Assembly: GCA_043808365.1 (NCBI GenBank)
Contig: JAZDEZ010000015.1
Span: 20,683 to 84,682 of the forward strand
DNA length: 64,000 nucleotides
Reading direction: 5' to 3'
Origin: Patescibacteria group bacterium
Lineage (GTDB): Bacteria; Patescibacteriota; Patescibacteriia; UBA10025; JAHIVO01
In this document: in pieces, positions 1-64,000 of the stretch
How positions within the stretch are numbered: position 1 is the stretch's first letter
Layout: the number at the start of each line of letters is the position of its first letter
Made by a program: the position numbers and the translations under genes
Notes under the pieces: generated by a model
The model's database searches: none
Told to the model about the DNA's origin: nothing
What the model saw: the letters and a program-made list of their open reading frames with translations, nothing else

Positions 1-2025
1 ATCAGCACCGTCTCTATCCTGGAGACGTACAACACCCAGACGACGATCATCTGGAATACTGACGCGGCCTCCGATTCCTACGTGGTGTATTCAAAAAACG
101 CCGACTTGTCGGGTTCCACCGAACTGCATATCAGTTCGCCGGCCTTGACCAGCCACAGCATGACTATCAATAACCTTGAGGTGGGCACCAAATATTATTT
201 TTACGTCCGGTCCGGCCTGACTATAGATAATAACAGCGGCAGTAATTATTACTTCATCACTACCAATGACCAGACGGCACCGACAATTTCCTCGGTGCAA
301 ATCAGCCCGATCACCGATACCCAGGCGGTTATCCATTGCATCACCAATGAAAAAACTTCCGGTACCGTGAAATACGGCACTGCCAGCGGCGTTTACTCGC
401 TCACTAACAGCATTGATTCTTCATTTAACCTGTCGCATTACGTGGTTTTGACTGAATTATCCAACGCCACAAAATATTACTTTGTGATAACGGCGACGGA
501 CGCATCCGGCAATACTTCGACTGGCGAAGAGGGAAATTTCACCACCCTGGAAAAACTTTCCACAGAAACAGCGGTTCAATTGCGGGAACAGCAGGCGCGC
601 ACTTCCCAGATAGACGTGACGCCGCCGGTCATATCCGCCCTGACTGCCAAGGCCAATACTGACGGAACTATCACCGTCACCTGGACGACCAATGAAGAAA
701 CGAACAGTTTCATCGAATACGGCACCGCGACTGCCTATGGCAACGTCACGGGAAACTGGGAATACACCACCAAACACACGCTCAACGTAGGGGCGCTCGA
801 CGCCAATACCGTTTACCATTACCGCGTGAGCTCCGTCGACCCCGGCAAGAACAGGTCCGTGTCCGCGGACACTACCGTCCAGACCGTCCCGTCGGCGCAA
901 TTATCAAACCAGTCCCTGCAGGATATCATCAAAGAAAAGGACGACCTGCTTTCTACCCTCTCAAAAAAGGCGGACACCAACACACTGGAAACCGCGCTGC
1001 AGGACCAATACGCGTTCATCCAGGATTTGGCTCAATCCCTGCCCACCCCGACCATGGCCGGCGAGCCGAAGGTCGAGTCAACAGCGAGCAGCGCGACCAT
1101 CTCCTGGACATCGGACAAGGAAGCGAACTCCCTCATCGGCATAGCGACGGCCGCCGAATACCAAGTTAACCCCAAAAGCCCGTACACACAGGTGATCGGC
1201 GACCCGAACACCTATACGACCAAGCATACCGTCATCCTGACCAACCTCCAGCCGGCGACCGTGTACCACTACCAGATCCGGTCAAAGACCAAGGTCAGCC
1301 AGGAGACGAAGTCCGTCGACTTCACGTTCAGCACGAAGGAAAAAGCTTTTGAAATCTCCAGCTACATCATAGACAAAACGTCAAGCGATGAGGTGATTTT
1401 CCGCTGGACCACGAACGTCAACTCCGATTCCGCCATCCAATACATCCCCTACCGCAACAACATCAAGCAGGTCGACGAGGTCAAGACCGTCACCGACACC
1501 GTGCCCACCATCATCCACCAGGTCAGCGTGCCTGGCCTGGAGGCCGGCACATTCTACGACATAGAGCTGAAAAGCGTCAACCCTGACGGGAGCGTGGCCA
1601 CGAAATTGATCGATGCCTTTACCACGGATACGGAAAACGCCCCGCCGCTCATCTCCCAGATCCAGACTACGTCAGCACTCTCCGCCGGCAAGGACGCGAA
1701 AGTTCAGACCATCATCTCCTGGACCACCAACGAACCGGCCACCGGCCGCGTCTATTACCGCAAAGGCGTCGGCGCCGCGACTGACGAATTGCCGGAGAAA
1801 ACGCCCCCAGACGATTCCTACTCCCGCCGCCATATCGTAGTCGTCACCGCTTTTGACCCGGGCGCCGTTTACCAGTTCAAGGTCGAAAGCATTGACTCGG
1901 CCGGTTCGAGTTCGCTCTCCAAGCCTCTGACCGTGCTGACGCCGCAAAAAGAACAAACCGTCCTCGATGTCATTATTAACGCCGCGGAACAGACATTCGG
2001 CTGGCTGAAAATGTTCAAACGATAA
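1..2025 (+). CDS. Large secreted repeat protein with tandem fibronectin-III / purple-acid-phosphatase-N-like beta-sandwich repeats. The 5' end is truncated by the window edge.
   Basis: The reading frame is open from position 1 with no upstream stop. A ~90-aa unit recurs (TKYYFxVxSxD, TVYHYRVSSVD, ATVYHYQIRS, GAVYQFKVESID) and each unit ends in a G-N-x-S motif typical of FN3/PAP-N domains. Confidence 0.55.
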   Translation: MSTVSILETYNTQTTIIWNTDAASDSYVVYSKNADLSGSTELHISSPALTSHSMTINNLEVGTKYYFYVRSGLTIDNNSGSNYYFITTNDQTAPTISSVQISPITDTQAVIHCITNEKTSGTVKYGTASGVYSLTNSIDSSFNLSHYVVLTELSNATKYYFVITATDASGNTSTGEEGNFTTLEKLSTETAVQLREQQARTSQIDVTPPVISALTAKANTDGTITVTWTTNEETNSFIEYGTATAYGNVTGNWEYTTKHTLNVGALDANTVYHYRVSSVDPGKNRSVSADTTVQTVPSAQLSNQSLQDIIKEKDDLLSTLSKKADTNTLETALQDQYAFIQDLAQSLPTPTMAGEPKVESTASSATISWTSDKEANSLIGIATAAEYQVNPKSPYTQVIGDPNTYTTKHTVILTNLQPATVYHYQIRSKTKVSQETKSVDFTFSTKEKAFEISSYIIDKTSSDEVIFRWTTNVNSDSAIQYIPYRNNIKQVDEVKTVTDTVPTIIHQVSVPGLEAGTFYDIELKSVNPDGSVATKLIDAFTTDTENAPPLISQIQTTSALSAGKDAKVQTIISWTTNEPATGRVYYRKGVGAATDELPEKTPPDDSYSRRHIVVVTAFDPGAVYQFKVESIDSAGSSSLSKPLTVLTPQKEQTVLDVIINAAEQTFGWLKMFKR

Positions 2026-2027
2026 CT

Positions 2028-2363
2028 ATGTTTTTCAACGCCCCGCCCAACCCCACGCCGACGAAGCATATCATCTACCTAGTTGCCTCCTCGCTCCTGG
2101 GAATTTTTCTGAGTCTCCTTATCCATGCCGTGGCTGAATCATTATATCTGAACTGGGCGACTGACACCGGCCATCACACAGTCTGGTACGGCGGCTGCGC
2201 CCTGCACCCGATTATCCAGATTGGCTTACTTATCCTAGGTGCTGTCGGCGGTTACTCGATCGGCCGTCTCTGGTGGCGCATGGTCTACCTTGACCGCATC
2301 TGGACGAACAAAATCGACAGCCAGACAAAAAATAATCCGCCAACACGCTCTCATGGGCAGTAA
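2028..2363 (+). CDS. Small hypothetical membrane protein (2 predicted TM helices).
   Basis: ORF of 111 aa with hydrophobic segments LVASSLLGIFLSLLIHAV and IIQIGLLILGAVGGYSIG. Confidence 0.35.
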   Translation: MFFNAPPNPTPTKHIIYLVASSLLGIFLSLLIHAVAESLYLNWATDTGHHTVWYGGCALHPIIQIGLLILGAVGGYSIGRLWWRMVYLDRIWTNKIDSQTKNNPPTRSHGQ

Positions 2364-2529
2364 ATTCGTCATCTATTTCTTCCTTTTCCTCGGCTCCATC
2401 GCGGGCGGGTGGCTGCCGACGCTTTGGCACCAGAGCGCTTTTTCGCTGGCCTCGATCATCGGCAGTGCCATCGGCGCCGGACTGGGTATTTGGGTTGGTT
2501 ACAAAATCAATCAGAACATCGGCGGATAA
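2353..2529 (+). CDS. Small hypothetical membrane protein (58 aa from the internal ATG).
   Basis: ATG at 2353 opens onto the hydrophobic peptide MGSKFVIYFFLFLGSIAGGW...GAGLGIWVGY. The upstream part of the listed 96-aa ORF overlaps the previous gene. Confidence 0.3.
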   Translation: MGSKFVIYFFLFLGSIAGGWLPTLWHQSAFSLASIIGSAIGAGLGIWVGYKINQNIGG

Positions 2530-2542
2530 CTTTTTCGACAAC

Positions 2543-3082
2543 ATGAGTACGTATATCACCTATTTTGTCCACGGCACCACCACGGATAACGAACGCGATA
2601 TTGCTACCGGCTGGCTGCCGGGCGAACTTTCTGATCTGGGGGAAAAACAGTCCAAGGAACTTGGTATTACTGCTAAAACAAAATATTTTGACACTATTTT
2701 TTCATCCGACCTGAAACGGGCCGTTGATTCCGCGGCCATGACATTCCCAGGGCAAAAAGTAACCGCGGACAAAAGACTCCGTGAAATCAATTATGGCGAC
2801 CTAAATGGCCAGCCCGACTCATTTAAAGACAGTCTGACGGATTACATCGATAAGCCATTCCCCAACGGTGAATCGTATCATGACGTAGAAAAACGGATAA
2901 ACGAATTTCTGGAATTGATAAAAAAGAATTTCAGTGGCCTGCATGTAGCCATCGTCGCTCACCAAGCACCCCAATTAGCCCTGGAAGTGCTGCTCAAGGG
3001 CAAATCCTGGACCCAAGCCATTGCCGAAGACTGGCGCCGGACAAAATCTTGGCAGCCCGGGTGGGAATATGAAATAAAATAG
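2543..3082 (+). CDS. Histidine-phosphatase (phosphoglycerate-mutase-like) family protein.
   Basis: YITYFVHGTTTDNE...GWLPGELSDLGEKQSKELG matches the PGAM/histidine-phosphatase N-terminal motif (RHGE-like, with Arg replaced by Val). Start taken at ATG 2543. Confidence 0.55.
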   Translation: MSTYITYFVHGTTTDNERDIATGWLPGELSDLGEKQSKELGITAKTKYFDTIFSSDLKRAVDSAAMTFPGQKVTADKRLREINYGDLNGQPDSFKDSLTDYIDKPFPNGESYHDVEKRINEFLELIKKNFSGLHVAIVAHQAPQLALEVLLKGKSWTQAIAEDWRRTKSWQPGWEYEIK

Positions 3083-3132
3083 GCGACCGCTACATAGCGA
3101 TCGCCTTGTTTGTTCTTAAAATGAACGAATGT

Positions 3133-4335
3133 TCAGTTTAGGGCTGCCAGCGCCTGTGAGAGGTCATGGATGAGAACACTAGCCGGCTCTATAAAACCGA
3201 CAGACACCCTGATTAGGTTTTCAGTTACGCCACTTTCATTGCGGATATTCTCCGGAACTCCCGCATGCGTTGTCGACGCCGGGTGCTCAATTAGCGAATG
3301 AGAACCTCCTAAGCTTACTGCCCGCTTGAACTTCTTGACTGCATCAATGACCCGAAACGCCGACTGCCGGGTAGGGTCTTTGAGGTAGAAAGAAATCATC
3401 GACCCAGGGCCAGTGCATGTCCGACGGTAGGTGGCATAGAGCGTGCCGTCCTTCTCAGCATCCAACAAGCCGGGATACATCACTCTCTCGACAGCTGGGT
3501 GCTTGGCCAAGAATTCGGCGATCTGCTGGGCCGATTCTGCCTGAGCCGGAACGCGGAGTCGGAGCGTATCCAGCGAACGAAGCAATAAGTAGGCGGTTAC
3601 TTCATCCATAATATTGCCGAACACATTCCGGTACTGCCTGATCCTTTCAATCAGGCTGGGCTCTTTGGCGTATATGACGCCGCCGAGTACGTCACTATGT
3701 CCACCTAGAAACTTAGTGGCAGAATGGACAACCAAGTCCGCTCCATGTTCGAAAGGATGACAGAGCACCGGACTAAGGAACGTGCTGTCCACGATAATCA
3801 GAGGCCGGTGACCATACTTCCGGAAATACTCTTCCCGAGCCTCGAACAAGTCATCGAGGTCGACAAAGGAAATGATCGGGTTAGTTGGGTACTCCGTAAA
3901 TATGTAGCACACCTGGTCACCGTTAGCGTCCAACGCTTCACGTATTGATGTCTTGAACGTACTTACCGGTTTATACCCATACCGTGGTGCGAAGGAGAGC
4001 AAAAAATCATACGTACACCCATAGAGCGGCTCGGTATGCACGATGACCGGGCGCTCCCTAGGATCAAATGACCCCATGATAGCCGCGGTTATGGCCGCCA
4101 TTCCTGCACGGAAAACGAGGCTACTGGACGCGCCATCCTCATATTCAGGAAGTGCCTCCTCAAGCGCGGTAATAAGCGGGGTGCCAAACCTCTGATAGAT
4201 ATACGGGTGTCCGCCCTTCAGCAACTCCTGGAACCAATCTGCCATCTCCTGGGCTGTTCGAGCAACATAAGTAGTTGCCAGATTCAATCCAGGGACTAGC
4301 GGCGTTACGATTTCATATTGTTGTTCATCTGACAC
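3133..4335 (-). CDS. PLP-dependent trans-sulfuration enzyme of the Cys/Met metabolism family (cystathionine gamma-synthase / beta-lyase / methionine gamma-lyase type).
   Basis: 400 aa. The SATKFLGGHSDVLGGV motif carries the PLP-lysine, and the overall fold-type I pattern (DSTFLSP, VVHSATK) is present. Confidence 0.75.
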   Translation of the reverse strand: MSDEQQYEIVTPLVPGLNLATTYVARTAQEMADWFQELLKGGHPYIYQRFGTPLITALEEALPEYEDGASSSLVFRAGMAAITAAIMGSFDPRERPVIVHTEPLYGCTYDFLLSFAPRYGYKPVSTFKTSIREALDANGDQVCYIFTEYPTNPIISFVDLDDLFEAREEYFRKYGHRPLIIVDSTFLSPVLCHPFEHGADLVVHSATKFLGGHSDVLGGVIYAKEPSLIERIRQYRNVFGNIMDEVTAYLLLRSLDTLRLRVPAQAESAQQIAEFLAKHPAVERVMYPGLLDAEKDGTLYATYRRTCTGPGSMISFYLKDPTRQSAFRVIDAVKKFKRAVSLGGSHSLIEHPASTTHAGVPENIRNESGVTENLIRVSVGFIEPASVLIHDLSQALAALN

Positions 4336-4349
4336 GATAAAAACCTCCT

Positions 4350-4613
4350 GTGAAAATTAAATTGCCAATGTGCACTATTAGTTTGGTTATCCTAGCGATT
4401 TCGCCCTATCCTGTCAAGGTTACTCACTGTCAAAGTCACTCACTTGACGAAAAAATCGGCGGAACGGTCCACCTAGCACTGGGCAATTCCATCCCCGAAT
4501 CAGGCGGAAAAAACAAGAGCAGTATCCACTGGGACATGCTCTGTGACATGCATCAGGGAGAAATCACCGCGGACGGCAAGGTGATATACCGTAACGGCAA
4601 ATTCACCATCTAA
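4350..4613 (+). pseudogene. Probable C-terminal remnant of an M29-family (aminopeptidase T-like) metallopeptidase.
   Basis: [45 protein letters not shown] resembles the conserved C-terminus of thermophilic M29 aminopeptidases. There is no N-terminal ~300 aa, because that space is occupied by the convergent PLP enzyme gene. Confidence 0.3.
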
Positions 4614-4798
4614 GTACATCGCAATTTCCAACGCCTCTCAACGCTCATTGTAAGACAGGCCCCATAGCTGCCAACTATGCGGGCTTTTTTATTTATGGGT
4701 TGCCCCCGTAAGAAATGAAATTTTCTAACGGGATTGCTTTTTTATCCAATTTGGGGGAAAATACACATGTCAGTCAGCTAATAATTATCTGAACAATT

Positions 4799-5332
4799 AT
4801 GAACAAAAAAGCCTATTGGATCCTGCCGGTCATCGCGATCGTAGCCATGGCCCTGGTCGTCTCCGGCTGTAAAACCACGGCTGAAAAAGCCGCGGAAAAA
4901 ACCATTGAAAAAGCCACCAATGGGGCGGCTGACGTGGATCTGGGGACTAACAGCGTAACAATCAACACCAACGGCGGATCGTACCAGGCCGGCGATGACG
5001 TGAAATTGCCGGACGGCTTCCCGTCCGACGTGTATATTATTGACGGCACGATCAAGGCGGCCATGACCCAACAGACGAATGATTCCTTCATCGTTTCCAT
5101 CGAAATATCCAAATCAATAGCTGACGCCAAAACGGCATATGAAAAAGAAATAGTAGATGACGGCTGGACCATCACCACGAACATGACCTATGGCGGCGCG
5201 GTTACCCTGATGGCCGAAAAAAGCAATCGGATTTTGGGCGTCGGCATCTCCGACCTTAACGGCAAAACGACGGTGAGCATCACCACGTCGACCAATTCCA
5301 CAAATGCCATGCCAACTCCTGATGACAATTAG
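4799..5332 (+). CDS. Hypothetical lipoprotein.
   Basis: Signal peptide with lipobox (LVVSGC), followed by a Thr/Asn-rich soluble domain. Confidence 0.5.
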   Translation: MNKKAYWILPVIAIVAMALVVSGCKTTAEKAAEKTIEKATNGAADVDLGTNSVTINTNGGSYQAGDDVKLPDGFPSDVYIIDGTIKAAMTQQTNDSFIVSIEISKSIADAKTAYEKEIVDDGWTITTNMTYGGAVTLMAEKSNRILGVGISDLNGKTTVSITTSTNSTNAMPTPDDN

Positions 5333-5370
5333 CACTGCGCTCTAAACTATAAAAATAATTTTTAAAGAAT

Positions 5371-6141
5371 ATGCCGCTTGACCAACTCACGCCGCAAAAC
5401 CCGCCGACCACATCGTCCGCCTCATTGCCTTCTGACAGTAAAATGCCGGCTGAACCAATAAAAAGACATCACTTCTTCCGTAATTTCCTGATTACTTTGG
5501 TAGTAATCATTATCATTGTCGCCATCGGCGTTTCCGCTACGGGCGTGTATGCCGTACCGGGTATTTCTAACATTTTCGGCATGAACAAGCCGAAAGACCT
5601 GGGAGTGACTTATACCGATGCCGACCTGACTGCCTTAGCCAAGAAAGTCCCTCTCACTATCAGCACGGAACGGGTGGATTATACCGGCGATCCGAGCCAG
5701 ATTTTCAGCGGGACGGTGCCGGTAGACACGCAGAACACCTCGGCGGAAATCACCGGCTTTTTGAACAGCCGGGCCCTCTCCACCTCGCCAGTCAAGGACC
5801 TGCAAGTCAAAATGATCGAGGGCGGCGTGGAAGTGTCGGGCAACCTGGATATGTACGTGAAATCTCCGGCGTACGCCAAGATCATGATCAACCGCACCGG
5901 TGAAAAAAGCGTGGCCATAGACATTACCAAGGCAAAAATCGGGATATTCAACGTCCCGGACAAATATCTCCGGAAGGTTACCGAATGGGCGAATAAAACA
6001 GTGAATGAGCGGATGGCCGGCATCCCCGGATTTTCGCTTACCCAGCTCGACTACCATGACGGATATGATGTTTTCAAGGGCACCATGCCGGCAAACGTGA
6101 AAGGAGCTGCCGGCGGATGGACTGACCTGATCCTGAAATGA
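5371..6141 (+). CDS. Hypothetical N-terminally membrane-anchored extracytoplasmic protein.
   Basis: Pro/Ser-rich N-terminus, then one TM segment (LITLVVIIIIVAIGVSATGVYAV), then a soluble domain. Confidence 0.45.
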   Translation: MPLDQLTPQNPPTTSSASLPSDSKMPAEPIKRHHFFRNFLITLVVIIIIVAIGVSATGVYAVPGISNIFGMNKPKDLGVTYTDADLTALAKKVPLTISTERVDYTGDPSQIFSGTVPVDTQNTSAEITGFLNSRALSTSPVKDLQVKMIEGGVEVSGNLDMYVKSPAYAKIMINRTGEKSVAIDITKAKIGIFNVPDKYLRKVTEWANKTVNERMAGIPGFSLTQLDYHDGYDVFKGTMPANVKGAAGGWTDLILK

Positions 6142-6158
6142 CGCAACTATTAGTCAGA

Positions 6159-6184
6159 GCCTCGCGTTACCGCGGGGCTTTTTA
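6159..6184 (+). terminator. Rho-independent terminator.
   Basis: GCCTCGCG-TTAC-CGCGGGGC stem-loop followed by TTTTT, 18 nt after the stop codon. Confidence 0.45.
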
Positions 6185-6204
6185 ATAAATGCACGTTTTT
6201 TGAC

Positions 6205-6232
6205 TTTGACTCCACGCACAACAGTCCTATAC
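6205..6232 (+). promoter_or_regulatory. Sigma70-like promoter for the heliorhodopsin gene.
   Basis: TTGACT, 16-nt spacer, TATACT, placed ~30 nt upstream of ATG 6262. Confidence 0.35.
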
Positions 6233-6261
6233 TATATATATTATTGAATAACTAAAAATCT

Positions 6262-7056
6262 ATGGAAACCTCCACATCCCCCATACCTGAGGAAATAAAG
6301 CTTAAAAAACTCAAGCGTTTCAATATCATCATGGCCTGTCTCCATGCCATCCAGGGCGTGGTCATGCTGGTCGTCAGTTCAGATTTTTCCCTGCCGGTCA
6401 CTACGGCCTTCGTCAAGATGAATTTCCTGTCCGGAAAACTGGAGCCGGTGCTGAATACACTGTTTGATTTGCGCATCGGCCCGTTGGTCGCCGGCTTTCT
6501 GTTCCTGTCGGCCATCGCCCACGCCTGTATCTCGCTCGTGCCTGGCATCAATGCCTGGTACAACCGCAACCTGCTCAGGGGCGCCAACTATGCCCGGTGG
6601 ATTGAGTACGCCTTCAGCTCCTCAATTATGATGATTGTCATCGCCATGCTGGTCGGCGTCTATGACGGTATCGCCCTTTTACTCATCTTCTTCCTCAATG
6701 CCATGATGATCCTCTTCGGCTGGATGATGGAGCTGCACAACCAGACGACCCAGAAAACAAATTGGACATCTTACATTTTTGGCTGTATCGCCGGCGCGAT
6801 CCCGTGGATAGCTGTTGGCCTTTATCTGTTCAATGCCGGCGAAGGCGATGCGAAAGCGCCGACCTTTGTTTACTGGATTTATTTCTCCATCTTTCTGTTT
6901 TTCAACTGTTTTGCCGTCAACCAGGTACTTCAGTATAAGAAAGTCGGCAAATGGCAGGACTACCTGTACGGTGAACGTGCATATATCATCCTGAGCCTGA
7001 TAGCAAAATCCCTGCTGGCCTGGCAGGTGTTCGCCGGGACATTACGGCCGGTATAA
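6262..7056 (+). CDS. Heliorhodopsin (7-TM retinal-binding photoreceptor, inverted topology).
   Basis: 264 aa with a block-by-block match to the heliorhodopsin family: RWIEYAFSSSIMM, MILFGWMMEL, FGCIAGAIPWI, FLFFNCFAV, QYKKVGKW, YGERAYIILSLIAKSLLAWQVF. The last block contains the conserved Schiff-base lysine. Confidence 0.8.
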   Translation: METSTSPIPEEIKLKKLKRFNIIMACLHAIQGVVMLVVSSDFSLPVTTAFVKMNFLSGKLEPVLNTLFDLRIGPLVAGFLFLSAIAHACISLVPGINAWYNRNLLRGANYARWIEYAFSSSIMMIVIAMLVGVYDGIALLLIFFLNAMMILFGWMMELHNQTTQKTNWTSYIFGCIAGAIPWIAVGLYLFNAGEGDAKAPTFVYWIYFSIFLFFNCFAVNQVLQYKKVGKWQDYLYGERAYIILSLIAKSLLAWQVFAGTLRPV

Positions 7057-7414
7057 ATCCTCAACCCCACATTAAAAAACTTCGAGCGCGCCCCGCTGTC
7101 GCTGGCTTTTCTTATATATAATTGCGTATCATTGTATCCATCCCCCAACCGCCCATATAAAAAAATGTTACGGAAATTGAGTGAGGAGGAGCGGTTCTAA
7201 GGGGAACGAAGAACAGCGTTGTACTGTTTGAGCCCCGAGTGGAACGAGGGGCGAGTTTACAACACTGAGCGACGACGAGCCAATTTACGTTAATTTTTTT
7301 GTCTGGGCGGAATCTCCCTTCGACTTCGCTCAGGGCATGCTTTTCGCCGCTTTGGCGCCTGTCCCGCCGAATGGCGGGAGATTCGCAGAAAAGCGGCTAA
7401 AAACAAAAACCCCA

Positions 7415-7443
7415 TTGACATCAGTGCATAACCATGCTACCAT
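7415..7443 (+). promoter_or_regulatory. Sigma70-like promoter.
   Basis: TTGACA, 17-nt spacer, TACCAT, ~80 nt upstream of the SD and ATG of the 7525 ORF. Confidence 0.35.
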
Positions 7444-7524
7444 AGAGGGCTTTCTTTTTGGTAAAATAAACATATCCAATATTTGGGTATTTGTACCTCA
7501 CAACCATTCATCAAGGAGGATTGA

Positions 7525-7743
7525 ATGAACGGATCTCGTGTCCCAAACACCACACCACCCGCCGACCTCGAGCGGATGGCGGACAGACTACTGAATGAAA
7601 AACACTTCAAGGCCAATGGTGCGCCATATAGTGCACCAGACACCAGCATTGAAAGTCACCTGGAGTGCGTTCCTCTCAGTAAAATTATCCCCGACCCGAC
7701 CGGAATGGCGTTCGTCACTCTAAAACCGGAGCCGGAATGGTAG
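7525..7743 (+). CDS. Small hypothetical protein (72 aa).
   Basis: Strong SD (AAGGAGGATTGA-ATG), its own promoter, and a terminator immediately downstream. Confidence 0.4.
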   Translation: MNGSRVPNTTPPADLERMADRLLNEKHFKANGAPYSAPDTSIESHLECVPLSKIIPDPTGMAFVTLKPEPEW

Positions 7744-7773
7744 TCAGGGGCAACTAGTACTCCTGAATACCGA

Positions 7774-7806
7774 CCCTGGATGCATGATGCTCCAGGGTTT
7801 TTTAAT
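7774..7806 (+). terminator. Rho-independent terminator.
   Basis: CCCTGGA...TCCAGGG perfect 7-bp stem followed by T8. Confidence 0.55.
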
Positions 7807-7871
7807 TTTTCTCAAAATTTTGAGCCATGCGACGGCGAAAAAGTTTCGGCAGAAAAATTATCCCGAGGAAC

Positions 7872-7954
7872 ATTGTGACGAGGGATCTCACACATTTCCA
7901 GTACCGAGATTGCCACGTCCCCCCAGGGCTCCGCTCGGGGTCCTCGCAATGACA
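7872..7954 (-). repeat. Copy R1 of the GTCATTGCGAGG...GGCAATCTCGGT MITE-like dispersed repeat.
   Basis: Its reverse complement aligns with the 25710-25836 copy (GTCATTGCGAGGA ... GACGTGGCAATCTCGGT). Confidence 0.4.
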
Positions 7955-7994
7955 AGGTAGGGGGCAGCTGGAATTAGCTGGCCCCAATACTTTT

Positions 7995-9146
7995 ATGGTA
8001 AAATATAAGCATATGAAACACGTCGTATTTTCCGGCATCCAGCCATCCGGCCAGCTCCATATCGGCAATTACTTCGGCGCCCTGAAAGGGTGGCTGGAAC
8101 TGCAGGCTGACCCAAACAATGACTGCATCTTTGCCGTGGTCGATTACCATGCCCTGACCGAGGGGCCGAAACCGGCTGAACTGCGCCAGCGTATTTTCGA
8201 CGTGTCTGCGGATTTCCTGGCGGCCGGTCTGGATCCGCACAAGAGCACTATCCTCATTCAATCATTCGTCACGGAGCATACCGACCTGGCCTGGATCCTG
8301 AACTGCGTCACGCCTGTCACCTGGCTGGAACGCGTCCCGACGTTCAAGGACAAAGCCCTTCAGTACCGCCAAAACATCAACATGGGCCTATTAGATTATC
8401 CGGTCTTAATGGCCGCGGACATTTTGCTTTACAAAGCGACGGTGGTGCCGGTCGGCCAGGACCAGTTCGCTCATCTCGAGCTGGCCCGCGAGATCGCCCG
8501 CGCCTTCAACGCCAAATACGGCCAGACCTTCCCCGAGCCGAAAGAGCGCATCACCCTGACGCCGAAAATCATGAGCCTGACCGACCCGACGAAAAAAATG
8601 AGCAAGAGCTACGGCGAAAAATCCTACCTGGCCGTGAACGACACTCCGGCCATAATCACCAGCAAGATCAAGTCCATGGTCACCATCACCGGCAACGAGA
8701 AAGACGTGATCAGCGCCTTCCTGAACCTGACCAAAGAAATCCACCAAGAATTCAAAGACCTGGGCAAGCACTACCTGGCAGACCGCGAACTGCGGACCGA
8801 GGATGACCTGACAAAGCTGGATAAAAAATGGGGTGATACGAAATTCAGGCAGTTCATGGCCCTGTATAATTTTTACATGCTCCTGTACATTTTTGGCGAG
8901 ACCGCTGACCGCAAGAAATTCCTGGAAGCACTGGAAAACAATACCGTAAAATTCTCAGAATATAAACAGCTCCTAGCTGACAAAATCGCCACCTACCCTG
9001 ACTTTGTCAGTTTCCGGAAAAAACGGGCCGAGCTGGTCGCCCACCCGGAAAAAGTCTGGGACACATTGCGCCACGGCAGTGAGCGGGCCCATGCCATCGC
9101 GAGACAAAACATCTCTGATATCAGGCATAAGGTGGGGCTGACATAA
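7995..9146 (+). CDS. trpS: Tryptophan--tRNA ligase.
   Basis: HIGH motif (PSGQLHIGNYFGA), KMSKS motif (KKMSKSYGE), and the class-Ic TrpRS core. The C-terminal region carries an insertion. An alternative start is at ATG 8013. Confidence 0.85.
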   Translation: MVKYKHMKHVVFSGIQPSGQLHIGNYFGALKGWLELQADPNNDCIFAVVDYHALTEGPKPAELRQRIFDVSADFLAAGLDPHKSTILIQSFVTEHTDLAWILNCVTPVTWLERVPTFKDKALQYRQNINMGLLDYPVLMAADILLYKATVVPVGQDQFAHLELAREIARAFNAKYGQTFPEPKERITLTPKIMSLTDPTKKMSKSYGEKSYLAVNDTPAIITSKIKSMVTITGNEKDVISAFLNLTKEIHQEFKDLGKHYLADRELRTEDDLTKLDKKWGDTKFRQFMALYNFYMLLYIFGETADRKKFLEALENNTVKFSEYKQLLADKIATYPDFVSFRKKRAELVAHPEKVWDTLRHGSERAHAIARQNISDIRHKVGLT

Positions 9147-9246
9147 TCTACCCGCACCTCATTGCCCTTGCTGAAAGGGTGGTTTTGTGATACCCTTCTC
9201 TTACAAATAAAAATTGAACTTGAACATTATAACACAAGAGGTGCGT

Positions 9247-10395
9247 ATGATCGACAGTCTTTCCCATTTGAGCCAAAGCGACAGTTATTATGCGCGTGAC
9301 CCACTGACATTGCGTCAATCGCTATTGTCCCGGCGCGACATGAAAATTATCTGTCGCGACAGCCGCCGCCGACACACGCCGAGCGAAACGGACGATACCC
9401 AAGACCATTATGAATGGTGTCGCTACTGTTCAGATGGCACACACCGACATTCCCATCTGACAAATAGGGTGATCGATGAAATATCGATAGACGGACAGCC
9501 GGTGATAGCAGTGACCAAGAAAGACCTGGACGTGACCATTATGGGCCCTGTCATTAAACAGGGCGACGGTAACTTCGGCCTACAGACGAACATTGGTGTT
9601 GATGAAACAGTCGCTATCGGCTCTAGGCATTCCCTACGGATGACGGAGCTGCCGGTGAAATTATTCGCCGCAAGCCTGACCATGTGCTTTAGGCGAATCA
9701 GCGACCTGAACGGCGATTCCCGGTTGGCCAACATCATTATGTGGTCGGAGGTGAACAACCTTGCGCAGGAATTTGGTTTTGTTCATCCGCACTGGCATAT
9801 TGCCGGACACACTGAAGAATTCCCCCGCCCCGGTGAGGAGATGGAGATGTGCTACCACCATTACTACACAATGAGGCATCTCCGCTGTTTGATGTGTGAC
9901 ATTTTAACGGATGAGCTGAGGCTTGAACAGCTAATAGTCGGATTGACGCCGCATTTCGTTGCCTTTATCCCTCGTGCCGCCCGGCATCCATTTGAAACAT
10001 GGGTAGTGCCTAGGCAGCACTCATCAACATTTGAATCCATCTGCGCCAGCCAACCAGACATCAGCCAATTCAATATTGAATTGGCTGGACTACTTAAGGA
10101 TCTTCTAAAGAAAATGGAAAAATTCCTGGGGCCCCGCTGTCCGATCGAGTTGTTACTGTACAATGCGCCACATAACTACCATATCGGCTTTCCGTCTGCC
10201 AGCAGTACGCTGCACGCGGAAGAAATCGATCCGTGCTTCCATACCAGATTCCGTGTCAGACCGATCTTTGCCCAACGCTCCATGCGTTCTAGCGCCACCG
10301 GTATCGCCTTCAACCGCCTCCTCCCTTCCGAATCAGCCCGACTGCTGAATATGCCGGACGATAAAATTGATCAATGGGTCATAAGCACCGATTGA
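9247..10395 (+). CDS. HIT-superfamily, GalT-like two-repeat nucleotidyltransferase/phosphorylase with an N-terminal CxxC.
   Basis: HPHWHIA (H-phi-H-phi-H-phi-phi HIT motif) in the first half. The second half-repeat is HPFETWVVPRQH. EWCRYCSDGTHRHSH is a Zn-site-like element. Start taken at the SD-preceded ATG 9247; the ORF is listed from 9214. Confidence 0.45.
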   Translation: MIDSLSHLSQSDSYYARDPLTLRQSLLSRRDMKIICRDSRRRHTPSETDDTQDHYEWCRYCSDGTHRHSHLTNRVIDEISIDGQPVIAVTKKDLDVTIMGPVIKQGDGNFGLQTNIGVDETVAIGSRHSLRMTELPVKLFAASLTMCFRRISDLNGDSRLANIIMWSEVNNLAQEFGFVHPHWHIAGHTEEFPRPGEEMEMCYHHYYTMRHLRCLMCDILTDELRLEQLIVGLTPHFVAFIPRAARHPFETWVVPRQHSSTFESICASQPDISQFNIELAGLLKDLLKKMEKFLGPRCPIELLLYNAPHNYHIGFPSASSTLHAEEIDPCFHTRFRVRPIFAQRSMRSSATGIAFNRLLPSESARLLNMPDDKIDQWVISTD

Positions 10396-10466
10396 AAATA
10401 GCTCCCAAGCATCAACTACAAACCCAGCCCACTCAGACCAAGAGTGGGCTGTTTTTTTGTAAACAA

Positions 10467-11027
10467 TTATGCCTTCCCTACGTATTCGCCAGTTTCCGTA
10501 TTCACCACCACCATCTCGTCCTGCTTGATAAACAACGGGACGCTGATTTCCAATCCGGTTTCCACCGTAGCCGGTTTCATCACCGCTCCTTGGGCAGTAT
10601 CGCCGCGCACGCCCGGGGCGGTCATCGTCACTTTCAGCGTAATTTTCTTAGGCAGTTCAATCGTTATCGGAGAATCGTTAAAATTCAACACCTCCACCTC
10701 GGTATTTTCTTTAAGGTAGCCCTTCTTGTCCCCCAGCTGGGCTTCCGTCACGAAAAACTGGTCATACGTGGCCGCATCCATGAAGAAAAATTGCCCGCCA
10801 TCGCGGTACAGGTAATTCGCCTTTGACTTGCGGATGTCGGCTTCTTCCAATTTCTCCTGGCCCTTGAATGTCTCCTCCAGGACCTTGCCGGTCTTCAGGT
10901 TTTTCAGCGTCGTCCGCATGATCCCTTTGGACTGGGCCATTTTAATGAAGCTGTGCTTCAGTACTACGAATGGGTCGCCCTGGTAAACCAAATAGGCGCC
11001 AGCGCGTAAATCGTTGATGGATAGCAT
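10467..11027 (-). CDS. efp: Elongation factor P.
   Basis: 186 aa. The MLSINDLRAG...VLKHSFIKMAQSKG...KTGKV pattern, including the conserved K in the loop region. Confidence 0.85.
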   Translation of the reverse strand: MLSINDLRAGAYLVYQGDPFVVLKHSFIKMAQSKGIMRTTLKNLKTGKVLEETFKGQEKLEEADIRKSKANYLYRDGGQFFFMDAATYDQFFVTEAQLGDKKGYLKENTEVEVLNFNDSPITIELPKKITLKVTMTAPGVRGDTAQGAVMKPATVETGLEISVPLFIKQDEMVVVNTETGEYVGKA

Positions 11028-11030
11028 AGC

Positions 11031-11279
11031 TTACCGTGTCGTATATGGGATTAAAGCCATAAACCGCGCGCGCTTGACCGCCTGAGCCAGCATGCGCTGG
11101 TGCTTGGAACAGATCCCGGTTTTCTTTCGGGGCAAGATTTTTGCGTATGAGGAAAGGTATTTCTGCATGACCCTTACCTCTCGGTACTCCAGGTCATCAA
11201 TGCCGTTCGTACAGAAATGGCACGCTTTATTTACGATGACCCGCGGGGCGTTATTCTTGTTTGTTCTCATCATTGACAT
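11031..11279 (-). CDS. rpsR: 30S ribosomal protein S18.
   Basis: CHFC...IDDLEYREVRVMQKYLS...KKTGICSKHQRMLAQAVKRARFMALIPY. Confidence 0.85.
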   Translation of the reverse strand: MSMMRTNKNNAPRVIVNKACHFCTNGIDDLEYREVRVMQKYLSSYAKILPRKKTGICSKHQRMLAQAVKRARFMALIPYTTR

Positions 11280-11292
11280 GGGTGTTCACGTA

Positions 11293-11721
11293 TTAAAATG
11301 GGATATCCTCGACGTTGATTTCCGGCTCGCTGGACGGCGGCGCCGGCTGTGCCGCCTCATCAGACGACGATGGCGCCGGTCCGCTCGATTGGCCGGCCCG
11401 GTCAAGCATGATTACGTTTTCAGCGACAATTTCGGTGCGATACCGCTTCTGGCCCGACTGGTCGTCCCAAGAACGGGTCTTGATGCGTCCTTCGATATAA
11501 ATCTTGCTGCCCTTTTTGACGTATTGGCCGACGATGTCCGCCAATTTCCTCCATACTACGACATTATGGAATTCCACTTCTTCTTTCTTTTGGCCGGACT
11601 GGTCTGTCCAGCGCCGGTTAGTGGCGACGCCGATAGTGGCGACGTTCTGGCCGTTTGGCGTGGTCCGTACCTCAGGGTCGCGCGTCACGTTGCCGATAAG
11701 CATTACTTTATTGAGATTCAT
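11293..11721 (-). CDS. ssb: Single-stranded DNA-binding protein.
   Basis: OB-fold core MNLNKVMLIGNVTRDPEVR...WHNVVVW, a Gly/Pro/Ser-rich linker, and the acidic C-terminal tail ...DIPF. Confidence 0.85.
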   Translation of the reverse strand: MNLNKVMLIGNVTRDPEVRTTPNGQNVATIGVATNRRWTDQSGQKKEEVEFHNVVVWRKLADIVGQYVKKGSKIYIEGRIKTRSWDDQSGQKRYRTEIVAENVIMLDRAGQSSGPAPSSSDEAAQPAPPSSEPEINVEDIPF

Positions 11722-11817
11722 AAGTATTGTATTAGATGGCTATAGAGGGCGATAGAAGGTCAGAAGGCGTCCTTGCTGCGCCCTCTTTACCTCTTGAGCC
11801 TTCTCAAGCCTTATTGG

Positions 11818-12312
11818 TTAAATCTCTTCTTTAAGGATATCGTCCAGTTTCTTATCCAGATCTTCCAGGCTGATTTTCTTGCCCTGGTCCTTTGCTTTTG
11901 GTTTTACTGGCTCTTCGACTGGGGCTTTTGCGGCGGCGGCAATTTTCTCTTCTGACCGCTCGCGCGCCATGCGTTGTTCGACTTTTTCCTGGATCATCCG
12001 CTCTTCGGCGATTTGGGCCTCGGTCTTGATCGGCTTTTTGATAATCAAGTGCCTGACCACATCGGACATCAAACGGAACTGACGGTCGATTTCCTTCACT
12101 TGCGGCTGTTCCATGTCAAATTCCACGCAAACGTACGTACCGTTCGTTTCGTGCTTGATCTCAAACGCCAATTTATGCTTGCCCAGTGACTCATGGCGGG
12201 TGACCCGGCCCTGGCATTTGGTGATAAGATCGAGGGTTTGTTTTTCGGCTGCCTCCTGGCCGGCTTGGTCGAGCTTCGAGCTCATGATGACCAATAGCTC
12301 ATAGTGCTGCAT
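11818..12312 (-). CDS. rpsF: 30S ribosomal protein S6, with a long charged C-terminal extension.
   Basis: MQHYELLVIMSSKLDQ...VTRHESLGKHKLAFEIK, then a K/E-rich tail. It sits in the conserved rpsF-ssb-rpsR order. Confidence 0.8.
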   Translation of the reverse strand: MQHYELLVIMSSKLDQAGQEAAEKQTLDLITKCQGRVTRHESLGKHKLAFEIKHETNGTYVCVEFDMEQPQVKEIDRQFRLMSDVVRHLIIKKPIKTEAQIAEERMIQEKVEQRMARERSEEKIAAAAKAPVEEPVKPKAKDQGKKISLEDLDKKLDDILKEEI

Positions 12313-12494
12313 GTAGGTTTCTCCTTTGCCCTGCCTGGCTGCTGTAGCGACCGGGGGCTGGCGCTACGTGGATAAAAAAACAGCCAAAACAAAGCTTAAT
12401 TAATTTGTCCTATAGAGTTTAACATAGCCCCTTCAGGCTGGCAAGGGTATCTACCCGATAAGCCGACATTGGATATATCTGATATAATGGATAC

Positions 12495-13742
12495 ATGGCC
12501 AAACTATACGCTTTTATCCTCGGTAAAAACCCCATCCTTTCAGTGGCGGAGATCTTTTGTCGGGCGAAAATTGAGGGCGTAACCTTCTCAATCGCCGAAT
12601 TGACCAGCCAAGCGCTGATCGTCAGCGCCAGCCAGCCGATTGGCGCCGCGGCCTGGCAAGAATCTCTGGGGGGATGCATTAAAATCGGGGAAATATTCAA
12701 AACATACGATAGCCTCAAGCAGTTCTTGGCCGACATCTCTTCAGATTACCTGATAGCCGAGATATTCCCCGCTCACGAGAAAAAAATAATTTTCGGATTC
12801 AGCCTCTACGGCGATCCGGTTATCCGCGAGCAGAAAAAATTCCTGACGGCCGGCCTCACTATAAAAAAGGCGCTCAAAGAATCCGGACGGAGCGTCCGCC
12901 TGCTCACCGGCAAAGAGCCGGCCCTGTCCAGCGTCCAAGTAGACAAGAATAATCTCCTGTCAAGAGGCGCGGATTGCCTGGTGATAGGCAGCTTGAATAA
13001 AATTTATTTTGGTAAAACCGTGACCATGCAGGATTATGAGGATTATTCAGCGCGTGACTATGGCCGGCCTCAGCGAGACGCCCGGGCCGGGATGCTCCCT
13101 CCAAAACTGGCAAAAATCATGATCAACTTGGCCGTCATAACCCACGACCAATATATCCTCGACCCGTTTTGCGGCTCCGGCACCATCCTGCAGGAAGCTC
13201 TCACCCTCGGCTATCACCGCGTTGCCGGCAGCGATATCAGCTCAAAAGCGGTTACGGATACAAAGCAAAATCTCGACTGGCTCGCTTCCGAGCGTCAATT
13301 GCCAAAAACCGATATCGTCCTGGACCAGGCTGACGTCCGGAAACTCGACAGCACGATCACGGCAGGATCAGTCGACGCGATTATTACCGAGCCATTCCTC
13401 GGCCCGCCGCTGACGCCCCATACGCCAATCATCAATATCCTGGCGATCATCCAGGAGCTGGAATCGTTGTACCTGGACGCTTTTAAAACATTTTCAAAAA
13501 TCCTGAAGTCGGGCGGGAAGGTCGTCATCGTATTCCCGCTCATCAAGACTCCCCATGGCATTTTCTGTCTGCGCATCCTGGAGCAGCTGACCACTCTCGG
13601 CTTCCGCCGGCTTAACCCGATCCCCGAAGACATTTCCCTGTTCGCTAAAATCGGCCCAACCGCCCGCGGCTCCATCCTCTACCACCGCGAGGGGCAGATG
13701 GTGGAGCGTGAAATATTCATATTTCAATTGAACAAATCCTGA
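12495..13742 (+). CDS. THUMP-like domain + class I SAM-dependent RNA (guanine-N2-type) methyltransferase, Trm11/TrmN/RlmL-like.
   Basis: MLPPKLAKIMINLA, motif I DPFCGSGTILQEA, and an ITEPFLGPP catalytic box. The N-terminal ~190 aa form a ferredoxin-like/THUMP-like domain. Confidence 0.6.
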   Translation: MAKLYAFILGKNPILSVAEIFCRAKIEGVTFSIAELTSQALIVSASQPIGAAAWQESLGGCIKIGEIFKTYDSLKQFLADISSDYLIAEIFPAHEKKIIFGFSLYGDPVIREQKKFLTAGLTIKKALKESGRSVRLLTGKEPALSSVQVDKNNLLSRGADCLVIGSLNKIYFGKTVTMQDYEDYSARDYGRPQRDARAGMLPPKLAKIMINLAVITHDQYILDPFCGSGTILQEALTLGYHRVAGSDISSKAVTDTKQNLDWLASERQLPKTDIVLDQADVRKLDSTITAGSVDAIITEPFLGPPLTPHTPIINILAIIQELESLYLDAFKTFSKILKSGGKVVIVFPLIKTPHGIFCLRILEQLTTLGFRRLNPIPEDISLFAKIGPTARGSILYHREGQMVEREIFIFQLNKS

Positions 13743-13770
13743 AATATCCTTGCTGTTAGCGCGGCAAAAA

Positions 13771-13799
13771 AGACGCTGGGGATCGTGCCCGCAGCGTCT
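13771..13799 (-). terminator. Hairpin plus T-run on the minus strand, possibly ending a ychF 3'UTR or sRNA.
   Basis: AGACGCTG...CAGCGTCT 8-bp stem. Read on the minus strand it is followed by TTTTTT. Confidence 0.3.
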
Positions 13800-14258
13800 A
13801 ATTGTAATAAAGAGAAAATCACTTTACGAAGGTACCACCTCCAATCTTTACCGTATTTGGCAGGGAATTTTACCGCCCGTCCAAGGTATGTAGCAAATAC
13901 TACTTGGATCACCTCCTTTCCAGCATGATATGCATAGTACTGCTGCTACCGATAATGTGTCTGCGGACCATAATACCCAGTACCTCCTTTCTGCCAGGCG
14001 TGAGGTTGCCGATTATACCATACCGCCCTGACTTTCATCAGGAGGATCATTTTCCATCGCGATAACAAATGGTTATTGCGCCTGTCACCGGATTTATGAC
14101 TGATAGTAACCTCCTTATGTTGGGAAGGTTCGACGATATCTCTTTGTTTCTATCTGTCTTCATTATAGTACTATTGTAAACAAAGAATAGCCGTGTCAAG
14201 GGTTAATGGCGCGGTATTCGAAATGAAAAAAAGAAAATTTCGCTAACTGCTGTGAAAA

Positions 14259-15305
14259 TTAAATCCTGAAATACATCGTATCCCCGTCCTGGACAATATA
14301 TTCCCTGCCCTCTGTCCGTGTTTTCCCCGCTTCACGGGCGCCCACCTCGCCTTTGCAGGCGACCAGATCCTGCCATGGCGTAACCTCAGCCCTGATGAAT
14401 TTCTGCTCAAAATCCGTGTGGATGGCCGCTCCGGCCTGTGGCGCAATAGAGCCCCTTGGCACGGTCCAGGCGCGGGTTTCATCCGGACCGGTGGTCAAAA
14501 AAGTGATTAGATCCAGCGCTTTATAAGCGGCGGTAATCAGGCGGTCCAGACCGGTTTTCCCCAATCCCAAACTATGCAAATACTCCCTAGCGTCTGCGGC
14601 TGGCATCTCGGCCAGCTCTGACTCAACTTTGGCGCTGATGACCACGTAGCCCGGCACATCTTTCGCCGCTTCAGATTCATCGACGTTCAACACGCGCAGC
14701 ATCGGCTTGATGGTCAATAAATTCAAATCGCGAATGGACAGCTTTTCATCGCTGGACAGATCAGCTTCAGATAATAATTTTCCCTCATCCAAAACCTGCT
14801 TCACCTTTTGATATACAGCCAGCATTTTCACGGCTGACTTGTCCCCGCTTTTTGCCTTAGGCCCTGTGTCCGACAAACGCTTGTCCACGGTAGATAAGTC
14901 GGCATAGATCAACTCCAACTTGATCGTTTCCTCGTCTGACTGGGGGTCAACTTTATTTGCCACATGGATGACGTTCGGGTCGGAAAATTTCCGCACCACC
15001 TGGCAGATGGCATCGACAGTCCGGATGTGCGATAAAAACTTATTCCCCAGCCCCTCGCCTTTATGCGCGCCGGCGACCAGGCCGGCAATGTCCACGAACT
15101 CCACGACAGTCGGAATGATTTTTTCGGAATTATAAATCGCCGCCAATTTATCCAAACGCTCGTCAGGCACGGCAACGGTACCGATGTTCGGGTCAATGGT
15201 GCAAAACGGGTAGTTTGAGGCGTCGACCTGTTTCTTGGTCAGCGCTTTAAATAAGGTCGACTTGCCGACGTTGGGCAGTCCGACGATGCCGATGGAAAAA
15301 CTCAT
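14259..15305 (-). CDS. ychF: Ribosome-binding ATPase YchF (Obg-family GTPase).
   Basis: G1 motif GIVGLPNVGKSTLF, NYPFCTIDPN, DIAGLV, and a C-terminal TGS domain (GDTMYFRI). Confidence 0.85.
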   Translation of the reverse strand: MSFSIGIVGLPNVGKSTLFKALTKKQVDASNYPFCTIDPNIGTVAVPDERLDKLAAIYNSEKIIPTVVEFVDIAGLVAGAHKGEGLGNKFLSHIRTVDAICQVVRKFSDPNVIHVANKVDPQSDEETIKLELIYADLSTVDKRLSDTGPKAKSGDKSAVKMLAVYQKVKQVLDEGKLLSEADLSSDEKLSIRDLNLLTIKPMLRVLNVDESEAAKDVPGYVVISAKVESELAEMPAADAREYLHSLGLGKTGLDRLITAAYKALDLITFLTTGPDETRAWTVPRGSIAPQAGAAIHTDFEQKFIRAEVTPWQDLVACKGEVGAREAGKTRTEGREYIVQDGDTMYFRI

Positions 15306-15343
15306 ATGAAGTATTGTACCAGCTTATGGGAATTTATTAAAGA

Positions 15344-15371
15344 TTGACAAGTCAGCTTGCTTTGATACCAT
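15344..15371 (+). promoter_or_regulatory. Sigma70-like promoter for the candidate sRNA.
   Basis: TTGACA, 16-nt spacer, TACCAT. Confidence 0.3.
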
Positions 15372-15377
15372 AAAGCA

Positions 15378-15598
15378 ATCCGGATCGCGACTGGCCAAAT
15401 CGATCCTACGTGCCCGTGAGCACAAGGACTCGGCTGCCGTGAGGAGTGCCCGCGAATATATAGCCTGCTGCGCTGTAGTGTATGGGAATAAGCGCCTGCG
15501 AAGTTGGTAAGTTGAGTAACGGGATTCTAAATCCCTGTACAAGAAACGCGCATCGTAGCCTGGGCAAAAAGGCTGTATACCTCACGGCCTTTTTTTTA
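15378..15598 (+). ncRNA. Candidate small RNA (~220 nt) of unknown class.
   Basis: Promoter-like element upstream. Internal hairpins (CGTGAGCAC palindrome, GGGATTCTAAATCCC). It ends in a GC stem followed by T8 at 15591-15598. The downstream gene has a separate promoter (TTGACA-17-TATTAT at 15618). Confidence 0.3.
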
Positions 15599-15763
15599 TT
15601 GCTTTTAACTGCACCCATTGACAACCGCCAGTATTCATGCTATTATTCCCCATTCCACTGCTCGTTGACAATTAATGCTTGTACGAGCGCAACCAAAAAA
15701 ACCCATTTTTCACTGACTGCGCAGGTCATTAAAATCCTGAGTGCAGAGTGAAAGGAGGAAACC

Positions 15764-16375
15764 ATGAATGTGATGATCATCCCGGTCACGCCTAACAAGC
15801 GCTGGTATCTTGAGCGTAGAGATGGCCTGATAGAATTAGGCACGCATTGGCCACTTCAAGAGACCTCAAATTTCGGCGGATACGTTAACGGCGAACCTTG
15901 CACTGGTCCTTTCTACCTCATTTTCAATGGGCCAGGAGATTCCAGCGAGATCAGGCTTCACTGTGAGAAATGCAATCTTCACCTTCAAGAAAAAACGCAT
16001 AAAAATCGCTTCGGCGCATTGGATGTCAAAGAACTCAAGCTCGCTCTGGCCAGGCTTATGTTCGTTTGTGCCCGACATGGCAACAAAATCAATCCGCCGA
16101 TCCAATTTCCCTGCCTCAGCCTGGGCGACAGAAGAAACCACATGCATGCCGATATCCCCTTGCTCGACACTGGTTTTTCCACCCCTGACGAGCAACCGAT
16201 CCACCTCGGATTATTCCTGCCGCGCCGAACCGGCTACTGGGATCCCAAAAAAGGCAAATGGGTCCCGGAAGAAACCTACGATAACTTGGCCGAATCAACA
16301 GCCCTCCTCATCGCTGAGCTGCTCAACAACAGCCGTTCCTTAGAACTTGCCAACAAACGTACGATCGGACGATAA
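15764..16375 (+). CDS. Hypothetical protein with a C-x2-C-x3-H-x5-H zinc-finger-like motif.
   Basis: 203 aa. Strong SD (AAAGGAGGAAACC-ATG). Motif LHCEKCNLHLQEKTH. No family was recognised. Confidence 0.5.
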   Translation: MNVMIIPVTPNKRWYLERRDGLIELGTHWPLQETSNFGGYVNGEPCTGPFYLIFNGPGDSSEIRLHCEKCNLHLQEKTHKNRFGALDVKELKLALARLMFVCARHGNKINPPIQFPCLSLGDRRNHMHADIPLLDTGFSTPDEQPIHLGLFLPRRTGYWDPKKGKWVPEETYDNLAESTALLIAELLNNSRSLELANKRTIGR

Positions 16376-16404
16376 CGCTACCAACGAACGTACGCACATA
16401 TGCA

Positions 16405-16440
16405 CCCCTCGCCCTATCCATGGACGAGGGGATTTTTATT
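16405..16440 (+). terminator. Rho-independent terminator.
   Basis: CCCCTCG...CGAGGGG 7-bp stem followed by ATTTTTATT. Confidence 0.5.
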
Positions 16441-16572
16441 ACATCTGGAAATTTTCGGGCTGAAACGGAGTCAGCGGGAAATTCCCGTATTAACACATTC
16501 TAACATTCTTAAGAATGTTCAAATTTAAATTTACCTCCGAAGATTCGCGCGAACGATTCCATATGGATAGCC

Positions 16573-16802
16573 GCGCACCCAGGGACGGGTGCGCTTGGCA
16601 GAAACAAAAAATCCTATCTCACACTTCTCGCTTCCCGCTTCCCGACTCGCATCCCACATCTGAAACTCACCTCCAACCTCCAACTTCCTATCTAATATCT
16701 CCCCCTACGGGGGATCTCCCGAAGGGAGATAATAACTTACACCCAACAACCAATCTCCTCGCTAACCACTAATTACTAGTGGCTAACAACTAGCGACTAA
16801 CA
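16573..16802 (+). repeat. Copy A of a ~190-230-nt pyrimidine-rich intergenic element: a 5' GC hairpin, CCUCC-containing repeats, and a stop-codon-rich tail.
   Basis: GCGCACCCAGGGACGGGTGCGC hairpin, then ATCCTATCTCACAC...CACCTCCAACCTCCAACTTCC...ACTAATTACTAGTGGCTAACAACTAGC. It aligns with the copy at 28520-28688. Confidence 0.5.
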
Positions 16803-16817
16803 TGCTATACTTACCCC

Positions 16818-17534
16818 ATGCAACCACGTTTTTACCTGCCAACGGTCAGCATTGAAAACGAAACGCTCGTCATATCTGACCGTGATATCATCCGGCAAAT
16901 AACGAATATCTTACGGCTGAAAAAGGACGACGTCTTTTTCGTTTTTACTCCTCAAACTGAATACGAGCTGGCCCTAAAAGCAGTCTCTAATTCAATAGTG
17001 GAAGCGACTGTCATCGAACAGCGTCAGGCTGAACGGGAACCGGCTAAAAAACTCATCTTGTACCAGTCTTTGCTGAAAAAAGACAAGTTCGAGTGGATTC
17101 TGCAAAAAGGCGTGGAGCTCGGCATCCATGCCTTCGTGCCGGTCGTCAGCGACAACAGCATCGCCCGCGACATTTCTGACAACAAGCTGGTACGCTACCA
17201 TAAAATCATAACTGAAGCGACCGAACAATGCGGCGGCGTGCATATCGCTCCATTGGATCCCCTGATGAAGTTTTCCGATGCCGTTCTGCGTGTCGCGCAA
17301 CAGACCGGCCAAAAGCTCATTGCCTGGGAAGGACAGACGAAAAATTTGCTTCCAAAAGTCCTCGACGCCTCTGCTAAGGTTTTCCACCTGTTTATCGGGC
17401 CGGAAGGCGGTTATTCTCCGGCAGAAATAGAGTTTGCCGAACAAAATGGGCTAACCACGGTCAATCTGGGCAAGCGCATTCTCCGGGCAGAAACCGCTTC
17501 GATTGCCGCGGCCGCGCTTATTCTTCTGAATTAG
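16818..17534 (+). CDS. rsmE: 16S rRNA (uracil1498-N3)-methyltransferase RsmE (SPOUT family).
   Basis: 238 aa. The C-terminal SPOUT knot motifs are present: HLFIGPEGGYSPAEIEF...LGKRILRAETAS. Confidence 0.75.
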   Translation: MQPRFYLPTVSIENETLVISDRDIIRQITNILRLKKDDVFFVFTPQTEYELALKAVSNSIVEATVIEQRQAEREPAKKLILYQSLLKKDKFEWILQKGVELGIHAFVPVVSDNSIARDISDNKLVRYHKIITEATEQCGGVHIAPLDPLMKFSDAVLRVAQQTGQKLIAWEGQTKNLLPKVLDASAKVFHLFIGPEGGYSPAEIEFAEQNGLTTVNLGKRILRAETASIAAAALILLN

Positions 17535-17582
17535 CCGGCAATATGGTATACTATATTCGGATTTTTATTAATAAAAAATAAT

Positions 17583-18398
17583 ATGTTTGAAAACGTTTCT
17601 CGTCCGCAAAACCAACCGCCCCAAGCTCCAGAGCAACCGAAAAATTGGGGTCCCTGGAAGCCAGTAGACCCGACCAGAAGGCCGGCTGTCCCGCCTAGAC
17701 GCGAGGCTGGCCCGATGCCGCCGCCGCCCATGGGCTCGGAACCGGTTGTCCCGCCGCCCCAAAATCCACTGGTGAATCTGCCGAGCCACCTCAACGTCCC
17801 CGGTGCCGGCACGCCCGAACCGCCGCGTCATGGCCGGAGCAAGATGATCATGATCGGCCTGATGATTTTCGCCGTCATTATTGTCCTGATTGCCGCGGCT
17901 ATTTTCCTGTTCAGCAAATATAGCAATAAGAACGCCAATACTAACGATAATACGAATGCTGTTAGTAATGAAAATGCAAACATTGCCCTCAACACTAACC
18001 TGAATTCCAATCTGAATGCTAACAGAAACTTGAATAGCCTCTTTAACACAAACGCGGCAAACGCCAATGCCGCGTCTAACCTTAATTCACTTTTCAACGT
18101 GAACACGTCGGGCAACGCGAATGTAAATGCTAACGTGAATACAAACGTGAATTCCGTCGGTAATATAAATGGCAACGGGAACACAAACACCACCAACCTA
18201 AATAACACTAACATTGCCGCCTGCAATGTGAATGGACAGCCGGACAGCGACTGCGACGCGCTCAGTGATGTCCAAGAAGAAATCTACGGCACAGACCGCA
18301 GGAATCCTGACACTGACGGCGACGGGTACTTAGACGGCGCTGAAGTGAAGAGCGGCTTTAACCCGAATGTTGGTGGTGGCGCCAAGCTCAATCCATAA
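17583..18398 (+). CDS. Hypothetical membrane protein with a Pro-rich N-terminus, one TM segment, a long Asn-rich low-complexity region, and a C-terminal Ca-binding-like (TSP3-type) motif.
   Basis: MIMIGLMIFAVIIVLIAAAIFLF is the TM segment. ~150 aa are of the N-x-N composition. The C-terminal motif is DTDGDGYLDGAEV. Confidence 0.5.
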   Translation: MFENVSRPQNQPPQAPEQPKNWGPWKPVDPTRRPAVPPRREAGPMPPPPMGSEPVVPPPQNPLVNLPSHLNVPGAGTPEPPRHGRSKMIMIGLMIFAVIIVLIAAAIFLFSKYSNKNANTNDNTNAVSNENANIALNTNLNSNLNANRNLNSLFNTNAANANAASNLNSLFNVNTSGNANVNANVNTNVNSVGNINGNGNTNTTNLNNTNIAACNVNGQPDSDCDALSDVQEEIYGTDRRNPDTDGDGYLDGAEVKSGFNPNVGGGAKLNP

Positions 18399-18426
18399 CC
18401 AAAACCTAAAAAAAACCATAAAAAAA

Positions 18427-18455
18427 CTCCGTCACCCGACGGGGTTTTTTATTTT
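18427..18455. terminator. Bidirectional rho-independent terminator between two convergent genes.
   Basis: CCGTC-ACCC-GACGG stem, flanked by A7 upstream and T6ATTTT downstream. Confidence 0.55.
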
Positions 18456-18984
18456 ATATTTTTATCAAATCGCGCAACGCTTTGGTTAGCCACCGGAAAC
18501 TTAACCTAGACCAAGGAATTGAATTTTTCCTGAACCACCGATATCCGTTTATATCATCCATCGGTTTCAATGCTCCGGACCGGATTTTAGCCAGGTAAAT
18601 AAGATTCAAGGTGTTTAAATCATACCCATGCCGATATGTATCCATATACACGCCGAGTAATCGGACTTCCTTGAGAGTGATGCCCAGCTCCTCCTTGATT
18701 TCCCGAAATAAACCACGCCGTGGCTCTTCACCGTCCTCCAGAAAGCCGCCTGGCGAGTCCCACCAGCCTTTTTTCGGATTCACTGCCCGTTTAACCAGTA
18801 AAATACGATTCTGAACATCCTCCAGAAATACAGATACCGTTGGCTTGGAATTCTGGTAAAAATCATACCTGCATCGAGAACAGCGGAGCATCCCTTTTTT
18901 CTGGAATCTGGAATACTTCGCCCCGCAATGCGGGCAGAATTTAAAATATGCATTAGCGCTGTAATTCATATGCGCGCAAGACAT
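18454..18984 (-). CDS. NUDIX hydrolase with an N-terminal zinc ribbon.
   Basis: CPHCG...CSRCRY zinc ribbon. Nudix box GGFLEDGEEPRRGLFREIKEELG. Confidence 0.7.
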   Translation of the reverse strand: MSCAHMNYSANAYFKFCPHCGAKYSRFQKKGMLRCSRCRYDFYQNSKPTVSVFLEDVQNRILLVKRAVNPKKGWWDSPGGFLEDGEEPRRGLFREIKEELGITLKEVRLLGVYMDTYRHGYDLNTLNLIYLAKIRSGALKPMDDINGYRWFRKNSIPWSRLSFRWLTKALRDLIKI

Positions 18985-19795
18985 TTTGTAAAAGCATAGA
19001 CACGGTCATCGGCCCGACTCCTCCTGGCACGGGGGTTATCCAGCCAGCAACGCCGGAAACGTCAGTAAAATCAACGTCACCGACCGCTTTGCCGTTGAGC
19101 CGATTATAGCCGACATCAATGACTATGGCGCCAGGCTTGACCATTTCTTTTTTCACGAACCTCGGCCGGCCGATCGCCACGATAATGACGTCAGCCGCCA
19201 GCGTCTGCTCCGCTAACTTAATATCGTCCGGCGACACATGGTCCGCTCGGCTTCCTAGTTTTTCCATCAGTAATGCGATTGGTTGGTAAAAAATCTTGCT
19301 GTTAGAAATGATGACAGTTTTTTTCTCCGTTAAGCTTTCTCCGGTGCTTCGCGCCAGCTCTACGATCCCGGCCGCCAAACCCGGCACCAGGCCCGGCCGG
19401 CCTTGCTGCTGCGACTGGATGTTTTCCGGATGAAAACCGTCTACGTCTTTAATTGGTTTTATGGCGCTGATGATTTTGTCCGTGCCGTACCCTTTTGGCA
19501 AAGGGAGCTGCACGAGGATGCCATTGATGTCTTTACGACCGTTCAATTCTGAAATCTTTTCCATGACCTTCGGCTCGCCGATGTTCTCCGGATACACGTA
19601 TTTTTCGATTACAATACCAACGTCCTGCGCCGCCTGCTCTTTCAGCCCAACGTAAATATACGAGGCCGGATCGCTGCCAATTAAAATAATCGCCAAGCCC
19701 GGCTTGTTGGAAAGCTTGGCCACGCTCCGTTTAACGTCTTGCAAGACGCCATCCGCTATTTTTTTGCCATCAATGATGTGTGCTCTTTGAAACAT
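18953..19795 (-). CDS. folD: Bifunctional methylenetetrahydrofolate dehydrogenase/cyclohydrolase.
   Basis: 280 aa with the FolD pattern (IILIGSDPASYIYVGLK..., GRPRFV, PVPGGVGPMT). It overlaps the Nudix gene by 32 nt. Confidence 0.85.
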   Translation of the reverse strand: MFQRAHIIDGKKIADGVLQDVKRSVAKLSNKPGLAIILIGSDPASYIYVGLKEQAAQDVGIVIEKYVYPENIGEPKVMEKISELNGRKDINGILVQLPLPKGYGTDKIISAIKPIKDVDGFHPENIQSQQQGRPGLVPGLAAGIVELARSTGESLTEKKTVIISNSKIFYQPIALLMEKLGSRADHVSPDDIKLAEQTLAADVIIVAIGRPRFVKKEMVKPGAIVIDVGYNRLNGKAVGDVDFTDVSGVAGWITPVPGGVGPMTVSMLLQNVLRAYELQR

Positions 19796-19860
19796 ACGCT
19801 AATCATATCATAAATCCGCCCGTCCAACACAGGTATGGCCATGTGCGCCGCCCCACCCTT

Positions 19861-19942
19861 GTCATTGCGAGGAGTGGAACGACGAAGCAATCTGGCCTGC
19901 AAGACTATCCCGAACAGAGCCGAGGAATCCCTCAGTAGATAC
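19861..19942 (+). repeat. Copy R2 of the GTCATTGCGAGGAG MITE-like repeat.
   Basis: GTCATTGCGAGGAGTGGAACGACGAAGCAATCT ... GAATCCCTCAGTAGATAC. Confidence 0.4.
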
Positions 19943-20125
19943 TATAAAACCCTTCACTGAGCTCGGGATGAAGGCTGTGCCCGCGGCGGTATGAATAAAT
20001 GCACGCGCAACCACGGCGGGTTGCGCTCCGAGGGTAATAAAAATCGGGGCGGCGCTATTGCCATCCTTCTGAAACCAACCTCTGACTTCCTGACTAATTT
20101 CTAACAACTAAAAACTAACTACTAA

Positions 20126-21424
20126 TTACTTATTACTAATTACTGAACCATACACCGGATGCTTTTCTGTGAGTTCTTTTACTTTTTTCCTCACCTCTTC
20201 TTTGGCTGATTCTTTTTGTGGGTTATGGATAGTCTCGGCAATCACGTCTGCCACGACTTTCATGTCTTCTTCCGTAAAACCGCGAGTGGTCAATGCCGGC
20301 GTGCCCAACCGGATGCCAGACGGGTCCATCGGCTTACGCGGGTCGAATGGCACGGTATTCTTATTGACCGTAATCCCCACTTCATCCAGTAGGGTCTCAG
20401 CTTCCTGGCCGGTTATGTTCTTGTTGGTTAAATCAACTAATAATAAATGGTTGTCCGTGCCGCCGGTGATCAGCTTGAAATCATGCGCCAAAAGCTGTTC
20501 GGCCAGCGCCTTGGCATTTTTGACAATTTGATGGCCGTACAGCTGAAAAGCCTTGGTTGACGCTTCTTTCAGCGCTACGGCAATGGCCGCGGTCTGATGG
20601 TTATGCGGCCCGCCTTGCAAGCCCGGGAATACTGCCCGGTCAATGAGTTCGGCTAAATTCCACTTTGACCCCGCGTGATATTTTTCCTTCAAACGATCCT
20701 CTTTTTTCGGGCATAAAATCATCGCTCCCCGCGGCCCGCGCAATGTCTTGTGCGTGGTCGTCATAATGACATCCGCATGATCAACGGGCGACTGGTGCGC
20801 GCCGGCAATCACCAACCCGGCCACATGGGAAATATCAGTCAGTAAATACGCTCCCACCTCGCGTGCTATCCGGCCGAACGCGGCAAAATCAAATTCACGC
20901 GGATACGCCGTCGCGCCGGCGATAATCATTTTCGGCCGCTCCTTTTTTGCCAGTTCCAGCACCTCTTCATAATTTATCAGTTGGGTTTCCTTGTCGACGC
21001 CATACGGCACTGAATGGTAGTACCGTCCGGAAAAATTCACTTTCCACCCGTGCGTCAGATGCCCGCCATGCGGCAGGCTCATGCCCATGACTTTGTCCCC
21101 CGGCTCCAGCAACGCGAAATACACCGCCTGGTTGGCCGGCGAACCGGAGTACGGCTGGACATTGGCGTGCTCCACGCCGAATAATTGCTTGGCGCGGTCA
21201 CGGGCGATATTCTCAATCACGTCAATAAATTCATTTCCGCCGTAATAGCGTTTGCCGGGATACCCTTCGGAATACTTGTTCGTGCCAATCCCGCCCAAAG
21301 CTTCGAGCACAGCCTTGGACACATAGTTTTCCGAAGGGATCATTTCCAAGCCGTCCTGCTGTCGTTTGAGTTCTTGGCTAATGGCCGAGAAAATCTCCGG
21401 ATCTTCTTTTTGTAATGGTTCCAT
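20126..21424 (-). CDS. glyA: Serine hydroxymethyltransferase.
   Basis: 432 aa. The PLP-lysine motif TTTHKTLRGPRG and HLTHG are present. Confidence 0.9.
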   Translation of the reverse strand: MEPLQKEDPEIFSAISQELKRQQDGLEMIPSENYVSKAVLEALGGIGTNKYSEGYPGKRYYGGNEFIDVIENIARDRAKQLFGVEHANVQPYSGSPANQAVYFALLEPGDKVMGMSLPHGGHLTHGWKVNFSGRYYHSVPYGVDKETQLINYEEVLELAKKERPKMIIAGATAYPREFDFAAFGRIAREVGAYLLTDISHVAGLVIAGAHQSPVDHADVIMTTTHKTLRGPRGAMILCPKKEDRLKEKYHAGSKWNLAELIDRAVFPGLQGGPHNHQTAAIAVALKEASTKAFQLYGHQIVKNAKALAEQLLAHDFKLITGGTDNHLLLVDLTNKNITGQEAETLLDEVGITVNKNTVPFDPRKPMDPSGIRLGTPALTTRGFTEEDMKVVADVIAETIHNPQKESAKEEVRKKVKELTEKHPVYGSVISNK

Positions 21425-21467
21425 ACCTGCATTGTACTGGAAAAATGGCCGGATGGCAAAAATGCTC

Positions 21468-21496
21468 TTGACATGATCTAATGTTTACTGTACAAT
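21468..21496 (+). promoter_or_regulatory. Near-consensus sigma70 promoter driving the retron locus, divergent from glyA.
   Basis: TTGACA, 17-nt spacer, TACAAT. Confidence 0.5.
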
Positions 21497-21502
21497 ACGG
21501 GT

Positions 21503-21778
21503 TGCCAAATTACGTGGCTATGGCGATTCGCCATATTTGATGGTTTTTGAATCTCGAAAGAACTTTTTCAACTCAAAGAAATACCTCCTCTATGCGCGTC
21601 TATCCGCGTCCCTAGCATAGCCTAGGGGTTACTGTTTTCCGCACACAAGGTACAGATTGTAATTGGTACTTTACTGAAATAAGGCTGAAATTACTGTTTA
21701 TCAGTTATAGATAAATTTTTTCTAAAAGGTCGGGGATGACACTCATCCAAAAAACCATTAAAGAAAGGAGGCACAACA
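21503..21778 (+). ncRNA. Candidate retron non-coding RNA (msr/msd) region. Its boundaries are not defined.
   Basis: ~280 nt with no ORF, lying between a strong promoter and the retron-type RT gene. Several stem-loops are present (ATGGCGA-T-TCGCCAT, CCCTAG-CATAGC-CTAGGG, ACTG...CAGT). I could not identify unambiguous a1/a2 repeats by eye. Confidence 0.3.
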
Positions 21779-21985
21779 ATGAAAAAGAAATATTCGGGAA
21801 GAAGGGTAATTTCCACTCTTTCGCTGCGTTACAGTAGGTCCGTTAACTCCTCTGACTCAAATTTAGGCGCACTGCGACAGTTCATAAATGGATGTAAAAA
21901 ACTGTGGAAAATCATATCAACCCTACCTTTTTATCAATTAACTCGCCCGCTAATCACGGGCGAGGTTTTAATACAACAAATTTAA
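21779..21985 (+). CDS. Small basic hypothetical protein (68 aa) overlapping the RT start in another frame.
   Basis: Best SD in the locus (AAAGAAAGGAGGCACAACA-ATG). No recognisable domain. It may instead be non-coding msd sequence. Confidence 0.3.
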   Translation: MKKKYSGRRVISTLSLRYSRSVNSSDSNLGALRQFINGCKKLWKIISTLPFYQLTRPLITGEVLIQQI

Positions 21986-22890
21986 AATTAAAAAACTTAT
22001 CTGATCTCGCCAAATTAATAAATACTCCTGTCTGGTTTATAAATAAATTGATCCAAACAAGACAAAAACGATATAACTTTTGGAATTACCCCAAAAAAAG
22101 TGGCGGTATTAGAACTTTGTCGAGACCAGATGCTGAATTACGGTTTGTCCAAGAAAAGATATATCAAAATATTCTCCGTTTTGTACCTCTTCCTGAATAC
22201 ATTCACTCACAAATAGGCCATTCCCATGTACAACACGCAGTTAGCCATCAAGGTAAACCGCTGGTTTTACTTTTTGATATTGCCGACTTTTTCCCAAGCA
22301 TTAGTACCAGAATGGTAAAAAACGCATTAACCCATGCGGGATTTACTGAAATTGTCGCAAAAAAAATAGCTAACCTGTGCACATTATCGAATAAAAGTAC
22401 ATCGCATGGATTTCTCCCTCAAGGAACCTCAACCAGTCCAGCATTGGCAACACTAGTGGCGACATCGCTTGATCATCGTCTATGGAAACTGAGTTCTAAA
22501 AATAATTGGATCTATACCCGTTTTGCTGATGATATCGCAATTTCAGGAGGTCTAGGCCTAAGACGAGCAAAAAAACTAATACTCAATATTATCAACAGTT
22601 CCAATTTCAAGGTAAGGGAGTCAAAAACTGAAGAAATAATCCCCGGACGCCGTAATAAAATAGTAGGGCTGCAACTTTATGGAAAAAATATTACGCCGCC
22701 AAGAGAATATTACAAACTTTTACGATCTATGATCCACCATCTTCAAACCAATAAAATACGTGGAAAAGCCAGACTGAAATTAAGAAAAAGTATTCAATCA
22801 AGGCTTTCATACGGTCTTTACGTTGAAAAAATAAGCAACACAAAACAAGGAAAGTTTTTTCGGCTTGCCCAAGCAATAACTATCGCTTAA
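21904..22890 (+). CDS. Retron-type reverse transcriptase (GTG start).
   Basis: RT motifs 1-2 YPKKSGGIRTL, motif A LLFDIADFFPSI, motif B' LPQGTSTSPALATL, motif C YTRFADDIAI. The thumb region RRNKIVGLQLYGKNITPPREYYKLLRSMIHHL parallels the retron-RT VTG...IHH region. 328 aa is a typical retron RT length. Confidence 0.8.
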   Translation: MENHINPTFLSINSPANHGRGFNTTNLKLKNLSDLAKLINTPVWFINKLIQTRQKRYNFWNYPKKSGGIRTLSRPDAELRFVQEKIYQNILRFVPLPEYIHSQIGHSHVQHAVSHQGKPLVLLFDIADFFPSISTRMVKNALTHAGFTEIVAKKIANLCTLSNKSTSHGFLPQGTSTSPALATLVATSLDHRLWKLSSKNNWIYTRFADDIAISGGLGLRRAKKLILNIINSSNFKVRESKTEEIIPGRRNKIVGLQLYGKNITPPREYYKLLRSMIHHLQTNKIRGKARLKLRKSIQSRLSYGLYVEKISNTKQGKFFRLAQAITIA

Positions 22891-22891
22891 T

Positions 22892-23416
22892 TTATTTCAC
22901 CTTCGCCCAGAGGTACTCACTGATCAATCTCCCCCGCTTTTTGACCACTTTGCGCATCAGGCCTTCGCGCTTAAAACCGTTCTTTTTTAAAACCTTTTGC
23001 GATGCTCGATTTGGGACAAACGTATACGCGTACACCCGATGAAGTTTGAACTTTTTAAACGCATAGTTAACCACCAGCTTCACTGCCTCTGGGATTATAC
23101 CCTGACCCCAGTATCTCCGTGCCAGCCAATAGCCGATTTCCGCCTTGTGTCGTGGTTCGATATGCGACAAACCGACACACCCGACAATCTCCCTATCCAT
23201 CTCAATGGCAAATTGAATATCTTTGGGTGAGCGCTGACGGTACTGCGGGATTGTCTTGGCAAACCACTTTGTGGCGTCGGACAAACGGTAGGGGTATGGG
23301 ATATGCAATGTGTACCGGTATATTTTGTAGTCGTTAATATTACGGGCTACAGCTGGCGCGTCCGACAGGCGATATGGCCGTAACACAAAACGCTTGGTTT
23401 TGATGACGTAGTTCAT
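22892..23416 (-). CDS. GNAT family N-acetyltransferase (RimJ/RimL-like).
   Basis: RFVLRPYRLSDA..., IVGCVGL, and the acetyl-CoA motif RRYWGQGIIPEAVKLVVNYAF. Confidence 0.75.
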   Translation of the reverse strand: MNYVIKTKRFVLRPYRLSDAPAVARNINDYKIYRYTLHIPYPYRLSDATKWFAKTIPQYRQRSPKDIQFAIEMDREIVGCVGLSHIEPRHKAEIGYWLARRYWGQGIIPEAVKLVVNYAFKKFKLHRVYAYTFVPNRASQKVLKKNGFKREGLMRKVVKKRGRLISEYLWAKVK

Positions 23417-23426
23417 TGGTGGAGTC

Positions 23427-24377
23427 CTATTTTACTAAAAACTTCCTTACCGATTCCAGCTGTCCGGCACTGCCCAGCATCTCGTTCTTATGGACAATGT
23501 ATTTAGCATATTCGGCCATAAACACCTTGCCGGGTTTGCGCAGGTCAAACACTTCCGGATGGTCGCGGAACATTTCCCGGTGCACGCGGCACCACACCAG
23601 CCGTCCGTCCGTATCGATGTTCACCTTGGTCACGCCCATTGCGGCCGCTTTCTTGAACTGCGTCTCATCCACGCCTTTGGCGCCTTTCATAACACCGCCG
23701 GCCGCGTTGATGCGGTCAATCTCGTCCTTCGGCACGGAGCTGGATCCGTGCATGACTAACGGGAAACCGGGTAATAATTTCTCAATGCCTTCGATTACCT
23801 CAAAATGCAGGCCTTGCGTACCGGCGAATTTATAGGCGCCGTGGCTCGTGCCGATGGCGCAGGCTAAGCTGTCGCAGCCGGTCTGGGCGACGAATTCTTT
23901 GGCTTGCACGGGGTCGGTCAATTTCGCATCGCTCTCCGCCACGCTGACATGCTCCTCAACGCCGCCGAGCTGGCCCAATTCCGCCTCAACTGAAATTCCT
24001 TTGGCATGGGCCGCGGCAACGACCCGCTTGGTGGCGGCGACATTGCCGTCAAACGGAAGTGCGGACGCGTCGATCATGACCGAACTGTAAAATCCGCCGG
24101 TAATGCAGTCCAGGCATGCCGCTTCATCGCCATGGTCCAGGTGGACGGCGAAAATCGCTGCTGGAAAAATTTCTTCAGCCGACTTGATCATTGCTTCCAA
24201 TAATCGCTTGTCAGTATATTCCCTAGCGCCTTTGGATATTTGGATAATGAACGGCGCCTGGCTGTCCAAGTTGCCCTGGAACAAGCCCATGATCTGCTCG
24301 GCGTTATTGATGTTATAAGCGCCGACGGCATATTTTTTATATGCGTGCTTAAATAATTTTTCTGTGGCGACGATCAT
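23427..24377 (-). CDS. fba: Class II fructose-bisphosphate aldolase.
   Basis: FIIQISKGAREY, AVHLDHGD, HGSSSVP, and a class II aldolase C-terminus. Confidence 0.85.
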   Translation of the reverse strand: MIVATEKLFKHAYKKYAVGAYNINNAEQIMGLFQGNLDSQAPFIIQISKGAREYTDKRLLEAMIKSAEEIFPAAIFAVHLDHGDEAACLDCITGGFYSSVMIDASALPFDGNVAATKRVVAAAHAKGISVEAELGQLGGVEEHVSVAESDAKLTDPVQAKEFVAQTGCDSLACAIGTSHGAYKFAGTQGLHFEVIEGIEKLLPGFPLVMHGSSSVPKDEIDRINAAGGVMKGAKGVDETQFKKAAAMGVTKVNIDTDGRLVWCRVHREMFRDHPEVFDLRKPGKVFMAEYAKYIVHKNEMLGSAGQLESVRKFLVK

Positions 24378-24400
24378 ATTATTTAATTTAATGGATTATA

Positions 24401-25606
24401 TTAATATACTCGATCGATTAACCCGCTGACTTTCTCCATCTTGGCGGAAAACTCGGCGCGTGGCCGGCCAAAACAGAATCCGAGCTGTTCGTAGAGCGCG
24501 ACCTCATTCAGGTCAACAGTCCTCCGCTTGATGGCGGCGGCAATGTCCATATAGTGGATGGTGCCGTTTTCATACCCGGTCACCGTCACGCCGGCAATGC
24601 CCTGCAGCAGCAGGTACATCGCGGCCGCCCCAGTCTCCATGCCGAAATTCGCGTCAAGCGCAGAAGAAAATCCGCATCGCACCAAATGGCTGGGAACAAT
24701 CGCCCGCACCTCCGGCAAGTCATACTGCCCAGCGACGTACATGCCCTGTTCCACCATAAACCGTTTGATTTCCGAATCATCTTTCATCAGCTTCTTTATT
24801 TCCTGGACCACGTACTTGCCGGCTCCGGCCAGCCTCTGATGGCCGAACGCGTCAATGCCGGACCCTTCGTCATGCAATTCTTTGCCGGATGCGTCCTTGA
24901 TGCCTTCCGCCACGACAATGGTGTATGTGCCGGCCTTGACATCACTTTCCATGATGCGCTTCATGTATACCTTCTTCAAATGACGGTATAATTCACCGAA
25001 CTTGACGGGGATTTCCGGAATCAGAATCGCGTCTGCCTCCCCAGCCACACCGCCGCGGAACGCCGCATGGCCGGTATACCTGCCGAACGCCTCTATAACC
25101 AAAATCCGATTATGCGTCCGGCCGGTCGTTTTCAGGTCGCGAATGCAGTCAGCGATGCGGTTAATGGTCGAGTCGCCGCCGAGAGAATATGGCACCAGAT
25201 CCAGATCCATAGTCTTTGGCACATGGATGCACTTGATGCCGTGCTTTTCCAAATCCAACACCACGCCGCCCGTATCATCGCCGCCGCTGATGACCAATCC
25301 TTCAATCTTGAATTTCGCCAAACCGGCCTTGATCCGCTCGTACTTTTTATCATCATCTATTTTTGAAATTTTCACGCGCGAATGCCCTGCCTCGGACCCG
25401 GCAATGCCGATGCTGAAAGTGTCTAAACGCGATGGCGTTAATTCAACCAGGGACTTCATGTCACGGAGGTTATACAGCCCCGCATAGCCGTTCGGGATGG
25501 CGAATGCTTTTACGCCCTTGCGGTTCGCCATCTGGGCCACGCCTTTTACGACGGCGTTCAACCCGCCGCAATCCCCGCCGCTGGTGATAATGCCGATTGT
25601 TTTCAT
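24401..25606 (-). CDS. pfp: Phosphofructokinase, probably pyrophosphate-dependent.
   Basis: IGIITSGGDCGGLNAVV. The GGDDTGG motif (rather than GGDGS) and PKTMDLD match the PPi-PFK signature. Confidence 0.8.
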   Translation of the reverse strand: MKTIGIITSGGDCGGLNAVVKGVAQMANRKGVKAFAIPNGYAGLYNLRDMKSLVELTPSRLDTFSIGIAGSEAGHSRVKISKIDDDKKYERIKAGLAKFKIEGLVISGGDDTGGVVLDLEKHGIKCIHVPKTMDLDLVPYSLGGDSTINRIADCIRDLKTTGRTHNRILVIEAFGRYTGHAAFRGGVAGEADAILIPEIPVKFGELYRHLKKVYMKRIMESDVKAGTYTIVVAEGIKDASGKELHDEGSGIDAFGHQRLAGAGKYVVQEIKKLMKDDSEIKRFMVEQGMYVAGQYDLPEVRAIVPSHLVRCGFSSALDANFGMETGAAAMYLLLQGIAGVTVTGYENGTIHYMDIAAAIKRRTVDLNEVALYEQLGFCFGRPRAEFSAKMEKVSGLIDRVY

Positions 25607-25709
25607 ACGTTTTATTTAATTCCTCAAGCGTCAAACAACCATGAAAACATGACATAGAAGTATAGTAATGGTACGGTTTTAACGCCTCTCAGTCAACCGC
25701 CCCCACCAT

Positions 25710-25836
25710 GTCATTGCGAGGAGCGACCCTGAACTCGATTCAGGGGAGCGACGTGGCAATCTCGGTGCAGTCCAACCAACAAGATCCTCACGTCGTGTCG
25801 CCTCTTTTCATTCGGCGCCACTCCTCAGGATGACAC
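25710..25836 (+). repeat. Copy R3 (full length, ~127 nt) of the MITE-like repeat with imperfect terminal inverted repeats.
   Basis: Left end GTCATTGCGAGGAG, internal GACGTGGCAATCTCGGT and AAGATCCTCACGTCG, right end CACTCCTCAGGATGACAC (reverse complement GTGTCATCCTGAGGAGTG). Confidence 0.5.
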
Positions 25837-25852
25837 ATGGGGCGGTAAGAAT

Positions 25853-25881
25853 TTGACAGCCATCTACAAAAGGTGTAAACT
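25853..25881 (+). promoter_or_regulatory. Sigma70-like promoter.
   Basis: TTGACA, 17-nt spacer, TAAACT. Confidence 0.35.
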
Positions 25882-25887
25882 ACCTCC

Positions 25888-26079
25888 GTATGAACAATAC
25901 TTTTCCACAACTAAAAAACCTCTTCCACTACTGTTGGCATTTTTATTTCTCTTCCGTTGAAGAGGTATATTTACGTAGTGGAAAAATTATGGTCTAATCA
26001 CATCCTGCCACGTAAATAAGAAAAGCCTCTTCAATAGAACGGAAGAGGTATTTTTGTATATCCCTTAAACCATCAACGT
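25888..26079 (+). promoter_or_regulatory. Structured 5' leader: tandem terminator-like hairpins with mutually exclusive pairings (attenuator / candidate riboswitch of unknown class).
   Basis: Three CCTCTTC and two GAAGAGG segments. Hairpins CTCTTC-CGTT-GAAGAG+UAUAUUU and CCTCTTC-AATAGAACG-GAAGAGG+UAUUUUUGUAU. A long-range TTTTCCAC/GTGGAAAA pairing is possible. No T-box sequence is present. Confidence 0.35.
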
Positions 26080-26976
26080 ATGAAAAAATCAGTAATAAAA
26101 ATTGGCTCATTATCCATTCCTCAGATAACACTGGGGGGTGGACGGCCTCGGATACTCATTACCGCGGGCATACATGGCGATGAATTCAGCCAGCAGATAG
26201 TTTTGCAACGGCTGCTCGCCGATCCGCCACAGTTACAACGTGGGTCAATCGTTATCCTGCCGCGAGTTAATCCTCTCGGATTGGCAGAAAATACAGAGGT
26301 AAACCCCACTGATGGATTGAATATTAACCGGGTATTCCCGGGTAAAAAAAATTCGCCAAACATCTCGCGGCGTATCGCTAACATGGTGTTCGAACAGGCG
26401 CTCCAAAGCGATACAGTCGTCGATTTGCATAATTTCACCGATCCGGCTCTGCCCCAGATAATCTACGTTGATGCGGGCAAGCGTCAAATCCGCCAACAAT
26501 CACTGCAGTTCTGCCGAATATATGGGTTTCCCCTGGTCTGGAGGATTCGCGCCAACGACCCGGGCATGGATGGCTCCCGCAAAACGCTCATCTTTAATGC
26601 AGTGCGGGCCGGCATACCTGCTATTGGAGTAGAACTGCCGCCGTTGGACGGGCTGACGGAGAAAGAAATAAAAACTGGAGTAACGGGGCTACGTCGGGTT
26701 CTGCAAGTGATGTCTGATTCTGGTAAAAATTTTCAACAACGCCCAATAACCATCATTGACCGTAAAAACGTACGGGCTCAACAGTCCGGCATCTTCGTCC
26801 CCTTGCTGCCAATCGGTGTCTCGGTGAAACCCAGCAGTATTATCGGAAAAATACTCACCTCCGATCTTCAGGAAATGCCAGTCCGCGCTGAATTCAGTGG
26901 GCTGCTGACACGGCTACGGAGAGCGGGGCCCATTAACAAAAAACAACTCATTGGAAATATTGGAATGAAAAAATAA
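26080..26976 (+). CDS. Succinylglutamate-desuccinylase / aspartoacylase (AstE/AspA) family zinc hydrolase.
   Basis: ITAGIHGDEF (Zn ligands), NPLG...DGLNINRVFPG, DLHN. Confidence 0.6.
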   Translation: MKKSVIKIGSLSIPQITLGGGRPRILITAGIHGDEFSQQIVLQRLLADPPQLQRGSIVILPRVNPLGLAENTEVNPTDGLNINRVFPGKKNSPNISRRIANMVFEQALQSDTVVDLHNFTDPALPQIIYVDAGKRQIRQQSLQFCRIYGFPLVWRIRANDPGMDGSRKTLIFNAVRAGIPAIGVELPPLDGLTEKEIKTGVTGLRRVLQVMSDSGKNFQQRPITIIDRKNVRAQQSGIFVPLLPIGVSVKPSSIIGKILTSDLQEMPVRAEFSGLLTRLRRAGPINKKQLIGNIGMKK

Positions 26977-27026
26977 ACAAAAACGTAGTTCCTTAACAAC
27001 CAACTCAACACCGAAGGAGGTTTGCC

Positions 27027-28346
27027 ATGAATGCGCAAACTACACTCGTATCGCCGAATGAACTGAAAGACTCTGCCCTGTCGGTCAAAGCGCGGCTCGA
27101 TGGGTACCAGGTGGGTTTCGGCGAGGACAGGCGATTTATGTCGCTGGTCAGTCCGGCCCCGTACCTGATCTCAACTGACGACCACCAGACGTTGAAAAAG
27201 CGCGGCCACGTGATCCGCCAATGGGTCGAGACGACAAACCGCCTCTACCACGCGTCGCTCACTGATCCGTCGCTATTCTGGCTCCGTGACCTGCTGGAAA
27301 CCGGACTCAACGACGAAATGCGAGCCATCCATCGTCAGCTCCACGCCAAGCAGCCGATGCGCGCCCCGTTCTTCATGCGGATGGACCAGCCGACATTTAC
27401 CTGCGCCGCAGAAGCGCAGACTCCCGGCTCCGGCTGGGGGTACCACGCCGCGCTGGCCACCTGCTACGAGGAATATACCGTCCTCGGAAGATCATTCGTC
27501 GCCAGAGTCGCTCACACATTGCGGGAACTGACGGGTAAGGATCGTCCACGCGTGGTGCACCTGCTGCATAAAGTCGATTATTACGGCACTGAAGCAACAT
27601 TCTTTGCCCAAGCTATCCGAGCCGCTGGCATTGATTTCACTATCAGTGTCAGAACCATTCCTGAAAATATCAAAACCTATGACGTTGTTTTCCGCCACTA
27701 CTTGGAGGAACTCGGTCAATACTCTGGTTGGCAGAATCTGTTGGGACTGTACGATCGCGGCGGCATCGAAATCGAACCTGCTCCTAACATCATCACCGAC
27801 CATAAGATCTCTATGATGCTACCGTTCCATCCGAGGACGTTCATGTATTATTCGGATGCCGTACGCTCCATTTTCCCGGCGACGTACCTGGTCGACCCGT
27901 ACGCTACCTACCAGATGCGCATCAGTAATAACTATGCGCACCCGGTCAGGCTAAGCAACCTGCCAGGCATCCCGCCGAAACAGCGCCGGCTGACGCTGAA
28001 GTACGCAGGCATGGATCCTCAAAAACGCGCCGGCGGGCGGGGAGTGTTCAACCTATCCATGAGCGATGAAGCTGAAATCAATCGGCTCCTCCAGCAGGTC
28101 ATTGATGACACCTACAACGGCATACCATGGCTGCTTCAGGAAATGGTGTTGCGGCGGTATCCGGTTACATACCTATCGGCTGAAGGCGCCATCGCCAACG
28201 ACCAGTGGTACGCCCGCATCAACCCGTTCTATGCCTTTCCGGCATCCGGCGGGAGTGAACTGCTCGGATGCCCCGTGCATTTCCGGAATTTCTGGAAAGT
28301 GCATGGGCAGCCGGACGCGGTGGAAACAATCATGGCAATTGCTTGA
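27027..28346 (+). CDS. Hypothetical protein, possibly a glutathionylspermidine-synthase-like (circularly permuted) ATP-grasp ligase.
   Basis: RMDQPTFTCAAEAQTPGSGWGYHAAL resembles the R-x-D...E-x-N-A-D-T-P motif of GSP-synthetase/YgiC-like ATP-grasp proteins. This is a weak, motif-only call. Confidence 0.35.
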   Translation: MNAQTTLVSPNELKDSALSVKARLDGYQVGFGEDRRFMSLVSPAPYLISTDDHQTLKKRGHVIRQWVETTNRLYHASLTDPSLFWLRDLLETGLNDEMRAIHRQLHAKQPMRAPFFMRMDQPTFTCAAEAQTPGSGWGYHAALATCYEEYTVLGRSFVARVAHTLRELTGKDRPRVVHLLHKVDYYGTEATFFAQAIRAAGIDFTISVRTIPENIKTYDVVFRHYLEELGQYSGWQNLLGLYDRGGIEIEPAPNIITDHKISMMLPFHPRTFMYYSDAVRSIFPATYLVDPYATYQMRISNNYAHPVRLSNLPGIPPKQRRLTLKYAGMDPQKRAGGRGVFNLSMSDEAEINRLLQQVIDDTYNGIPWLLQEMVLRRYPVTYLSAEGAIANDQWYARINPFYAFPASGGSELLGCPVHFRNFWKVHGQPDAVETIMAIA

Positions 28347-28370
28347 TTGTTACACACAAAAAACAGGGCG

Positions 28371-28438
28371 GCAGTAGGACTTAGGAAATAACCACGAAGT
28401 TAGAATCCATTAAGTCCTATTGCTCGCCCTGCCTAAAA
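28371..28438 (+). repeat. Long hairpin (~18-bp stem, ~30-nt loop) after the 27027 gene. It may be a terminator or structured RNA.
   Basis: GGGCGGCAGTAGGACTTA ... TAAGTCCTATTGCTCGCCC inverted repeat with one mismatch. Confidence 0.4.
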
Positions 28439-28519
28439 ACTAAGCTATTCCACTGTTCACGTCAAGTCTAGATAGGCAAAAGGATTTTCCGATGGCGTGC
28501 TTTTTTATTAAAAATAGTC

Positions 28520-28688
28520 GCGCACCCAGAGACAGGTGCGCTCGGAGGATATTCATTATCCTACCTCACCCATCTGAATCCAACATCCAACCACTAACTT
28601 CCTAACCAACTTCTTACCCTCCCCCTTATAGCTCCCATAGCTCTTCTATCCCCACTAACTACTAACCTACTAATGGCTAGCTACTAGC
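28520..28688 (+). repeat. Copy B of the pyrimidine-rich intergenic element. Its tail overlaps the last codons of Elp3.
   Basis: GCGCACCCAGAGACAGGTGCGC hairpin after a T-run, then ATCCTACCTCACCC...CATCCAACCACTAACTTCC...CTAATGGCTAGCTACTAGC, collinear with copy A. Confidence 0.5.
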
Positions 28689-30250
28689 TTCCTCACCATA
28701 TACGTCTTTTCCAACCGGTACCCCAGCTTCCGATAGTACTCACGCACCCCGATTCCTGAAATGACAGCCATTTTTATATAACCTTTTTTCTTCGCGATAC
28801 GTTCTGCTTCAACCAATAACCGCTTGCCAAAACCGATGTGCTGGACTGCTTTTTTCTTCCCGCCGATTGGCATTAGCTCCCCGTACGTATGCAATTCGCG
28901 TATTAACGCAGTCTCATCATCAAACGCACCAATAAAACGTTTTGCCGGAGCTGGCAGCCACAACCGGATAAAGGCGTATAGTTTTTTCTCGTCTTTGCTT
29001 TCAAAACTGATAAAATGCTCCTCGCCTGCTCCAGCCCTATAAACACGCTCTTTCAGTTTTACCTGATTTTGTTTAACGATCTCTTTTCGCGCCTCACGGC
29101 AACGGATGCATTTGCATTTCACCCCACGCTCCTGCAGCAACTGGCGCAAGTTCGTGGTCATGTTGCCAGCCACGATGTCCGGACCGGGAATATCACGGAT
29201 CAAACGGTTGATACGTACATAGGGTGGCATGATGCCTTTTATTTTTATCAGCAACTCCACTAATTGCTTATTGCTATACGGCTTATACCTGCCCTGCTGG
29301 TACCACTGATACAATAAAGAATTTTTCACCACCAAGCAGGGATATATCTTCAGCATATCCGGCTGGAACCGTGAATCGCCGAAAACTATTTTGAATGTAT
29401 CAAAATCTTTCTTCGGCGTGGCGCCAGGCAAACCGGGCATCAGATGATACGTGAACTTGAATCCGAACGCACGCAACAATGACGTAGCACGAGCAATATT
29501 ATCCAGCGTGTCATCCCGTTTGACCAGATCTAAAATGTCCTGATGCAGCGTCTGCACCCCGATCTGCACGTGCGTGCATCCCAGCTCGCGCATCCGCCAC
29601 AGCTCGGCCGAGGTCACGTGGTCAGGCCGCGTTTCCAAACTCAAACCGATAATCCGATGCTTTGCAGTTTCATTGATCTTCTGCGCCTTTTGAAGTGTCT
29701 TTGCCGTAGACTGTAGTCGGCAGTCCGTCGCCTCATTCGCCGCGTCAAAACACCGCTTAATAAACCATGTCTGGTAATCGTGCGGGTAATGCGACCACGT
29801 CCCTCCCAAGACAATCAGCTCAATCTTATCCGCGCTATGGCCATTGGCCTCCAGCGTGGCAATGCGCATTTTTACCTGCTGATACGGGTCGAACTTCAGG
29901 CTCAACCCCCTTTGCGCGGCCGGTTCGGATGACAGGTAGCTTTTCGGCATCCTGGCTTCTGTCGGGCAGTATACGCATCGGCCCGGGCACGGATAGGGTT
30001 TTGTTAATACGGTGACTGGCGCCACGCCGGACAGCGTCCTGATTTCGCGCTTGCGCAATAGCCGCAACAGCCGCTGGTCGGGGTTTTTTATTCCCTGCTT
30101 TCGGTACTGCCCCAGTATCTCGGAATTGGGTATAATGGTGGTGCGGTATTTAGTGGCCAACAAACGCTTGGCCTGACGGACCGCGGCAACCGTCTCTGGC
30201 TTGGCTCGTACGAAATCACGCGTATATTTTTGCAAAGTTTTCTTATTCAT
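28670..30250 (-). CDS. Elp3-family protein (radical SAM + GNAT), the bacterial homolog of the tRNA U34 carboxymethyltransferase.
   Basis: Radical-SAM cluster CPGRCVYCP, and a C-terminal GNAT domain (GYIKMAVISGIGVREYYRKLGYRL). 526 aa. Confidence 0.8.
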   Translation of the reverse strand: MNKKTLQKYTRDFVRAKPETVAAVRQAKRLLATKYRTTIIPNSEILGQYRKQGIKNPDQRLLRLLRKREIRTLSGVAPVTVLTKPYPCPGRCVYCPTEARMPKSYLSSEPAAQRGLSLKFDPYQQVKMRIATLEANGHSADKIELIVLGGTWSHYPHDYQTWFIKRCFDAANEATDCRLQSTAKTLQKAQKINETAKHRIIGLSLETRPDHVTSAELWRMRELGCTHVQIGVQTLHQDILDLVKRDDTLDNIARATSLLRAFGFKFTYHLMPGLPGATPKKDFDTFKIVFGDSRFQPDMLKIYPCLVVKNSLLYQWYQQGRYKPYSNKQLVELLIKIKGIMPPYVRINRLIRDIPGPDIVAGNMTTNLRQLLQERGVKCKCIRCREARKEIVKQNQVKLKERVYRAGAGEEHFISFESKDEKKLYAFIRLWLPAPAKRFIGAFDDETALIRELHTYGELMPIGGKKKAVQHIGFGKRLLVEAERIAKKKGYIKMAVISGIGVREYYRKLGYRLEKTYMVRKLVASH

Positions 30251-30970
30251 ATGGACGAACGTTTTGCGGAAAAATTAATGGCTATGAACGCGACGACCTA
30301 TCAGGCTATTGCTGACCAGTTTTCTGCCACCCGAAAATTCATCTGGGAAGATTTCAAGCCTTTGATGGAATATATAGCTATTGGCGAGAAAGTGCTCGAT
30401 GCCGGGTGCGGTAATGGCCGGCTCTATGAGTTATTGAAAGAAAAACACGTAGAGTATGCCGGCCTGGATTTGAGCGGCGAACTTATCGCCATCGCGAAGC
30501 GTCAATATCCCGAGTTAAAATTCATTGCTGGTAACATTCTGGATCTGCCGTTCCCGCCCGGTTCGTTTGACGTTGTTTTTTGCATTGCCACGCTTCATCA
30601 CCTGCCCACAGAGAAACTGCGCGCACAGGCCATCCGACAATTCTACAAAGTCCTGCGTCCAGATGGACGGCTGGTCATGCTAAACTGGAACCTGCTGGCC
30701 TCGAATTGGTGGCTGATCCATGCAAAAATACTTTGGCAGCGAATCATTGGCAAAGGGCGTATTTCATTCCCTGACGTCATCAAACTCTGGAAAAATGAAT
30801 CCGGGGCCGTAGTCGGCCGTCGCTATATTCATGGATTCCGCACATCGGAACTGTCAACACTATTGGACCATAATGGCTTCTCACAGGTACAGCAATATTA
30901 CACTAAAAAAGGCCATCCGGCTACGCGGCGGACCGGCTACAACCTTATTACTATAGCCAAAAAGGCTTGA
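30251..30970 (+). CDS. Class I SAM-dependent methyltransferase (Trm9/UbiE-like motif I).
   Basis: VLDAGCGNGRLYELL motif I and the post-I acidic GLDLS. Start taken at ATG 30251, which directly abuts the complement of the Elp3 start codon. The listed ORF begins at 30230. Confidence 0.6.
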   Translation: MDERFAEKLMAMNATTYQAIADQFSATRKFIWEDFKPLMEYIAIGEKVLDAGCGNGRLYELLKEKHVEYAGLDLSGELIAIAKRQYPELKFIAGNILDLPFPPGSFDVVFCIATLHHLPTEKLRAQAIRQFYKVLRPDGRLVMLNWNLLASNWWLIHAKILWQRIIGKGRISFPDVIKLWKNESGAVVGRRYIHGFRTSELSTLLDHNGFSQVQQYYTKKGHPATRRTGYNLITIAKKA

Positions 30971-31062
30971 TGCTTCGCCGCGAGGCGAGCCGAAGGGTTG
31001 AAAATGAACGAAAAAAATGATACCGTATATTCATATTATGCGCTAATTTTTAATATCTATTT

Positions 31063-32409
31063 ATGAACATCAACGCGAAAATCTTCAAGTCATACGACAT
31101 CCGCGGCATCTACCCCGCCGACCTGAACGAAGATACCGCTTACCTGGTCGGCCAGGCATTTGCCCAGCTGACCAAGGCTAAAAAAGTGGTGGTCGGACGG
31201 GATATGCGCCTGGGTTCGCCAACGCTCACTGAAAAGCTTGTCGCCGGCCTCATGAGCCAAGGCGTTGACGTGGATAATATCGGGCAAGTGCCGATTGACG
31301 CCGTATATTTCGCCACGGGCAAGTTTGACTATGACGGTGGTATTATGACTACGGCTTCGCATAACCCCAAAGAATACAACGGCTTCAAGATGGTTATCAA
31401 GAAAGGCAAAAGTTTGCAGTGGATCAGGGGCATTGAACTGTACGAGTTCATGTGCGACAAAACTTTCTCCGCGGCATCCCAGCCTGGCTCAACGAAAGAC
31501 AGGGATATTATTGAGGATTATCTCCAGCATATCTTGTCTTTCGTTGACGTAAAAAAAATAAAGCCCTTCAACATCGTGGTCGACGCCGGCAATGGTATGG
31601 CCGGCAAAATAATGCCGTTGCTCTTTAAGCGCCTGCCCTGCCGCCTGATCCCCCTCAACTTCGAGCTGGATGGGAACTTTCCCGGCCATCCCTCAAATCC
31701 ATTGCTGCCGGAATCACAGGTCCAGATCAAAAAAAAGGTGGTTGAAGCTAAGGCTGATTTCGGCATTATCATGGACGGTGACACGGACCGGCTGTTCTTC
31801 ATAACCGAACAGGGCGAATTCATCCGGGCCGATTCCACGCTTCTTATCCTGGCAAAATTTTTCATCGAGAAAAATCCCGGCGCTGGCATTGCTTACAATG
31901 TCATTTGCAGCAAGGCCGTGCCCGAGCGGATCAGAGAGTGGGGCGGCCGGCCGATCCGCAGTCCCGTGGGTTTTGCCAACCTGGCCGAAGCCATGCGGCG
32001 CGAGAATGGCGATATGAGCGGCGAACTCTCGGCCCATTACGCCTTTAAAGACAACTACTACGCCGATTCCGGTTTCATCGCTTTCGTCATCCTTTTAAGC
32101 TTGATTTCAGAGCATAATAAGCCGCTCTCGGCCATGACTGCCGGACTGAACCCATACGCCAAGGCGGATGAAGTCAATATTGAAGTGAATAACATTCCTA
32201 AAATAATCGCCATGGTCAAGGCCAAATACCAAGATGGCAAGCAGGACGAAATGGACGGCGTCACGATCGAATATCAGGACTGGTGGGTCAATGTCCGGCC
32301 GTCAAACACCGAACCGCTCCTGCGAATAACGCTTGAGGGGAATACCAAAAAAATAATGCTGCAAAGACTGGCAGAGGTCCAGGACTTCATTAAAGGAGTG
32401 GCCAAATGA
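31063..32409 (+). CDS. Phosphomannomutase/phosphoglucomutase (alpha-D-phosphohexomutase).
   Basis: Active-site loop TASHNPKEYNGFK, Mg site DGDTDR, sugar-binding GELSAHY. Confidence 0.8.
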   Translation: MNINAKIFKSYDIRGIYPADLNEDTAYLVGQAFAQLTKAKKVVVGRDMRLGSPTLTEKLVAGLMSQGVDVDNIGQVPIDAVYFATGKFDYDGGIMTTASHNPKEYNGFKMVIKKGKSLQWIRGIELYEFMCDKTFSAASQPGSTKDRDIIEDYLQHILSFVDVKKIKPFNIVVDAGNGMAGKIMPLLFKRLPCRLIPLNFELDGNFPGHPSNPLLPESQVQIKKKVVEAKADFGIIMDGDTDRLFFITEQGEFIRADSTLLILAKFFIEKNPGAGIAYNVICSKAVPERIREWGGRPIRSPVGFANLAEAMRRENGDMSGELSAHYAFKDNYYADSGFIAFVILLSLISEHNKPLSAMTAGLNPYAKADEVNIEVNNIPKIIAMVKAKYQDGKQDEMDGVTIEYQDWWVNVRPSNTEPLLRITLEGNTKKIMLQRLAEVQDFIKGVAK

Positions 32410-33071
32410 TTAAGGCGATCGCTTTCGACCTCGACGGCGTCCTGATTGACTCCGAGCCGCTTTGGGAACGATCGACATGGGAGTATGTAAAAAATAAATG
32501 CGGAACGACGCACCGGCGCCAATTCCGGTCACGCGACCTTGACCGGGAAGTCCGCGGCCGTACCCAGCGGTACATCAGCACGTATCTCAAGCGACACCTA
32601 TCGTTACCCGACTCGCCCCAGCAAATCGTAAAGGACAGGCTTCAGATGCTTTTTGACCTTTTTAACAAACGCCTGACAATGGCCCCGGGCGGCCTGGCAC
32701 TCTTGAAATTATTGAAAAAGAGTAAATACCCAGTAATTCTCGCCTCGTCATCCCCGCGACGGGTAATTGACTTCGTCATGCGTCGTTTCCTGTTAAAAAA
32801 ATATTTTGTAAAAATTATATCTGGGGATGACATGAAATACAGCAAGCCGCATCCTTGGGTGTATAAGCAAGCCGCGAAAATCTTGCACGTCAAACCTGCC
32901 GAAATGCTAGTCATTGAGGACTCGATCAGCGGCGTCCAGGCCGGTCTGAAATCCGGGGCAAGAGTCATTGCCATGAAAAAGCCTTACACGCCCAAAAAAT
33001 ATACCAAAGACGCGATACGCGTGATTAAAAGCCTCAATCAACTCTCGCTTGAACAAATTCAACGCCTTTAA
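32406..33071 (+). CDS. HAD-superfamily hydrolase (beta-phosphoglucomutase-like subfamily).
   Basis: Motif I AIAFDLDGVLIDSE, and the later motifs (ASSS, K...EDSISG). It overlaps the previous gene by ATGA. Confidence 0.7.
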   Translation: MIKAIAFDLDGVLIDSEPLWERSTWEYVKNKCGTTHRRQFRSRDLDREVRGRTQRYISTYLKRHLSLPDSPQQIVKDRLQMLFDLFNKRLTMAPGGLALLKLLKKSKYPVILASSSPRRVIDFVMRRFLLKKYFVKIISGDDMKYSKPHPWVYKQAAKILHVKPAEMLVIEDSISGVQAGLKSGARVIAMKKPYTPKKYTKDAIRVIKSLNQLSLEQIQRL

Positions 33072-33188
33072 CAATTCCAACATCTTCAACGTCATAAACA
33101 GTTTCAACAATTTGAACGGTTTCAACATCTTCAACATTTTCTTCCCACTAACTACTAATGGCTAACTTACTAATTACTAACTAACTAG
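33072..33188 (+). repeat. Partial copy C of the pyrimidine-rich element (CAACATCTTCAAC repeats plus stop-rich tail).
   Basis: TCCAACATCTTCAACGTCAT...TTCAACATCTTCAAC...CCCACTAACTACTAATGGCTAACTTACTAATTACTAACTAACTAGCC, ending immediately before the murI ATG. Confidence 0.35.
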
Positions 33189-33191
33189 CCC

Positions 33192-33986
33192 ATGATCGGC
33201 GTATTTGATTCCGGCATCGGCGGCCTCACCGTCGTTAAAGAATTAGAAAGGCAATTGCCAGACGAGCAAGTCCTTTATTTCGGCGACACGGCCCGGACGC
33301 CATACGGCAATAAAAGCCCGGGCACTATTGTCCGCTACGCATTGCAGGATGCCGACTTCTTGGCGCAGAAAAGCGCGGACTGCATCATTATCGCCTGCAA
33401 CACGGCCTCAGCCGTCGCGGCCGAACAAGTGGCTGACGCGTTTACCGACCTCCCGGTTTTTGAAGTGATCACGCCAGCGGTGCGGGCATCCGTCGCGGCG
33501 ACAAAAAACGGGCAGATCGGCGTCATCGGCACCCGGACAACAATTGCCAGCGATGTATATTCCAAAAAAATCAGCGCTGCCGATAAAAACATCACGGTCA
33601 CTGGCCAAGCCTGCCCGCTTTTTGTCCCCCTCGCGGAAGAAGGCTGGCTCGATACGCCGGAAACATTAATGATTGCCAAACATTATTTACAGCCGCTGCT
33701 CAACCGGCGGGTCGACACCCTTATCCTCGGGTGCACGCATTACCCCCTGTTAAAAAACCTCATTCAGGAAATAGTCGGATCACAGATAACGCTGATCGAT
33801 CCGGCCGAATTAGTCGTGGCGGCACTGTTCAAATATATCCAACGGAAGCCCGCTCTCCGAAAAGCAATGACGCGGGATGAATACGGTTCAGGATACTATT
33901 TCAGCGATACCCCTCCCCATTTGAACCAGCTGATCAAAACGTGGCTTGGGCACTCAGTCAGCGTACACCAGCATATCATCGCATGA
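33192..33986 (+). CDS. murI: Glutamate racemase.
   Basis: GVFDSGIGGLTV, IIACNTAS, LGCTHYP. Confidence 0.85.
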   Translation: MIGVFDSGIGGLTVVKELERQLPDEQVLYFGDTARTPYGNKSPGTIVRYALQDADFLAQKSADCIIIACNTASAVAAEQVADAFTDLPVFEVITPAVRASVAATKNGQIGVIGTRTTIASDVYSKKISAADKNITVTGQACPLFVPLAEEGWLDTPETLMIAKHYLQPLLNRRVDTLILGCTHYPLLKNLIQEIVGSQITLIDPAELVVAALFKYIQRKPALRKAMTRDEYGSGYYFSDTPPHLNQLIKTWLGHSVSVHQHIIA

Positions 33987-34177
33987 AGCTTCACGTTCGT
34001 ATTCGCATCATACCAGCCTACGCTTTAGCTTCGGCGGGTTATCAGCCTCGTTGCGTTGCGGAATCAGCCGTAGCGCAACCCCAGTACTCGATTCGCCTAC
34101 AGACGTTAGAGCCGCCCTCGATCTCTTCCCTGATGCACAGGATCTGCGGCGGAGGCTGATAAAAAAAGCCGGGATTC

Positions 34178-35257
34178 TCATGAACCACCGGCTGTTTCAG
34201 TCGTTGAACCATTGGCATACGGCGCCATTTGTCTGGTGATAACATCCACCATGTTGTTTTGTGCCGCGTGAATGGCCGCTTCAATGGCGTATTTGAACGC
34301 TTCTGGAGTTGAGCGTCCATGAGCTTTGATGACTACGCCATTGACTCCGAGAAATGGCGCCCCGCCGTATTTCTGGTAATCAAAGGTGCGCTTCAATGCC
34401 CCGAGTGTCGGACCAAGAAACACCTTACTAGCAAGAACCCCCCAGACCATTTGATCCGCCCTCCCATTGCGGATAACCCGCTTGAGCATCTTTTCTGCAG
34501 TCGGCTTCAAGCCCTCGACCATTTTTAGGACGACATTACCCGTAAAACCGTCCGTCACGATGACCTGGCACTCGCCGCTTAATATGGCATCGCCTTCGAT
34601 ATTACCGGAAAAAATAAAGGCTCCGCCCTCCGCCAGCTGACACAATAATTGGTGCGTTGCTTGAGCCAGGGCGTTTCCTTTACCGCCCTCGATTCCGACG
34701 TTTATCAGCCCAACACGCGGATCAGATTGACCGAGCACTAATTGAGAGTAGCTTGCCCCCATCAACGCAAATTGCGCTAAATACACCGGTTTGCATTCTG
34801 CGTTCGCGCCAACGTCAAGCACCAAGCTTGGTCGCCCTAGGACCGTGGGAAATGTGGCGGCCAATGCCGGCCTTTGCACGCCCTTGATTCGCTTTAACTG
34901 CAAGAGGCTCACCGCCATAAGCGCTCCCGTATTACCGGCACTGACCAATGCATCGGCACTGCCCGCAGAGACCAGCCTGGCCCCCACATGGATGGAAGAA
35001 TCGAGCTTGCTCCGCGCTACCTCCCCCGGATGTTCCGTTGGAGAAACTATCTGCGTGGCATTTTGGACCCGTAAACGGGAATCGCCATTATGCTTATGCC
35101 GTCCAAGCTCACGCTCTAGAGCTTCTTGACTACCGACCAGCACCAATTCGAAGTCTCCTGACAGCTCCCTTAATGCCAATAAAGCTCCTCGTACCGGGTT
35201 CGCGGGATAATAGTCGCCACCCATCGCATCCACGGCTATCACAATGGCATTAGCCAT
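34178..35257 (-). CDS. plsX: Phosphate acyltransferase PlsX.
   Basis: IAVDAMGGDYYP..., the overall PlsX pattern, and the SD AAAAGGAGGATAAA-ATG. Confidence 0.85.
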   Translation of the reverse strand: MANAIVIAVDAMGGDYYPANPVRGALLALRELSGDFELVLVGSQEALERELGRHKHNGDSRLRVQNATQIVSPTEHPGEVARSKLDSSIHVGARLVSAGSADALVSAGNTGALMAVSLLQLKRIKGVQRPALAATFPTVLGRPSLVLDVGANAECKPVYLAQFALMGASYSQLVLGQSDPRVGLINVGIEGGKGNALAQATHQLLCQLAEGGAFIFSGNIEGDAILSGECQVIVTDGFTGNVVLKMVEGLKPTAEKMLKRVIRNGRADQMVWGVLASKVFLGPTLGALKRTFDYQKYGGAPFLGVNGVVIKAHGRSTPEAFKYAIEAAIHAAQNNMVDVITRQMAPYANGSTTETAGGS

Positions 35258-35464
35258 TTTATCCTCCTTTTCAATTTGCTATTTTACTTCCGCTTATCTT
35301 ACCAATACCTTCAAAAATTGGCAAATAATCTACCTTACGGCAAGCCGCGAAGTATCGGAGCGATGCAAACACGGTTCATGCCCCGACCTCGGAGCAAGCT
35401 CTGTGGTATTAGCGGAGGGGAATAAAAAAGCCCGCCCAAGGTGAACGAGCCTTTTGGATGGATG

Positions 35465-36505
35465 TTATTTCCCGGCTTTCTCCTTTTCCTCGACATCGAC
35501 CGCGGCAAACACCTTTCTCTTTATTTCTTCGATTAGTTTCGGGTTCTGCCTCAAGAACGCCCGCGCGGTTTCGTGTCCGACGCCCAATTTCACCTCACCG
35601 AACGAAAACGTATTGCCGCTTTTCTCGATTACATTATGCAGGACGCCGGCATCCAGCACGTCTCCGGCCAATGAAATGCCTTCATTGTACATGATGTCGA
35701 ATTCGCAGGTGCGGAACGGCGGGGCCACTTTATTCTTAACTATTTTAACTTTCACGCGGTTGCCGATGGATTCTTCGCCTTTCTTGATCTGCGCGGCGCG
35801 GCGCACTTCGATGCGGATCGATGAATAGAATTTCAGGGCCATGCCGCCAGTGGTGGTTTCTGGGTTGCCGAAGAACACGCCGATCTTCATGCGGGTCTGG
35901 TTGATGAACACGACGACGGTTTTTGTCTTACTGACGATGGCGGCTAACTTACGCAGCGCCTGGCTCATTAACCGCGCTTGCAATCCCATGTGCACATCCC
36001 CCATCTCGCCTTCGATCTCTGCCTTAGGCGTCAGGGCGGCCACGGAATCAATAATGACCACGTCGACACCGTTGGAACGGACCAATGTTTCCACGATTTC
36101 CAAGGACTGCTCGCCTGTGTCCGGCTGGGAAATGAGCAATTCGTCGACATTCACGCCGATCTTCCTGGCGTATTCCGGATCCAGGGCGTGTTCAGCATCA
36201 ACGAACGCGGCAATGCCGCCGCGCTTCTGGACCTCGGCTAAAATGTGGAGCGCTAGAGTAGTCTTGCCGGACGCTTCCGGACCGTACACTTCAATAATAC
36301 GGCCCCGCGGCACGCCGCCGACTCCCAGGGCCAAATCCAATGACAAGCACCCAGTGGAAACAGCTTCAACCTTGATCCTTTTTGCTTCGCCCAATCTCAT
36401 GATTGAACCCTCGCCAAAACGTTCCTTGATTTGGGCGATGGCCTCATCGGCCGCCCGCCCTTTGGCATTCATGGAATTTTTTTCTATAGCTTTCGGCATA
36501 TGCAT
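35465..36505 (-). CDS. recA: Recombinase A.
   Basis: Walker [24 protein letters not shown], and the L1/L2 loops. Confidence 0.9.
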
Positions 36506-36532
36506 ATCAAATTAGTTATTAAAATGGGAAGA

Positions 36533-37228
36533 TTATAAATTTGTTTGTATTTGCGGCTGGCCTGTCTGTAACAAGATGCGCCTAGTTATGACCGTCGGCT
36601 TGCTCCGCTTTTTGACTGCCGACACGGTGATATTATTCAATCCAGCCTGCAAGGACACTACCTCCGAAAAATTCCCTTTTTCATCCAGATAAATCTGCTT
36701 GCCATTGACCGTCAGGGTAATGTCTGGATCAGTACTGCCAGTAACAGGAATAGTCACGGCCGTGACCGTCATGTCAAATGCCGGACTGCTGACACTTAAG
36801 GAAGGAGGCGAGAATATTTTCATGACCTCAAACCCGACATACCCCAGTCCGATCAGCATGATCAGCCCAATTCCGATTAATTTCAAAACTCGCGGCGTGA
36901 TTACTTCGCGCGGCCTTTTTTCGGATAAAGGCCATTTGACGCGATATTCTTTTTTCAGCGCCTTTTGTCCCTGATGTTTGTACAGGTCCAGGACAAAATC
37001 CGGGCTGACTTTCAAATATTCCGCGTACCGCTTTAAAAAATTCTCAATATAGACTGGACCGGGCAAATCCTTGTAATTTTCATTCTCTAACGCCGCCAGA
37101 TACGCCAGACGAATACCCGTGTCATCAGCGGCTTCCTGTAAACTAACTCGGGCTTCTTCGCGCACTTTGCGCAGCCGTTCGCCAAGCGTCTTCGATCGGG
37201 TAATGTCTTTTTTCGTAAAAACTGACAT
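36533..37228 (-). CDS. RodZ-like HTH-domain membrane protein.
   Basis: N-terminal XRE-type HTH (LGERLRKVREEARVSLQEAADDTGI), a single TM segment, and a C-terminal beta domain. Confidence 0.55.
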   Translation of the reverse strand: MSVFTKKDITRSKTLGERLRKVREEARVSLQEAADDTGIRLAYLAALENENYKDLPGPVYIENFLKRYAEYLKVSPDFVLDLYKHQGQKALKKEYRVKWPLSEKRPREVITPRVLKLIGIGLIMLIGLGYVGFEVMKIFSPPSLSVSSPAFDMTVTAVTIPVTGSTDPDITLTVNGKQIYLDEKGNFSEVVSLQAGLNNITVSAVKKRSKPTVITRRILLQTGQPQIQTNL

Positions 37229-37239
37229 AATTTCAAATC

Positions 37240-39570
37240 CTACCGAGGCGGCCGCGGGTCGTCATCGGGGTCGTCCTCAGTTTCCTCCTGTTCATCACCA
37301 GTGCCATCCCGTTCTTCAGGTTCTTCCGTTTCATCGGCGTTTTCCTCGCCCTCATCAACCTGCGGATCAGCCATTACGTGGTCTCGACTGACCAGTATCT
37401 CACGCGGCTTAGCGCCATCGCCCGGGCCGATAATGCCCCCCTCTTCCATCAGGTCCAGAAGCCGGGCGGCCCGTGCGTAGCCGACCCGGAGACGCCGCTG
37501 TAACAATGAAGCGGAGGCTTTGCCCGTCTTAATCACTAAATCCTTGGCCTGTTCCAAAAGGTCATCATCCCCGAGGTCCTCAAAATTCCCGGCCAGTGTC
37601 CGATCAACGACCTTGGCGGTAATTTCTTCCTGATATTCCGGCTGTCCTTTTGATTTTAAGTATGCCAAGACTCGGTTGATTTCGTCGTCAGTCACATAGG
37701 CGCCCTGCAGACGCTTTGGCTTGGATAATTGGGCGGAAATATACAGCATGTCGCCCCGGCCCAGTAATTTTTCGGCTCCCGACGTATCCAGGATGGTTCG
37801 GGAATCAACGGCAGAAGCCACGGAAAAAGCTATCCGCGACGTGATATTCGCCTTGATTAGGCCGGTGATGATATCAACTGACGGGCGTTGTGTCGCCAAT
37901 ATCAGGTGGATGCCGACCGCCCGGGCCATTTGAGCCAAACGGATAATAGCTGCCTCTACTTCATTGGCCGCCACGGACATGAGGTCAGCTAACTCATCAA
38001 TGGCCACAATGAGGTACGGCATAGTATTGCCGGCATCTTGGTTGTACGCCTGGATATTGCGGTGGCCGGTTTTCTGGAGCAATTCAAAACGGCGGTCCAT
38101 TTCCGCCACTACCCAGCGTAAAGAGTTGATGGTCTTGTCAATCTCATTGACAACCGGAGTAATCAAATGCGGAATGCCGTTATACCCGGTCATTTCCACG
38201 CGCTTCGGATCGACGAGAATCAACTTCAGTTCATCAGGCGAATTCTGGTACAACAGACTGATCAATATCGCGTTGAGGCAGACGGATTTGCCGGATCCGG
38301 TCGCGCCGGCGATCAACAGGTGGGGCATCGGGTCCAAGTCGACCGCCCACGACGTGCCGGCCACATCCTTGCCCAGGGCAACGGTCAGTTTAGATTTTCG
38401 TTTTTTGAATTCATCGCTCTGTAATATTTCCTTCAACTTCACCACCGCGACGGCCTTATTCGGGACTTCGATGCCGACCAGGGACTTGCCCGGGATTGGC
38501 GCTTCAATGCGGATTGGGTGCGCCGCCAAAGCCAACGCCAGATCATTTGATAATGTAGTTATCTGGGACAATTTGACGCCTTCTGCCGGCTTCAATGTAT
38601 ACTGGGTCACCGTCGGGCCGACCTTGGTCTCGCCCATCTCCACGTCGATGCCGAAATTCCTCAGCGTATCCTCAATCTTCTGCTTAATGGCCACGACATC
38701 GCCACTGGCGGGTTTTGAATTTGAAGTTTCAAGCAAATCAATCGGTACTTCAATTTTTCGTATCGTTTTTTTTGGTACCGTGAATAAGCCGGCTTGTTCC
38801 CCCGCCGGCTGGGCGGCCTTCATGCCTGATTGAGACGCCACCTTGCCAATTGATTTAACGCCGAATTCTGGCGAGACGGACGATTGCTCATCATGAATTT
38901 CCTCCGGCTCGGCCATGCGGCCGTCAGCAGTATTGGCTTCCATGTTGGTTCTGAGACGGTAAAAAAATTCCCTGAACCGCTCTGACAAGCGGCTGAAAAA
39001 ATTCCCGCCGGATGCCAAGCGTTTCAATGAGACGTCAAACAATACCAGAAGTGAAATAACAAGCAATCCGAATAATATCACCCCAGCAGCCCAAGGCCCC
39101 ATTATTTTTTGCAGCGGATATGAAAGGGCTAAGCCGAAATACCCGCCGCCGCGGCCGACGCTGATATCCGACGTGGCGCGCAAAATTGGCACAAAAAATA
39201 AATGGATCAGGCCCGAATAACTCAGCATCAAGCCGCCAAGGCCGATATAATTGGCCGTCCGTAAAATATATTTTTCCGGGTTGAAATACAAGTAACCGAC
39301 TACCAAAAGGACGGCTGGCACTGCAAAACGCCCCCAGCCGAATAAGTACCTCAAGCCGACGTCTATGCCATGCCCAAACGCGCCCGCCCATCCGAAAAGC
39401 GATAACACCACGATGATCACCGCGATGGCGATAACCACCAACATAATGCCATGCTTTGTCTCTGCCTTCAGACGCGGTAAAATTTCGGACGGGATATCCT
39501 GGCCGCCGGCTTCCTGGCGGGCTTCTTTCCTGTATTTCTTCAAGTATTGCTTTTTTGTCTTTTCCAACAT
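37240..39570 (-). CDS. ftsK: DNA translocase FtsK/SpoIIIE.
   Basis: N-terminal TM segments, Walker A GATGSGKSV, a gamma-domain wHTH (LLQRRLRVGYARAARLLDLMEEGGIIG), and an acidic tail. Confidence 0.85.
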   Translation of the reverse strand: MLEKTKKQYLKKYRKEARQEAGGQDIPSEILPRLKAETKHGIMLVVIAIAVIIVVLSLFGWAGAFGHGIDVGLRYLFGWGRFAVPAVLLVVGYLYFNPEKYILRTANYIGLGGLMLSYSGLIHLFFVPILRATSDISVGRGGGYFGLALSYPLQKIMGPWAAGVILFGLLVISLLVLFDVSLKRLASGGNFFSRLSERFREFFYRLRTNMEANTADGRMAEPEEIHDEQSSVSPEFGVKSIGKVASQSGMKAAQPAGEQAGLFTVPKKTIRKIEVPIDLLETSNSKPASGDVVAIKQKIEDTLRNFGIDVEMGETKVGPTVTQYTLKPAEGVKLSQITTLSNDLALALAAHPIRIEAPIPGKSLVGIEVPNKAVAVVKLKEILQSDEFKKRKSKLTVALGKDVAGTSWAVDLDPMPHLLIAGATGSGKSVCLNAILISLLYQNSPDELKLILVDPKRVEMTGYNGIPHLITPVVNEIDKTINSLRWVVAEMDRRFELLQKTGHRNIQAYNQDAGNTMPYLIVAIDELADLMSVAANEVEAAIIRLAQMARAVGIHLILATQRPSVDIITGLIKANITSRIAFSVASAVDSRTILDTSGAEKLLGRGDMLYISAQLSKPKRLQGAYVTDDEINRVLAYLKSKGQPEYQEEITAKVVDRTLAGNFEDLGDDDLLEQAKDLVIKTGKASASLLQRRLRVGYARAARLLDLMEEGGIIGPGDGAKPREILVSRDHVMADPQVDEGEENADETEEPEERDGTGDEQEETEDDPDDDPRPPR

Positions 39571-39685
39571 TTGGGGAGTATTTAAAATTGCTTATAGCGA
39601 TTAAATTTTACCATTTTTTATCAAATAATTCAACGTAAAAACATGCCTGCCTGACAGAGGGAGGGTTATTCTCAATAACTGCGAG

Positions 39686-42600
39686 CTATTCTTCTTTTGG
39701 CACCAAACTCGGGGGATATCCCGTGCCAGCCGGGATAAGCTTGCCGATAATCACGTTTTCCTTGAGGCCGCGCAATTTGTCAATTTTTCCGGACACGGCC
39801 GCGTCGATCAGCACCCGGGCCGTTTCCTGGAATGACGCGGCGGACAAGAAGCTGTCGATGGACAACGACGCCTTGGTAATGCCAAGCAATAACTGTTCGC
39901 CGGCAGCCAAAACGCCGCCTTTTTTCTTGGCCTCATCATTGGCCTCGACAAACTGCGACCTCTCCACCGTCTCGCCAGGCAGGAAATTAGTATCACCGGG
40001 ATCCTTCACGTATATTCGAGAGAACATCTGCCGAACGATGATTTCGATATGTTTTTCATTCAGCTTCTGGCCTTGCGATGAATAGATGTATTGGATTTCC
40101 TGAATAATATACCGCTGTACGGCTTCCTGACCATTGAGGTAAAACAATTGGTGCAAATCCAAACTGCCATCGGTGAGGCGATCGCCTTTGGTCAATAAAT
40201 CGCCATCCTTGACCCATAACATCTGTCCGGGCGGTACCTGGTATTCCCGTTTTTTTTCTTTTTCAGCGATCACAGTGACGGCTCCTGCGGACACCTTCGC
40301 GATGCCCGCGCCGCGCGCGGTCGTGGCGCCGCTCGAGTCAGCGAACAACACCTGTCCGGCCTGGACCATTTCGCCATCCTTTACTTTAATATCAATTTTC
40401 TTTTTCTTCTTCATCGGATACACCGCTTCGTCATTAGCCATATACATGATCGTCAGATGCTTCGCGCCCTTAGCCTCTTCTTTTACCGATACTTTACCCG
40501 TCACGCCGGCAATAATGGCCGGGTGCTTGATCGGCCGGGCCTCAAATAATTCTTCGACTCGCGGCAAACCCTGGGTGATATCCTGTCCGGCCACGCCGCC
40601 AGTATGGAACGTCCGCATGGTCAGCTGCGTGCCCGGCTCGCCAATCGATTGGGCGGCAATAATACCGACAGCCGTACCGAACTTCACCAGCCGATTGAAG
40701 CCTAAGTCATACCCATAGCATTTCTGGCACAATCCCCAGCGAGCCTTACAGGTCATGGCTGAGCGGATTTTAATCTTTTCTATTTCAATTTTTTCCAATC
40801 TTGGCATCTCTGCTTCCGTCACGAGGACTCCGGCTTTTACGATAATTTTCTTGGTTTTCGGATCGACAATATCTTCCATGACGACGCGGCCGAGCAAACG
40901 GCGAGAAAGATGCTCGCCCATCTCGTCAGACTCGACTTTGGTCAGCTCGTGGCCAACGTCATCACCGCAGTCTTCTTCGGTGATTAGCATGTCCTGGCTG
41001 ACGTCAACCAAGCGACGGGTCAGGTAACCGGCATTGGCGGTACGCAACGCCGTATCAGACAAACCTTTGCGCGCGCCGTGCGTCGAGATGAAATATTCCA
41101 ACACGTCAAAACCCTCTTTAAAACTGCCCTTGACCGGCAACTCGATGGTTTCGCCGGCCGGATTGGTCACTAAGCCCTTCATGCCCATCATCTGGGTGGT
41201 CTGGGCCCATGAACCGCGGGCGCCGGACTCAATCATGGAATACACGGAACCGAACTTGTCCAATGCCTCGCGGCTGACTTTTTGGACGCGGTCCTTGGCC
41301 TGCGCCCAGATCTCGATCACTTTGATGTGCCGCTCGTCATTCGTCAAAAGGCCCTGTTCATAATGCGAGTCGACTTCCTCTACCTGCTGATCCGCCTCCT
41401 GGACGATCTGTACCTTGGCTTTTGGCGTCACCAGATCGCTCATGCCCCAACTGATGCCGGAGGTGGTCAGGTACTTGAAAGCGAGCCGCTTGATATTATC
41501 CAACAATACTACCGTCTCCTCATTGCCGAATTTATGCAAAAAATTACTGATGAATTTTGACAGCGACTTGCGGTCTAACATCTCATTCACGAATCCGACA
41601 TTTTTCGGGATGATGCTATTAAGAATGACGCGGCCGGCGGTCGTCTCAATGATGGATTTGCCAACCATGACCATGACCTTGTCCTGCACGTGGATATGGC
41701 CGATCTGGTACGCCGTCTCCGCTTCATCCGGGGAACTGAACCGCTTCATTGATTCTTTCGGAACATCGCGCATAAAAGTCAAATAATAACAGCCTAAAAC
41801 GATATCCTGCGTCGGCGTGATAATCGGCGAGCCGGTGGACGGCTTCAATAAATTATTGACTGACGCGATAATATCCCGCGCCTCGCGTTTTGAATTTTCC
41901 GTCAGCGGCACATGGACGGCCATCTGGTCGCCGTCAAAGTCAGCATTGAATGCCGGGCACACTAACGGATGGATCTGGATGGCTTTGCCCTCGATCAATA
42001 CCGGCTTGAATGCCTGGATGCCCAAGCGGTGCAGGGTTGGGGCGCGGTTCAGCAGCACGTATGCGTCACGGCTGACCTCTTCCAGGATATCCCAAACTTC
42101 GCTCCGGTCGCTCTCGATGAACCGGCCGGCACTGCGGACATTATGGACGAGCTCGCGCTTGATCAGCTGGCTGATAATGAAAGGTTTGAATAATTCCAAC
42201 GCCATGCGCTTCGGCAGGCCGCATTCGTTCATTTTCAGGTGCGGGCCGACGACAATGACGGAGCGTCCGGAATAATCAACGCGCTTCCCCAGGAGGTTCT
42301 GGCGGAACCGGCCCTGCTTGCCCTTCAAGATGTCGGCGATGGATTTAAGCATGCGCTTCTGGCCGGTGGAGGCAGTCACGGTCTTGCCGTGGCGGGCGTT
42401 ATTATCAATCAAGGCATCGACTGCTTCCTGGAGCATGCGTTTTTCATTGCGGCGGATGACTTCTGGAGCGTTTAATTCAATCAGGCGTTTCAAACGGTTA
42501 TTCCGGTTAATCACCCGGCGATAAAGGTCGTTCAAATCAGACGCGGCAAACCGGCCGCCATCCAGCTGTACCATCGGACGCAGATCCGGAGGAATGACCG

Positions 42601-43545
42601 GGATGACGCTCAAAATCATCCACTCCGGGCGCAGTTTATTGATCTTGAAACTTTTAAATAATTTCAGGCGGCGGACAGTCCGGCGGCGCTTGGTTTCAGG
42701 CGCATCCTTCATTTCCCCGTCTAATTCAATGATTGTTTTTTCAATGTCAATTTCCCGTAAAAGCTCCTGGACCGCGTCAGCGCCGATATTGGCCTCAAAC
42801 ACGTGCCCGTATTTCAATGACAAATCGCGGTAAGTCTGCTCGGAAATGATCATCATTGGCTTCAGGCTTTTCAGCTCTTTTTTCGCCAAATCAACCGCAT
42901 CAGCCAGGTTTTTCATTTTCTCGTCCTTCAGGGCATTCACTGAAGATAATTCCTCGTCAAGCTCGCGGCTGGCCTTGGTCGGCTCCTGGCTTTGATGCTG
43001 GGCCTGCCGCTGTTTTACGTCATTGACCATGCGGCTGAATTCCGCCTCGATCGATTTTTTCTTGCCTTGGGACTCAGCTTCTATCTGCTGGAGTGTCTCC
43101 TCGCGCAAAGTCTCATCGACGCGCGTCACGATGAAATTGGCGAAATAAATGACTTTTTCCAAATCCTGAATGGACAAATCCAGTATCAAGCCGATCTTTG
43201 ACGGCACGCCGCGCAAGAACCAGATATGCGAAACCGGGGAAGCCAGCTTGATGTGGCCCATGCGCTCGCGGCGGACGATCGAACGGGTGACTTCCACGCC
43301 GCATTTATCGCACACCACGCCTTTGTAGCGGACTTTCTTGTATTTTCCGCAATAGCATTCCCAATCTTTTGTCGGCCCAAAAATTTCCTCGGCAAAGAGG
43401 CCGGACTTTTCTGGTTTTTGCGTGCGGTAATTGATGGTCTCCGGCTTCTGAACCTCGCCAAACGACCATGACAGGATATCATCCGGCGAGGCTAATTTGA
43501 GCCGGATGGCCTTGAAATCAATTGTCCTGACTGACGGTTCGGCGA

Positions 43546-43549
<4 letters not shown>
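39686..43549 (-). CDS. rpoC: DNA-directed RNA polymerase subunit beta'.
   Basis: 1287 aa. Zn-finger CxxC...CxxC near the N-terminus, the NADFDGDQM catalytic loop, and bridge-helix/trigger-loop regions. Confidence 0.95.
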
Positions 43550-46977
<3,428 letters not shown>

Positions 46978-47109
46978 AAAAAAGAATGTCTCCTGGCTTA
47001 TATGTACTATAAAGCGGAGCTTAATCGGCTAGAAACTGGTCAATTTTCTAAATAATTTTCGAACGTCATGTATTGTTTAGACGTTTTCCGATTGGAAATT
47101 GTAGCTTTG

Positions 47110-47138
47110 AGTGTAGCAGAGCATCTACCCCTTGTCAA
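47110..47138 (-). promoter_or_regulatory. Sigma70-like promoter for rpoBC.
   Basis: On the minus strand: TTGACA, 17-nt spacer, TACACT, ~130 nt upstream of the rpoB start. No rplJL genes lie upstream. Confidence 0.35.
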
Positions 47139-47305
47139 GTTTTAGCCTGATTCGAGCAAATAATTGATTCATCCCCAACCTTAGCTATTTTCCGGTGAAA
47201 ATGGCACTAAAATCAAGAATCCTCAATATAATTAAAAAACAGATACCAACAGGATATCCACATGGTTAATGACCAATTGACCAAACCCCAATATCCAATT
47301 TTTAT

Positions 47306-48055
47306 TTACGCCCAGATATCCTTGGAAAGATAGCTATAGTTCAATATCGAAGCATAATGGCCAAACCAACGATTTTCAATCACCACAACTGTGGGGATTA
47401 TTTTTCTTGCCGCTTCTGCGTACCTTTTTCCGAAGCTCGCAGGAATAATTCTATCCGTGCGTGAAATAATTATTTTCAACTTCTTATCTTTTAGTTGTGT
47501 CAAATAATACTCTGGCGCCAACTTCTTCCACTGTTTTTGTAACTCAACTAATCTAATCCCACGTGCTTCCATTGCCACCCTTACATTGCGTGTCCGCAAT
47601 CCATTCCACATCGAGTCGGCCAACGAATACCCTGGCACTACCATTATAAGCTCCGTTACCAATGGATTGTCGCTGGCAATCAGACTGGCAGTCACGCAGC
47701 TCAAACTAACTCCAATGATAGTAATGTGATTGATGGCGTTTAATTTGCTAAATTCTTCCAATTCATCCCTGATTTGCCGGCTGAACGTTTCAAATCGCTG
47801 TCTCGTCAATTCCGGATCAGCCGTTAAAATATCCGGGGCGAAAGAGTAATGTATATACGACGCTCTGGATTTTTTAATTTTGCGTTCTACAAAATAAAAC
47901 AGAGCTGGATTGATGTGCCAGGGATCCAGGATAATATAAACTTTTTTTGATCCAGGGCTTATAAATCTACGAGAAGTAAATAATCGCTCAGTTTCTTTTT
48001 GAGGATGCTTATGATCGTGCCAACGTCTGATGGCGCTGTAGATCTGGTCAAGCAT
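47306..48055 (-). CDS. Hypothetical protein, possibly alpha/beta-hydrolase-like.
   Basis: 249 aa. The IIGVSLSCVTASL segment resembles a nucleophile elbow. No firm family assignment. Confidence 0.35.
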   Translation of the reverse strand: MLDQIYSAIRRWHDHKHPQKETERLFTSRRFISPGSKKVYIILDPWHINPALFYFVERKIKKSRASYIHYSFAPDILTADPELTRQRFETFSRQIRDELEEFSKLNAINHITIIGVSLSCVTASLIASDNPLVTELIMVVPGYSLADSMWNGLRTRNVRVAMEARGIRLVELQKQWKKLAPEYYLTQLKDKKLKIIISRTDRIIPASFGKRYAEAARKIIPTVVVIENRWFGHYASILNYSYLSKDIWA

Positions 48056-48079
48056 ATGACCCTTTTTCTGAATTTTTTC

Positions 48080-48466
48080 TCATCTGGGAAATAATGACTT
48101 TATCGGATGACTCCTGCGCTTGGTCTTCTTGAGTTGGCCCCAGGTCATCCAGCGATATTCTGTATGCTCTGGACTCAATCTTATTCGGCCTGAGGCGTAT
48201 GACGCTTCGGCAGTCATCTCCACTGACCATACATGACGGAATGGGATGGCGTATACATTGAGCAGTCTAGTATTTTTAACCTTTACGCCCGCCTCTTCAC
48301 CAGCCTCCCGCCGTATCGCTTGGAACGGCTGCTCGCCCAGCTTCATGCCGCCACCTGGTAAATCCCAATCACCCGGGCCGTCCGGATCAGTCGCACTCCT
48401 CTTCAAAATTAAATATTTACCGGCCTTTTTTATCAGGACGTGGATACCAATATTAAAGCCTTTCAT
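48080..48466 (-). CDS. NUDIX hydrolase (MutT-like).
   Basis: Nudix box GGGMKLGEQPFQAIRREAGEEAGV. Confidence 0.7.
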   Translation of the reverse strand: MKGFNIGIHVLIKKAGKYLILKRSATDPDGPGDWDLPGGGMKLGEQPFQAIRREAGEEAGVKVKNTRLLNVYAIPFRHVWSVEMTAEASYASGRIRLSPEHTEYRWMTWGQLKKTKRRSHPIKSLFPR

Positions 48467-48500
48467 ATGATTTCTTTATTGCTCATCTACAAAATACCTT

Positions 48501-48546
48501 GTCATTGCGAGGAGGCCGAGTGAACCGAGGCTGACGAAGCAATCTC
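48501..48546 (+). repeat. Copy R4 (short) of the MITE-like repeat, immediately 3' of the GIY-YIG gene.
   Basis: GTCATTGCGAGGAGGCCGAGTGAACCGAGGCTGACGAAGCAATCTC. Confidence 0.45.
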
Positions 48547-48853
48547 ATCGCTTTTTATCATGCCACTCTTCACTTAAATCATTCCATTCTGGGTTAATAC
48601 TATTTATTAAATTTATTTTCTTTTGTCTTGATCCTCCTTTAATCTGTTTTTCCCTGGCAATTGCATCCTCAATATATTGAAATTCCTCATAATACACCAA
48701 CTTGGTGATATTATACTTCTTAGTAAATCCACCAACTTGTTTTTGTTTATGTTGCAAAACTCGCCCCTCAAGTCCACCGCTGACTCCCGTATAAAGAGTA
48801 GTATGCGCTTTATTGGTCATGATGTAAACGCAATAACTGCGTTCGTAAGACAT
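48545..48853 (-). CDS. GIY-YIG nuclease superfamily protein (small stand-alone type).
   Basis: YCVYIMTNKAHTTLYTGVSGGLEGRVLQHK is the GIY...YIG...R...H hallmark. 102 aa. Confidence 0.75.
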   Translation of the reverse strand: MSYERSYCVYIMTNKAHTTLYTGVSGGLEGRVLQHKQKQVGGFTKKYNITKLVYYEEFQYIEDAIAREKQIKGGSRQKKINLINSINPEWNDLSEEWHDKKR

Positions 48854-48875
48854 AGATTGCGTTTCTTACTTAGTA

Positions 48876-48957
48876 GATTGCTTCGCTCCGCTCGCAATGA
48901 CAAAAAACATGTGTCATTGCGAGGAGGACGAGGTACGAGGACGACGAAGCAATCTCT
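48876..48957. repeat. Copies R5a (inverted, 48876-48902) and R5b (direct, 48914-48957) of the MITE-like repeat, immediately 5' of the GIY-YIG gene.
   Basis: AGATTGCTTCGCTCCGCTCGCAATGAC, then GTCATTGCGAGGAGGACGAGGTACGAGGACGACGAAGCAATCTC. Confidence 0.45.
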
Positions 48958-50265
48958 TTACTGTAACAACTCTTTCAAAATCACCGCATCGCTCCAATCA
49001 ACCAGCTTCCCGTTTTTCAAGGCCATCTTCGTTTCCCCACCCTTACCCGTCACAATTACAATATCGCCCGGCTGGGCCAACTCAATTGCCCTTTTTAATG
49101 CCTGTTTTCTGTCTAGAATCTTTTCCACTTTCCCACGCGCCATTTGCAACACGCCATCTGCCACCTCATTGATAATCGCCTGCGGATCCTCGTTATACGG
49201 ATCCTCATTCGTCACAATAATATGGTCAGTATATTCTGCGGCTAACCGGCCGAGGATCGGACGTTTCGCTTTGTCGCGGCCTCCGCCCTGCGAACCGAGG
49301 ACGGAAATTATTTTTTTCGGCTGGAAAGTTTTAAGGGTTTGGTATACCGCTTCAAGCGAGGCCGGTTCATGAGCGTAATCAACAAATACGCGGAAACCTT
49401 TATCATTCTTGATTTCTTCCATCCGGCCGGGTAGTCCAGTGACTTTTTCTAATGCAACTTTTATATGTCCAAGTTCTATATGCTGTGACATACCTACAGC
49501 GATGGCAGCTAAGGCATTGTATATATTAAATTTCCCCAACAATGGCAGCCGGAAGAGTACATGATTGACCGCGAACTCACTGCCTGTTTCACTAACCTTC
49601 ACCTGTTCACTAAAAACTACCTCCACATCGTCCGATAATGCAGGTGTGTCTACATGCAATCCATATGCCCACTGACCATCTGCGGCAGTCGCAAGAAATT
49701 TTGAACCTTCCGAATCATCAGAATTGGCCACAACAATTTTTTTAACCAAATGGCCATCAATAACTTTGCGGTAACCATGGGCCAGTTCCTTGAACAGGGA
49801 TAATTTTGCCGCCCGATAATTTTCAAAACTGCCATGCGACTCAATATGCTCCGGCGATAAGTTCGTGAAAACGGCTATGTCATAGTCAATCCCGACGTGG
49901 CGGTGTTGGCTGATGCCTTCGGACGAAGTTTCTATGACCGCATACTGGCATCCGGCTTTCACCATCTGCCGGAGCATTTTCTGGAGCTTGAACCGGCCGG
50001 GCATAGTCTGCTTCAGGTCATTTGACCATTCTCGCTCGGCTATTTTAAATAGTACTGTGGTAGTCAAGCCGACCTTGTACCCGGCGGATTCCAAAACTTT
50101 CGCAATTAAATAAGCCGTGGTGGACTTCCCTTTTGTGCCAGTCACGCCGATAATAATCATTTGCCGTGACGGGAAACCGTACAGCTCAGCGCCGATGTGG
50201 GCGAGCGCCAAATGGTACCAGTTTAATAATGATTGTGGGATGAATTTTTTAATCAGGGCTTTCAT
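48958..50265 (-). CDS. Mur ligase family protein (MurE/MurF-like UDP-MurNAc-peptide ligase without the N-terminal domain).
   Basis: ATP-binding IIGVTGTKGKSTTAYL, the central Mur ligase domain, and the C-terminal DIVIVTGKGGE motif. 435 aa. Confidence 0.65.
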   Translation of the reverse strand: MKALIKKFIPQSLLNWYHLALAHIGAELYGFPSRQMIIIGVTGTKGKSTTAYLIAKVLESAGYKVGLTTTVLFKIAEREWSNDLKQTMPGRFKLQKMLRQMVKAGCQYAVIETSSEGISQHRHVGIDYDIAVFTNLSPEHIESHGSFENYRAAKLSLFKELAHGYRKVIDGHLVKKIVVANSDDSEGSKFLATAADGQWAYGLHVDTPALSDDVEVVFSEQVKVSETGSEFAVNHVLFRLPLLGKFNIYNALAAIAVGMSQHIELGHIKVALEKVTGLPGRMEEIKNDKGFRVFVDYAHEPASLEAVYQTLKTFQPKKIISVLGSQGGGRDKAKRPILGRLAAEYTDHIIVTNEDPYNEDPQAIINEVADGVLQMARGKVEKILDRKQALKRAIELAQPGDIVIVTGKGGETKMALKNGKLVDWSDAVILKELLQ

Positions 50266-50716
50266 GTGGTTGATATGCTTGTAGGTACCAGGCCACTTCC
50301 GCTTGCTTCCGCCGCACCCGCCATTCCAGCGCTAGTGAAACTACATAGAGAATTGCCATAGTAGCGTACGCCCAAGCTCTCGGTAAAAAATATGCCAGGA
50401 CAAACGCAAGATAGAGAATGAACTGCCATCCGGCATAATGGGTGAATGCCGACATCCGCCGGTCCCAATCGACGGGCAGTTTTACTGAATTATTCCCCAG
50501 CAACTGGCGTTGTTTCTTTTTATATAGCCGGTACAGTTTCGGACCGACGAAAAGAACCAAGACAATCGCGCCGACCATATAATACGGGGAATCCTGGCGC
50601 TTGGCAATATACGCCATCACAGTTATCAACGTGTTGAGCGCCATCCAACTCCCCTGTTCCCACCGCTGCATTGCCTGGAAACGTTTGATTATTAAATGCG
50701 ATTGATGTTCGGCCAT
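50249..50716 (-). CDS. Hypothetical membrane protein.
   Basis: 155 aa with 3-4 hydrophobic helices. Confidence 0.4.
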   Translation of the reverse strand: MAEHQSHLIIKRFQAMQRWEQGSWMALNTLITVMAYIAKRQDSPYYMVGAIVLVLFVGPKLYRLYKKKQRQLLGNNSVKLPVDWDRRMSAFTHYAGWQFILYLAFVLAYFLPRAWAYATMAILYVVSLALEWRVRRKQAEVAWYLQAYQPHESPD

Positions 50717-50752
50717 AGGGAGCTGTATGCTTTAACCATTACTCATACGATC

Positions 50753-51073
50753 TCATCTGGACTTGGGATTCCTGGTCTCATTGATAAGCCAGCGCTCATA
50801 CGATCGCAATGTGCGGCCGACGGGCAGCTCGACAATGCATGGCACGTCAAACGGATGCTCAGTGTTAATCAGCGCCTTAATCGTCCTGAAATATTTTTTT
50901 TGGGTGGCGATCAGAGTAACGATCCCCTTTGTCTGCACCATTTTACCTTTCCACCAGTACATATCTTCCTGCCTGATAAAATTGATGCAGGCCGCCAGGT
51001 GCTTCTGCAGGATTAATTTTGATATCCGCCTGGCTTCCTTAGTATTCGGATAATGGACGTAAATGTGGATCAT
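50753..51073 (-). CDS. cutA: Divalent-cation tolerance protein CutA.
   Basis: HLAACINFIRQEDMYWWKGKMVQTKG...HPFDVPCIVELPV matches the CutA1 core. Start taken at the internal Met (MIHIYVHY). The upstream 26 listed codons overlap repeat R6. Confidence 0.6.
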   Translation of the reverse strand: MIHIYVHYPNTKEARRISKLILQKHLAACINFIRQEDMYWWKGKMVQTKGIVTLIATQKKYFRTIKALINTEHPFDVPCIVELPVGRTLRSYERWLINETRNPKSR

Positions 51074-51127
51074 TTTTTTTCGTTTGTAAGTAAGTGTTGC
51101 GCCGCCCTTCTCCTTACTCTTTTTACT

Positions 51128-51226
51128 GTCATTGCGAGTGAAACGAAGCAATCTCTGCTATCTACTATTATAAGATCCTCACGTCGTTCCACTTCACTTC
51201 GTTCAGTGTCACTCCTCAGGATGACG
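51128..51226 (+). repeat. Copy R6 of the MITE-like repeat.
   Basis: GTCATTGCGAGTGAAACGAAGCAATCTCTG...AAGATCCTCACGTCG...CACTCCTCAGGATGACG. Confidence 0.5.
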
Positions 51227-51243
51227 CCAGGGGGCGGCGTCAC

Positions 51244-51642
51244 CTACTCCGCTCGTATTAAATTCCCCTCCGGATCCAACTCAACAAAATGGTGCGCCAT
51301 ACCGGCCACATACGCCGGGCATTGGTTTACTGGCTCATCGTCAACTGCCTGCCGGGGGTTATGCGCAATGTCAGCCACCCAATCAGGGATCAGGTCATTA
51401 GACAAGCAGGGGCCTTTTGATAAATCCTCTTCGAGCTGGAATTGTATACGCCACAATTCCTTGGCTTTGGCGACGGCCATATCCTTGTCGGCCTTTTCCT
51501 TAATCTTGACATCAGCGACGCCTGTCACGATCTCAGCCGCGGAAAATGTATTCGTGTTTGAGTTTGAAGCGGACTTTGTGCAGGCGCTAACAGTCATGCT
51601 TATCAGTAATATTGCGCTGAGTGTAACTATTTTTTTATCCAT
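51244..51642 (-). CDS. Hypothetical lipoprotein.
   Basis: Signal peptide with lipobox (MTVSAC). Confidence 0.5.
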   Translation of the reverse strand: MDKKIVTLSAILLISMTVSACTKSASNSNTNTFSAAEIVTGVADVKIKEKADKDMAVAKAKELWRIQFQLEEDLSKGPCLSNDLIPDWVADIAHNPRQAVDDEPVNQCPAYVAGMAHHFVELDPEGNLIRAE

Positions 51643-51735
51643 ACATTTATCCTTTCATAGATAGAAGTATAGCTTTTTTGAGCACAAAAAACAATAAAAA
51701 AGCTCCGGGACAACCCATCGGCTTTTCGTAAATTT

Positions 51736-52857
51736 TTATGGAATCTTGGCACCAATACCCAGTAACCGAAAAAATTGAAAGCGACCGAGCAAACTGACTA
51801 CGTAGTAACTTACAATAACATTACTTACAAATAGAACGGGATATACATACCACATATCCGGTAACCATCCCCACTGCCTGAGCATTTTTACAAGAATAAT
51901 TTGGAGCAAAACATGCAGTACATACATGCCCAGTGAAGCTGCCCCGAGCTTTTCCAGTATGCGTAAAAAATATTTTTTTGTCTGTGCCCATTGTTGCACC
52001 AGCGCGTAGAGCAACACTATCATGCAAAGGTTCAGGATTACCTGGCCGACTGTATTCACTGACCACTGTACCGGAGAATAAAAGGTTCGTATGCCCGTGC
52101 TATGGGACGGCAAGACAGTTGCCAGCACGATCACGGCTGTTACGCTCCCGGCAACTAATGCCAGACACCAACGCCAAAAAATCGTAATCCTCTGAATAAC
52201 TTTTGAAACACTGTGTTTGAAAAACATCCCCAGGAAAAAATAAAAAATAAATGACAAGACGGTACGTGACAAGACCAGTGTGATCAGCTCGCCGGCTCGG
52301 CCGTGCATCGCTGTGGCCAAGCCATAAATGGCAAATTGCCAAAAGCACTGTATGGCAAATGTCGTTCCTAGTAACCCTAGCACTCCCCCACGCCGCTGCG
52401 TGGCTCTGGCAAAAATTCGTGACAGTATCGGGTAGAATAGATAAAACTGCATGATCAATATAAAGAACCATAAATGGTACGAAGTGTTGCCGATCAAAAA
52501 ATCTATCAGAAATGTTCCCGCAGTAAAGTGCTTGGCATTAACAAAATAAAGCGCGATCGTGTAAAAAACTGTAGCGAATACGTACACGGGCAGTATGGCC
52601 CGGGCCCTTTTTTTATAAAACCACCGTAGATTGAAAAAATTTCCGTACCGTGCCCAGAGTACAAAGCCAGATAAAAAAATAAACAGCGGAACGGCGAAAC
52701 CGGCTATCTTATTCGCTATCATCAAAATTACTCCCAAAACTGACATTCCGGCCAAAACGGTGTATGGATTGGTCGTATGGATTGCCATCACTGCCAATAT
52801 TGCGACGCCTCTCAGTGCCTCGACCTCATGCAGTATGTGGCGATTTTCGTCCGTCAT
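51736..52857 (-). CDS. Acyltransferase-3 (OatA-like) family integral membrane protein.
   Basis: 373 aa with ~10 TM segments. N-terminal EALRGVAILAVMAIHT is typical of the family. Confidence 0.6.
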   Translation of the reverse strand: MTDENRHILHEVEALRGVAILAVMAIHTTNPYTVLAGMSVLGVILMIANKIAGFAVPLFIFLSGFVLWARYGNFFNLRWFYKKRARAILPVYVFATVFYTIALYFVNAKHFTAGTFLIDFLIGNTSYHLWFFILIMQFYLFYPILSRIFARATQRRGGVLGLLGTTFAIQCFWQFAIYGLATAMHGRAGELITLVLSRTVLSFIFYFFLGMFFKHSVSKVIQRITIFWRWCLALVAGSVTAVIVLATVLPSHSTGIRTFYSPVQWSVNTVGQVILNLCMIVLLYALVQQWAQTKKYFLRILEKLGAASLGMYVLHVLLQIILVKMLRQWGWLPDMWYVYPVLFVSNVIVSYYVVSLLGRFQFFRLLGIGAKIP

Positions 52858-52879
52858 AATGTCAGGCGCGCCGAATTTT

Positions 52880-54031
52880 TTACTTCTTCAGTACGCCAAC
52901 CTTATCCAGCTTCTCCCAGGGGAATTCCACGTCAGTCCGGCCGAAATGCCCGTAGGCGGCAGTCTTCTCATAGATCGGCTGCTTAAGGTGCAGTTGCTCG
53001 ATGATATCCGCCGGTTTTAACGGGAAATGCTTCCTGACCAAATCTTCCAGATCACCGTTCTCCAGCTTGCCGGTGCCGAACGTATTGATCATGATCGAAA
53101 CCGGCTCGGCCACGCCGATAGCATAAGCCAACTGGACTTCGCACCGCTTGGCCAGGCCCGCGGCGACAATATTTTTTGCGATATAACGCGCGGCGTATGA
53201 AGCGCTGCGATCGACTTTGGTGACGTCTTTGCCGGAAAAACACCCTCCTCCATGCGCGCCTACCCCGCCATAGGTATCAACAATTATCTTGCGGCCAGTC
53301 AGGCCCGTGTCGCCTGGAGGCCCGCCAATGACAAAGCGGCCAGTGGCGTTAATAAAAAAATTAATTTTTTCATCGTACCAATCTCCCAAAACTGGTTTGA
53401 TGACATACTCCTTAATGTCTGCCCGAAGTTTCTCCATTTCCACGTCTTCCGAATGATGCGCGGCAATGACCACCGTCTCAATGCGATGCGGCTTGTCGTC
53501 CGCATACTCTACGGTCACCTGCGATTTGCCGTCGGGCCTTAAATAAGGAAGCTGGCCGCTCTTGCGAACCTCGGCCAGTTTATGCGTGAGCCGGTGAGCC
53601 AGTGAAATGGTCAATGGCATGTACTCCGGCGTCTCGTCGCAGGCGTAGCCGAACATCAGGCCCTGATCGCCGGCCCCCTGCTCCTTGCGCTCGCCCGTGC
53701 CGTCCACGCCCTGGGCGATGTCGGGCGATTGTTCGTGGATGGTGCTGATCACGCCCACATCCTTATAGCAGAAACCGTACTCGGATTTGTCGTACCCGAT
53801 TTTCTTGAGTGTCCGGCGGACGATCGCCTGGATGTCCACATAGCCGGTCGTCTTGACCTCGCCGCCGACCAGCACCAGGCCGGTGGTGACAAAACATTCC
53901 ACGGCCGAGTGGCAGTCCTTATCCTGCTTCAGCATGTCGTCATACACCGCATCCGAGATTTGGTCGCACACCTTGTCCGGGTGCCCCTCCGTGACCGACT
54001 CCGAGGTGAATAATTTTTTCTGATGTGACAT
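52880..54031 (-). CDS. metK: S-adenosylmethionine synthetase.
   Basis: [29 protein letters not shown]. Confidence 0.9.
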
Positions 54032-54061
54032 AGTCTTATTCGTAAGTTATTTATTGTATTC

Positions 54062-54248
54062 GTAAAAAATAAAAAAAATCTCCTATCAGATAAGAGATTA
54101 CTACAGAGAATTCACCTCTTATCTATCCCCCGCACCTTGAGGCGTGGGAGCTGGACTTAGCACCCGAACTTCGTCTTGTGCCCGAATGGGTTGCTGGAGT
54201 GTCAACGGCCCAGTTGCCTACACTCACTCTTGATAATTGGTTGGGTTG
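54062..54248 (-). ncRNA. SAM-I (S-box) riboswitch with a terminator expression platform, in the metK leader.
   Basis: Read on the minus strand: UUAUCAAGAG...CUGGGCC...AGCAACC...GGUGCUAAGUCCAGC...P4 hairpin...GAUAGAUAAGAGG, which follows the SAM-I consensus order. It is followed by the AATCTCTTATC-TGAT-AGGAGATT hairpin and U8. Confidence 0.65.
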
Positions 54249-54647
54249 TTAAGAACAGATCTATTATATCACACAATGCAGTCCTGTCAATTTTTAAAAG
54301 TAATCGTGCCGAGCCTGCGGGTCTCGGGGTCCCGAGGCGAGGCATACTTTTTAGGGAAAAGAAGCGATGAGGCCGAAGTCCTGCCATCAGGAAGGATGAG
54401 CCGTAGGTGTCTCCTCATAGGCATCAGAAAAGCCCGCACCCATCTGCCAACTACTCTATAGTAATTAACAAATGGTGGTACGGGCTTTATATCCTCCCTT
54501 ATTAAGGTGGACTGGGATCCTTCCAAGCAATCGCTCAGTCGGATCACCACGGTCATTGTATCATATTTTTTGGCTAAAGTCAATAAAAAAGCGCCCTCTT
54601 GTCCTCATAAAACAAGACGGCGCTGAAGTGTACGGCTAGAAAGAGCG

Positions 54648-55592
54648 TTAATCGGAAAACTTGATAAGCGGGCAAGCCTTCTGCTTGACGGCCTTCATCC
54701 AAATCCAGAAAGGTTTCCAGTTGCGATCCGACCAGGACGGCCCAATACGCTCAGGCTTAACCTTTTTTGGCCTCCTCTCCCTTCCCTCCTCAGGCTTTCC
54801 TCTACCCATGACAGTCCTTAGCGACCGGCGAAACTTAACCTTGGTAATAATATATGTCATCATGAAAGCAATAATATAGGAGGCAAACAGGTACGAGCAA
54901 ATGGCCAAGAGTTGATCCGGCCCCGCAGATTTAATAAGATACGCTCCCAGTAGCACCGGGATGGCTATTACCGCATAGAACAGGATAAGCTCAGTTACTA
55001 ACATGGAACATCCCCTTGCCCTATTGAATCTCGGGTAGTTATTGATAAATTCTTCAGCTTTTAGCCCGCCAATGAGCAGGTAATGGAACAGTAGGCAGTT
55101 AAATCTCCACACTGGCCCGATGGCGCATGCGAAAGCATACTTAATGGCCAGCGCCACTAAGGATACAATGCCGATAATCAATAAGATTATCAATAAAATA
55201 AGTGAACAGAGGCCAATTAAACCAATAAGCAGGTGATCAATCTTGAGCAGGAAAACCAAGGATACAACCAGCAACCAGATAAGAAAGCTGGCCACCGACT
55301 TACGATTTTTCAATAGCGGGGCCATGACTTGGTTATAAAGCAAATCTTTGACTAGCCACTTGAACGGATAGACAAAGGCGTGCAGGACGACAGCCAAGGC
55401 GCCGATCCAGATTATTCTCTGCACATAGGCGCAGATCGACCTTTGGGAAGGAATATTTTTCTTCCAGAGGCCGTTACGGAACGTCCAGCACCAGAATTTA
55501 TAGTGCCAGGACGAGCGATTGATAACGACTGGTCCAGTGATAAACATATTTCCTCCTCTATTCCATTTCCACAAATAACCGGATTGTGCCAA
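54648..55592 (-). CDS. Hypothetical polytopic membrane protein.
   Basis: 314 aa with multiple TM helices and a basic C-terminus. Confidence 0.4.
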   Translation of the reverse strand: MAQSGYLWKWNRGGNMFITGPVVINRSSWHYKFWCWTFRNGLWKKNIPSQRSICAYVQRIIWIGALAVVLHAFVYPFKWLVKDLLYNQVMAPLLKNRKSVASFLIWLLVVSLVFLLKIDHLLIGLIGLCSLILLIILLIIGIVSLVALAIKYAFACAIGPVWRFNCLLFHYLLIGGLKAEEFINNYPRFNRARGCSMLVTELILFYAVIAIPVLLGAYLIKSAGPDQLLAICSYLFASYIIAFMMTYIITKVKFRRSLRTVMGRGKPEEGRERRPKKVKPERIGPSWSDRNWKPFWIWMKAVKQKACPLIKFSD

Positions 55593-56070
55593 AAAGGGTA
55601 ATGATCCACAGGATCAGGGCCGCGGCATGGTTGGCATATAGGTCGTACCGCCATACATATAATGTCGTGAACCACCCAAGTTCATGAAGCAACGGCTTGG
55701 CTTCCCTGTAGATGGCGGCACTATCTCCGGCAGTGACCGCAGATACGATCCGTTGGCCAAATCCCTCGATCTTTTCGTTCATCTCCTTGAGATGGGTAAA
55801 ACGGGCATCCAGAGAAATAGTCTCTCCGAAAATAGGCTTGACCGACCCGTGATCCATGCCAGAAGATTGCAAAGCGGCGAGAACCGTATCAGCCTTTGCA
55901 ATGGCCACGCTGATTTCCTGAGCGCTGGCTGTGCCAATGTCACGCATTTTCGTATAATCCTCCGGATATGCTGAGTATGTCTGGTATCCCAGCCAAGCGG
56001 AAACCAACGCAAAAACAATGAGATTTGCCCCTAAAAGCCAACTCCACGTTTCATTCAACGGCTTGGACAT
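55558..56070 (-). CDS. Hypothetical membrane-anchored protein.
   Basis: 170 aa with TM segments at both ends. Confidence 0.4.
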   Translation of the reverse strand: MSKPLNETWSWLLGANLIVFALVSAWLGYQTYSAYPEDYTKMRDIGTASAQEISVAIAKADTVLAALQSSGMDHGSVKPIFGETISLDARFTHLKEMNEKIEGFGQRIVSAVTAGDSAAIYREAKPLLHELGWFTTLYVWRYDLYANHAAALILWIITLFGTIRLFVEME

Positions 56071-56831
56071 TGCGTCCTCCTTTCTATTGATAACTTATAG
56101 GTTTTCAATGTGCATAATGAAACAGGATACATTAAAATAGATAAACTGTCAAGAGAAAGGCAGAAAAAAAGGCAACCAAAGTCGCCTTTCTCATTTGATC
56201 ATTGAATAATTTGCCGGCTAATGCCCTAGCCGCTTACAAATCTGCCGCGCCAATTTATCGGCGGTCTGCGGATGTTCCCTGGCCTTCTTCATTAGCTTTC
56301 CAAAATCAATCTTCGCTTCCAACATGCGATTATCCTCCTCAATCAATTAAGGTGCAAATATAAAAACAAGCTACCGTATTCCACGACGGGCGTCAAGGAA
56401 TGATAAATTGCAATATTGGAATTTATGATAGAATTATGCAAAATTGCTGATTATCAATATATTGGCAATACAAAATCCGCCTTAGGGGGCGGGCATCGCA
56501 TGGTTTCCATAAATTAGCGGAAACGGACAGTGCGGATGGTTTTGCCGGCTTTCTTGCGGTGCTTGCGCATCGCGACTTTACTTTTCTTGTCCATAACGTT
56601 GTAAGTTAGTATCTTTATCAGTGTAACAGAAATATCCTCCTTGTTCAATCAATAAACACACTTACGACAATTGCTCTCTCCCTATGGGTGAGGTAGCGGT
56701 GGCGTTATCGCCGCTCGTATCGGTATCGTTGGAGGTTTTGGTATTAATAAAGACGCAAACGAAACCGTTTAACGATACGCCTGCCCGCCTCTGGCGGGGG
56801 CCGCGCTAACTCTAACCCAAACTAATATCAA

Positions 56832-58127
56832 TTATCTCCACAGCACCGGCCGGTCTTTCGGCACGATCTCCACCCACGTCGTGCCACGCACGAACTGCAC
56901 CTCCTGGCCGTTAAGATAATAGTATTTCGTCCGGGAAGACATCAGCGGCTTGCGCCAGATGATCTGGGACAATTTCCCGTCCTGGAGCAGCCAGCCGCGC
57001 CCGCCGCCCGTTATCTGAAGGGCTAAATGCTTCTGCCAATCAATTACTTTTTCTTTATCGATCAGCTGGACCACTACGTTTTTTGCCGATAAGATCGATT
57101 TGGCGGGCAAATTCGCATCCCCGTGCGGTTTGCCGCCATTATATCTTAAAAATGAATTTGAGGCGCGATCGTAGGCGTACGTGACGATATATTGGCTGCC
57201 GGACTTGAAATCAATAATAAGTTTTTTCTTTTCATTCGGCCGGTTCTTCAGCGCAGACTCATCCTTGAATTTCCACGACTCAAACGTAGCTACGACGGAA
57301 GCCAGCTTGAAATCATTTTTCATCTTTTTAATTAACGTCCCGTTCGTGAACAGGTTATGCGTGGTGGCAGTTTTCCCCGCCCGGAAAAAATACCTGGCTG
57401 TTTTATTAACAAGTGCGTCAATACTCCGGACCTTCATCTTACCGAATTCGTTGAAAGCATCGCGGCTGCCGCCGGCGTGCATAACTGTGGCGCCATACTC
57501 CTTTGCCCAGTCAACATAATACGGACGGGCAGAACGGACCGGACCGATTTTCGGCTGGTTATCCAATACGGTCAGCATGAGAAATCTCGGGATGCCCCCT
57601 TCAGCCAGCGCCTCATAGACTATTGAAGCGGAGGCGAGACCGGATTGCGGCCGGACTGACGCCAAATTTTCTACTATCATGCCGACCGGCTGAACGTTCG
57701 CCTGATTGTATGGCACGATCACGCCGTCTATGCGGCGCGGCCAGGTCTTGGGAACGGTGAAGGTGATTTTATCGGTCCAGGCGCTGGTTTCACTTAACCG
57801 CCTGGCTTGTACTTGAATCGTGTGATTGCCAGCGGCGAATTTCAGCTTCGGCTTGAAGACAAAACTGGCTGTGCCCTTTTTCCCGTTCTTCGCTTTTACG
57901 CCGCCCGCGAACTTCCCGTCAATGACGAAAAAAACCGATGAATCATTTTTCACAAGACCGGTAATCACCAATTGCGTATCGGGCGGCAGGGCGTAATTAT
58001 TTTTTGGCTGGACGATCGTCGGCGATGATAAGGCTGATGCCGGAGATGCCATGCCAAACACAACCAGCCCTGACATGAGTACTGCCAAGGCAATGATATT
58101 TTTTATATTTGATTTTTTATTTTTCAT
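56832..58127 (-). CDS. Secreted hypothetical protein, possibly DUF3048/YerB-like.
   Basis: Signal peptide. ARPQSGL...IVYEALAEGGIPRF resembles the YerB-type family. Confidence 0.4.
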   Translation of the reverse strand: MKNKKSNIKNIIALAVLMSGLVVFGMASPASALSSPTIVQPKNNYALPPDTQLVITGLVKNDSSVFFVIDGKFAGGVKAKNGKKGTASFVFKPKLKFAAGNHTIQVQARRLSETSAWTDKITFTVPKTWPRRIDGVIVPYNQANVQPVGMIVENLASVRPQSGLASASIVYEALAEGGIPRFLMLTVLDNQPKIGPVRSARPYYVDWAKEYGATVMHAGGSRDAFNEFGKMKVRSIDALVNKTARYFFRAGKTATTHNLFTNGTLIKKMKNDFKLASVVATFESWKFKDESALKNRPNEKKKLIIDFKSGSQYIVTYAYDRASNSFLRYNGGKPHGDANLPAKSILSAKNVVVQLIDKEKVIDWQKHLALQITGGGRGWLLQDGKLSQIIWRKPLMSSRTKYYYLNGQEVQFVRGTTWVEIVPKDRPVLWR

Positions 58128-58196
58128 CTTTCAATATCAGTATAGCACAAAACGGGCCATATTTCAATAGCAATATTAATAACTCCTCTGTTACTA

Positions 58197-58682
58197 TCAA
58201 ATATTTCGGCAATCCGGGTCACGATAGTCCGCATCTGCTTCCTTTAACGAATTCATCCATGTTTTACAATTCCACTCATTCTTCCACTCATCACCTTCCC
58301 AGGCACCGCATGTTCCAATCCAATGACCCCATTTATTATAAAATACGGTACCGCCATCAAAACATTTCACAGCACATTTATCGTTTTCATCACGACGGGA
58401 ACTATATGTAGCATCGTCAGGCGGACCACCGCATTGGAACGCGTAGACTCGGCCTCTCCAAGTATTCCAAGAATAAACACGGTAATGGTCACCTTCGCTA
58501 TTTTTTATTTGTTCGATAAGTTCCCGGTCAACCGGACCAAGCTTCAAATAAAAATATCCCACAGTAAAAATTATTAACAGCACAGCGCATATAAGGACCC
58601 AAAAATACCATACGCTAAATATTTTTTTAGTACTCTGTGTTGAAGGTTGAATGTGGTTCATAAATTCTTTTAAATTTATCAT
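58197..58682 (-). CDS. Hypothetical N-terminally anchored protein.
   Basis: 161 aa with one TM segment. Confidence 0.4.
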   Translation of the reverse strand: MINLKEFMNHIQPSTQSTKKIFSVWYFWVLICAVLLIIFTVGYFYLKLGPVDRELIEQIKNSEGDHYRVYSWNTWRGRVYAFQCGGPPDDATYSSRRDENDKCAVKCFDGGTVFYNKWGHWIGTCGAWEGDEWKNEWNCKTWMNSLKEADADYRDPDCRNI

Positions 58683-58810
58683 CCCCTCCAGCGGTCTTCG
58701 GAGATGTCTCGATTTAAATTAATAAATCACTAACATTAAAATTAACCAGAGTATCAAAAAACCAAAAGAAGCAGTCGCCATAATCAACATCTTTTTAACA
58801 AATACAAGTA

Positions 58811-59152
58811 TTATTCTTTCCCATATTTCCTTTTACCGGAATCATACTTGTATTCTTCGCAAAGCGCTTTAATGAACCCAGCCGCGTTTGATAGCTCTGC
58901 CTCATTGACAGGCTTGCCCGGTGAAGTCGTTTCTGCAAAAATTGTCATTACGTTTATCTCTAATTGAGTCGCCCGTTTATCTCCTTTCTGCCGCATCACT
59001 TTTTCAAGACCCTCTGCCCGCCAGGCAAAATCAATAGCTTCTTTAGTACTTTCACTTATTTCATTCTCTTTAATACCACCTTCACCTGCTTCGAATTCTT
59101 TTGCAGCCCGTTGTTCTTCATGTGACGTTGGATTGCCTTGTTCGTTTGCCAT
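58811..59152 (-). CDS. Hypothetical acidic protein.
   Basis: 113-aa ORF. Confidence 0.35.
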   Translation of the reverse strand: MANEQGNPTSHEEQRAAKEFEAGEGGIKENEISESTKEAIDFAWRAEGLEKVMRQKGDKRATQLEINVMTIFAETTSPGKPVNEAELSNAAGFIKALCEEYKYDSGKRKYGKE

Positions 59153-59186
59153 ATTTTTCCTTTCATTACACTTTCTTAATTTTTTA

Positions 59187-59335
59187 TGCCCTCAGTAGTC
59201 CCGCCATCCCGTCATTCGACGGGACAGGTTCGGCGAGATCTTCGTCCCTCGGCTTCACTCGGGACTACGACCCCGCGGTGCAACTCGGGGTCGCCCTGAG
59301 CTTCGCCGAAGGGCGAGAATCTCATAATATGTTTC
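59187..59335. repeat. Degenerate MITE-like repeat copy (R7) bounded by a 13-nt direct repeat of the tRNA-Arg 3' end.
   Basis: ATGCCCTCAGTAG occurs at 59187-59199 and again at 59338-59350. In between lie GTCATTCGACGGGAC and AAGGGCGAGAATCTCAT, which resemble the repeat-family cores. Confidence 0.3.
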
Positions 59336-59338
59336 AAA

Positions 59339-59410
59339 TGCCCTCAGTAGGAATCGAACCTACATCACAAGATCCGGAATCTTGTGTCCTATCCATTGAA
59401 CGATGAGGGC
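59339..59410 (-). tRNA. tRNA-Arg (anticodon CCG).
   Basis: Reverse complement GCCCTCA-TC-GTTCAATGGATAGGAC-A-CAAGATTCCGGATCTTG-TGAT-GTAGGTTCGATTCCTAC-TGAGGGC-A folds as a canonical cloverleaf. The CCA end is not encoded. Confidence 0.85.
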
Positions 59411-59567
59411 TTATTGTAAAATTTCTTCAGCCAGAGGCTGATCCGCCTATGGCGGAAATGACGAATTTTTAATTTCTAATAAATTTCCAATTCCTGAATT
59501 TCTAATTGGACATTGAGTAATTGTGGCTTGATTAGAAATTAGTAATTAGGAATTGATAATTTACTTC

Positions 59568-60350
59568 CTACTCCTGCCTCTCCAATTTCTTCAACCGTTC
59601 TTCCATAACCCGGGTGGCATAGGCCAATTGCTCCGGATTATTCACGCCGACCCATTCATAATGATCAGTGATGCGGTGCGCCGAAACTTTCTGTTTGCGG
59701 TCAACAGCCATCTTCACCAGGTCCGGTAATATTAATTCACCCTTGCCGGTCGCAGAAGGCTCCAGCTTCTTGATATTCTCCCACAGCCACTCTGATTCAA
59801 AACAATAGGTGCCAGTATTAATCTCGTCAATCTTTTTTTCCTCCTCGGTCAGAACTTCTTTTTCCTTGATGGCGATTACGTCACCTGATTTATTACGAAT
59901 AATCCGCCCCAGCTCTGCGGGTTTTGGATGTTTGAGCGTCAGCAAACTAACTTTGGCCTTTTCTGACACATGCCAACCGATTAAATCAATAAGCGTGGCC
60001 GGGCTGTAAAAAGCCGAATCATCTCCTTGGATGACCAGTACGTGCGGATTGGATTTATCGACCGTGCTTTCTGCGCACATGACCGCGTGGCCGGTGCCTT
60101 TCTGCTCGGTTTGTGTGGCATATTTATAACGATTGCCGAAATACTCCTGGATCATCTCTGCCTTATACCCGACTACAATTACGACATCCGAGATATTGAT
60201 ATTCTCCAGAGTCTTGAGCGTGTACTCAAGCATCGGCTTGCCGCAAATCTCGTGCATGACTTTCGGCTTGGCGGACGGCTGGCCGTTGTTTAATCGAGTG
60301 CCTTTTCCGGCCGCGAGGATGATGGCACTGGTGTGCTGGATGATGGACAT
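59568..60350 (-). CDS. Sugar-1-phosphate nucleotidyltransferase (similar to the GlmU N-terminal domain; no acetyltransferase domain).
   Basis: IILAAGKGTRL..., VVGYK, and the NTP-transferase fold motifs. 260 aa. Confidence 0.7.
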   Translation of the reverse strand: MSIIQHTSAIILAAGKGTRLNNGQPSAKPKVMHEICGKPMLEYTLKTLENINISDVVIVVGYKAEMIQEYFGNRYKYATQTEQKGTGHAVMCAESTVDKSNPHVLVIQGDDSAFYSPATLIDLIGWHVSEKAKVSLLTLKHPKPAELGRIIRNKSGDVIAIKEKEVLTEEEKKIDEINTGTYCFESEWLWENIKKLEPSATGKGELILPDLVKMAVDRKQKVSAHRITDHYEWVGVNNPEQLAYATRVMEERLKKLERQE

Positions 60351-60468
60351 AAGAATAATTTCTCAATTACCAATTTCCAATAACCAATGAATGATCCAAT
60401 GCTGTATGATTATTTGGAAATTGGAGTTTGGAATTTTATTGGATATTGGTAATTGGATACTTGGTAAT

Positions 60469-61536
60469 TTACCTAATAATCGCTTTCTGCGCCATTTTAT
60501 AAATGGTATACCAGACCGGGTCCAGGATCAAGTCAAAGGCGCCAAGGTAGGCCGCTCCGTACCCGCCGAACCCCTGCTTGAAACGGGTAATGCCGTCCCA
60601 AGGATGCGGCGCGTCATTGTCATGAGCCAGTGTCACTCCGCCAAAATCATATTTTTTATAACCGCGCTTCTTGGCCTCCTGGATCTGGCGCCATTGCAGC
60701 AGATGAGGGGCCATAACCTCGCGCCGCTCGTCCCCGGAAGCGCCATGCAGATACGTCACCGTGTCGCCAAAAAAAATCACTATATTGCCCGCCACGTTCT
60801 TGCCTTCATATTCGGCGGAAAAAAGCTGTAAAAAATTCTTGCCAGCGAGCGTCCGGTGCATGATCCGATAATAGTCATGCGAGTGCGTTCTGATTTTGTC
60901 CCGCTGAGCGGTCTGCGTAGTGAGTGAGAGAAACGCGTCGAAATCATTGACCGTTTCCACGGTCCGGATATGGACGCCCTTCCGTTCGGCGAGCTTGATG
61001 TTATAACGCGTCTTCGGATGCATGGCGGCCAGCAATTGCTCTTCCGACTGCCCTAAGTCCAGAAACCACGTTTGCGCCGGCTGAACCTGATCAACCTTCT
61101 TTATCTGCCAGCCCTGCGTGACCGTGGTTAATAGCGCTTCATTTGTCTTTTCCCAGGGTGGCTCAACCTTCAAAAACATGACGCCGTGGTTCTCCGCCTG
61201 GTCCATAATCGTTTCCAACAGACTCCTGACGGTAGCGCCGTATTTATCAACCGGCAAACGGTCATCGAGCATCGGTCCGCGCGGGATATACCAATATTTT
61301 TTTCCGAGCGGGAGCCGATGTTCGAACGCCTGCGCGGTACCGAGAATCGTCTGCCCGTCAAAGGCTCCCCACCGCCTGACCGGTCGCGGCACGGCACGCT
61401 GGAACTCGCCCCACCGCCAGGACTGCAAAAACTGACAACCTGTCCGGTTGCCGACAAATGAATCTAATTCATTTTGCTTTTCAATTTCCCTGACTTCCAT
61501 TAAAATAAATATAAAATATAAAAAATCAAATATCAA
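60469..61536 (-). CDS. FemAB-family peptidoglycan branch aminoacyltransferase.
   Basis: QFLQSWRWGEF is the hallmark FemABX N-terminus. The GNAT-like tandem fold length fits. The start is probably the internal Met at ~61500. Confidence 0.7.
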   Translation of the reverse strand: MIFDFLYFIFILMEVREIEKQNELDSFVGNRTGCQFLQSWRWGEFQRAVPRPVRRWGAFDGQTILGTAQAFEHRLPLGKKYWYIPRGPMLDDRLPVDKYGATVRSLLETIMDQAENHGVMFLKVEPPWEKTNEALLTTVTQGWQIKKVDQVQPAQTWFLDLGQSEEQLLAAMHPKTRYNIKLAERKGVHIRTVETVNDFDAFLSLTTQTAQRDKIRTHSHDYYRIMHRTLAGKNFLQLFSAEYEGKNVAGNIVIFFGDTVTYLHGASGDERREVMAPHLLQWRQIQEAKKRGYKKYDFGGVTLAHDNDAPHPWDGITRFKQGFGGYGAAYLGAFDLILDPVWYTIYKMAQKAIIR

Positions 61537-61602
61537 AAAGGTAGTTATATGTAAAAAAATCCGTACCCATTTTTTACTTTTAATTTTTAAAATTTGATAT
61601 AA

Positions 61603-62181
61603 CTATTTCCTCCCCATATGTTTGAGCGCCGCCTTGACCCGGTCTTTTACCGATTCGACCGACGGATCAACCTGCCGCAACGCTTCACGCGCTTCCCTGG
61701 CAGAATATCCTAGGGTGGTCATGGCATCAATGGCATGATGGTCGAATGCCGCACCGGATAATTGGCCGGCTTCTACCGTCTCATCGCCGAGTTTGTCTTT
61801 CAGTTCCACCACTATACGTTCTGCTGTTTTCGTGCCGATACCGGACACTTTAGTCAACAATGACGCGTCGCCCTGCACGATCGCCCTTTTAAGTTCGGGC
61901 ACGGTAGCCAGCGACATGACTGCCAAAGCTGATTTCGGTCCGATGCCGGAAACAGACAGGAGCAATCGGAAAAAATCCCGCTCAGCCAAGCCGGTAAATC
62001 CGTATAATTCAATCGCTTCTTCCCGGACATGCTGGTAGGTGTACAGCTCGAGCGGAGATCCGATTTTTACTTTTTCCAATACCAGCGGCAGGCAAAAAAT
62101 TTCATACCCAACGCCAGTTACGTCAATGACAACCGCCTTCTCCGTTTTAAGTTTAATTATGCCGGAAATGTACGCGATCAT
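61603..62181 (-). CDS. ruvA: Holliday junction branch-migration complex subunit RuvA.
   Basis: MIAYISGIIK...VGYEIFC..., HhH motifs (SGIGPKSALAV, VSGIGTKTAERIV), and C-terminal domain III. ATG at 62181 gives 192 aa. The longer listed ORF carries a spurious N-terminal extension. Confidence 0.8.
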   Translation of the reverse strand: MIAYISGIIKLKTEKAVVIDVTGVGYEIFCLPLVLEKVKIGSPLELYTYQHVREEAIELYGFTGLAERDFFRLLLSVSGIGPKSALAVMSLATVPELKRAIVQGDASLLTKVSGIGTKTAERIVVELKDKLGDETVEAGQLSGAAFDHHAIDAMTTLGYSAREAREALRQVDPSVESVKDRVKAALKHMGRK

Positions 62182-62287
62182 ATGGATAAAGTATAGCAAA
62201 AAAAAGACCTGAGATACAGCCGGGCCGACAACCGCTTGACAAAAACCGGGAAATGCCGTATGCTGAAGCATTAATTTTTCAATACAC

Positions 62288-63865
62288 ATGATGACAAACG
62301 GCAAATACATTGTCTCGCTATTCATCATTGCACTCGGTAGTGCCATGTTTTTAGGCTGGCCAGGAGCATCACAGGCGGCGTGCGCCAGCAATACGACTCA
62401 GCTGCAAATCATCAGTCGCGACACTGACGGCCAGCTGCTCCCCGGCGTCAATTACCTCCTCTACCAACAAAGAAAAAATCCCGACAACCAGCCGTATTTC
62501 GGGACCAAGCTCGCCTCTGGCAAAACCGATGCTGGCGGCCAAGCCACCGTATGTGTCGGTACTAAAAACTTCCCGCTGGGCATCAAACTCTATACGCTGT
62601 CGGCCGCCTACGGGTACCAGGTCATCTGGCAGGACCGTTTCTCGGCATCCGCCAACGGCTATGCGGTAGAAGCGGCTTTCGGTTATTTCGACGTGATGTT
62701 CCGTGACGCCCAGGGCCGATTGCTGGCCAAAAAACCGTTCCAGTTATTCGCCCAGCAATATGATGCCGACGGACAACCCGTCTCCCCCGCCAACCAATTC
62801 ATCACTACCTATATTTTAGGCGGGCAACAAACCACGGGCGTTACCGGACGGGTTCGCCTGCATCTGGCGGCCGGTACGTACGTTTTCAAGATACCCGCCG
62901 ATGCCGGGCAATATTATCACCTCTATAACCAAAAATTGGCAGCCGGGCAATCGAAAATAATCAACTACCAGCTCGGCGCCATCCACCTGAAAATCGAAAA
63001 TGCCCTGGGCGAAGCCCTGCCGAATTTCAAATTTGCAGTATATGCGCAAGGCCAGGACAGCACACGCCAGCCGATTCTCGGACTGCCCCTTTTCAAATTG
63101 GCAACGGCCAATGAGAACGGCGTCTACGACCTCTACCTGCCCGACGGCACGTACGTCATCCGCGGACTCAATCCGGCAACCAAGACGTATTATATGCATT
63201 GGTCTATTAAAGGCCGCAATCAGGGCGCATCAACGGTCACGTGGCGGCTCAGTGGCGTGCGCGTCAATCTGCTGAGTGCCGATCGCCTGCCGTTGCCCAA
63301 CACCGCATTCAAAATCGGACTGACGAGCGCTGACTCCCAGGGAAACTGGACGCTCGCCAAACCGATCATAAATGCCACAACGGACGCCAACGGGCGGGCG
63401 GACATTCTCCTGACTCCCGGCAATTACTCGTTGTCCTACGGCAACAACCAGCTCCATAACCTGGCCGTCACCGGCGGTCAATTCGTGCTCATCGACTGGC
63501 CCCATGCCTATTCCATTCGGCCGGAGGGCGGCGAAATGGCCCTGACCACGCCGCTGGCCAATTCCAACGTAAAAATCACCGGCTTATCAGCCACTAACGT
63601 CCGTGGCCTTTCCATGCGCAAGCAGAATGTCGGCACCCCGTACCGCATCACCGCCAATACGCTCAGCCAGCCGTACACCGTCGTCTTTTTCTATAACAAA
63701 GAGAAGTTAGCCGCCCGCGGCATCAATACGGATAAATTGCGCATCGCCTTTTATAACGGCCGGACTAAAACTTGGGGACTGGTCGGCGCGAATAATTACT
63801 CGACGGGACGGCTTACCGCCAGCGTAAGAGATACCGGAATATTTACGCTAATAGAAATCAATTAA
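62288..63865 (+). CDS. Secreted hypothetical protein with repeated beta-sandwich (carboxypeptidase-regulatory-like) segments.
   Basis: Signal peptide (ALGSAMFLGWPGASQA). Recurring G-x-Y-x-L/hydrophobic-Gly repeat units (PGNYSLSYG, DGTYVIRG, AGTYVFKI). Confidence 0.45.
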   Translation: MMTNGKYIVSLFIIALGSAMFLGWPGASQAACASNTTQLQIISRDTDGQLLPGVNYLLYQQRKNPDNQPYFGTKLASGKTDAGGQATVCVGTKNFPLGIKLYTLSAAYGYQVIWQDRFSASANGYAVEAAFGYFDVMFRDAQGRLLAKKPFQLFAQQYDADGQPVSPANQFITTYILGGQQTTGVTGRVRLHLAAGTYVFKIPADAGQYYHLYNQKLAAGQSKIINYQLGAIHLKIENALGEALPNFKFAVYAQGQDSTRQPILGLPLFKLATANENGVYDLYLPDGTYVIRGLNPATKTYYMHWSIKGRNQGASTVTWRLSGVRVNLLSADRLPLPNTAFKIGLTSADSQGNWTLAKPIINATTDANGRADILLTPGNYSLSYGNNQLHNLAVTGGQFVLIDWPHAYSIRPEGGEMALTTPLANSNVKITGLSATNVRGLSMRKQNVGTPYRITANTLSQPYTVVFFYNKEKLAARGINTDKLRIAFYNGRTKTWGLVGANNYSTGRLTASVRDTGIFTLIEIN

Positions 63866-64000
63866 CTTCTCAAACTCTTTTTCAGAATGCAACGTGCGTT
63901 ACAATCTGGAAAAGAGAGAGGAGATCCTGGTACGTTTGTACAAACAAACCAAGACTTTTTATCCAGCATGCGCCGGACAATGGGCCCTCCTCTATTGGCC

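Follow-up and report, generated by a model that had tools for sequence, protein, structure and literature searches.

An aromatic-codon leader ORF and a candidate ribosome-mediated attenuator upstream of an AstE/AspA and ATP-grasp gene pair in Patescibacteria

Introduction

What decides whether RNA polymerase reaches two adjacent, uncharacterised genes when a terminator-like hairpin stands between them and their promoter? This question is raised by a locus of a Patescibacteria genome, within the 64,000-nucleotide stretch of DNA analysed here (the window), where an AstE/AspA-family hydrolase gene and an ATP-grasp-type gene follow a leader rich in repeated, mutually complementary segments. The initial annotation saw in this leader a transcription attenuator, possibly a novel riboswitch, under the control of a ligand or a protein. 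It overlooked a 35-codon ORF that crosses the first hairpin. We propose, with a probability of about three in four, that this leader attenuates transcription by a ribosome-mediated (leader-peptide) mechanism and would thereby sense the supply of aromatic aminoacyl-tRNAs. Attenuation by the translating ribosome is a textbook mechanism in Proteobacteria and Actinobacteria, and our literature search found no report of it in Patescibacteria/CPR.

Results

Promoter, repeated segments and hairpins of the leader

The features of the locus are collected in Table 1. The promoter originally described, TTGACA-17-TAAACT, is borne out, with its −35 box at 25853-25858 and its −10 box at 25876-25881, and the same −35/17/−10 layout, with TAnnnT as the −10 motif, is common to the 8 homologous leaders examined below. 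Both GAAGAGG segments are present as described (25959-25965 and 26042-26048), whereas only two of the three CCTCTTC segments are exact (25919-25925 and 26026-26032), the supposed third being the variant TCTCTTC at 25948-25954. The long-range pairings TTTTCCAC/GTGGAAAA and CCACTAC/GTAGTGG were both found. As for the two terminator-like hairpins with U-tracts, they exist, but the first, TCTCTTC-CGTT-GAAGAGG, is followed by an interrupted T-tract (TATATTT) and is better read as segment 1:2 of an attenuator, possibly a pause or anti-antiterminator element, rather than as a second terminator. The second, GCCTCTTC-AATAGAACG-GAAGAGGT followed by ATTTTTG, corresponds to the intrinsic terminator formed by segments 3:4 (26026-26048) with the T5 tract (26051-26055); our hairpin scan passed over it solely owing to its 9-nt loop. 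Segments 1 and 3 have the same sequence, as do segments 2 and 4 (shared CCTCTT / AAGAGG core). The leader folds better than 200/200 shuffles (z = −3.1), and the CCTCTT..AAGRGG motif is unique to it within the 64 kb. The terminator lies right before a gene without a clear SD, as had been stated: no SD motif precedes the AstE-like ATG at 26080. AAGAGG was considered as the SD of this gene and rejected, as it lies 28-36 nt away from the ATG.

The leader had been said to belong to no recognisable class, in agreement with our Rfam searches of this leader and of that of the homologous operon L006, which returned nothing significant either at the gathering thresholds or at E ≤ 10. The best match of the covariance models over positions 25600-26200 was PyrR, at 18 bits (threshold 54) and E = 6.7, and the leader family is not represented in Rfam.

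Table 1. Positions of the leader elements and of the gene pair in the window
Feature	Position	Strand	Remarks
Sigma-70-type promoter: TTGACA, 17-nt spacer, TAAACT	25853..25881	+	10/12 consensus matches
Leader ORF, 35 codons, MNNTFPQLKNLFHYCWHFYFSSVEEVYLRSGKIMV	25890..25997	+	no SD; ATG 8 nt after −10 box
Segment 0: TTTTCCAC, CCTCTTC, CCACTAC	25901..25931	+	specific to the window clade; can pair with 25959-25985
Aromatic run F12 H13 Y14 C15 W16 H17 F18 Y19 F20, putatively regulatory	25923..25949	+	conserved; at the simulated switch point
Segment 1, TCTCTTC	25948..25954	+	5' arm of hairpin 1:2, within the ORF
Segment 2 GAAGAGG and extension TATTTACGT	25959..25976	+	3' arm of 1:2, 5' arm of antiterminator 2:3
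ACGTAAATA and segment 3 CCTCTTC	26010..26032	+	antiterminator 3' arm, terminator 5' arm
Segment 4 GAAGAGG, TA, T5	26042..26055	+	terminator 3' arm and U-tract; 8/8 leaders
AstE/AspA-family zinc hydrolase, 298 aa, first gene of the pair	26080..26976	+	Pfam PF24827, E = 2.9e-21
Protein of predicted ATP-grasp fold, 439 aa, eukaryotic glutathione-synthetase type	27027..28346	+	AlphaFold2 and Foldseek; strong SD GAAGGAGG

The downstream gene pair

Among proteins of solved structure, the AstE-like protein is nearest to uncharacterised members of the AstE/AspA family and to the N-acetyl-diaminobutyrate deacetylase DoeB. The 439-aa product of the second gene matched nothing in Pfam, NCBIfam or the PDB sequences. 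Its AlphaFold2 model, built from a 69-sequence alignment, reached a pLDDT of 95.4 (with the 7 close homologues only, the value was 46.8 and the model unusable). With this model, Foldseek retrieved glutathione and homoglutathione synthetases (E = 1e-14 to 1e-11, TM-score ~0.64, probability 1.00), and YgiC and GspS were matched too. According to the model, the second gene product has an ATP-grasp fold; the ATP-grasp label that the gene already carried is backed by the fold but not by any sequence-family match. The family counts ~330 representative-cluster hits and has no Pfam model.

Conservation of the leader among close homologous operons

The close set comprises the window and the 7 other AstE and ATP-grasp operons recovered, in which the AstE-like proteins are 41-79% and the ATP-grasp proteins 52-85% identical. 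Absence of the leader from relatives had been named at the outset as evidence against a regulatory element; the architecture proved to be kept upstream of all 7 other close operons. In all 8, the order is promoter, ATG, ORF with an aromatic run, CCTCTT, AAGAGG, a 45-65 nt AT-rich spacer, CCTCTT, AAGAGG and a T-run of 5-7 nt. The leader RNA is AT-rich and variable in both sequence and length, except for the four segments (6-7 nt each) and for a short motif of the TGTTTG type that follows segment 2. The unit occurs only with the AstE/ATP-grasp operon and always in the same orientation (8/8).

A comparative alignment of the leaders for covariation had also been proposed. The leaders are indeed conserved, but their four core segments are nearly invariant over ~5-6 independent lineages and display no covariation. 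MAFFT and RNAalifold, applied to the leaders and to the terminator region, placed the arms out of register, so that no more than the invariant core was recovered; per-sequence shuffle tests were therefore used in place of column-based counts of covariation.

A leader ORF with a run of aromatic codons

The leader ATG lies 8-9 nt downstream of the −10 box and is preceded by a T at position −1 in every one of the 8 leaders. Judging from this geometry, the 35-codon ORF of the window is probably leaderless or nearly so. Leaderless-type starts are common in this genome: a TAnnnT motif stands 5-9 nt ahead of the ATG at 12/49 gene starts in the window, against 5.6% of all ATG triplets (binomial p = 1e-5). 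The stop-codon frame test on the leaders did not single out the ORF frame, frame +2 being open as well.

Across the 8 leaders the ORF varies from 16 to 35 codons, and the peptides are alike in composition, not in sequence. All of them contain 5-9 consecutive or near-consecutive aromatic-type codons, drawn from F, Y, W, H and C, such as HYCWHFYF, HYCWFFSF, HFYCFDWYF, MYCYHWF, SYYYFFF and NYYFFF. A Trp residue is found in 6/8 peptides, with a single Trp codon per mixed run (L006 and L007 have none), and one Cys codon in 6/8. Between the window and leader L003, codons 13-20 differ by 3 synonymous and 0 non-synonymous changes, the rest of the ORF by 3 and 9 (Fisher p = 0.044). The indels of L004 and L005, located between TGT and TGG, are 6 nt long and hence in frame. 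In the short-ORF leaders the stop codon falls inside or beside hairpin 1:2.

Alternative pairing and simulated ribosome positions

The strongest pairing in all 8 leaders is 2:3 (−13 to −30 kcal/mol), ahead of 3:4 (−7 to −12.5) and of the weak hairpin 1:2 (−4 to −8.6); in the window, 2:3 amounts to −24.5 kcal/mol against −12.3 for 3:4. The 2:3 duplex reaches further past the core that it has in common with 1:2 and 3:4 than it does when its flanks are shuffled (Fisher combined p = 4e-6), with per-lineage values of p = 0.003 to 0.29 and p = 0.004 for the extension of the window. The transcription attenuation suggested initially is thus supported: the gene is preceded by a conserved intrinsic terminator, and this terminator competes with an alternative pairing that is more stable and excludes it.

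We simulated translation by stepping the A-site along the codons and allowing only the RNA 3' of the ribosome to fold. The probability of the terminator was ~0 with the A-site at any codon up to the aromatic run, the exception being the first five or six codons in L004, and in all 8 leaders it then rose abruptly to ~1, no more than one or two codons away from the end of the run and irrespective of ORF length. A masking simulation in which pairs could span the ribosome was discarded, as its results for the window clade were odd: segment 2 was taken up by segment 0, and with a ribosome at the stop codon the 2:3 pairing formed again behind it.

Tryptophan-related regulation of distant homologous operons

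More distant homologous pairs (31-36% identity) are associated with other devices, which lend independent support to regulation of this kind. L014 has an Rfam T-box upstream, scoring 100.7 bits against a gathering threshold of 93, and the GAA-UGG-A of its specifier loop displays a Trp codon. L015, L017 and L023 possess a Trp_repressor-family gene (62-75 bits) and GTACTAGTAC-type palindromes, together with leader ORFs containing WW or W..W and then a terminator, while L021 has a leaderless leader with WNW. The simulated antitermination window spans the W codons in L015, L021 and L023. The gene neighbourhood points the same way, with a tRNA-Trp(CCA) within the operon in L015-L017 and trpS after the ATP-grasp gene in L020. 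By its regulation and neighbourhood, the hydrolase-ligase pair may be tied to tryptophan or aromatic amino acids.

Discussion

A model for attenuation by the leader peptide

The scheme that we propose is read from the sequence at each of its steps: the start of transcription, translation of the ORF, stalling, the amino acids sensed and termination at 26055. Transcription would begin at the ATG at 25890 or 1-3 nt before it and, because of this proposed start, the ORF would be translated as a leaderless or near-leaderless message. Hairpin 1:2 and its U-rich tail may form a pause that synchronises the ribosome with the polymerase. When charged aromatic tRNAs are plentiful, the ribosome would cross codons 12-20 and reach or pass segment 2 (25959-25965). 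Segment 2 being occluded, it could not pair with segment 3, the 3:4 terminator would fold and the polymerase would stop at the T-run. Conversely, a ribosome stalled on the Trp, Phe or Tyr codons, and possibly on His or Cys, would cover segment 1 and leave segment 2 exposed. The latter, with its extension, would then pair with segment 3 into the much more stable antiterminator, the terminator would not form and the hydrolase and ligase genes would be transcribed. The sensor is most likely the translating ribosome, because the conserved feature is an aromatic-codon ORF in such a position that stalling on it would leave segment 2 free, and the signal is most likely the supply of charged aromatic tRNAs. 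The polyamines or glutamate/aspartate derivatives that the initial annotation had put forward as ligands are unlikely.

Several observations count against this attenuator. The equilibrium fold without translation favours the antiterminator in 7/8 leaders; given this preference and the weakness of hairpin 1:2, "off" could be the default state only through kinetic trapping. Segment 0, present in the window clade and not conserved in the short-ORF leaders, is able to capture segment 2, and the ORF of that clade extends 30 nt beyond segment 2. The core segments offer no covariation, frame +2 is open alongside that of the ORF, and the AstE-like gene would have to be translated after read-through without an SD. 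Finally, the run mixes five amino acids, unlike those of classical leaders, which usually repeat one, and Trp is missing from it altogether in L006 and L007.

Other readings of the leader

Each of the conserved elements could serve another purpose. The small ORF might encode a functional peptide, for example the precursor of a ribosomally synthesised, aromatic-rich natural product on which the ATP-grasp ligase and AstE-like peptidase would act; the hairpin and T-run would in that case be a partial terminator that sets the precursor:enzyme ratio. Aromatic-rich short precursors, and read-through terminators behind precursor genes, are known from other systems; at the 8 close loci the peptide gene is always directly 5' of the genes for an ATP-grasp enzyme and an M14-like hydrolase, and between the window and L003 the aromatic residues are kept at the amino-acid level. 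Nevertheless, we find this unlikely: peptides of 16 to 35 residues have only their aromatic composition in common and carry no recognition or leader motif, the ATP-grasp enzyme is predicted to fold like glutathione synthetases, and the enzyme pair also occurs without such a peptide, L014 having the Trp T-box instead and other relatives unrelated W-codon leaders. Nor would a functional peptide predict the 2:3 pairing or a switch point that coincides with the aromatic run. Even less credence goes to an independent small gene, for an sRNA or a small protein, served by a promoter and a terminator of its own, next to an AstE-like gene that is expressed separately, so that the adjacency would have no regulatory meaning. 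It is true that the promoter-ORF-terminator unit is complete, and that TAAACCATCAACGTATG before the AstE ATG resembles TAAACTACCTCCGTATG before the leader ATG, which could hint at a second leaderless start. However, the AstE ATG follows the T-run at a distance of just 24-41 nt, inspection of the 8 leaders for an internal promoter of the AstE-like gene revealed no conserved −35/−10 pair, and TAAACC lacks the invariant final T and has no −35-like box upstream. The confinement of the unit to this operon, in a single orientation, does not fit an independent gene either.

The choice between 2:3 and 3:4 could also be made without translation, by a novel riboswitch or a protein-bound leader. The leaders do conserve a terminator and an antiterminator as alternative structures, and the lack of a match to any known Rfam family leaves room for an unknown class. 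What is conserved here is however coding, namely the fixed position of the ATG, the in-frame indels and the synonymous-only change in the aromatic run, and the variable spacer contains no conserved aptamer-like core; a search of the leader for TRAP-type (G/U)AG repeats and for a PyrR site found neither, which counts against a bound protein. The riboswitch, ligand or protein control invoked in the initial annotation accordingly gives way to a conserved small ORF with aromatic codons, and we consider a translation-independent switch very unlikely. Translation might instead be arrested by the nascent aromatic peptide itself in response to a free small molecule and not to tRNA charging, after the manner of TnaC, where arrest responds to free tryptophan. 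The same anatomy would work, a stalled ribosome freeing segment 2, and most of the peptides do contain Trp. Yet arrest peptides of this type need specific conserved residues and spacing, and here there is just an aromatic composition, with L006 and L007 devoid of Trp; moreover, the Trp T-box before a homologous operon suggests that uncharged tRNA is the inducer, hence starvation and not excess. The odds of such an arrest peptide seem to us very small indeed. The attenuator governed by tRNA charging is thus most likely a further case of the known ribosome-mediated mechanism, and not a riboswitch.

Comparison with known leaders

The enterobacterial trpL and pheL attenuators (RF00513 Trp_leader, RF01859 Phe_leader) share with this leader a short ORF with the sensed codons just before or in segment 1, four segments that pair as 1:2 and 3:4 or as 2:3, and an intrinsic terminator that immediately precedes the first structural gene. 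The likeness extends to the L006 and L007 peptides (..YYYFFFTS), which resemble PheL, and Phe_leader is the best Rfam match of the L006 leader, below threshold at 20.3 bits (threshold 55) with E = 0.31. Unlike trpL and pheL, the present leader has an ORF that lacks an SD and is probably leaderless, mixed Trp, Tyr, Phe, His and Cys codons, segments 1 and 2 repeated as 3 and 4, and a Patescibacteria/CPR host, and the genes that it would regulate are not biosynthetic genes of known function.

Mixed aromatic codons have a precedent. According to the summary of Neshat et al. (2014) given in PMC11802643, the aroR leader peptide of Corynebacterium glutamicum precedes aroF, bears a Phe-Tyr-Phe motif and raises downstream transcription when the ribosome stalls on it. 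As summarised there, aroR has in common with the present leader a mixed aromatic motif and an operon linked to aromatic amino acids, but it controls a known enzyme of the shikimate pathway and not an uncharacterised hydrolase-ligase pair (PMC11802643). Our run is longer and adds Trp, His and Cys; the likeness to aroR as described there (PMC11802643) is one of layout, and no sequence relationship is expected. For leaderless ORFs, a preprint (bioRxiv 10.1101/834739) presents the mycobacterial polycysteine short ORFs as Cys-responsive attenuators. These resemble the leader ORF of the window in that an unannotated ORF at or near the 5' end of the transcript contains a run of the sensed codon and controls the downstream operon, and, on the same description, differ from it in the phylum and in the aromatic codons and clear terminator/antiterminator pair found here (bioRxiv 10.1101/834739). 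The Trp T-box of L014 and our leader would respond to the same signal, uncharged tRNA-Trp, but the T-box binds the tRNA, whereas the leader would read its charging through the ribosome. T-box sequence and Stem I features are absent from the window leader, and no Rfam T-box matched it at E ≤ 10.

Significance for the gene pair and its hosts

Amino-acid biosynthesis is generally described as very limited in CPR/Patescibacteria. From the leader, it seems that these minimal cells use leaderless translation and couple transcription to translation. The leader itself counts for less than the regulatory logic, through which the function of two uncharacterised enzymes can be approached. At least four unrelated devices, an aromatic-codon leader, a W-codon leader, a Trp T-box and a TrpR-type repressor, may control this one gene pair in CPR/Patescibacteria and their relatives; if so, the pair would be a previously unrecognised module supplying tryptophan, aromatic amino acids or charged tRNA-Trp, a proposal that we put forward tentatively, at somewhat less than even odds. 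A literature search for a link between Trp and the AstE/ATP-grasp pair returned nothing relevant. The function of the enzyme pair is, in our opinion, a more interesting question than the leader. If it is true that all four types of regulator converge on it, the pair probably helps to restore the supply of tryptophanyl- or other aromatic aminoacyl-tRNAs.

Results

The AstE/AspA-like protein matches, at 100% identity, an NCBI entry labelled as a Patescibacteria (CPR) metagenome-assembled genome, and the elements listed for its leader in the table lie between the phosphofructokinase (PFK) gene and the AstE/AspA-like gene. The initial annotation had proposed a tandem-hairpin leader, either an attenuator or a candidate riboswitch. 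Its description was accurate except for a third CCTCTTC, which is actually TCTCTTC, and it overlooked the leader ORF, whose ATG lies 8 nt past the −10 box and has no Shine-Dalgarno (SD) sequence. The Rfam search that it had called for was run on the window leader and matched no known family. The leader fold was better than that of 200/200 shuffled sequences (z = −3.1), and the CCTCTT..AAGRGG hairpin occurs once across the 64 kb window.

A leaderless or near-leaderless start of this ORF is plausible. Leaderless mRNAs seem common in this CPR genome, because a TAnnnT box is found 5-9 nt 5' of the ATG at 12/49 predicted gene starts versus 5.6% of all ATG triplets (p = 1e-5), and no SD motif precedes 35 of 50 long ORFs examined; internal operon genes, such as that of the 439-aa protein, use GGAGG instead. 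Over 22 nt, the surroundings of the leader ATG (25876-25897, TAAACTACCTCCGTATGAACAA) and of the AstE ATG (26066-26087, TAAACCATCAACGTATGAAAAA) are 77% identical, which could reflect a shared start-site context or a trace of duplication; the AACGTATGAAAA context is shared by the PFK start. An imperfect palindrome of ~150 nt, present in one copy in the window and giving no Rfam match, fits exactly between the promoter of the divergent PFK gene and that of the leader. It looks like an inserted element, since L003, whose intergenic region is syntenic in other respects, lacks it.

Among 5.8 billion clusters, the AstE-like protein has just seven close relatives (41-79% identity) and the 439-aa protein six (52-85%), and the two genes are neighbours in every recovered contig. 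With the homologous loci L001-L007, all eight upstream regions follow one plan: TTGACA, a 17-nt spacer, a TAnnnT box, 8-9 nt with T at −1 and an ATG; then an ORF of 16-35 codons, an aromatic run, segment 1 (CCTCTT) and segment 2 (AAGAGG); then an AT-rich spacer of 45-65 nt, segment 3 (CCTCTT), segment 4 (AAGAGG) and 5-7 T. In all eight, the AstE ATG follows the T-run by 24-41 nt and lacks an SD. The leader peptides keep their aromatic composition, with no shared sequence motif. Three features point to coding constraint on the ORF: the position of the ATG is constant, the Cys-to-Trp codon indels are of 6 nt (L004, L005), and between the window and L003 codons 13-20 hold 3 synonymous and 0 non-synonymous differences, against 3 and 9 in the remaining ORF (Fisher p = 0.044). 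The absence of stop codons is uninformative for the frame, because frame +2 is likewise open. The leaders represent only about 5-6 independent lineages, and their core segments are invariant and hence show no covariation. Three of the loci carry, 3' of the ATP-grasp gene, a gene for a conserved 77-89 aa protein (..AWYTLVVGIL..PNWYLG..) that is predicted to have two membrane helices and is absent in the window; it is followed in L004 and L005 by a Big_5/Peptidase_C39_2 protein.

Segments 1 and 3 are identical in sequence, as are 2 and 4, so that segment 2 has two alternative partners (1 and 3), as does segment 3 (2 and 4). Throughout the eight leaders the first hairpin (1:2) is weak (−4 to −8.6 kcal/mol), the antiterminator pairing (2:3) has the highest stability (−13 to −30 kcal/mol) and the terminator hairpin (3:4) is intermediate (−7 to −12.5 kcal/mol). 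The 2:3 duplex reaches past the shared core, through TATTTACGT (25968-25976) with ACGTAAATA (26010-26018) in the window, ACGTGTG/CACACGT in L003 and other sequences again in L002 and L006; compared with shuffled extensions, the per-lineage p is 0.003-0.29 and the Fisher combination 4e-6. In the short-ORF leaders, an outer helix of lineage-specific sequence encloses the terminator (combined p = 0.006 in a shuffle test). It might also affect AstE translation initiation, since its 3' arm is immediately 5' of the AstE ATG.

We then scanned the ribosome A-site over every ORF codon, with 12 nt downstream occluded and folding allowed only 3' of the ribosome. In these simulations of the eight leaders, the probability of the 3:4 terminator was ~0 up to the aromatic run, with the five or six initial codons of L004 as the exception. 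In 8/8 leaders it jumped to ~1 at most one or two codons from where the run ends, whatever the ORF length. Scaled by 10, the values were 0 at W16, 0 at H17, 1 at F18, 5 at Y19 and 10 at F20 in the window, and 0 at F14 and 8 at T15 in L006. The stop codon of the five short ORFs lies within or beside hairpin 1:2, and the ORF of the window clade extends to 25997. The switch geometry, as simulated, is that of classical attenuators.

The 439-aa protein had no match in Pfam, NCBIfam or PDB sequences. Its AlphaFold2 model (69-sequence alignment, pLDDT 95.4) matched in Foldseek eukaryotic-type glutathione and homoglutathione synthetases (E = 1e-14 to 1e-11, TM-score 0.64), followed by YgiC, GspS and trypanothione synthetase. 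On these grounds the protein is, by predicted fold, an ATP-grasp carboxylate-amine ligase, in support of the label initially given to the second gene. For the AstE-like protein, the closest structures are those of uncharacterised AstE/AspA proteins and DoeB.

A profile search recovered about 330 relatives of the 439-aa protein, and at loci of 31-36% identity an AstE-like gene again accompanies it, with the order swapped in some. Among these distant loci, L014 shows a T-box leader, at 100.7 bits against a gathering threshold of 93, whose specifier loop GAA-UGG-A holds a Trp codon. A Trp_repressor-family gene (PF01371, 62-75 bits) lies upstream in each of L015/L018, L017 and L023, and these loci also have palindromes of GTACTAGTAC type and small ORFs that encode WW or W..W ahead of a terminator (MNLFKTYWWQLILSPYR, MNISMKSWWGANTYVFASIF, MNLLNKKFLIINGCKIWRAWFNFKLSPV); L021 has a leaderless-type ORF (MEYLVNQTLNGAWNWTGHRAESQV) and a terminator. 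The W codons lie inside the simulated antitermination window in L015, L021 and L023, with a slight dip only in L017. In L015-L017 the apparent operon also contains a tRNA-Trp(CCA) gene, flanked by the two enzyme genes. In L020 the next gene starts with a TrpRS N-terminus, its four best NCBIfam matches being all trpS, with a score below cut-off because the fragment is of 44 aa. As judged from sequence, the enzyme pair is repeatedly wired to tryptophan and tRNA-Trp sensing.

Elsewhere in the window, a retron-type reverse-transcriptase (RT) ORF (NCBIfam retron_St85_RT, 161 bits, below the cut-off of 235; Pfam RVT_1 matches too) lies within an island of low GC content (0.38 at 22001-23000). An msr/msd RNA could lie in the 480-nt gap before it; Rfam gave no match in this region. 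A SAM-I riboswitch, scoring 55 bits against a gathering threshold of 44.4, precedes metK, which is an ordinary arrangement.

Features of the window and of homologous loci
Feature	Locus	Position	Strand	Remark
TAnnnT gene starts (examples)	window	12495, 15305-, 16818, 19795-, 21424-
Noncoding region	window	21425-21903		upstream of RT ORF
RT ORF	window	21904-22890	+
PFK gene	window	24401-25606	-	divergent from AstE/AspA-like gene
Palindrome	window	25696-25846		arms 25709-25733 and 25811-25835; outer pairs ACCGCCCC/GGGGCGGT
Promoter	window	25853-25881	+	TTGACA, 17-nt spacer, TAAACT
Leader ORF	window	25890-25997	+	MNNTFPQLKNLFHYCWHFYFSSVEEVYLRSGKIMV
CCTCTTC	window	25919, 26026
TCTCTTC	window	25948
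GAAGAGG	window	25959, 26042
Hairpin 1	window	25948-25965		then TATATTT
Hairpin 2	window	26025-26049		then ATTTTTG
AstE/AspA-like gene	window	26080-26976	+	PF24827
439-aa protein gene	window	27027-28346	+
metK	window	52880-54031	-
SAM-I riboswitch	window	54116-54239	-
Leader peptide	window, L001, L003			MN(N/T)TFPQLKN..HYCWHFYFS.. (35 aa)
Leader peptide	L002			MNSKQLQMNHYCWFFSFTR
Leader peptide	L004			MQLRQTHFYCFDWYFSS
Leader peptide	L005			MNNTQAQMYCYHWFVTS
Leader peptide	L006			MKTIQTNSYYYFFFTS
Leader peptide	L007			MKNFHTNNNYYFFFTSY
Outer helix	L002			ATCCAAATTAA / TTAATTTGGAT
Outer helix	L004			TCATACAA / TTGTATGA
Outer helix	L005			AATACCC / GGGTATT
Outer helix	L006			AACCATA / TATGGTT
Outer helix	L007			GACTATAAA / TTTATGGTC
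Two-helix protein	L002; L004; L005	6462-6731; 6464-6697; 6418-6651
tRNA-Trp(CCA) gene	L015; L016; L017	2744-2818; 1471-1545; 2058-2132
Trp-linked regulatory region	L014; L015; L017	460-758; 914-1460; 169-770
Trp-linked regulatory region	L021; L023; L020	520-735; 2480-3005; 1880-2011

Discussion

The best-supported explanation, to which we give a probability of about 0.75, is that the leader is a leader-peptide transcription attenuator that would read the supply of charged aromatic tRNA. A ribosome stalled at the regulatory codons would leave segment 2 free and the antiterminator would form, and a ribosome past these codons would cover segment 2 and the terminator would form; the ORF extension of the window clade would hold the ribosome longer on the 5' arm of the antiterminator. 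The Trp and tRNA-Trp wiring of the distant pairs fits such a ribosome-based amino-acid sensor in the window. The closest systems in principle are trpL and pheL, the C. glutamicum aroR leader, which carries Phe-Tyr-Phe (PMC11802643), and the leaderless polycysteine sORF attenuators of mycobacteria (bioRxiv 10.1101/834739).

The weak points of attenuation are the mixed regulatory codons, the weakness of hairpin 1:2 and the SD-less AstE-like gene start; that the untranslated RNA favours the antiterminator at equilibrium also counts against it. Nor does it account for the 'segment 0' pairings of the window clade (TTTTCCAC/GTGGAAAA and CCACTAC/GTAGTGG), which are conserved in the closest relatives only. 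A riboswitch acting independently of translation is very unlikely, and so is a TnaC-like arrest peptide. It is also very unlikely that the ORF is an unrelated small gene. That it encodes a functional or RiPP peptide is very unlikely too, and here the distant pairs wired to Trp and tRNA-Trp sensing argue against the peptide as an obligatory substrate of the enzymes.

Among the distant ATP-grasp relatives, P0162 is fused to an HMGL-like domain, P0172 has a weak radical-SAM match, and P0168 and P0178 resemble P0162 in length and match layout; such fusions may be a clue to the reactions of the family at large. One member of the AstE/AspA family, aminoacylase 3, removes the acetyl group from N-acetyl aromatic amino acids. 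If the AstE-like hydrolase frees aromatic amino acids on starvation, this would fit the regulation.

Follow-up and report, generated by a model that had tools for sequence, protein, structure and literature searches.

The locus described here raises the question of whether a bacterium may modify the wobble uridine (U34) of tRNA by an Elongator-type pathway: within the window, a 64-kb stretch of DNA from a Patescibacteria group bacterium, a gene for a stand-alone Elp3 lies start-to-start against a gene for a class I SAM-dependent methyltransferase (Table 1). An earlier note had claimed that the first gene encodes an Elp3 with a radical-SAM cysteine motif and a GNAT domain, that the second encodes a Trm9-like methyltransferase with a recognizable SAM-binding motif I, that their start codons are in direct contact as CAT/ATG, and that together they point to an Elongator-like wobble-uridine pathway in a bacterium. 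The analysis covered the identity of the domains, the conservation of residues, synteny and the statistics of the junction. It confirms what the note saw in the sequence, and its reading as an Elongator-like pathway is supported by the Trm9 residues of the methyltransferase and the recurrent synteny of the pair. The locus probably encodes a two-enzyme pathway of the archaeal/eukaryotic type, in which Elp3 and Trm9 act on U34.

Table 1. Positions in the window of the two genes, their motifs and the associated signals
Feature	Position	Strand	Description
Terminator-like hairpin with trailing T run	28520..28541	-	Lies about 130 nt past the Elp3 stop codon
Elp3 gene	28670..30250	-	526 aa, ATG start; radical-SAM domain and C-terminal GNAT/KAT domain
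QHIGFG, acetyl-CoA binding motif of the KAT domain	28826..28843	-	Elp3 residues 470-475; aligns with QHRGLG of DmcElp3
CKCIRC, Zn-binding Cys triad	29099..29116	-	Elp3 residues 379-384; CRCIRC in DmcElp3
CPGRCVYC, radical-SAM [4Fe-4S] cysteine motif	29966..29989	-	Elp3 residues 88-95
Basic N-terminal extension of Elp3	30026..30250	-	Residues 1-75; 20 K+R versus 5 D+E
Sigma70-like match TTGGCT-16-TATATT	30201..30228	+	Within the Elp3 coding region; candidate promoter only
Palindromic junction CATATG	30248..30253	.	Elp3 start complement abuts methyltransferase ATG, 0 bp between
Trm9-type class I SAM methyltransferase gene	30251..30970	+	239 aa; ATG at 30251, stop at 30970
YQAIADQFSATRKFIW, N-terminal Trm9 signature	30299..30346	+	Contains Y17 and R28
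VLDAGCGNGR, SAM-binding motif I	30392..30421	+	Methyltransferase residues 48-57
GLDLS (D73)	30461..30475	+	Acidic residue ending strand beta-2; equivalent to SAM-binding D72 of ScTrm9
TLHHL (H116/H117)	30590..30604	+	Equivalent to H115/H116 of ScTrm9; aligns with IHH of YlTrm9
LNWNL (W146)	30680..30694	+	Equivalent to W145 of ScTrm9; W in 85/85 members
KLWKN (W180)	30782..30796	+	Equivalent to W168 of ScTrm9; W in 77/85 members, Phe in the rest
RRYIH (R191)	30818..30832	+	Equivalent to R241 of ScTrm9 (RYYH strand); R in 80/85 members
GYNLI (N231)	30935..30949	+	Probably equivalent to N271 of ScTrm9; N in 84/85 members

Linkage of the two genes across bacteria

Elp3 was sought within 6 kb of the methyltransferase in 80 species-representative loci of the methyltransferase family and was present in 67, of which 64 are divergent (60 of these immediately adjacent) and one, from Gracilibacteria, is a co-directional operon; at 13 of the 80 loci no Elp3 was found within that distance. 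The earlier note had held that a lack of synteny in other genomes would count against the pairing; instead, adjacent and divergent genes are the arrangement of three quarters of the loci, in which the flanking genes vary and a third conserved gene is absent. The reverse search, a metagenome scan with Elp3 as the query, gave only ten loci, and the methyltransferase is divergently upstream of Elp3 at eight of them. A homologous methyltransferase gene (hhalign probability 99.9) is also divergent from, and 43 bp upstream of, the gene of the crystallized Elp3 of Dehalococcoides mccartyi (DmcElp3), and the pair occurs across CPR lineages, in a non-CPR bacterium and in Dehalococcoidia. Evolutionary distances of Elp3 and the methyltransferase are correlated in a mirror-tree comparison (r = 0.60; none of 2000 permutations as high), which fits co-inheritance but is expected of any two vertically inherited genes and is given little weight.

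The start-to-start junction

The contact of the start codons of Elp3 and the methyltransferase was read directly from the window. The ATG of Elp3 is the sole start codon past the upstream in-frame stop. A mechanical list of open reading frames opened the methyltransferase at an upstream TTG (30230), but its start is placed at the ATG at 30251 because its homologs are approximately 239 aa long throughout, with alignments that begin at residue 1 of the product of that ATG. The gap is also 0 bp in two close relatives (L087, L088) and in a Kerfeldbacteria homolog with 49% identity (L001). It does not exceed 11 bp in 39 of the 64 divergent pairs, with CATG at 13 junctions and CATATG at eight; when four earlier look-ups are included, 24 of 68 divergent pairs have one or the other. 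When a single naive gene caller is used on every pair, the gap between Elp3 and the methyltransferase has a median of 3.5 bp, versus 165 bp for the other divergent pairs at these loci (Fisher p = 1.4e-12). Thus, the near-zero junction is a conserved feature and not a product of chance.

Whether the junction has been selected is a further question, and the explanation that its zero length simply reflects streamlined genomes or mis-assigned starts draws on the compactness of CPR genomes, on the nearest-ATG rule by which start codons were set in the divergent-pair scan, on a TTG at codon 6 of Elp3 that would leave a gap of 15 bp, and on a logo of 41 short-gap junctions in which A/T richness was the only feature and a positionally conserved -10 element was not found. 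This explanation is rather unlikely to be correct, given that the difference in median gap was obtained with the same gene caller, that 24 independent loci, with protein identity down to about 35%, have CATG or CATATG, that separate gene calls for two of the loci (L001 and L004) give gaps of 0 or -2 bp, and that the N-termini align from residue 1 at many loci. Abutting or overlapping starts of this kind probably couple the expression of both genes.

It can be deduced from the anatomy of a 0-bp divergent junction that both promoters, and both ribosome-loading regions, must sit in the first codons of the partner gene. A sigma70-like sequence ends 22 nt before the ATG of the methyltransferase, and a scan of the junction yields this one match versus 0.8 expected, which is not above chance. 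Neither gene is preceded by a Shine-Dalgarno sequence. Leaderless transcription of both genes was considered and rejected since neither shows, 5-7 nt ahead of its ATG, the TAnnnT box of nine other genes in the window. A recurrent TATAAT located 45-50 nt upstream of Elp3 was likewise rejected as a -10 box: read on the other strand, it spells conserved Asp-Tyr codons of the methyltransferase and is explained by coding. The hairpin downstream of Elp3 (one found by the scan for terminator-like structures, 0.4 expected) suggests that the Elp3 transcript is monocistronic.

The Elp3 protein

The predicted protein matches the ELP3 family model TIGR01211 over residues 22-522 of 526 with 549.4 bits (cutoff 350), and matches Radical_SAM and Radical_SAM_C of Pfam, by which the GNAT domain is not called separately. 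Its alignment to solved Elp3 structures extends to residue 521, and its QHIGFG sequence fits the acetyl-CoA motif pattern Q/R-x-x-G-x-G/A. The closest matches in the PDB are MinElp3, from Methanocaldococcus infernus, and DmcElp3 (about 1e-126; 1.4e-125 for DmcElp3), and the Elp3 proteins of yeast, mouse and human match with 1e-91 to 1e-96. The radical-SAM cysteine motif aligns with CPGKCIYC of DmcElp3 in an alignment made for a relative, and the Zn-binding Cys triad is one that is conserved in bacterial and archaeal Elp3 (PMC6367351). The alignment with MinElp3 begins at residue 42 and that with DmcElp3 only at residue 67; judged by sequence, the basic N-terminal extension is of the archaeal/eukaryotic type, and the N-terminus of Elp3 has a role in tRNA binding (PMC6367351). 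The protein is predicted to be a tRNA U34 carboxymethyl (cm5U) synthase. In the literature, tRNA-dependent acetyl-CoA hydrolysis and formation of cm5U34 are attributed to MinElp3, and to DmcElp3 only weakly (PMC7663514 for DmcElp3).

Active-site residues of the methyltransferase and the predicted pathway

Mutagenesis of yeast Trm9 (ScTrm9) defined the residues R29, D72, H116, W145, W168, R241, Y243 and N271, of which R29 positions the carboxylate, W145 is proposed to stack on U34 and N271 recognizes O2/N3 of uracil; the H116A variant is inactive in yeast (PMC4678810). Their equivalents were counted in 85 members of the bacterial methyltransferase family and aligned with Trm9 of Yarrowia (YlTrm9). 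R28, equivalent to R29 of ScTrm9 and aligned with R40 of YlTrm9, is present in 85/85 members, as is D73, where GLDLS aligns with GSDRS of YlTrm9; H117 is present in 84. Y17 (81/85 members) is separated from R28 by the same 11 residues as Y18 from R29 in ScTrm9 and falls outside the crystallized fragment; from this spacing and the ScTrm9 sequence, we take it to be equivalent to Y18. A joint alignment of YlTrm9 with the Dehalococcoides protein and a third bacterial lineage leaves R, D, H, W, W and R invariant. N231, with which the last strand of the AF2 model begins, is probably equivalent to N271; the sequence alignment with YlTrm9 stops at D221, one residue short of N222. The bacterial family differs from eukaryotic Trm9 at the position equivalent to Y243, which is not always Tyr (at residue 193 the window protein has Ile, and 52 of the 85 members have Tyr), and in the beta6-beta7 hairpin that bears N231, which is about ten residues longer than in YlTrm9.

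[quoted passage not shown] Elp3 would split SAM at the [4Fe-4S] cluster, take an acetyl unit from acetyl-CoA in the KAT domain, and join this unit to C5 of U34 to form cm5U. The methyltransferase, as the putative ortholog of Trm9 and a predicted tRNA cm5U34 carboxyl O-methyltransferase, would then esterify the cm5 carboxylate with a methyl group from SAM to form mcm5U34, which a separate enzyme may thiolate to mcm5s2U. In this reaction, R28 and H117 would position the carboxylate, W146 would stack on the uracil, N231 would read its O2/N3 and W180 would stack on a neighboring base.

An alternative is that the two enzymes act jointly on tRNA to make an end product other than mcm5U, differing in the C5 group, the intermediate, the atom that is methylated or the RNA. 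In keeping with it, measurements of xcm5U nucleosides have not been reported from bacteria (PMC7663514), the NCBI name of TIGR01211 cites cmnm5 rather than cm5, and the methyltransferase family has the variable Y243 equivalent and the lengthened hairpin. The alternative also draws on Trm112, on which eukaryotic and archaeal Trm9 depend (archaeal Trm9 being reported in Sulfolobales and Halobacteriales only): a motif search of the 64-kb window found no Trm112, none of the conserved neighbors at the 80 loci is Trm112-like, and a small gene for a Zn-ribbon protein close to the Dehalococcoides pair has no match to Trm112p of Pfam. The retention of the R28/H117 carboxylate pair and of the uracil contacts W146 and N231 speaks for the same substrate group and the same base, and the active-site motifs of Elp3 are canonical; a different end product is accordingly unlikely, and formation of mcm5U is the preferred prediction.

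Family assignment of the methyltransferase

Pfam places the methyltransferase in broad families only (Methyltransf_11, Methyltransf_25, and Ubie_methyltran with 36 bits), NCBIfam gives generic matches only, and the databases name its homologs 'UbiE' or 'class I SAM-dependent methyltransferase', with one member carrying the JGI name ALKBH8. Its scores are far under the curated NCBIfam cutoffs of the bacterial methyltransferase families considered: 51 versus 158 bits for UbiE/MenG, 47-49 versus 185-342 for BioC, 39 versus 103 for UbiG and 24 versus 209 for CmoB, so assignment to the UbiE, BioC or CmoB type was rejected. Among solved structures, Yarrowia Trm9 is the closest relative in sequence, profile and fold searches alike: it is the top phmmer match in the PDB (5cm2_Z, 5e-15, residues 49-219), it leads the family profile search with 97.9 bits versus 81.7 for the runner-up, and it is the top Foldseek match of the AF2 model (pLDDT 92.9), with an E value of 3.7e-17, a TM score of 0.82 on the target and 26% identity, ahead of other class I methyltransferases by a small margin. 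The second PDB match, 3sm3, was discarded as an equally good template because the HH, W, W and R residues are missing from it. The earlier note had named grouping with small-molecule methyltransferases as evidence against its proposal, and no such grouping was found. The broad Pfam families and the source names are what can be said for a generic small-molecule or quinone enzyme of the UbiE/MenG/BioC type whose adjacency to Elp3 is meaningless, an explanation made very improbable by the scores above, by the conserved Trm9-specific catalytic residues beyond the SAM-binding core, and by a pair kept in 60 of 80 loci among variable neighbors and also in Dehalococcoidia.

Comparison with known systems

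The pathway in which eukaryotic Elongator and Trm9-Trm112 (ALKBH8-TRMT112 in mammals) convert U34 to cm5U and then mcm5U has the same two catalytic proteins, but Elp1, 2, 4, 5 and 6 are absent here, Trm112 was not detected, the methyltransferase has neither an AlkB nor an RRM domain, and the two genes are physically paired. The stand-alone Elp3 proteins of M. infernus and M. jannaschii share with the window Elp3 their independence of other subunits, the basic N-terminus and the Zn-binding Cys triad. Clustering of Elp3 and Trm9 genes is known in Sulfolobus (S. solfataricus; PMC2584109), and mcm5U is documented in Haloferax volcanii (PMC7663514), whose Trm9 is HVO_1032. In contrast to these archaeal systems, the host here is a bacterium, and a start-to-start junction is undescribed there; the one clearly archaeal Elp3 locus that was recovered (L094) has no adjacent methyltransferase.

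DmcElp3 (PDB 5L7J, 5L7L, 6IA6) has the same domain architecture as the window Elp3, without the basic N-terminus of roughly 66 residues, and the divergent methyltransferase of Dehalococcoides retains the Trm9 residues R, HH, W, W, RYY and N, with a junction of 43-74 bp versus 0 bp in the window. The literature searched treats DmcElp3 as an isolated curiosity, and no mention of a partner methyltransferase was found in it. The bacterial MnmE-MnmG pathway (with MnmC) to xm5U34 modifies the same tRNA position, presumably for the same decoding purpose, by unrelated chemistry that depends on glycine or ammonium, folate and FAD instead of acetyl-CoA and radical SAM. Motifs of MnmG, MnmE and MnmA were sought in the 64-kb window, a small sample relative to the genome, and none was found. 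MnmL/YtqA, an Elp3-like radical-SAM protein, shares part of the radical-SAM fold; the window Elp3 scores 82 bits against its cutoff of 180 and, unlike it, has a GNAT domain.

Implications

According to one review, bacterial homologs of Trm112-dependent methyltransferases, including Trm9, are not detectable (PMC5372719); according to another, bacterial Elp3 is a rarity without evidence of xcm5U products, no xcm5U derivative is documented in any bacterium, and DmcElp3 is weakly active in vitro (PMC7663514). No description of a bacterial Trm9 was found in the literature searched. Contrary to both reviews, the sequences indicate that an Elongator-type pathway of tRNA modification probably exists in bacteria and that a complete Elp3-to-Trm9 route is probably common in a huge bacterial radiation. 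A more ambitious reading is tentative and on balance doubtful: that the mcm5U34 pathway is widespread and ancestral-looking in Patescibacteria and Dehalococcoidia, that its Elp3-Trm9 module operates without Trm112 and may replace MnmE-MnmG, and that the abutting starts reflect selected co-expression, by embedded promoters or by antisense transcripts overlapping at their 5' ends, of a sort undescribed for divergent bacterial genes.

The predicted route adjoins the crystallized Elp3 of a cultivable organism, and it follows as a prediction that tRNA of D. mccartyi should contain mcm5U or mcm5s2U. The methyltransferase would be a candidate Trm9 that may act without Trm112, which would be of use for enzymology, and with the assignment about 2,000 database proteins labeled 'class I SAM-dependent methyltransferase' or mislabeled UbiE would gain a functional name. 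The start-to-start junction would be a clean natural case of promoters embedded in coding sequence, and the distribution of the pair bears on the movement of translation-related genes between archaea and CPR/Chloroflexota.

Gene starts and the Elp3 protein

The Elp3 gene and the divergent methyltransferase gene touch at their start codons, and the start-to-start contact (CAT|ATG) that the earlier note had described is read in the sequence as CATATG (table). Start codons throughout are computational assignments. A mechanical ORF list places the methyltransferase start at an upstream TTG (30230); the ATG is preferred because the homologues are about 239 aa long throughout and align from residue 1 of its product, which has a match of 100% identity among NCBI proteins, from 'Patescibacteria group bacterium'; the window itself belongs to a metagenome-assembled Patescibacteria (CPR) genome. 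The Elp3 ATG is the first start codon past the upstream stop, the alignment to the curated Elp3 model begins already at residue 22, and a start at the following candidate, a TTG at codon 6, would still leave a gap of just 15 bp.

The Elp3 call of the same note holds: against a TIGR01211 cutoff of 350 bits the protein reaches 549, and its matches to solved Elp3 structures are at about 1e-126 for those from archaea and Dehalococcoides and at 1e-91 to 1e-96 for eukaryotic Elp3. Its basic N-terminal extension (about 66-75 residues, with 20 K+R versus 5 D+E) is absent from DmcElp3, the crystallised Elp3 of Dehalococcoides mccartyi, but can be aligned to the N-terminal part of M. infernus Elp3; Lin et al. 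(PMC6367351) showed that tRNA binding depends to an important degree on this region.

Some 130 nt beyond the Elp3 stop codon is a terminator-like hairpin, and the 3' UTR between the two is filled by one of several G-poor, ACTAAC-rich intergenic tracts of the window, where ACTAACTA occurs five times versus 0.61 expected (0 of 100 shuffles reached five). The convergent 439-aa ORF has a strong GGAGG ribosome-binding site and no Pfam match at E <= 1e-4. Elsewhere in the window, a SAM riboswitch (RF00162, 55 bits versus a gathering score of 44.4) precedes a 383-aa ORF. The NCBI product name for TIGR01211, 'tRNA uridine(34) 5-carboxymethylaminomethyl modification ... Elp3', spreads to bacterial annotations; the documented product of Elp3 is cm5U, not cmnm5U.

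Features of the Elp3-methyltransferase locus and its surroundings, with Trm9 residue equivalences (conservation counted over 85 family members)
Feature	Position	Strand	Detail
Elp3 ORF	28670-30250	-	526 aa; ATG at 30250
Methyltransferase ORF	ATG at 30251	+	239 aa
CATATG junction	30248-30253		0 bp between start codons
Sigma70-like match at junction	30201-30228		chance level
Radical-SAM cysteines CPGRCVYC	Elp3 residues 88-95	-	motif read
Bacterial/archaeal Zn triad CKCIRC	Elp3 residues 379-384	-	motif read
Acetyl-CoA motif QHIGFG	Elp3 residues 470-475	-	motif read
ACTAAC-rich tracts	28550-28670, 33147-33187, 20114-20121		G-poor, intergenic
439-aa ORF	27027-28346	+	convergent to Elp3
SAM riboswitch RF00162	54116-54239	-	upstream of 383-aa ORF
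383-aa ORF	52880-54031	-	
Gene starts with TAnnnT box	12495, 14259, 16818, 18953, 20126, 23427, 31063, 51053, 60469		
ScTrm9 R29	window R28		85/85
ScTrm9 D72	window D73		85/85
ScTrm9 H116	window H117		84/85
ScTrm9 W145	window W146		85/85
ScTrm9 W168	window W180		77/85, rest Phe
ScTrm9 R241	window R191		80/85
ScTrm9 Y243	window I193		Tyr in 52/85
ScTrm9 N271	probably window N231		84/85; equivalence inferred, not aligned
Dehalococcoidia Zn-ribbon genes	L097:4423-4650, L098:4387-4605	-	72-75 aa

Probable assignment of the methyltransferase to Trm9

Pfam and NCBIfam place the methyltransferase only as a generic class I enzyme, and it scores far under the curated cutoffs for UbiE/MenG, BioC, UbiG and CmoB. 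Among all solved structures, its top match is the Yarrowia lipolytica Trm9 (YlTrm9) chain of the Trm9-Trm112 complex (5cm2_Z), whether searched as a single sequence (5e-15 over residues 49-219, past the SAM-binding core), as a 25-member family profile (97.9 bits; runner-up 81.7) or with Foldseek from an AlphaFold model of pLDDT 92.9 (rank 1, E 3.7e-17, target TM 0.82). The Foldseek margin over other matches is small, as expected among class I methyltransferases, and the residue-level evidence is therefore decisive. One family member is auto-annotated 'alkB family protein 8' by JGI.

In yeast Trm9 (ScTrm9), the D72A, H116A, W145A and W168A mutants are inactive and in R29A, R241A, Y243A and N271A activity is reduced by 90% or more; R29 and H116 are proposed to position the cm5 carboxylate, W145 to stack on U34 and N271 to read O2/N3 (Letoquart et al., PMC4678810). 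When these residues were mapped through the HMM alignment (chain index equal to YlTrm9 residue number minus 35), most were found to be kept (table), and when YlTrm9 and two further bacterial lineages are aligned jointly with the window protein, R28, D73, H117, W146, W180 and R191 do not vary. Y243 of ScTrm9 corresponds to Ile in the window protein, and the N271 equivalence is not an aligned one because the beta6-beta7 hairpin of the bacterial proteins is about 10 residues longer than that of YlTrm9. The N-terminal motif is Y17-x3-A-x2-F-S-x-T-R28-x3-W32, in which the spacing of Y17 and R28 is presumably that of ScTrm9 Y18 and R29, going by the published numbering and the ScTrm9 sequence. None of the mapped Trm9 residues is present in the runner-up structure, 3sm3. 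The Trm9-like character suggested in the earlier note is supported by sequence, profile, fold and mutagenesis-defined residues, and on these comparisons the protein is assigned as a probable Trm9 orthologue.

Linkage of the two genes across genomes

At four of four homologous loci with 38-49% methyltransferase identity (Kerfeldbacteria, Peregrinibacteria and two further CPR), an Elp3-like radical-SAM gene diverges from the methyltransferase gene and the other neighbours differ. A scan with the family alignment of one genome per GTDB species recovered 80 loci, labelled Magasanikbacteria, Kerfeldbacteria, Falkowbacteria, Kuenenbacteria, Portnoybacteria, Komeilibacteria, Paceibacterota, Parcubacteria, Peregrinibacteria and Gracilibacteria, with some labels ('uncultured Gammaproteobacteria', 'Saccharibacteria', 'Pacearchaeota', 'Pirellulales') that may be unreliable bin labels. 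Elp3 was found by tblastn with the window protein within 6 kb of the methyltransferase in 67 of the 80, divergently in 64 (60 of them with a gap of at most 330 bp) and on the same strand in three. One of the three, in a Gracilibacteria MAG (L075:492-2694), has Elp3 followed by the methyltransferase after 13 bp in an operon-like arrangement, so the linkage survives rearrangement. The Trm9 residues are kept at every one of the 13 loci without Elp3 within 6 kb; at four of these, the sequence available upstream is shorter than 1.1 kb. No third gene family is conserved across the 80 loci, the next commonest neighbour occurring in 17. In a Peregrinibacteria MAG (L006:12-1570), the Elp3 call is broken into two ORFs (261 aa and 258 aa), so that the radical-SAM and Radical_SAM_C parts fall on separate ORFs; a pseudogene, a frameshift or an assembly error could account for this.

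Searching in reverse from Elp3, the methyltransferase lay divergently upstream in eight of ten metagenomic loci. Among the eight, L089 comes from a bacterium outside the CPR, going by the UppS, CdsA, Frr and PyrH genes around it; of the two that lack the methyltransferase, L094 is archaeal, with GatD/GatE neighbours. The DmcElp3 gene itself has a divergent gene for a 224-aa methyltransferase 43 bp upstream (D. mccartyi CP019867), which hhalign places in this family with a probability of 99.9 and which keeps the R, HH, W, W, RYY and N residues, and a second Dehalococcoidia genome has the same layout. A lack of synteny in other genomes would have counted against the earlier note; the pair is divergent in 64 of 80 species-representative loci, in L089 and in Dehalococcoidia. 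Family members also occur on contigs binned as a Pacearchaeota archaeon (L077), Pirellulales (L012) and Omnitrophota (L083), the first two with the Elp3 pair; either mis-binning or genuine lateral spread could explain them.

Two genes downstream of the Dehalococcoidia methyltransferase, after an ArsP_1-family gene, is a conserved Zn-ribbon protein (CPDC...CWKC), which in Pfam gave sub-threshold zinc-ribbon hits only and no Trm112p match.

The start-to-start junction

Among 68 divergent pairs (64 from the scan and four from earlier look-ups), 15 have CATG, with start codons overlapping by 2 nt, nine have CATATG, and in a further 17 the two genes are 1-11 bp apart. With a single naive gene caller, the median gap of the pair is 3.5 bp (36 of 52 at most 11 bp), versus 165 bp for other divergent pairs at the same loci (4 of 60; Fisher p = 1.4e-12). 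The 0-bp spacing is a trait of the Elp3-methyltransferase module rather than a chance feature of the one genome.

That the promoters must lie within the coding sequence of the partner, as the earlier note inferred, is a consequence of this layout. The sole sigma70-like match at the junction is at chance level, a logo of 41 junctions gives A/T richness only, and in the window neither gene is preceded by a Shine-Dalgarno sequence or, unlike other window genes, by a leaderless-type -10 box. Mutually embedded promoters with short leaders lacking Shine-Dalgarno sequences, or antisense transcripts overlapping at their 5' ends, are among the possibilities, and the pair may be co-regulated. In many short-gap loci TATAAT occurs on the Elp3 strand (for example at -50 to -45 from the Elp3 ATG); read on the opposite strand, it corresponds to the conserved Asp-Tyr(17) codons of the methyltransferase, and it could also serve Elp3 as a -10 element.

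At nine of the 54 predicted window genes a -10-like TAnnnT box, often with a preceding TG, ends 5-7 nt short of the ATG, a placement found at only 3.3% of all window ATGs; this suggests that leaderless mRNAs are frequent in the CPR genome studied here. Other window genes have strong GGAGG Shine-Dalgarno sites.

Predicted pathway and its relation to known systems

The formation of mcm5U by Elp3 and Trm9 is textbook knowledge for eukaryotes and accepted for some archaea. The bacterial methyltransferase is quite likely an enzyme of the Trm9 type with the product of Elp3 as its substrate: Elp3 would make cm5U34 on tRNAs having U34, and the predicted Trm9 orthologue would convert this to mcm5U34 by methyl esterification, possibly with later thiolation elsewhere. 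An Elp3-Trm9 gene cluster has been noted in Sulfolobus (Grosjean et al. 2008, PMC2584109). For bacteria, the searchable literature states the opposite of the eukaryotic and archaeal picture (Bourgeois et al.), and a 2026 paper places Elp3 in 'numerous bacteria' and says no more. Within that literature no relevant paper joins Elp3 or Trm9 with CPR, or Patescibacteria with MnmG, and the literature examined that names both Dehalococcoides and Trm9 has Dehalococcoides there only for the Elp3 structure. The start-to-start junction and the lack of a visible Trm112 at the loci examined, of which the bacterial enzymes would be independent, may be variant features; what is new here is the presence in bacteria of predicted Trm9 orthologues within an Elp3 module.

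Follow-up and report, generated by a model that had tools for sequence, protein, structure and literature searches.

A putative Ssn-type nuclease gene flanked by SRM-like hairpin repeats at a variably occupied junction in Patescibacteria

The Ssn proteins are a family of site-specific nucleases acting on single-stranded DNA (ssDNA), with SsnA of Neisseria meningitidis as founding member, and are represented in CDD by cd10448 (GIY-YIG_unchar_3) (Chenal et al. 2025, Nat Commun, PMC11893778). Their genes typically have cognate hairpin repeats (NTS/SRM) on their flanks, and the enzymes cleave ssDNA only, beside the repeat, cutting neither dsDNA nor RNA (PMC11893778). SsnA does not bind RNA, and in N. 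meningitidis it restricts incoming transforming DNA that carries the repeats (PMC11893778). Ssn nucleases and SRM repeats are thus already known, having been described only in 2025.

The locus described here lies in the window, by which we mean the whole 64-kb stretch of DNA that was analysed. We favour an interpretation where its 102-aa GIY-YIG gene is a member of the Ssn family, the repeats around it are the cognate SRMs, and the SRM-ssn-SRM unit, together with gene-less SRM doublets, was acquired by insertion. We assign this reading a probability of roughly 0.78, based on homology to SsnA, a conserved architecture, compensatory stem changes, presence and absence among relatives, and foreign base composition. 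Judged from its sequence, the locus is an instance of an already published kind of system, an Ssn nuclease with SRM repeats, and not a new type of element.

The nuclease gene and its kinship with SsnA

The gene and three repeats form a compact block between MurE and NUDIX, as follows (window coordinates).

48467..48957, minus strand: inserted block of 491 bp comprising the gene and three repeats, with the MurE stop on one side and the NUDIX start on the other
48500..48546, plus strand: SRM-type repeat, type A (ATTGC stem), 3' of the gene and reversed relative to it
48545..48853, minus strand: ssn-like gene for a 102-aa single-domain GIY-YIG nuclease (from the ORF list, Pfam and SsnA homology)
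48875..48901, minus strand: short SRM-type repeat of type A, 21 nt 5' of the ATG and oriented like the gene
48912..48956, plus strand: SRM-type repeat of type A that forms the outer 5' copy of the cassette

Read in the orientation of the gene, a reverse and then a forward copy come before the gene and a reverse copy after it. The last two bases of the 48500-48546 repeat overlap the stop codon of the ssn-like gene, while the 48912-48956 repeat stops 1 nt short of the MurE stop codon. The original prediction of a 102-aa GIY-YIG gene bracketed by repeat copies is borne out, as Pfam GIY-YIG (PF01541) covers residues 7-81 of the product with an E-value of 3.9e-14, and the positions it gave for the three repeats were right to within 1-2 nt. 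By tblastn this is the only GIY-YIG gene in the window. [quoted passage not shown]

For comparison with SsnA we used the N. gonorrhoeae orthologue (L089:1492-1773, 94 aa, NTS-flanked), standing in for N. meningitidis CAX49033.1. BLASTP aligns the two proteins along their full length at 42% identity over 92 aa (E 5e-25), tblastn recovers the match at E 2e-15 in a 7.3-Gb database, and profile comparison with hhalign gives a probability of 99.8%. Against this orthologue, the protein falls within the limits applied to Ssn homologues by PMC11893778 (blastp E < 1e-10, coverage >= 75%). Residues Y10 and Y21 (the GIY and YIG tyrosines), R31, H35 and E68 all have aligned counterparts in SsnA, so that the catalytic set of Ssn enzymes, namely both tyrosines, the arginine, the histidine and the metal-binding glutamate, is complete, and the C-terminal WxDL is conserved between the two as well. 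The protein also has the Ssn format, a single GIY-YIG domain about 94-150 aa long that lacks any added DNA-binding domain, and SRMs lie both 5' and 3' of the gene within 500 bp. No NCBIfam model fits the 102-aa protein. Its identity with the published Ssn/SRM system had gone unnoticed in the original prediction.

The repeats and their association with the gene

Apart from the copies beside the gene, the window contains further repeats, most of them arranged in pairs.

7906..7953, minus strand: type A repeat; its partner, a degenerate repeat with an ATCCC stem, is at 7857-7889
19861..19894, plus strand: type A repeat; its partner, a degenerate repeat with an ATCCC stem, is at 19925-19974
25710..25763, plus strand: type A repeat opening a doublet; its inner stem is well paired
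25783..25834, minus strand: type B repeat, second half of the 25710-25834 doublet
51128..51155, plus strand: type A repeat opening a convergent doublet that has no gene
51174..51225, minus strand: type B repeat with an ATCCT stem (GTCATCCTGAGGAG...CGACGTGAGGATCT), completing the 51128-51225 doublet

There are seven copies of type A (YGTCATTGCGAG...CGAAGCAATCTC) in the 64 kb, all of them intergenic, and three lie inside the 460-bp gene block. The copies are more numerous than chance would give, as GTCATTGCGAGGAGG at up to 3 mismatches has 6 matches where 1.8 are expected (none of 100 shuffles reached 6) and GACGAAGCAATCTC at up to 2 mismatches has 6 where 0.47 are expected. The copies in the window are 27-54 nt long, and the 25710-25834 doublet has GC-rich inverted ends (25696-25714 and 25830-25846).

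A consensus from 552 copies reads YGTCATTGCGAG-(7-71 nt)-CGAAGCAATCTC. It describes an oriented imperfect palindrome in the SRM range of 20-50 nt whose non-palindromic ends (5' GTCAT, 3' AATCY) are conserved, and these ends (GTCAT...AATC) agree with the published SRM ends HGTCWY and RNCYNB. The complete published pattern, HGTCWYN(0-2)YYVSBRHN(0-5)WNVSBRGN(0-2)RNCYNB, has no match in the 64-kb window, and the 80 homologous loci together yield only 9, each of the Neisseria type. We report a repeat class that has SRM ends and fails the published search pattern. As the YGTCATTGCGAG...CGAAGCAATCTC class is very widespread, occurring in at least a dozen phyla, and is missed by that pattern, surveys that use it under-count Ssn-repeat pairs. 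A literature search for the repeat sequence returned unrelated primers only, and an exact metagenome scan for the 3' repeat of the cassette with its specific loop found nothing.

The association of gene and repeat, which the original prediction had proposed, is real and general. It was assessed in 80 genome loci from many phyla and in an independent set of 80 metagenome loci, 160 in all, with layouts counted in 76 and 62 of them, respectively. The genome loci contain 311 SRM-type hairpins against 6 in shuffled loci, and their density is 6.5 per kb up to 200 nt from the gene versus 0.16 per kb elsewhere; the corresponding metagenome densities are 6.1 and 0.26 per kb, so that near-gene enrichment over both sets is 24-40 times. 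At least one SRM-type hairpin occurs in 66/76 genome loci (on both sides of the gene in 50/76) and in 58/62 metagenome loci (both sides in 48/62). The commonest layout in homologous loci is forward repeat, gene, reverse repeat (37/76 and 42/62), as at the present locus. Protein identity is 64% within a repeat type versus 58% between types, a difference reached by 1 in 1000 permutations, but host phylogeny confounds this co-variation, so we do not rely on it.

A small GIY-YIG gene next to repeats might also encode a common repair nuclease (UPF0213/YhbQ/Slx1 type) that happens to be surrounded by intergenic palindromes of a generic kind, for instance REP-like elements or terminators. This would be in keeping with the nearest solved folds, which are UPF0213 BH0048 (1ZG2), Slx1 and the UvrC N-terminal domain; the search of solved structures returned no Ssn structure and only distant UPF0213 and UvrC matches. 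However, these fold matches are weak (E 8e-7 with a profile, 24% identity) when set against that to SsnA, a scan of the locus found no terminators and a single promoter-like site, inside the ssn-like gene itself, and the enrichment of repeats beside the gene in 160 loci is no coincidence. This explanation is contradicted by the SsnA match and by both association sets, and it is most improbable.

Pairing in the repeats is supported by compensated stem changes across loci (ATTCT in 14/14, ATTAC in 14/16). Thermodynamically, the three copies beside the gene are weak hairpins: as ssDNA they form a 5-bp ATTGC/GCAAT stem of -1.2 to -3.5 kcal/mol, no better than shuffled sequences, whereas the Neisseria NTS folds at -8.9 kcal/mol (z -3.5). 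Good folding is limited to the copies with an inner stem, 25710..25763 (-11.5 kcal/mol, z -2.0) and 25783..25834 (-10.2 kcal/mol, z -2.6).

The compensatory changes would equally fit an RNA helix, and as all genes here are co-oriented and probably co-transcribed, the repeats are probably transcribed too. They might thus act as regulatory or stabilising transcript structures, the nuclease being incidental. We consider this very unlikely, since both repeat orientations occur around the gene, T-runs are lacking, SsnA does not bind RNA, and the unpaired GAG/CGAAG bases are conserved, as if a protein recognised them. Rfam at gathering thresholds reports only tRNA and a SAM riboswitch in the whole window, and a permissive scan of 48400-49000 only a chance miRNA match (E 0.39), so the repeats correspond to no known RNA family.

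Presence, absence and origin of the cassette

The original prediction proposed comparing related genomes for presence or absence of the whole block, and the block does vary among them in this way. In three relatives (L081, L084 and L085) the gap between MurE and NUDIX is just 4, 9 and 74 nt, respectively, with neither a GIY-YIG gene nor an SRM at the junction. The MurE proteins of these genomes are 79-87% identical to that of the window, making them closer relatives than L086, where the same junction is filled. The locus is a clean natural example: three close relatives have an empty junction, and both the window and a more distant genome have a filled one. Besides the repeat class, what is new is the absence of the 491-bp cassette from the MurE/NUDIX junction in the three closer relatives and, likewise, that of a 170-bp gene-less doublet spacer: the 51128-51225 doublet lies inside this spacer, and the matching spacer is 1 nt in L081 and L082. 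With the few genomes sampled, parsimony hardly separates gain from loss at the MurE junction. Neither the cassette nor this doublet shows a target-site duplication or a conserved insertion site.

Between the window and L086 the cassette protein is 83% identical, while the flanking MurE and NUDIX are 62% and 61% identical; the 48500..48546 repeat matches the copy at the same position in L086 in 46/47 nt. Four-fold sites are identical at 0.65 in the cassette and 0.37 in the flanks (Fisher p 0.009), a comparison of 26 sites in which the low GC3 common to both copies raises chance identity. The ssn-like gene is a strong compositional outlier with foreign base composition, having a GC content of 35% (window ORFs 51.6%) and a GC3 of 32% (window ORFs 61 +/- 6.7%). 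Homologues 60-70% identical to its product occur across very distant phyla, and the close ones are found in unrelated gene contexts. Several Chryseobacterium species have the cassette at one and the same orthologous site; in that genus it behaves as a stable resident, so movement is not a general trait of the cassette.

The examined stretches of L081-L085 contain no SRMs. A broader statement, that the relatives are devoid of SRMs, was dropped, as L092 and L093 carry other SRM subtypes at other junctions.

The GIY-YIG catalytic domain, and presence or absence at one locus that is also occupied in a more distant genome, are what one would expect of a classical free-standing homing endonuclease (Seg/Mob, I-TevI), which cuts the dsDNA of the empty allele and is copied in by repair. 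A homing-endonuclease-like unit had indeed been suggested originally, but in its classical form this is not supported. The 102 aa comprise the nuclease domain only, with neither linker nor DNA-binding domain; there is no intron or phage context; and the closest characterised relative does not cut dsDNA. Homologues number 0 in 50,697 phage records and 2 loci in 2.9 million viral contigs (IMG/VR), which makes a phage vector unlikely as well. It is extremely unlikely that the gene is of this type.

A further reading, which goes back to the original prediction, extends the Ssn explanation and is compatible with it: the nuclease itself would spread the SRM-ssn-SRM cassette and the gene-less SRM doublets as an autonomous selfish element, similar to RAYTs and REPINs. 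Compared with relatives, the cassette and one doublet each represent an insertion, and the cassette is convergent like the doublets, as if the gene sat in the spacer of a doublet. The foreign composition of the gene, the better conservation of the cassette than of its flanks in L086 and the high identity of the protein across distant phyla also point in this direction, and an IS-like hypothesis for the Ssn/repeat unit was already raised by the Ssn authors in their Discussion (PMC11893778). Several observations argue against it, namely the missing target-site duplication or conserved insertion site, the single gene copy in the window, the stable position in Chryseobacterium, and empty sites in relatives with no pre-existing SRM to home into. 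Moreover, the GIY-YIG superfamily makes simple nicks, and we know of no strand-transfer chemistry in it. We regard autonomous spread as possible but doubtful.

A stronger proposal takes SRM-ssn-SRM for an actively mobile element with a new type of mechanism, in which a minimal GIY-YIG ssDNA nickase promotes the copying of its own cassette and doublets. It appears unlikely, somewhat more so than autonomous spread as such. Under it, the nickase would act where replication or DNA uptake exposes hairpins, and cassette and gene-less SRM doublets, the latter being its MITEs, would be copied to new intergenic sites and across phyla. If this were true, the present locus, with two lineages filled and three closer ones empty, would record a recent event from which the mechanism might be reconstructed. 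The mobile cassette of the original prediction is thus partly supported: presence and absence, the insertion of a doublet and the foreign composition agree with it, while target-site duplications are lacking, the cassette is stable in Chryseobacterium, and movement driven by the nuclease is hypothetical.

Returning to the Ssn interpretation that we favour, the 102-aa enzyme would bind a specific hairpin repeat only as ssDNA and place a nick on the 5' side of the motif, a few nucleotides away. Its cognate SRMs would be the flanking repeats, which belong to the widespread YGTCATTGCGAG...CGAAGCAATCTC class, and the SRM-ssn-SRM unit and the gene-less doublets would have entered the Patescibacteria lineage by insertion. 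From the characterised Neisseria and Wolbachia enzymes we infer, by analogy, ssDNA-specific cutting beside the repeat and a role on single-stranded intermediates.

Comparison with known systems

REP/REPIN-RAYT systems consist of domesticated IS200/IS605-type HUH transposases that are flanked by REPs and spread REP doublets (REPINs). They resemble the present locus in having a single-copy nuclease gene between inverted copies of a hairpin repeat, a repeat that is otherwise scattered intergenically, often as convergent doublets, and an ssDNA hairpin as substrate (here predicted). It is the architecture alone that is alike, since the enzyme here is GIY-YIG and not an HUH (Y1) tyrosine transposase, and for this reason covalent strand transfer is not expected. 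As to the hallmarks of MITEs and IS elements, inverted ends and variable presence are seen, with neither a visible target-site duplication nor a transposase.

Free-standing GIY-YIG homing endonucleases (I-TevI; T4 SegA-G) are proteins of 200-250 aa with a C-terminal DNA-binding domain that cut dsDNA and occur in phages and introns. They share the GIY-YIG catalytic domain and the presence or absence of the gene between related genomes, but their size, DNA-binding domain, dsDNA cutting and phage or intron setting are all absent here. The UPF0213/YhbQ/Slx1 nucleases are alike in fold and similar in size (1ZG2 and Slx1 being the nearest solved structures), but their sequence kinship is distant only, and we know of no report that associates them with flanking repeats.

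The closest correspondence is with the Ssn/NTS-SRM system. Common to both are a single-domain GIY-YIG protein of about 100 aa, short imperfect palindromes on both sides of the gene that start with (Y)GTCAT and end with AATCYN, and a multi-copy, intergenic distribution of the repeats. The differences lie in the repeat core, ATTGCGAG...CGAAGCAAT here as against ATTCCCGCG...CGCGGGAAT in Neisseria; in the 5-bp stem, conserved unpaired bases and 7-71 nt insert, which are unlike the Neisseria NTS; and in the host, Patescibacteria (CPR), a group absent from the main text of PMC11893778. Activity and specificity have been shown for the published enzymes and are here predicted from 42% identity. For enzyme engineering, the locus offers a putative cognate pair of enzyme and site, with a predicted specificity unlike those tested so far.

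The nuclease gene and its repeats

The gene lying between the MurE-type Mur ligase gene and the NUDIX gene encodes a protein whose residues 7–81 match the Pfam GIY-YIG domain (E 3.9e-14), and no second GIY-YIG gene occurs in the 64-kb window. The original prediction that it is bracketed by repeat copies was borne out, as the ORF, the Pfam match and three copies were all found, and we regard this as a real, non-random structure. The repeat (TGTCATTGCGAG...CGAAGCAATCTC; type A, with an ATTGC stem) occurs seven times in the window, always between genes, and its conserved halves each give 6 matches where 1.8 (one half) and 0.47 (the other) would be expected.

48545–48853, minus strand: ssn-like GIY-YIG gene (ORF, 102 aa)
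48500–48546, plus strand: type A repeat, its final two bases overlapping the stop codon of the nuclease gene
48875–48901, minus strand: type A repeat, 21 nt upstream of the nuclease ATG
48912–48956, plus strand: type A repeat, its end 1 nt short of the upstream Mur ligase gene's stop codon

Along the direction of the nuclease gene, a reverse and a forward copy come first, then the gene, then a second reverse copy. The gene has a GC content of 35% (GC3 32%), the averages for 44 long ORFs of the window being 51.6 ± 3.1% and 61 ± 6.7%.

As described by Chenal et al. 2025 (PMC11893778), the Neisseria meningitidis protein SsnA (94 aa; CDD cd10448) consists of a single GIY-YIG domain. It binds the hairpin repeat NTS (CGTCATTCCCGCGMAVGCGGGAATCYRG) in single-stranded DNA only, cleaving immediately upstream of the repeat, and has no action on double-stranded DNA, the complementary strand or RNA (PMC11893778). 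Homologues across bacteria have flanking “Ssn-related motifs” (SRMs) of their own, and each enzyme tested, from four species, cut its own motif (PMC11893778). The window protein aligns over its full length with the 94-aa gonococcal SsnA orthologue (42% identity, E 5e-25; profile comparison probability 99.8%), the catalytic tyrosines, Arg, His and Glu and the C-terminal WxDL motif being kept. Its AlphaFold model is confident (pLDDT 89) and, among solved folds, is nearest to GIY-YIG domains (1ZG2, Slx1, UvrC-N); no Ssn structure was found in the PDB. The gonococcal gene, which has NTS copies all around it, and its NTS flanks were taken from an N. gonorrhoeae chromosome listed in PLSDB as a plasmid (record L089); PLSDB catalogues two 2.17-Mb chromosomes of this species in this way (NZ_CP119140.1 and NZ_CP119142.1).

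We consider it probable (about 0.78) that the window locus pairs an Ssn-type enzyme with its cognate repeat, with a predicted nick just 5' of GTCAT on the repeat-bearing strand. In single-stranded DNA the protein would recognise the repeat; convergent copies would lead to two cuts outside the cassette, on opposite strands. By nearest-neighbour energies the three gene-adjacent copies are poor hairpins (-1.2 to -3.5 kcal/mol, z > 0); for comparison, the value for the gonococcal NTS is -8.9 kcal/mol (z -3.5). Unpaired GAG and CGAAG bases in the repeat are strongly conserved and look like protein contacts.

Association of gene and repeat across phyla

The gene-repeat association is general. From an alignment of 36 homologues, 80 loci were fetched from species-representative genomes of Patescibacteria, Bacteroidota, Chloroflexota, Cyanobacteria, Nitrospirota, Planctomycetota, Acidobacteriota, Bacillota and others. 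Scanning for a generic hairpin (GTC, a 5-nt stem, GA, an interior, the complementary stem and C) gave 311 matches in these loci and 6 in shuffled loci; the density was 6.5 matches per kb up to 200 nt from the gene and 0.16 per kb over the remaining flanks. At least one copy was present in 66 of 76 genome loci, copies on both sides in 50/76, and the order forward-gene-reverse in 37/76. In an independent second set of 80 metagenome loci the corresponding densities were 6.1 and 0.26 per kb, 58/62 had at least one copy and 42/62 the order forward-gene-reverse. One Gastranaerophilales genome (L038) has two ssn paralogues, at 103–357 and 2472–2726, with 2 kb between them.

The consensus from 552 copies is YGTCATTGCGAG, a variable interior of 7–71 nt (median 19) and CGAAGCAATCTC. 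Variation in the stem is compensated (ATTCT paired with AGAAT, 14/14; ATTAC with GTAAT, 14/16), except at the first stem position, where changes stay uncompensated.

Filled and empty junctions, and the doublets

Mur ligase orthologues were located and the contigs that carry them read. In three relatives (L081, L084 and L085; MurE 79–87% identical) the NUDIX gene directly follows MurE, with gaps of 4, 9 and 74 nt, and neither a GIY-YIG gene nor an SRM was found at the junction; the 491-bp block 48467–48957 is thus an insertion, or was precisely lost in each. The same junction is filled in a more distant genome, L086 (MurE 62%, NUDIX 61% identical), by a reverse-forward-gene-reverse cassette whose nuclease is 83% identical to the window protein and whose 3' repeat matches the window copy at 46/47 nt, loop included. 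At four-fold synonymous sites the cassette genes are 0.65 identical (n=26) and the flanking genes 0.37 (Fisher p 0.009), a small sample in which both copies are AT-rich at third positions. Other close homologues have unrelated gene neighbourhoods, and the MurE/NUDIX context was not seen in any of the 80 metagenome loci.

In a further relative (L092, MurE 85% identical) a solo symmetric repeat (CTTGTCATCGCGAGG...GAAGCAATGACAAG, ~2590–2650) with no nuclease gene was observed right after MurE. Its loop resembles that of window 48500–48546, inverted relative to the flanking genes, and the repeat could have arisen as a footprint or by an insertion of its own. As L092 and another relative, L093, have SRMs belonging to other subtypes, located at other junctions, the repeats are dynamic and not simply present or absent.

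At 15–30 nt beyond each of the four distant type A copies in the window, the opposite strand carries a hairpin built in the same way. In type B (GTCATCCTGAGGAG...CGACGTGAGGATCT) the stem is ATCCT/AGGAT in place of ATTGC/GCAAT, a compensated change; the ATCCT/ATCCC-stem subtype always occurs in a convergent doublet with a type A copy, and the 64-kb window has no nuclease gene that might be cognate to type B.

25783–25834, minus strand: type B partner, clear copy, convergent doublet with type A
51174–51225, minus strand: type B partner, clear copy, convergent doublet with type A
7857–7889, opposite strand to its type A copy: degenerate partner, ATCCC stem
19925–19974, opposite strand to its type A copy: degenerate partner, ATCCC stem
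25696–25714 / 25830–25846: GC-rich inverted ends (CCGCCCC...GGGGCGG) of the 25.7-kb doublet
51094–51109 / 51219–51243: GC-rich inverted ends (CCGCCCC...GGGGCGG) of the 51.1-kb doublet

The inverted ends lend these doublets a MITE-like outline of 125–170 bp. The gene-bearing block shares their convergent layout, with the nuclease gene occupying the spacer. Doublet 51128–51225 sits in a 170-bp spacer, the corresponding stop and start codons being 1 nt apart in L081 and another relative, L082.

Of the readings compatible with the data, the most interesting is that the nuclease spreads its own cassette and the doublets, as RAYT transposases spread REPINs. The empty junctions agree with this, and the originally predicted mobile cassette is partly supported. 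In several Chryseobacterium species (L019, L051, L074; upstream side of L054) the same two genes flank a repeat-gene-repeat cassette, which is thus a stable, vertically inherited resident there, and this argues against continual movement; no target-site duplication is visible, and with no match in 50,697 phage records and only 2 in 2.9 million viral contigs, phages are an unlikely vehicle. We regard nuclease-driven spread as rather unlikely.

Other repeats were seen in the window. Low-complexity CCAAT/CTAAT/ACTAAT-rich repeats are intergenic (47264–47299, 60438–60473, 59457–59554, 20101–20144 and 16762–16791) and also occur in spacers of L085, L086 and L092. A 62-nt repeat (16567–16628 and 28514–28575, 76% identical) contains a GC-rich hairpin (GCGCACCC...GGGTGCGC), and a tandem array of 9-nt periodicity (AAC...TTC units) spans 33052–33144. 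A SAM riboswitch (Rfam RF00162, 55 bits; 54116–54239, minus strand) lies just upstream of the S-adenosylmethionine synthetase gene, the expected arrangement.

Comparison with the published Ssn system

The ends of the present repeat class agree with the published SRM (HGTCWY 5', RNCYNB 3') but the core differs, and the full published pattern has no match in the window. In the 80 genome loci it found only nine sites, several of them Neisseria-type doublets unconnected to any gene. Such NTS doublets (CGTCATTCCCGCG...GCGGGAATCCAG), matching the published pattern, were observed in three loci (L024, 6587–6654; L033, 1486–1565; L080, 1575–1654), a few kb from ATTGC-type ssn genes and in unrelated bacteria, which suggests that two repeat classes coexist in one genome.

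In the patescibacterial cell the enzyme could, by analogy with Neisseria, curb the recombination of incoming single-stranded DNA bearing the repeats. As the Ssn family was already published in 2025, the window element is an addition to a known kind; what is new are the filled and empty MurE|NUDIX junctions, the inserted doublet, and a widespread repeat class missed by the published search pattern.
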